Assembly (NCBI GenBank): GCA_944388725.1
Contig: CALXJW010000003.1
Span: forward strand, 1 to 37,108
DNA: 37,108 nucleotides
Reading direction: 5' to 3'
Origin: an uncultured Clostridia bacterium
Lineage (GTDB): Bacteria > Bacillota > Clostridia > TANB77 > CAG-508
Part shown: positions 1 through 37,108 of the stretch, piece after piece
Layout of the letters: each line of letters opens with the position of its first letter
How positions within the stretch are numbered: the stretch's first letter is position 1
Position numbers and translations under genes: made by a program
Notes under the pieces: model-generated
Told to the model about the DNA's origin: nothing
What the model saw: the letters and a program-made list of their open reading frames with translations, nothing else
The model's database searches: none

Positions 1-454
1 CTTCTGGTATATCATGAAAACATATAGCTATGGCTAAAGAATAACCTAATTTAATAGATGCATCAAATCCAGATCCTATTGCTAAACCTTCTGGAATATT
101 ATGTATTGCTAAACCTATACTAACTATAATTCCTGTTTTTAATAAACTAATTTCTTTTTCTTGTTTTTTTACTTTTTTACTAATTTTATTGTCTACAATA
201 AAATCACAAAATATCATTATTACTATACCTAACAATATTCCAATTATACTTTGTGATAATTTACTTATTTCTAAAGCTTCTGGTATTAAATCAAAACATA
301 TAACTGCCATCATTAACCCTGCTGCAAAAGATAGTATAAAGCTTAAAAACTTATTAGATTTACTTTTTATTGTACAGCCTATAATTCCACCAATAGTTGT
401 TCCTATTGTACCAAAAAACAATCCTAATGTTGTTGTACTTAATATTTCTTGCAT
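1..454 (-). CDS. zupT: ZIP-family (ZupT/GufA-like) divalent metal transporter, 3' end runs off the window
   Basis: Not in ORF track. Manual minus-strand translation from ATG at 454: MQEILSTTTLGLFFGTIGTTIGG...SFAAGLMMAVICFDLIPEA...LAIHNIPEGLAIG...AICFHDIPE. The HNIPEG/HDIPE metal-site motifs are typical of ZIP transporters. AAAGGAG RBS upstream. Confidence 0.88.
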   Translation of the reverse strand, partial: MQEILSTTTLGLFFGTIGTTIGGIIGCTIKSKSNKFLSFILSFAAGLMMAVICFDLIPEALEISKLSQSIIGILLGIVIMIFCDFIVDNKISKKVKKQEKEISLLKTGIIVSIGLAIHNIPEGLAIGSGFDASIKLGYSLAIAICFHDIPE

Positions 455-456
455 AT

Positions 457-509
457 AAAAAACTCCTTTAAAACATATTTTATATAATAATATTTTAAAA
501 GAGTTTTTT
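457..509 (-). terminator. Hairpin downstream of prfA whose 3' arm contains the zupT RBS
   Basis: Minus strand AAAAAACTCTTTTAAAA ... TTTTAAAGGAGTTTTTT; 17-bp stem with one G-U pair, ending in a U run. Confidence 0.6.
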
Positions 510-517
510 TATTACTT

Positions 518-1579
518 TTATTCTTCTTCTCCTTTTAATTTTTCAGCTCTATCTGCCGCTATTAAATTATCAATCATTTCATCTAAATCTCCATTCAAGA
601 AATTTTCCATTTGAAATATACTCATTCCAATTCTGTGATCTGTTATTCTACCTTGAGGATAATTATATGTACGTATCTTTTCACTTCTATCTCCACTACC
701 AACTTGTGTTTTTCTTGCATTTGCTATCTCTGAATCTTGTTTTTCTTTTTCTATATTATATAGTCTTGATCTTAACATTTTCATAGCATATTCTCTATTT
801 TGTAATTGTGAACGTTCTGTTTGGCATTCTACAACAATTCCTGTTGGTTCATGTATAAGTCTTACGGCTGATGAGGTTTTATTAATATGTTGACCACCAG
901 CCCCAGAAGCTCTAAATACTTCCATTTTTATATCAGCTGGATTTATTTCTATTTCTACATCTTCTACTACTGGAAGTACTGCAACCGTAGATGTTGAAGT
1001 ATGTATCCTACCACTACTTTCTGTATCAGGTACTCTTTGTACTCTATGTACTCCACTTTCAAATTTTAATCTACTATATGCACCTTTTCCTGTAACCATA
1101 AAAGATACTTCTTTATATCCACCAAGTTCTGTTTCATTTTCATTTAATATTTCTATTTTCCAATGTTTTCTTTCTGCATACATTGAATACATTCTAAATA
1201 ATGTTCCCGCAAATAATGCTGCTTCTTCTCCCCCAGCTCCTGCACGTATTTCACATATTATATTTTTATCATCATTAGGATCTTTAGGTATTAATAACAT
1301 TTTTAGTTCTTCTTCTATTTGTGGAAGTTTTTCTTTAGCCTCATAATAGTCTATTTCCGCAAGCTCTTTTAATTCTTTATCTTGCATCATTTCTTGGGCA
1401 TCTTCCATTCTTTGTTTTTCTTTTTTGTATTCTCTATATTTTTGTACAACTTCTTCTATTGAACTATGCTCTTTAATTAATTTTTGCCATTCAGCTTGAT
1501 TAGCAATTATTTCGGGATTGCTTATATCCTTTGTTAATTCTTCATATCTTTTTTCTACTGCTTCTAATTTGTCAAACAT
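518..1579 (-). CDS. prfA: Peptide chain release factor 1
   Basis: GAGGQHINK (GGQ motif), RF1-type PxT motif (RVPDTE), [13 protein letters not shown]. Start set at ATG 1579 after GAAAGG (track start 1588). Confidence 0.97.
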
Positions 1580-1648
1580 AACTTTCATCCTTTCAATTTA
1601 AACTTTAAATATTATACTATATATTGGTATTTTTTTCAAGGGGAATTT

Positions 1649-1659
1649 GGGAACGGTTC
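1649..1659. repeat. REP-like motif GGGAACGGTTC just outside the left inverted repeat
   Basis: The AACGGTTC core recurs at 3852-3859 and as the reverse complement GAACCGTTC at 3881-3889. Confidence 0.5.
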
Positions 1660-1660
1660 A

Positions 1661-1824
1661 TGATAAAAACATGATTTTTTTAATATTAATCGAACAATAT
1701 ACTAATACTAAAGTAATTGCTGGATTATATCTTAAGAATTTTCCACTTTTTTAGCTAATATATTAAATATTATTTCTATTTCTTTTGGAGCATTTAATCC
1801 TATTTAAAATCTTATTTTTTCAAG
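1661..1824. repeat. Left copy of a ~165-bp inverted repeat
   Basis: Reverse complement of 3684-3846 aligns by eye with about 11 differences (roughly 93% identity). It includes a long identical core TTTCTATTTCTTTTGGAGCATTTAATCCTATTTAAAATCTTATTTT. Confidence 0.95.
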
Positions 1825-1959
1825 CTAGATTTATATTTTTCTTTTATTAGGTTAAGTGTATTTAGTGCAAATTTTTTGATAAATATTGACTTTTTTTTAT
1901 ATTTTTGATTAAATATTATTGTATGATAAAATATAAAATAATAAACAAGGAGAAAACAA

Positions 1960-3561
1960 ATGAAAAAGAAAATAATAGGCATTATAATCGTAATGCTAAT
2001 AATATTTATGTGCAATATGTCAAGTATTTATGCATATAATGAAAATTATAAAGTAAGTGATGATAAAAATCGATATGATGCTATTGCTTATACAAGTAAT
2101 GGTGGTTATGTAGTAGTAGGGAATGCAAGCGATAGAAAATCAGCATATATATCGGTGTATAATTCTGATGGAAAAAAGATAAAAGAAAAAGCATACGGTG
2201 GACAATTTGATTACTTTTATTCAGTTATACAAACAAATGATAATAATTACATTGCAGTAGGACAAAAAAGTTCACGTTATTCTGATGCACTAATTGTGAA
2301 GTTTGATTCGGATTTAAATGTTATTTGGGAAAATAAATATACTAGTTCTAAATATGCAATATTTAACTCAGTTATTGAAACATCGGACGGAAATCTTGTT
2401 GCAGTAGGAACAGCAGATCAAATTAATGGTAATATTGCACCTGCAAAAGGATTAATAGTAAAATATGATAAAAATGGAAATCAATTATGGGCAAATACAA
2501 TTGGTGGCACATCATATGATGTGTTTAGTTCTGTAGTTGAAACTTCAGATAATTGCTATGCCGTAGTAGGAACATTTAAATCGAAAGATTTAGAAAATCT
2601 TGAAATAAAAGATGAAGCAGATGCTGTTATTTTCAAATATAATAATGATGGTGAACTATTATGGAAAAAAACATATGGTGGTAATAGTTATGATGAATTT
2701 AATTCTATAATAAAAACTTCCGATGGTGGATATATTGCTGTTGGTAGTACTGCTTCAAATAATATTGAAGATATTACAGATAGTGCACAATGGAAATGTT
2801 TAATTGTTAAATATGATAAAAATTTTAATTTGTTATGGAATAGAGGGTACGGCTCTGGACATCAATCAGGATTTTTAGATGTTGTAGAATTACAAAATAA
2901 TGACATTATTGCAGTGGGTGAAACATATAGTATTGCTCCAATTCAACATGGAATCATAATACAATATGATTCTAATGGAAATACAATTTCTACTGAAAGT
3001 ACTTCACCAGAAGATAATGTGCAATATAGTTCTATTACTACAGGTGATAATAATTTTATAATTATAGAGACTAATCTTACGACTAACACGAGTAAAGTAA
3101 TAAAATACAGCTATGATATAGAAAATAACGAAGAAATCGCAATTGAAAATATAAGTTTAAATAAAACAGAATTAAATATAACAGAAGGAGATAGTTATAA
3201 TTTAATTGCTACAATTACACCTTCTGAAGCAACAAATAGAACTTTAACTTGGTCAAGCAATAATGAAAATGTCGCTAAAGTTGAAGATGGAAAAGTAACA
3301 GGACTTTCAGAAGGCACAGCAATTATTACTGTTACAACAAAAGATGGGAATTATTCCACAAGCTGTAGAGTAACTGTTTCAAAAAAATTAGATACATCAG
3401 ATGATGTGAAAGGAGATACAGATAAAAAAGACACAACAATATCAACTGAAAAATTGCCACAAACAGGTGTTAGTATAGCACTAAAAATTAGTATTTTTAG
3501 TGTGATAATAATAGCATTATTATGTTATAAAAAATATTATAATTATAGAGATATAAAATAG
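1960..3561 (+). CDS. Sortase-anchored surface protein: signal peptide, beta-propeller-like repeats, bacterial Ig-like group 2 domain, LPQTG anchor
   Basis: N-terminal KKK plus hydrophobic signal. About six ~50-aa repeats (F.SV..T.DG.Y.AVG...IVKYD..G..LW...YGG). Big_2-like segment (ISLNKTEL...LTWSSNNENVAKVEDGKVTG..EGTAIITVTT.DG). LPQTG followed by TM helix and basic tail. AAGGAG RBS. Confidence 0.85.
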   Translation: MKKKIIGIIIVMLIIFMCNMSSIYAYNENYKVSDDKNRYDAIAYTSNGGYVVVGNASDRKSAYISVYNSDGKKIKEKAYGGQFDYFYSVIQTNDNNYIAVGQKSSRYSDALIVKFDSDLNVIWENKYTSSKYAIFNSVIETSDGNLVAVGTADQINGNIAPAKGLIVKYDKNGNQLWANTIGGTSYDVFSSVVETSDNCYAVVGTFKSKDLENLEIKDEADAVIFKYNNDGELLWKKTYGGNSYDEFNSIIKTSDGGYIAVGSTASNNIEDITDSAQWKCLIVKYDKNFNLLWNRGYGSGHQSGFLDVVELQNNDIIAVGETYSIAPIQHGIIIQYDSNGNTISTESTSPEDNVQYSSITTGDNNFIIIETNLTTNTSKVIKYSYDIENNEEIAIENISLNKTELNITEGDSYNLIATITPSEATNRTLTWSSNNENVAKVEDGKVTGLSEGTAIITVTTKDGNYSTSCRVTVSKKLDTSDDVKGDTDKKDTTISTEKLPQTGVSIALKISIFSVIIIALLCYKKYYNYRDIK

Positions 3562-3590
3562 GAGAAGGACATGAAGTCTTTCTTCTATTT
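3556..3590 (+). terminator. Putative intrinsic terminator of the surface-protein gene
   Basis: AAATAGGAGAAGGAC-atgaa-GTCTTTCTTCTATTT stem with G-U pairs, overlapping the stop codon. Confidence 0.55.
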
Positions 3591-3683
3591 ATATGTTCGG
3601 TTCCTAATAAAATAATTTAAAAGGTGCATAATTAAAATTTATGATATAATGTTAGGCTAATCAAAATTTAATTATAGATGTAT

Positions 3684-3846
3684 CTTGAAGAAAATAAGAT
3701 TTTAAATAGGATTAAATGCTCCAAAAGAAATAGAAAGAATATTTAATATATTAGCTAAAAAAGACGAAAATTCTTAAGATATAATCCAACAATTACTTTA
3801 GTATTATATATTGGTTGATTAGTATTAAATAATCATGTTTTTATCA
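3684..3846. repeat. Right copy of the ~165-bp inverted repeat
   Basis: Reverse complement of 1661-1824; weaker similarity continues about 30 bp further inward. Confidence 0.95.
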
Positions 3847-3851
3847 CAAGT

Positions 3852-3888
3852 AACGGTTCCTCTTTTGTATATAAAAAAGAGAACCGTT
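3852..3888. repeat. REP-like hairpin, probably also the terminator of the yhaN-like gene
   Basis: AACGGTTC(C)TCTTTT-gtatataa-AAAAGAGAACCGTT, about 15 bp beyond the minus-strand stop at 3904. Confidence 0.6.
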
Positions 3889-3903
3889 CTCGAATTTAAC
3901 ATT

Positions 3904-5856
3904 TTATATTTTTATAAGATTAAATTTAATTTTTTCTTTATTTAGAATTTCTTCTTCCCTTTGGGTACAAGTTAATATGATTATTTGTCTATCATCATAT
4001 TCTGAACTTAGATATTTTAAAATATTTTCTAATCTATTAGTATCAAAATAAGCAAAAGCTTCGTCTAAAATTATAGGAACTTTTTCGTTCGATATTTCAT
4101 CTAACATTGCCAATCTTAAAGATAAATATAATTGATCTATTGTTCCTATACTTAATCTCTCTGCCGATACATAATTTCCATCATTTAATTCTACTGTTAA
4201 ACCTTTTTCATCGTTAAAAAATAAATTATTGTATTTTCCATTTGTAATCTTAGAGATATTTTGTGATAATTTTTTTGTAAAAATAGGACTAACATTATTT
4301 TTCATTTTTTCATAAGCTCTTTCTAATAATTTCTTTGTAAGTTCAATACTATTATTCATTTTTTGTAGATTTTCATATTGTTCTTTTAATGAAATTAATT
4401 CTTCTTCTATTTTAGCTAAATCTTCTAATTGAGGTTCAATATTTTCTTTTCTTAAATCTAATTTGTTTATTTCAATTTTATCATTATTTATTTTATTTTC
4501 TATAAAATAAATTTCATCTTCTATTTTATTCAAATTAAATGAATAATTTATTTCATTTTTTTCAATTTTATTTGAATATTTATTTATTAATTTTTCTCTT
4601 TCTAAATTATTTTCAAAATCATTTTTTATTTTTATTTTATTTATTTCATTTAAAATTTCCTGAGAATTTTTTTCTATTATTTTTTCTTCGTTTTCCAAAT
4701 TATTTTTTTCTAAATTTATCTTTTCTTTTTCAATATTATAATTTTTTTCAATGTTTTTTATTTTTTTATTTAATTTATTTTTCAAAAATATTGAACAAAT
4801 TAAAAACATTGGTACTGTAAGAAGAAAAATATATTTAATTAATTTACTTTCTGTTGTTTTTGGAATAAATATTAGCCACAAAATATTAAGTAATAAAATT
4901 ATTGTTCCTATTATTTTTATTTTTTTGTTTAATTTATTTTTTTCATTTTTATTATCAAATTTATTTTTAAAATTGTTTTTTTCATTAATTTTTTCTTCAA
5001 CTGTTTTAATTTTATTTTTTATTTCAGTTATTTTATTTTTATTTTCTTCAATTATTTTTTCTTTTATTTTTATTTTTTCGTTTTCCAAATTATTTTTTTC
5101 TTTTATTTTTTTTATTTCTTTTAATAATTCATTTTTTGTTTTATTTTTTTCCAAATTATTTTTTATTTCATTTTTATTGTTTTCAATTTCGTATTTTAAT
5201 TTATCATATTTTTTTAATTCGATAATTTTTTCTTCATTTTTTTCTATATTTTTTCTAATTATATTTATTGGTTTTTCCCTACTTCTTTCTGTTCCAATTT
5301 CATCCAATTGTTTTTTATTAAGTTTCTCCATTGCTTTTTTATACGAAATACTATCCTCGCCTGTCCCTAAGAGATTAGATATTTTTTGTATAAGGAGATT
5401 TTGCGTATCTCTTCCAATTTTTACCTCTTGTTGCATGGCAATTGATGTTGCTAAAAACATTTCTTCTGTTATCTGTGTTTGCTCATAAAAAAATTCACTT
5501 CCCTTATTTTTATCAATATTAAATTCTTTTGTTATTTCTTCCCCATTTTGATTAAATATTTTTGGATTTTTTTTATTAAATTGTCTAAATATTTCATATT
5601 TATTTTTATTATCTAATTCATATATTAATTTCCCTGAAAATTCTTCACTTTCCCATGGTTTATATTTTTCAAAATCAGATATATCTCTTCCTTTTTTATT
5701 TTTTGATGTTCCATATAATATATTTAATATGAATTTTAACAATGTCGATTTTCCACTTTCATTTTCTCCATAAATTATATTTATATTATTTGTTAAATTT
5801 ATTTCTTTATTTTTTAGCTTCCCATATGCATTTACTTTAATTGAGTTAATTTTCAA
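3904..5856 (-). CDS. YhaN/SbcC-like SMC-type ABC ATPase with coiled coils and an internal hydrophobic hairpin
   Basis: Walker A GENESGKST, signature LSIGT, Walker B ILDEAF, long K/E/N coiled coils and two internal TM-like segments. Likely TTG start at 5856 after AAGGAG (track GTG 5865). Confidence 0.85.
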   Translation of the reverse strand: MKINSIKVNAYGKLKNKEINLTNNINIIYGENESGKSTLLKFILNILYGTSKNKKGRDISDFEKYKPWESEEFSGKLIYELDNKNKYEIFRQFNKKNPKIFNQNGEEITKEFNIDKNKGSEFFYEQTQITEEMFLATSIAMQQEVKIGRDTQNLLIQKISNLLGTGEDSISYKKAMEKLNKKQLDEIGTERSREKPINIIRKNIEKNEEKIIELKKYDKLKYEIENNKNEIKNNLEKNKTKNELLKEIKKIKEKNNLENEKIKIKEKIIEENKNKITEIKNKIKTVEEKINEKNNFKNKFDNKNEKNKLNKKIKIIGTIILLLNILWLIFIPKTTESKLIKYIFLLTVPMFLICSIFLKNKLNKKIKNIEKNYNIEKEKINLEKNNLENEEKIIEKNSQEILNEINKIKIKNDFENNLEREKLINKYSNKIEKNEINYSFNLNKIEDEIYFIENKINNDKIEINKLDLRKENIEPQLEDLAKIEEELISLKEQYENLQKMNNSIELTKKLLERAYEKMKNNVSPIFTKKLSQNISKITNGKYNNLFFNDEKGLTVELNDGNYVSAERLSIGTIDQLYLSLRLAMLDEISNEKVPIILDEAFAYFDTNRLENILKYLSSEYDDRQIIILTCTQREEEILNKEKIKFNLIKI

Positions 5857-5861
5857 AAATA

Positions 5862-6938
5862 TCACTCCTTATCTAATATTTCCATGCCAATTTCTAATGC
5901 TTTTTCTATTGTTTGTTCATCATAATTTAGTTTTTTCATTTCTTCTATTACTTCTTTTACAAATAATCCTTTTAATGTATTTTCTTTTGAAATTTTTTCT
6001 ACATCATAATTTGGTTTTGTTTGGTCTTTTATTTTTATTATTTTTTGGTTTAGTTCATATTTATATAAATCATAAATATTTATTTCAAAATTTCTTTTTC
6101 CAGATAAAATTATTTTATATAATTTATTTTCTGCTAATTCTATTTCATTTATTTTTTCTATTAGTTGTTCCACAGAATTTATTTCTGTACATTTTAATTC
6201 TGCTTCTACAAATTTTGTTTCATCTAATTCAATAAATTCTAATTCATTTTTATCTTTTTTTATTTCTCCTGTTATCATTCCGTGTTTACCAAGTTCATCA
6301 AATCCTAAAGATATAGTAGAACCTGGATATATTATTTTTCCATTTGGTATAAAATTATTTTTATGTATATGCCCTAGTGCAACATAGTCAAACCCTATTT
6401 TTTGTAATTGAGCACTACTTATTGGATTATAATCTTTTAAATCTGTTAAACAAGCATCTAATGTACCATGTACTAGAAATATATTTATTTTTTCTTTATT
6501 TTCTATTTTTATTTCTTCGAGATTCATTTTTGAGCAATAAAAATCATCAAATCCAAATCCATATATATTTACTTCTTCCAACTCCACTTTATCTATTTTA
6601 GATTTAAATATATAAACATTTTTATTCCAATTATAATTACAGTAATATGAATTTTTTAAATATGGATCATGATTTCCTGGTGATATAAATATTTTTGTAT
6701 TCTCTATCTCTTTAAATAAATTATTTATATATTCTATTGTAGATTGTCTTATGTATTGTTGATCGTATAAATCTCCTGATATAAACAAAAATTCTATATC
6801 ATTTTCTTTTATATAATTAATTACTTTTTTAAATATTTTTCTTTGTTCTAATCTTCTTTTTTCTCCTAAATTTCCTTTATCTGATAGTGTAGTAAATGGT
6901 GTATCAAAATGTATATCTGCTATATGTACAAATTTCAT
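5862..6938 (-). CDS. YhaO/SbcD (Mre11-like) metallophosphoesterase nuclease
   Basis: Motifs ADIHFD, SGDLYD, PGNHD, VHG, ALGHIH and YPGS; abuts the ATPase gene. Confidence 0.9.
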   Translation of the reverse strand: MKFVHIADIHFDTPFTTLSDKGNLGEKRRLEQRKIFKKVINYIKENDIEFLFISGDLYDQQYIRQSTIEYINNLFKEIENTKIFISPGNHDPYLKNSYYCNYNWNKNVYIFKSKIDKVELEEVNIYGFGFDDFYCSKMNLEEIKIENKEKINIFLVHGTLDACLTDLKDYNPISSAQLQKIGFDYVALGHIHKNNFIPNGKIIYPGSTISLGFDELGKHGMITGEIKKDKNELEFIELDETKFVEAELKCTEINSVEQLIEKINEIELAENKLYKIILSGKRNFEINIYDLYKYELNQKIIKIKDQTKPNYDVEKISKENTLKGLFVKEVIEEMKKLNYDEQTIEKALEIGMEILDKE

Positions 6939-7098
6939 TTTTTTCTCCCTCTCTTATATATATTATAAATATTTATAATATTCTTTGTTTGTATATTCTA
7001 TAATATATTTATATTTTTTTCAAGTTTTTAGCGAATATTTTTTCGCTTTTAGAATTATTTAATTAATTATTAAATTTACAATAAAATATTTTTAAAAA

Positions 7099-7126
7099 AA
7101 GAAAACACTTAAATTAGTGTTTTCTT
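7099..7126 (-). terminator. Intrinsic terminator of the virD4-like operon
   Basis: AAGAAAACACT-taaatt-AGTGTTTTCTT perfect 11-bp stem; U run follows on the minus strand. Confidence 0.75.
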
Positions 7127-7156
7127 ACTTTGTTTTAACTTTTAAAGATATACTTT

Positions 7157-9196
7157 TTATTCATCATCTATAGGTCCAAACAATTCATCAAATTTTGCTT
7201 CCAATTCTTTTTGCAAATCATATGTATCTTCTTCTTCCTCAACTTGAGGAGTTACCTTTTTGCTTTCTTTTTCTACTGAAGTATTATCTTCAAATAAATC
7301 ATCTATAGATTGTATTTCTTCAGATTGTTTTGATTCTATATTCTGTTTTACTTCATTGTTTTCTTTTTTTTCTTCTTTTGATGGTGTATCATCTTCAAAT
7401 AAATCATCTAAGGATTCAACCTTTAAATTTTCTCTTTGTTTATCATTATTGTCTTCTGTCCATGGATTATATGGATTAAATTTTCTCCAATTTCCTCTTC
7501 GGATCTCTCCTATATCATTATGACTTATTTCTACTTTCGCTAAGTCATTAGACATCTTTTTATGTTTAAAATAATAAAATTTATTTGCTTTTACAGGTTT
7601 TATACCCTTTTCAAATATTATACATAAGTCATTATCCATTCTCCTAAGTTCATCAGGTGTCATTAATGCTCTTGCCATTACCTGGTCTGATGTACTTTGT
7701 CCTGTTTTAAAATATTTTCTATCCCTATTTATTGATATACTATCTCTTTCTATTGTTTTTTCACCTAATGCTTTTGAAAAATATTCTACTGTTTTATATG
7801 AGTTACTACCCAAAAATACATGTGTATCACAGTTACCTATGATTGTTTCATAAGATTTTTCATAAACAGCTTCTAATTGATCTAAGTTTTGTAATATTAC
7901 ACTAAATGATATCTTCCTACTTCTTGATGTTGATATTTTTTTATCAAAATCAGGGATTTTTCCTATATTAGCAAACTCATCTAATATAAAATATGTTGGT
8001 ACTTTTAATTTTCCACCATTTCGATCAGCAAAGTCATACAATTGTTGTATCATTTGTGAGAAAAATATTGTTAATAAAAAGTCATATGCTGTATGTGTGT
8101 CTGAAGATATAACATATACTGCTGTTTTTTTACTACCTATTTCTTCAAAATTTATTGTGTCTGTTGATGTTAGTTCTGCAATTTCTTTAGAGTCAAATTT
8201 TCCTAATTTTGATTGTAAAGTACTTAATATAGAACTATATGTTTTCTCTGGCGCTATTTCTATTGACTTATAATTCATTCTTGCTGGATGGTCATATGGT
8301 AATTTACTTATTAATTCTGTTAATAAATTGCTTCCTCCATTAGAATTTGCTGCTCTTACTAGTTCTGCACAACTTGCTAAGTTTTGTTCTTCTTCCGGTC
8401 TTGTTGCCATTAAATAATATATTAATGCTTTTAATAACATTTCTGCAGAGTCATCCCAAAATGGTTCCGCAGTAGATCCTTCTGTTTTTTGTCCTTTTAC
8501 TATGGTATTTGCAATAACATCTACATCTATCTCTGATGCAATATGCATTAATGGGTTATACCCATCACTATATTGTGGTCTAACTAAATTTAACACCTTA
8601 ATATCATATCCATTTGCTTTTAAATATCCAGCAGTTCTATCATATAGCTCTCCCTTTGGGTCTGTAAAAACATATGACCCTAATAATTGGTATGCATTTG
8701 GTATTGAGTATGATGCTGATTTACCAGAACCTGAACCTCCGACTACTAACACATTGACGTTTCCTCTTTTATCTACTGGTAAATAATTATCTTCCGCTAA
8801 TATTATTCCTTTTTTATTACTTAATATTTGATATTGCTCTCCATTTTTGCTCCAATCACTTGATCCATGTTCAAAATCTGTATATTCATTTTTAGGAGCA
8901 GACCTTGCAACTCCTACTATAAAAAATATTGCATAAATTATTGAAAATATTGCTAAATTTTTTATATATAATGACATATAACTTCTATTTACTAACTCTG
9001 CAAATCCTTTAGCAGGATTCGTTATAGTAGTTGTAAATATTTTTATGCCTTCTTCAAAGTTTTTCTGATCAGTTGCAACATTAAATCCTAAAGTTATAGG
9101 CACGATTAATACTATGGCTATAAATAACCATAGTATTCCAAATAATATAAAATATTTTTTATTTCTTCTTAAAGCTCCTTCTACTTTATAGTTCAT
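7157..9196 (-). CDS. virD4: VirD4/TraG-family type IV secretion coupling protein (ATPase)
   Basis: Two N-terminal TM helices, HGSSDW, Walker A VVGGSGSGKS, FTDPKGEL, YNPL, FWDDSA, Walker B ILDEFANIG, SRSRKI, LQNLDQL, LMTPDELRRM, acidic C-tail. Start ATG 9196 after GAAGGTG (track GTG 9205). Confidence 0.93.
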   Translation of the reverse strand: MNYKVEGALRRNKKYFILFGILWLFIAIVLIVPITLGFNVATDQKNFEEGIKIFTTTITNPAKGFAELVNRSYMSLYIKNLAIFSIIYAIFFIVGVARSAPKNEYTDFEHGSSDWSKNGEQYQILSNKKGIILAEDNYLPVDKRGNVNVLVVGGSGSGKSASYSIPNAYQLLGSYVFTDPKGELYDRTAGYLKANGYDIKVLNLVRPQYSDGYNPLMHIASEIDVDVIANTIVKGQKTEGSTAEPFWDDSAEMLLKALIYYLMATRPEEEQNLASCAELVRAANSNGGSNLLTELISKLPYDHPARMNYKSIEIAPEKTYSSILSTLQSKLGKFDSKEIAELTSTDTINFEEIGSKKTAVYVISSDTHTAYDFLLTIFFSQMIQQLYDFADRNGGKLKVPTYFILDEFANIGKIPDFDKKISTSRSRKISFSVILQNLDQLEAVYEKSYETIIGNCDTHVFLGSNSYKTVEYFSKALGEKTIERDSISINRDRKYFKTGQSTSDQVMARALMTPDELRRMDNDLCIIFEKGIKPVKANKFYYFKHKKMSNDLAKVEISHNDIGEIRRGNWRKFNPYNPWTEDNNDKQRENLKVESLDDLFEDDTPSKEEKKENNEVKQNIESKQSEEIQSIDDLFEDNTSVEKESKKVTPQVEEEEDTYDLQKELEAKFDELFGPIDDE

Positions 9197-9216
9197 ATGT
9201 ATCACCTTCTCTTTTG

Positions 9217-18376: not shown

Positions 18377-18405
18377 ATTATATACTGTATTAAACAATTT
18401 TGCAA
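18377..18405 (-). promoter_or_regulatory. Sigma-A promoter of SRP RNA
   Basis: Minus strand TTGCAA-17 nt-TATAAT immediately before the RNA 5' end. Confidence 0.8.
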
Positions 18406-18423
18406 GTGTTTTAGAGTTTCTTT

Positions 18424-19167
18424 TTAATTTTCTATTCTCTTAAAAATCACATCATTAAAATCTGTAATTTCTATTCCATTTGTTCCTTTTTCTATTACTT
18501 CTTTTGCTGGAATATTAATACTTACTTCTGCTTGATATTGTCTTTTTGTTGTTAATGTAATCGTTATATTAAAGGATATTGTTGCTTGTATATCTTCTTC
18601 TTTTATGTTTGTTAATTGTAATAATTTACTATGATCTATTTCATTATTTGAATTTGATATATATTGTGATAAATTGTTTATTGAATATCTAAATGCAACT
18701 ATTCCTCCTTGGTTTGATATTTTTTGTTCTTTTATATTTGATTCTAATTCTCCACTATATGTTATTTCTGTTATTTCATTTTCCTGAGAATTTATAAACA
18801 TTCTTTTTTCATCTGTAGTTGGTTTATATATTTTACTTTCTCCTTTATCACTATTTTTTATAAATTTTATATTATCTATTTTTACACTATCTATTATTTC
18901 TGTTTTTCCATATCCGGCATTTTTCTCAATATATATATATATGTCATTATTTTCATTAACATTAAAATTCCACATATCTTCTGTATCTTCTACTTCATTT
19001 CCTTCTACACTTTGTACAATTGAAATTTTTGTAAGTTTGAATGGCATATTGGTTTCGCCTTCTACTTGATATTTAAGCAAAAACATTCCCACAATAAATA
19101 CAATTATAAATATTGTAGTAATAATTAATATTAAATGAACTATTTTTTTATTTGTATTTCTATACAT
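18424..19167 (-). CDS. Hypothetical membrane-anchored extracytoplasmic protein
   Basis: Single N-terminal TM helix followed by a beta-rich domain. GGAGG RBS before ATG 19167 (track 19185). Follows tadA closely. Confidence 0.8.
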   Translation of the reverse strand: MYRNTNKKIVHLILIITTIFIIVFIVGMFLLKYQVEGETNMPFKLTKISIVQSVEGNEVEDTEDMWNFNVNENNDIYIYIEKNAGYGKTEIIDSVKIDNIKFIKNSDKGESKIYKPTTDEKRMFINSQENEITEITYSGELESNIKEQKISNQGGIVAFRYSINNLSQYISNSNNEIDHSKLLQLTNIKEEDIQATISFNITITLTTKRQYQAEVSINIPAKEVIEKGTNGIEITDFNDVIFKRIEN

Positions 19168-19188
19168 ATTTTTTCCTCCGTTCATTTT

Positions 19189-19659
19189 TTATTTTTTTAA
19201 TTTTCGCAATTCTTTAAAAAAATCTTTTAATATTTTTTCACATTCTTTTTTTAATAGCCCTTTTTCTACTTCCACTTTATGGTTAAACTTGTAATCATTA
19301 AATAAATTCAAAACTGAACCTGCTGCTCCTGTTTTTTCATCATTTGCTCCTATATATATTTTTTTTATTCTTGAATTTATTATTGCTCCTGCACACATAG
19401 AACATGGCTCTAATGTTATATACATTTCGCAGTCTATTAATCTCCATGATTGTAATTTTTTGCTTGCTTTTTGTATCGCTAATATTTCTGCATGTTTTGT
19501 TGTATCTTTTTTTTCTTCTTTTTGATTATGTGCTCTTGCTATAATTTTTCCATTTTTTACAATTATTGCTCCTACTGGAACTTCTAGTTTTTTATATGCT
19601 TTTTCCGCTTCTTTTAATGCTTGTTTCATATAATATTCGTGTGTTTTTTCTTTTTCCAT
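19189..19659 (-). CDS. tadA: tRNA adenosine(34) deaminase
   Basis: EVPVGA, HAEILAI, WRL, TLEPCSMCAGA, D.KTGAAGS, FNH. Confidence 0.95.
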   Translation of the reverse strand: MEKEKTHEYYMKQALKEAEKAYKKLEVPVGAIIVKNGKIIARAHNQKEEKKDTTKHAEILAIQKASKKLQSWRLIDCEMYITLEPCSMCAGAIINSRIKKIYIGANDEKTGAAGSVLNLFNDYKFNHKVEVEKGLLKKECEKILKDFFKELRKLKK

Positions 19660-19697
19660 ATATTCTCTCTTTCTTCATTTATATTCTATATCAATCC

Positions 19698-19731
19698 AAA
19701 AAAAATAGCAAGTGATTATTGCTATTTTTTT
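19698..19731 (-). terminator. Terminator of the SDR gene
   Basis: A8-TAGCAA-gtgatta-TTGCTA-T8 inverted repeat. Confidence 0.6.
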
Positions 19732-19772
19732 ATATTTTGATTTATTACCATAATAATAAATTTTCATATTTC

Positions 19773-20489
19773 TTAATAATTTTTTATGTGTCTTACCTCT
19801 ATGCTTGGTATTGTTATTTCATGAGGTAGTTCAAAAACATATTTAACAGTTTTTGCAACTTCTTCTGGCGTTAATCCGTTTTTCATTATTTCTCTAGGTA
19901 ATTCATTATTTGCTCTTATATAAAAGTCTGTTTTAATTAATCCAGGACATACATCAGTTATTTTTATATTATTTCTTGCCAAATCATCTTGAATTGCTTT
20001 TCTAAAAGCATTTGTACTTTGTTTAGTAGCATTATATATTGGGAATGGTGGTTCACACATAACTCCACTTTGGGAATTAATGTTAATTATTTGTCCATAA
20101 CCTTGTTTTTTCATTATAGGGAAAATACTTTTTATCATTGCTATAGTACCAAATACATTTGTGTCAATAACCTTTTTTATTCTTTCTAAGCTATTCATTT
20201 CATCAAATATAGGTTGTTCTAGTTTTGACATATCCCCAGAAATCCACATGCCTGCACAATTTATTAAACAATCTATTTTGTTATAATTTAGACTTATAAC
20301 ATTGATTATTTCTTTTATATTATCAACATTTGATAAATCACAAACATAATATTGTGAATTTGTATCTTTTGCAACATGTAATAAATTTTCTTTGTCTATA
20401 TCTATTAAAATTAAGTTTTCTTGTTTTAAAATATTAGAAACTGCTTCACCTACACCGTTAGCGGCACCTGTTATAATTACATTTTTCAT
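19773..20489 (-). CDS. Short-chain dehydrogenase/reductase
   Basis: ITGAANGVG, LINCAG, NVFG, catalytic YNATK, VCPG. Confidence 0.92.
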   Translation of the reverse strand: MKNVIITGAANGVGEAVSNILKQENLILIDIDKENLLHVAKDTNSQYYVCDLSNVDNIKEIINVISLNYNKIDCLINCAGMWISGDMSKLEQPIFDEMNSLERIKKVIDTNVFGTIAMIKSIFPIMKKQGYGQIININSQSGVMCEPPFPIYNATKQSTNAFRKAIQDDLARNNIKITDVCPGLIKTDFYIRANNELPREIMKNGLTPEEVAKTVKYVFELPHEITIPSIEVRHIKNY

Positions 20490-20645
20490 TTATAATACCT
20501 CCTATCATTTTTTTAATAATTTTTAATTTTAGGTCTTTCATTAATTTTTTAATTTTATTTTTAATTATAGTCATTTCTTCAAATATTCAATAATCTTTAT
20601 TGTTTGCTTTTAGAATATGAGTTTTAATTTAAATAAATTTATCAT

Positions 20646-20721
<76 letters not shown>

Positions 20722-20816
20722 ATTTACTATATAATAACAGATTTATTTAATTTTGTAAATACACATCTTGACAAACATGTTATAATATTTTATATAAACT
20801 TTGAAAGGAATTTATT

Positions 20817-21524
20817 ATGCAACAGATATTAAGTAAAATGCGAAAAGCAATTGAAGAATATAATATGATAGATGAAGGAGATAAAATTGCAGTGTGTCTT
20901 TCTGGCGGAAAAGATTCAATCACATTATTAAATGGCTTAAAAGCATTACAAAGATTTTATCCAAAACATTTTGAATTAATAGCAATTACAATTAATCCAG
21001 GTTTTGATTTTTTCGATACAGATTTTTTGCAAAAAACTTGTGATGAACTTAATATTCCTTTATTTATTGAAGAAAGTCATATTAAAGAAATTGTATTTGA
21101 TATTAGGCAAGAAAAAAATCCTTGTTCTTTATGTGCAAATTTACGTAGAGGAATAATAAATAGTGTGGCCATTAGAGAAAATTGTAACAAAATCGCTTTA
21201 GGGCACAATAAAGATGATGTTTTAGAAACATTTTTATTAAATTTATTATATACGGGTAGTTTGTCTACGTTTGCACCTAAAAGCTATATGGATAGAAGTA
21301 AAATTACTTTAATACGACCTCTTATATTAGTTGATGAAAAAGATACTAAACGTTTTATTAAAAGAAATAATAAATCTATAATGAAAAAGGTTTGTCCAAT
21401 GGATGGAATTTCAAAAAGAGAAACTATGAAAGAGCAAATATTTTTATGGCAAAAAGATATTCCTATGGTTAGAGCAAATATCTTTGGTGCAATTTCTAGA
21501 AATTTAGATGGATGGAAAAAATAG
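20817..21524 (+). CDS. ttcA: TtcA-family PP-loop tRNA thiolase
   Basis: SGGKDS PP-loop, PCSLCANLRRG, IALGHNKDD, LIRPL; a single C-terminal Cys (VCPMDG). Confidence 0.85.
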   Translation: MQQILSKMRKAIEEYNMIDEGDKIAVCLSGGKDSITLLNGLKALQRFYPKHFELIAITINPGFDFFDTDFLQKTCDELNIPLFIEESHIKEIVFDIRQEKNPCSLCANLRRGIINSVAIRENCNKIALGHNKDDVLETFLLNLLYTGSLSTFAPKSYMDRSKITLIRPLILVDEKDTKRFIKRNNKSIMKKVCPMDGISKRETMKEQIFLWQKDIPMVRANIFGAISRNLDGWKK

Positions 21525-21554
21525 AAACTAGTTTTTTAACTAGTTTCTATTTTT
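21517..21554. terminator. Bidirectional terminator between ttcA and pgm
   Basis: AAAAATAGAAACTAGTT-tttt-AACTAGTTTCTATTTTT perfect inverted repeat. Confidence 0.8.
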
Positions 21555-21558
21555 AGTT

Positions 21559-23289
21559 TTATGCATTTCTAACTAAGCTTTCCATAGCTTGTTTTAATTC
21601 TTCTAATTTCTTTTCTGCATTTTCCATGGTATCTGCTTTGATTCCCATATATAGTTTAATTTTAGGCTCAGTTCCAGAAGGACGTACACAACACCAAGAA
21701 TTATTTTCTAAATCATAATATAAAACATTTGATTTTGGAAGTCCTGTTTCTCTTGTTTCACCTGTTTCCATATTTTTTATTATATTTTTATCATAATCTC
21801 TAAATTCTAATACTTTATATTCTCCTATTTTATCTATATTTTTATTTCTCATTGCGGTCATCATTTCTTTAATCTTTTCAGCTCCATCCGCTCCTTCTAA
21901 TACTATTGATACTTGCCCTTCTTTATAATATCCATATTTCTCATAAATATTAATCATTTGATCCCATAATGTTAAACCTTTAGATTTGTAATATGCAGCA
22001 GCTTCGCAAAGTGCCATAACAGCCCCCACTCCATCTTTATCTCTAGCATATGTGCCAATTAAGCATCCATAACTTTCTTCAAATCCAAATATATATTTTT
22101 TGTCATTTTTTTCTTCTGCTTTTCTCATTACTTCACCTATATATTTGAATCCTGTTAAAACTTCTACTAATTCTAAGTCATATTCTTTTGCAACAGCATC
22201 TGTTAAATTTGTTGATACTATTGTTTTTATTATCATTCCATTTTTAGGTAATATACCTTTTTCTTTCTTTTGAGAAATTTCATATTCTGCAATTAGTAAT
22301 GCAGACATATTTCCTGTATAATTTTTATATTCTCCTGTTTTTGTATCTTTTGCATATATACCTAATCTATCTGAATCTGGATCTGTTGCTAAAACTACAT
22401 CAGCATCTTTTTCTTTAGCAAGTTCTAATGCTAATTTAAATGCATTTGGATCTTCAGGGTTTGGATAACTTACTGTTGGGAAATTTCCATCAGGTTTTTC
22501 TTGTTCTGGTACAACATAAACATTTTCAAAACCTAATTCTTTTAATATTCTTTGTACCATTTCATTTCCAGCACCATGTAATGGTGTATATACAATTTTT
22601 AAATTCTTGCCTTGTTCTTTTATTATTTCAGGATTTAGTACACATTTCTTCAATTCTTCTATATATCTATCATCAATTTCTTTTCCTATTACATTGTACA
22701 ACCCTTTTTCTTTTGCTTCTTCCTCTGATATTGTCTTAATTTCTGCATAATCTTTTATTGCTCTTACTTCTGTAATAATATCTTTATCATTTGGTGGAAC
22801 TATTTGTGCTCCATCTTCCCAATATACTTTATATCCATTATATTTAGGTGGATTATGACTTGCTGTTATCATTACTCCTGCTGTAGCTTTTAATTCCCTA
22901 ACCGCAAAAGATAATTCTGGAACAGGTCTTAAGTGGTCCATAATGTATGTTTTTATTCCATTCGCATTTAAGGTCAATGCTGTTAATTTACTAAATTCTG
23001 GAGACATTTTTCTTGAGTCATAACTAATAACCACACCTTTATCTTGTACACCTTTTTTAATTATAAAATTTGCTAATCCTTGTGTTGCTTTACCTACTGT
23101 GTATTTGTTCATTCTATTTGTTCCCATTCCAATTACTCCACGTAATCCTGCTGTCCCAAATTCTAATTCTTTATAGAATCTATCTTTTATCTCTTCTTCA
23201 TTATCTTTTATGCTTAATAATTCTTTTTTTGTTTCTTCATCAAATGCTGGATTTTCACACCATTTTTTATATTCTTCTAAATAATTCAT
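21559..23289 (-). CDS. pgm: Phosphoglucomutase/phosphomannomutase-family phospho-sugar mutase
   Basis: FGTAGLRG, TASHNP, DPDSDR metal loop, FEESYG, RPSGTEPKIK. Confidence 0.92.
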   Translation of the reverse strand: MNYLEEYKKWCENPAFDEETKKELLSIKDNEEEIKDRFYKELEFGTAGLRGVIGMGTNRMNKYTVGKATQGLANFIIKKGVQDKGVVISYDSRKMSPEFSKLTALTLNANGIKTYIMDHLRPVPELSFAVRELKATAGVMITASHNPPKYNGYKVYWEDGAQIVPPNDKDIITEVRAIKDYAEIKTISEEEAKEKGLYNVIGKEIDDRYIEELKKCVLNPEIIKEQGKNLKIVYTPLHGAGNEMVQRILKELGFENVYVVPEQEKPDGNFPTVSYPNPEDPNAFKLALELAKEKDADVVLATDPDSDRLGIYAKDTKTGEYKNYTGNMSALLIAEYEISQKKEKGILPKNGMIIKTIVSTNLTDAVAKEYDLELVEVLTGFKYIGEVMRKAEEKNDKKYIFGFEESYGCLIGTYARDKDGVGAVMALCEAAAYYKSKGLTLWDQMINIYEKYGYYKEGQVSIVLEGADGAEKIKEMMTAMRNKNIDKIGEYKVLEFRDYDKNIIKNMETGETRETGLPKSNVLYYDLENNSWCCVRPSGTEPKIKLYMGIKADTMENAEKKLEELKQAMESLVRNA

Positions 23290-23354
23290 TTTTATCTTCC
23301 TTTCATTTTTATAATTTATTTTGTTTTTGCTCTTCTACACCTCCTATAAAACAA

Positions 23355-23384
23355 AAAAGCTACTGCTTAATACCAGTAGCTTTT
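23355..23384 (-). terminator. Terminator after the pyrophosphorylase gene
   Basis: AAAAGCTACTG-cttaatac-CAGTAGCTTTT. Confidence 0.7.
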
Positions 23385-23387
23385 ATT

Positions 23388-24629
23388 TTAAACTTTATAA
23401 AATTTTTTATATAGCTCTCTTGCTGTTTCAGGGCTATCTGTTCCTGTAGCATTTTTTACAGGAGCAAATTCTTCTTCTCTTTTTACTCTTAGAATAGCCA
23501 TATCATCTAATTCTCCAAAAGCATCAAATAAGAAAGCTTCAAATTTATATGCATTTGGTCCATCTGGTACAACTTTATTTCCATTTTTATCTATATATGT
23601 TGCTTTTTTGAAGGCTGTATGGTATGGAAGAGGTGTTCTTCCCATTCTTTCAACTGCATCTATATTAAATAAATTACATAATATATGAGATTCTCCATAT
23701 ATTAATTCTCCTCTTTCATCTGTGGCTTCTGCCATATCTTTAGATATCTCTGTATATTCTACAACAGAAGGTCTACCATTCTTTTTGCAGAAAACCCCTA
23801 CTTTTTCCCCTGGATTTGCTTTTACTACAGATTTTCCTGCAGCTGTTACATGTTTTTGGATAGCGATTCCCATAAGTACTGGATCTACCATTTTTACTAA
23901 ACAGTTATCCACTCCACCTATAAATATCCATTCTACACCTAATTCTCTCATTTTATTTGTCATTCCATTTTTTACAAGCGCTTCATATATTCCACCATGT
24001 CCATCTGCTGCTTCTTTTATTAACCCGTCTTCTCCTATTAATATTTTTCCTTCTGTATCTACCATTGGAAGCTCTCCTTGTTTAAAGAAAAATATATTTT
24101 TATCTTTTTCATAACCAAAAAATTTATGTTTTGCGAAAAAGTCAACTGTGTCATTATTGTTTTCTTCACTTGTCATTATAAACCATGGTATTGTAACATC
24201 ATATTTTTTTCCTTGCTCTTTTAATGAGTCACTTAATAACTCAAATAAAGATTTGTGTGAATCTAGTCCTATATCAAATGTACCTTTTGGTCCATTATGC
24301 CCTAATCTTGTTCCTTGCCCTCCAGCCATTGTTACTGCAGCAAGTTTTCCACTTCTTATTGCTTTTTCTCCAGTTTCTTGAAAACTTTTATAATAACCAT
24401 TTAATTTTTCTTTATCTAAATATTCTATCGGTGTAATTTGTGTTTCTGGTATTTGTACTTCTTTTTGAGAGTTTTGGTATAAACTATTTATTAATTCAAA
24501 ATTTATATTTTCTATTTGATTTAATAATTTTTTTTGTTTTGATTCATCTAATTTGTCATATCCATTTAATAAATGCTCTTGTGAATATTTTTTTAAAGTT
24601 CTTTTGATTGCTTCCATTTTTTCCTCCAT
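23388..24629 (-). CDS. UDPGP-family (eukaryote-type, UAP1-like) UDP-N-acetylhexosamine pyrophosphorylase
   Basis: MAGGQGTRLG..GPKG, IPWFIMTS, DGHGG, VDN.LV...DP, EKVGV, VVEYTE, KFEAFLFD.F, REEEFAPVKN. Confidence 0.9.
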   Translation of the reverse strand: MEEKMEAIKRTLKKYSQEHLLNGYDKLDESKQKKLLNQIENINFELINSLYQNSQKEVQIPETQITPIEYLDKEKLNGYYKSFQETGEKAIRSGKLAAVTMAGGQGTRLGHNGPKGTFDIGLDSHKSLFELLSDSLKEQGKKYDVTIPWFIMTSEENNNDTVDFFAKHKFFGYEKDKNIFFFKQGELPMVDTEGKILIGEDGLIKEAADGHGGIYEALVKNGMTNKMRELGVEWIFIGGVDNCLVKMVDPVLMGIAIQKHVTAAGKSVVKANPGEKVGVFCKKNGRPSVVEYTEISKDMAEATDERGELIYGESHILCNLFNIDAVERMGRTPLPYHTAFKKATYIDKNGNKVVPDGPNAYKFEAFLFDAFGELDDMAILRVKREEEFAPVKNATGTDSPETARELYKKFYKV

Positions 24630-24702
24630 ATGTATCTTCCTTTCTTACTGCTTTTAGTTATATACTATTTTTTGCTTTTTTTCAATAGTTTATACCAATT
24701 TT

Positions 24703-25137
24703 TTATTTTTTGTTATATCCTAGTGTATTTAAACTTTTATTATATCTACAAATAATTTCATTTATTTTATCTTTTATCTCTTCAAATTCATAGCAATCTA
24801 CAATATCTTTACAATCTATATTATTATTTTTTATTTTACTATTTATTTTTTCAATATAATTTTGTTTTCCTATTATAATTATGTTTGAATTTTGTTTTAA
24901 TTCCTTTTCACCTTTTTGCCATCCTAATTTTAATATCTTTAATTTTTCTTCATCTTTTAAATTCATTTTTGTAACTAATATCTCTATAGTTTGTGTTAAA
25001 TCTTTTTCTGTTTGTATAATAATATCTTCATTATTTTTTAATTTTTCATTTATATATGGAACTAATATCATTTCTAAATGAAAATCACTTACATAAATAC
25101 TATACATTTTTTCATTAACATTATTCTTAACAACCAT
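24703..25137 (-). CDS. Hypothetical protein, possibly a degenerate MEDS-like domain
   Basis: GAAGGA RBS before ATG 25137 (track 25191). The N-terminal SIYVS..HL..ILVPYI...L and C-terminal IVDCY patterns recall MEDS; weak. Confidence 0.65.
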   Translation of the reverse strand: MVVKNNVNEKMYSIYVSDFHLEMILVPYINEKLKNNEDIIIQTEKDLTQTIEILVTKMNLKDEEKLKILKLGWQKGEKELKQNSNIIIIGKQNYIEKINSKIKNNNIDCKDIVDCYEFEEIKDKINEIICRYNKSLNTLGYNKK

Positions 25138-25239
25138 TTCGTTCATTCCTTTCGATTGTTTTGGTCTTTTGTTTCTGGTAAATTTTACCATTATTTTAAA
25201 ATTTTGTCAAGGCTATTATTTGTTTTTATAGAAGATTTT

Positions 25240-25246
25240 TTCGACA
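25240..25246 (-). promoter_or_regulatory. Candidate Spo0A box
   Basis: TGTCGAA on the minus strand, in the divergent region upstream of spoIIR and the hypothetical gene. Confidence 0.45.
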
Positions 25247-25333
25247 ATGTATATTTTATTTTTTTTTGTTAATAATTATCTTAGAATTATTTTTTTTACA
25301 TAAAAGTTTTATTTTTTATAAGGAGGAATTTAT

Positions 25334-25999
25334 ATGAAAAAAATCTCTTTTTTATTTAAGAATAATTATCTAAAACAAATTTCTATATTAACTTTTTTAT
25401 TATTATTATTTATCTTTATTTCAGCTCACTCTTATGTTATTGCTGTATCAAATGATCTATCTGATTCTGTTTTTAGACTTCATGTAATAGCTAATAGTGA
25501 CTCTGATGAAGATCAATCTTTAAAATTAAAAGTAAGAGATTCTTTAATAAATTATATGAACTCTATTAGTTCAGATTGCTCTACAAAAGAAGAAGCAATT
25601 GCTTCGGCTATGGAGCATCAAGAAGATTTTAAAAATATAGCAGAAAAAACAATATTAGAAAACGGTTATGATTATACTGTAAAAATTAATATAGACAATT
25701 TCTATTTTCCAACCAAAAATTATGGTGATATTTCCTTACCTGCTGGAAATTATGATGCTTTACGAGTTGAAATAGGAAAAGCGGAAGGTCAAAATTGGTG
25801 GTGTGTAATGTTTCCTTCTTTATGTTTCATTGATTTAAATAATGGTATTGTTGATAGTGACGCAAAAGAAAATCTTAAAAATAATTTAGAAGAAGAATCT
25901 TATGATGTAATTTCAGATAAAAGAAATACAGAAATACAATTCAAATTTAAATTAATAGAATTTTTTGCCAACAATAGTCTTTTTACAGCAAAACATTAG
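25334..25999 (+). CDS. spoIIR: Stage II sporulation protein R
   Basis: FRLHVIANSDSDEDQ.LKLKVRD, FPTK.YG...LPAG.Y.AL...IG...GQNWWCVMFP.LCF. Confidence 0.96.
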   Translation: MKKISFLFKNNYLKQISILTFLLLLFIFISAHSYVIAVSNDLSDSVFRLHVIANSDSDEDQSLKLKVRDSLINYMNSISSDCSTKEEAIASAMEHQEDFKNIAEKTILENGYDYTVKINIDNFYFPTKNYGDISLPAGNYDALRVEIGKAEGQNWWCVMFPSLCFIDLNNGIVDSDAKENLKNNLEEESYDVISDKRNTEIQFKFKLIEFFANNSLFTAKH

Positions 26000-26077
26000 A
26001 ATATCAAAAAAAATATTGTAATATTTGTTTTTTTATGATATATTTCTTAAGAAGATTATTTTTAAGGAGGAATTCTT

Positions 26078-27337
26078 TTGGAAAAACTAGTAATAACAGG
26101 TAAAACACATTTAAAAGGAGAAGTAACAATTAGCGGTGCAAAAAATGCTGCTGTAGCTATTCTCCCAGCAACTCTTTTAATTGACGGTATTTGTACCATA
26201 GATAATTTACCTAATATTAGCGATGTAAAAATGTCTTGTAAAATATTAGAAGATTTAGGAGCAAAAATAACATGGAATACTCCTAATGAAATTACTATAG
26301 ATACAAGACATATTAATAAAACTGTTGCTTCTGAAGAATTAACAAGAAAATTCAGAGCATCATATTATATGATTGGAAGCATGCTTGGACGTAAAGGAGC
26401 TATAACTGTTGGTATGCCTGGGGGTTGTAAACTAGGTGCTAGGCCTATTGATCAACATATAAAAGGTTTTGAAGCTCTTGGTGCTACTGTTGAAGTTAGT
26501 CAAGGCAAAATTACTGCAACAGCTTCTGAATTAACAGGCACTTCTATTTATATGGACGTTGTTTCTGTCGGTGCGACTATTAATGTAATGTTAGCATCTG
26601 TTTTAGCAAAAGGAACAACAGTTATTGATAATGCTGCTAAGGAACCACATATTGTTGATGTAGCAAATTTCCTAAATACAATGGGCGCTGATATTAGAGG
26701 AGCCGGAACAGATGTTATAAAAATAAATGGTGTAGAAAAATTAACTGGGAATAGTACATATTCTATCGTACCTGATCAAATTGAAGCAGGAACATTTATG
26801 CTTGCTGCAGTTGCATCTCAAGGAGATATTTTAATAAAAAACTGTATATCAAAACATTTAGAATCTCTTACTGCCAAAATTATTGAAATTGGTGGACAAG
26901 TTGAAGATTATGGAGATAGTATTAGAGTAAAAATGGATAAACGACCTTCTAAAGCAACTATTAAAACACTTCCTTATCCTGGATTTCCTACTGACTTACA
27001 ACCACAAATGGGTGTAACCCTTTCTATTGCGGAAGGAACAAGTAGAATTATTGAAAGTATTTGGGAATCTAGATTTCAATATACAGAAGAATTAAATAAA
27101 ATGGGAGCACAAATTACTGCACAAGGAAAAACAGCCTTTTTTGAGGGAGTTTCTTCCCTTTATGGTTCTCCTGTTTATGCTTCAGATTTACGTGCTGGTG
27201 CAGCATTAATTATCGCTGGTATTATTGCAGAAGGAAAAACTGAAGTATATAATCTTGAACACATAGATAGAGGTTATGAAAATATTGAAGAAAAATTTAG
27301 AAAACTTGGTGCAAAAATTGAGAGAGTGGAAGAATAA
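26078..27337 (+). CDS. murA: UDP-N-acetylglucosamine 1-carboxyvinyltransferase
   Basis: SGAKNA, RASYY, PGGCKLGARPIDQH, SVGAT.N, PGFPTDLQ, DLRAGA, IDRGYE; TTG start after AAGGAGG. Confidence 0.96.
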   Translation: MEKLVITGKTHLKGEVTISGAKNAAVAILPATLLIDGICTIDNLPNISDVKMSCKILEDLGAKITWNTPNEITIDTRHINKTVASEELTRKFRASYYMIGSMLGRKGAITVGMPGGCKLGARPIDQHIKGFEALGATVEVSQGKITATASELTGTSIYMDVVSVGATINVMLASVLAKGTTVIDNAAKEPHIVDVANFLNTMGADIRGAGTDVIKINGVEKLTGNSTYSIVPDQIEAGTFMLAAVASQGDILIKNCISKHLESLTAKIIEIGGQVEDYGDSIRVKMDKRPSKATIKTLPYPGFPTDLQPQMGVTLSIAEGTSRIIESIWESRFQYTEELNKMGAQITAQGKTAFFEGVSSLYGSPVYASDLRAGAALIIAGIIAEGKTEVYNLEHIDRGYENIEEKFRKLGAKIERVEE

Positions 27338-27358
27338 ACATTAGGAAGAAGAAAAAAT

Positions 27359-28150
27359 ATGCTAAACTTTTGTAGTTTATATAGTGGTAGCAGTGGTAAT
27401 AGCCTATTTGTTGAAACAGAAAACACTAAAATTTTAGTTGATGCAGGTATGAGTTGTAAAAAAATTGAAGAAGCATTAACTTCTTTGGAAGTTGATCCTT
27501 CTTTAATTGATGCTATATTAATTACACATGAACATTCTGATCATATTAAAGGATTATCTACAATTTCAAAAAAATTTGATATTCCTGTTTTCTCTACTAA
27601 AGAAACATTTGAGGCAATGCCCACATGTACTGAAAAATTATTAAGTAAAAACATTAAATTTATTGAACCAACAACTAAATTTTGCATCAATGATTTAGAA
27701 ATACTACCATTTAAAATTCCTCATGATGCAGCTAATCCATGTGGATTTAATATTATAAAAGATTCTAATCAAATAAGTATTGCTACAGACATTGGACATA
27801 TGACCAATTCTATTTTGAAGCATCTTGAAAACAGTAATTTTATTTTACTAGAATCTAATTATGATACTGAAGTTTTAAAATGTTGCTCATATCCATTTAA
27901 ATTAAAATCTCGTATTGCTGGAGCTACTGGTCATTTATCTAATACTATTGCAGGCAAAACAATTTCTTATCTTATACAAAATGGTAATTTAAAAACTGCC
28001 ATGCTTGGTCATTTAAGTAAGGAAAGTAATTTTCCGGAATTAGCTTATAGAACAGTAATAGATGAAATGATTAGCTCTCATTATGAAAAGGATTCAATTA
28101 GTTTATCAGTTGCTAATAGAGATTACCCTTCTAAATTGATACAGTTATAA
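27359..28150 (+). CDS. walJ: WalJ/YycJ-like metallo-beta-lactamase-fold nuclease
   Basis: LYSGSSGN, THEHSDH, PHDA, ATD.G, LESNYD, GHLSN, GHLS.E.N.P. Confidence 0.85.
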   Translation: MLNFCSLYSGSSGNSLFVETENTKILVDAGMSCKKIEEALTSLEVDPSLIDAILITHEHSDHIKGLSTISKKFDIPVFSTKETFEAMPTCTEKLLSKNIKFIEPTTKFCINDLEILPFKIPHDAANPCGFNIIKDSNQISIATDIGHMTNSILKHLENSNFILLESNYDTEVLKCCSYPFKLKSRIAGATGHLSNTIAGKTISYLIQNGNLKTAMLGHLSKESNFPELAYRTVIDEMISSHYEKDSISLSVANRDYPSKLIQL

Positions 28151-28159
28151 TATATGGTA

Positions 28160-28305
28160 TTGTAAAGGGAATAACTTTGAACAAATAAATGATATAATAG
28201 TAATAAGGTTTAGGGGGCCTGTTTTTTATTTAACATTTGATTTAAATTTTATATAATTAAATTTTTGTTCGATTTATGGGGAATTATATATTATTCCCTT
28301 TACAA
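28160..28305. repeat. Segment bounded by a perfect 15-bp inverted repeat
   Basis: TTGTAAAGGGAATAA (28160-28174) and TTATTCCCTTTACAA (28291-28305); inner pair GAACAAA/TTTGTTC. Confidence 0.85.
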
Positions 28306-28374
28306 GATTAAAAACTTTTTATTGAAATTAAATTTTTATGATTTTTAATTAAATTGATTAATTTTTATATCAAT

Positions 28375-37108: not shown

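Follow-up and report, generated by a model that had tools for sequence, protein, structure and literature searches.

What kind of genetic unit is formed by a single gene that is bracketed by long inverted repeats and runs against its neighbours in an uncultured gut Clostridia bacterium, and how did it come to lie there? The window analysed (i.e. the whole 37,108-nucleotide stretch of contig CALXJW010000003.1) has a GC content of 25%, as compared to 26% for the genome, and belongs to G000, a metagenome-derived host assembly of 1.28 Mb in 149 contigs with a completeness of 91%. This DNA was present in 20 runs, labelled mostly as chicken-gut or gut metagenomes and in some cases as soil. The features of the locus are, from left to right:

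1611-1639, minus strand: predicted prfA promoter, TTGAAA-17-TATAAT, highest-scoring site of the scan (11/12), intact and not part of the element.
1643-1658, plus strand: 5' part of a REP-like hairpin, whose last 9 nt (1650-1658) are the left copy of a probable target duplication.
1659-1880, minus strand: left arm, an ISAs1-family right end with ~49 transposase 3' codons, one frameshift and a nonsense codon.
1881-1959, plus strand: region upstream of the cargo gene, with a predicted sigma-70-type promoter and ribosome-binding site.
1960-3561, plus strand: cargo gene of 533 aa, a predicted surface protein.
3556-3590, plus strand: hairpin over the cargo stop codon (-18.1 kcal/mol, z = -4.36), missed by the consensus terminator scan.
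3657-3849, plus strand: right arm, the same ISAs1-type right end, inverted, with ~30 transposase 3' codons and the same nonsense codon.
3850-3897, plus strand: right copy of the probable duplication and remainder of the REP-like hairpin (z about -5 for the fold of either strand).

The repeats were originally predicted at 1661-1824 and 3684-3846 with a reverse-complement identity of about 93%. Local alignment and blastn matched 1661-1850 to the reverse complement of 3657-3846 at 90.1% identity over 192 columns (E = 3e-66), extending the repeat ~25 nt farther inward. Over 165 columns from the insertion sequence (IS) terminus at 1659, the arms are identical at 150/165 positions (90.9%), near to the value first given. 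An ungapped core of 116 nt (1703-1818 and 3691-3806) is 97% identical, and the longest run of perfect identity covers 46 nt (1773-1818 on the left arm). The repeats did not prove to be abundant solitary elements: among the matches listed by blastn, the assembly contains two copies and all remaining matches are short with E values of at least 1e-6, ruling out a genome-wide dispersed repeat family. A small ORF or sRNA in the arms was also considered and rejected, as six-frame translation gave broken frames only (i.e. a transposase tail); the outer 102 nt of the arm folded no better than shuffled sequences (z = -1.3).

One ORF of at least 80 aa was found between the arms, in agreement with the single enclosed gene that had been described, and its direction is opposite to that of prfA (518-1588) and of the gene for an AAA_27 protein (3904-5865). 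The AAA_27 gene is yhaN-like. The repeats had also been said to enclose an upstream region and a terminator, which accords with a candidate promoter at 1905-1932 (TTGATT-16-TAAAAT, from a scan whose overall site count was no higher than in shuffles) and with the strong hairpin at 3556-3590, the probable terminator of the cargo gene. The cargo protein consists of a hydrophobic N-terminus, an all-beta propeller-like domain, a Big_2 Ig domain (PF02368, E = 9e-15), an LPQTG motif, a hydrophobic segment and a basic tail, and is predicted to be a surface-anchored LPxTG protein. Five sortase-domain matches were present in the genome. A structure model built from the single sequence (pLDDT 75.7) gave CylK and other beta-propellers as best folds; at ~20% identity, the modelled resemblance to CylK would not imply CylK chemistry.

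On sequence comparison, both arms are right ends of an ISAs1-family IS, each comprising the 3' end of the transposase gene (the last ~30-50 codons) and then 72 nt that end in the right terminal repeat. The left arm matched the IS right end of genome G611 (L049 940-1161) with 87.9% identity over 223 nt and the IS transposase with 68-72% in tblastn, whilst the right arm exhibited 83.9% identity over 174 nt (3673-3845) and 69% in tblastn. In a sliding comparison against shuffles, IS homology stopped ~220 nt into the left arm (at ~1880) and ~175-190 nt into the right arm. Against the right end of the G032 element the arms scored 86/97, as compared to 56/101 and 48/98 against its left end (common first 20 bp excluded). 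Viewed as an IS, the unit thus has two right ends, no left end and a transposase reduced to ~30-50 codons with a stop. The absence of any transposase or recombinase from the window had been remarked upon; no complete one was seen, in a Pfam scan that covered seven window ORFs, but the arms do hold transposase 3' ends. The repeats had further seemed far longer than typical IS ends. Their length is confirmed and the puzzle resolved, because only 20 bp (i.e. CAGGATAAAAACATGATTTT, common to left and right IS ends) form the terminal repeat proper, the remainder being subterminal DNA and the 3' end of the transposase gene. All full-length IS copies keep CAGG at the terminus. In the window, the left terminus begins at 1659 with CATG in place of CAGG, and the final 4-5 nt of the right terminus are decayed, with ACAA replacing CTG (reading TTGTG).

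Relatives of the parent IS were sought at several depths. Among 61 genomes searched, G032 carried the outer ~115 bp of the arm at contig ends, as is usual for an element present in many copies. Genus-wide, 9 of 337 genomes matched the arm: G032, G611, G483, G558, G529 and G598 were judged to be real, and G567, G555 and G593 to be chance or unrelated matches. The longer matches came from G611 and G483, whose ORFs reached 226 and 213 bits against the ISAs1 transposase model NF033564 (cut-off 70) and also matched DDE_Tnp_1 and DDE_Tnp_1_assoc, with the arms aligning to the 3' ends of these ORFs. The family-wide search yielded one match among 400, a duplicate of one G032 contig and hence not independent. 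The arm was absent from the plasmids and from the viral contigs searched. A genome-contig scan gave five arm matches, all at contig ends; the one match of a metagenome scan was discarded as a chance match inside a coding region. Other members of this IS group include an uninterrupted 402-aa ISAs1 ORF in G557, MITEs of ~290 bp in G558 and solitary trimmed right-end relics in G529 and G598. In G000 itself, four contig ends begin with CAGGATAAAGACATGA and match both ends of a full-length ISAs1 in G492, the left-type ends also resembling the G557 copy. These matches suggest that a related ISAs1 with an almost identical terminal repeat is probably resident in G000 with its body unassembled, and no NF033564 match was obtained in assembled G000.

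Insertions of this IS clade are flanked by 9-bp duplications. In G483, the flanks of the complete copy (L050 275-1695, 1421 bp) match at 9/9, the four left ends of G032 pair one-to-one with four right ends at 9/9 (4/4), and the G557 copy and one G000 contig-end pair are also 9/9. One G558 MITE exhibits 8/9 and a third MITE copy 6/9, and the G492 IS and the G558 L117 MITE are without matching flanks. The corresponding 9-mers in the window are GGAACGGTT, at 1650-1658 outside the left terminus, and GTAACGGTT, at 3850-3858 outside the right one. They match at 8/9, provided that the right end is shifted 1 nt outward to 3849, where the terminal bases are altered, and after 16 end/length combinations had been tried; a match of at least 8/9 to the window 9-mer occurs at 5e-5 of genome positions on one strand. 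A 10-bp duplication, which at first gave 8/10, was abandoned for the 9-bp rule of the family, which fits 8/9 with the end at 3849. The unit is then 1659-3849, i.e. 2,191 bp.

The flanks themselves belong to a REP-like hairpin family with 34 paired copies and 101 core motifs in G000. The left flank matches the REP 5' consensus at 14/16 positions and the right flank at 8/16, suggesting that the latter is no complete second REP. With the unit and a single 9-mer taken out, the two halves join into one canonical copy. As the left flank carries the 5' part and the right flank the remainder, one hairpin was likely split by one insertion, and one-step insertion of the 2,191-bp unit is likely on the strength of these flanks. 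The hairpin at 3850-3897 is also the probable terminator of the AAA_27 gene.

Comparison of the prfA-AAA_27 interval across strains bears on the same point. This interval measures 2318 bp here. Among the 29 relatives closest in prfA DNA, it was 61-1268 bp in 26 (of which 14 had 107 bp or less) and unmeasured in three, and in a broader draw of relatives it was 75-1406 bp in 22/29. The block is therefore an addition in this lineage. Sequence similar to the region of the predicted prfA promoter occurs upstream of prfA in relatives, and the REP of the window was present at the prfA-AAA_27 site in none of the relatives compared; the comparison proposed at the outset thus yielded shorter intervals and no empty allele with this REP. 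Contigs from seven runs (X1, X5, X6, X9, X11, X12 and X16; X1 being the possible source of the assembly) were also compared. Among the matches listed, these contigs contained no joint that skips the unit and no empty REP allele.

The cargo has relatives elsewhere. Its domain was detected in 3/337 genus genomes, with no IS ends in the loci read, and the orthologues in G553 (84% aa identity) and G649 (65%) lie at other loci without IS ends; homologues at 70-79% occur in Logan/ENA. DNA homology to G553 begins at ~1873-1880, where the IS homology of the left arm stops, and a short T-rich overlap at this point is common to the IS and to the donor-like DNA of G553.

These observations are probably best explained by a unit that is the relic of an inverted ISAs1 composite transposon, which inserted a predicted surface-protein gene in one step and is now immobile. 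Two relics of the same IS, 90% alike and sharing derived bases, stand around a passenger gene, with no intact transposase in either arm or assembled in G000. In the donor, two inverted IS copies would have lain on either side of the surface-protein gene, and the transposase would have paired the two outer right ends and inserted the block between prfA and AAA_27. Since the first 20 bp of the left and right termini are the same, insertion by two right ends is plausible. Each IS would later have lost its inner ~1.2 kb, on the left perhaps at the short T-rich microhomology just upstream of the cargo promoter, a deletion endpoint which would have left the gene with its own promoter and terminator. 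The solitary right ends of G529 and G598 have likewise been trimmed. The description of the locus as a non-autonomous cargo-carrying element was hence right in kind, given the IS-derived arms and the probable target duplication outside the unit.

The arms may then have recombined or undergone gene conversion. They differ at 10 of the 45 outer columns as compared to 4 of the next 115 (Fisher P = 0.0005, with the boundary picked post hoc). Bases common to both arms and absent in outgroups lie in the inner part and include a nonsense codon, CAA>TAA, ~28 codons before the transposase end and inside the 46-bp identical core. The shared inner bases suggest that the arms were converted after inactivation or that both descend from one dead copy: recombination or conversion between arms would account for the common nonsense codon as well as for the higher identity of the core, and the codon could equally well derive from a dead parent copy without conversion. 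Arm recombination would permit an occasional inversion with the cargo promoter unchanged. Present mobility is unlikely and the unit probably immobile, because CAGG is gone from both termini and a second locus did not turn up in the genomes searched. Several points stand against a composite origin. The duplication is imperfect (8/9) and needs the 1-nt outward shift of the right end, no intermediate with long IS arms was found, and two separate deletions, at ~220 and ~175-190 bp from the ends, would have to coincide in extent; for the right-hand breakpoint, unlike the left (G553), donor sequence for comparison is absent.

As an alternative to the composite relic, the short-armed unit may have formed first and been moved in trans by a resident ISAs1 transposase, as a mobile insertion cassette (MIC) like MIC231 with IS231. 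This history is possible and rather unlikely. A size of 2.2 kb, a self-contained gene and a probable flanking duplication fit the account of MICs in the available text of PMC6199540; the CAGGATAAAGACATGA contig ends make a related transposase with a near-identical terminal repeat probable in G000; the IS clade also makes the ~290-bp MITEs of G558; and two arms copied from one dead stub would be expected to resemble each other in length and to share a stop codon. Against this, the unit is a single copy, CAGG is lost at both of its termini, and the ISAs1 transposase is absent from assembled G000. Furthermore, paired right ends around other cargo were found in none of the 337 genus genomes, either when two candidates per genome were scored or in an end-pattern search whose pattern misses some end variants, and the suggestion of an exchangeable cassette for surface proteins is thus not supported. 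It is more doubtful again that the ISAs1 elements of this gut Clostridia lineage build double right-end mobile cassettes, in which two ~200-bp stubs of the transposase tail pick up a self-contained surface-protein gene, are moved in trans by a resident ISAs1 and later serve as recombination arms between which the gene flips in the population.

Chance pairing or local duplication is improbable. Here, unrelated insertions, or one relic copied in inverted orientation, would flank a gene of separate origin and the matching 9-mers would reflect REP similarity. The solitary right-end relics of the genus lend some credit to this reading, as do the prfA-AAA_27 interval, which is a cargo hotspot, and the plentiful REP-like motifs (101 core motifs, 34 pairs). 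However, the assembly contains no stubs of this IS type besides the two arms, which have derived bases in common, and the REP halves make one canonical copy without the unit and one 9-mer, the right side being without the REP 5' consensus.

Still less probable is a programmed invertible segment, i.e. a phase-variation switch driven by a site-specific recombinase whose gene lies elsewhere. In its favour, the genome contains 10 tyrosine-recombinase-domain matches and the cargo is predicted to be a surface protein. In addition, one X9 contig with a depth of 3.6 links 1772 and 3736 on opposite strands. This joint crosses the 46-bp identity, which is beyond the resolution of a 31-mer graph. In a coordinate-only simulation, the X9 pattern arose in 0.5-3% of low-depth samples without inversion and in 2-6% of those with inversion, and the join is weak evidence of inversion because the resulting likelihood ratio is only 1.4-6.7. 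A canonical join was present in X12 and the contigs of the remaining 5/7 runs break at the repeat, such that the comparison of orientations gave one inverted join, one canonical join and five uninformative runs. The arms are fully accounted for as IS DNA and no recombinase gene is adjacent. The whole gene, its predicted promoter and the hairpin lie inside the segment and the prfA promoter outside, indicating that the unit is not built as a phase-variation switch because the predicted promoter and terminator would move with the gene and the prfA promoter would be untouched. Inversion, which had been among the original suggestions, is thus possible as occasional homologous recombination and does not hold as a switch. 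An assembly artefact, for which only the fragmented, metagenome-derived source assembly of 149 contigs would speak, has practically no standing: the arms differ at ~10% of sites, the prfA-left arm junction is present in 7/7 runs and the right arm-AAA_27 junction in 6/7 (not in X6), contigs of independent studies join each arm to its own flank with 0-3 differences when the possible source is left out (left junction in six studies, right junction in five), and a 1932-bp contig runs from inner arm to inner arm (core to core) in X1, X5 and X6.

The feature is real and accounted for by known biology, in a somewhat unusual layout. On this reading, it is a clear fossil of a gene gained through an IS in uncultured gut Clostridia: ISAs1, a family that has received little study as to its transposition, probably brought in a surface-protein gene within a composite. 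For this ISAs1 clade, the analysis also fixes the length of the duplication (9 bp) and of the ends (20 bp). Mobility of the short-armed unit in trans, if it were demonstrated, would extend MICs to the ISAs1 family with right ends on both sides, an unusual layout, and would show which few end sequences suffice for ISAs1 transposition.

Composite transposons with inverted IS copies have a layout like that of Tn10 and Tn5. Composite transposition by ISAs1 was reportedly observed in a study of IS1358. Like an IS-bounded composite, the window unit is bordered on both outer sides by the same end of an IS and holds a passenger, with a probable duplication beyond the borders; unlike an intact composite, both of its IS copies are cut to ~190-220 bp, and because of this truncation the unit cannot move by itself. 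The parent IS agrees with the ISAs1 family (NF033564; H-repeat type, e.g. IS1548) in its ISAs1 transposase, its length of ~1.4 kb and its 20-bp terminal repeats with CAGG at the start, and short duplications flank its copies in G483, G032 and G557 but not the G492 IS. The window retains two right-end stubs only, with no left end and no transposase. In the available text of PMC11946415, ISAs1 ends are given as 14-22 bp starting CAGGG with 10-bp duplications, from which this clade differs in having 9 bp and CAGGA, and ISAs1 copies bound inversions in Streptococcus pyogenes according to the accessible part of PMC11602124.

Two classes of non-autonomous elements come close to this structure. In IMU and TIME-COMP elements, as outlined in excerpts of PMC3184786, PMC4133298 and PMC13367494, whole Tn3-derived MITEs serve as arms. 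The window unit is similar in that two non-autonomous units of ~200-300 bp bracket cargo and would depend on a transposase in trans, and differs from those outlines in that its arms are ISAs1-derived and have one terminal repeat each rather than a repeat at both ends. No description of an ISAs1 right-end/right-end cassette was found in the open literature (ISfinder and subscription journals being outside the search). MICs, e.g. MIC231 of Bacillus cereus (IS231, IS4 family), are described in the available portions of PMC6199540 and PMC3913671 as 0.7-3 kb units of two IS-derived repeats and a passenger without a transposase, mobilised in trans. The 2191 bp of 1659-3849 share with that description the two IS-derived inverted repeats, the passenger gene, the probable duplication and the lack of a transposase; they depart from it in that the source is ISAs1 and not IS231, both arms are right ends with transposase 3' codons, and the termini are decayed. 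The unit is not classed as a MIC because its termini are not intact and mobilisation in trans is only hypothetical here, nor as an intact composite because no transposase remains. It is probably the MIC-like relic of a composite transposon, and neither a novel type of element nor a genetic switch.

A strain haplotype common to metagenome runs X6 and X16 carries variants at window positions 1658, 1694, 1868 (seen in X16 only), 2020, 3595 and 3605. One of these changes, T1658C, alters the final base of the left 9-mer copy, part of the probable target-site duplication flanking the predicted surface-protein unit, and the haplotype has the outgroup-type base at position 1694. In the host assembly, G000, a REP-like hairpin family was found in 34 paired copies, and its core motif was counted 101 times.

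Window 1643-1658 and 3850-3897: parts of a REP-like hairpin of the family GGGACGGTTC...GAACCGTCCC, found genome-wide in G000

The prfA-AAA_27 interval, which holds the unit in the window, is a recurrent cargo slot across the genus (loci L002-L030 and L130-L157), ranging in size from 61 bp to >2 kb, with genes and hairpins that vary from species to species. ISAs1 terminal repeats were observed in two other arrangements among the relatives.

L099:~1460-1503 (G022:C12) and L105:~1498-1534 (G612:C27): palindromes of two abutting ISAs1 terminal repeats
L117:195-484, L118:226-515 and L119:961-1234 (all G558): MITE-like elements with the same ISAs1 terminal repeat at both ends

The palindromes are 37-42 bp long, and a different LPxTG-like surface-protein gene lies directly downstream of the G022 copy, also in the prfA-AAA_27 interval. 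The MITE-like elements (~275-290 bp) have interiors unrelated to the IS copies of G483 and G492, and one of the three exhibits a flanking duplication matching at 8 of 9 positions.

Elsewhere in the window, two further features were recorded.

Window 7157-9205: gene for a coupling protein resembling VirD4/TraG (PF02534, E 6e-86)
Window 34364-37042, at the contig end: two genes, one encoding a 460-aa membrane-anchored protein and the other a 431-aa protein with a CHAP domain

The coupling protein gene sits amid housekeeping genes, and no further type IV secretion gene is evident beside it, its neighbours lying outside the domain scan.

A copy of ISAs1 itself was located in G557, and ends of a probable further one in the host.

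L171:6432-9562 (G557:C28): ISAs1 copy with an uninterrupted 402-aa ORF
Ends of G000 contigs C24, C41, C74 and C93: ends of a second, multicopy ISAs1 of the G492/G557 type, unassembled

The right end of the G557 copy is interrupted by a nested IS256-family element, and a 9-bp duplication lies outside the whole insertion. A 9-bp duplication likewise pairs host contig ends C93 and C41, and a REP-like hairpin adjoins the insertion at C93.
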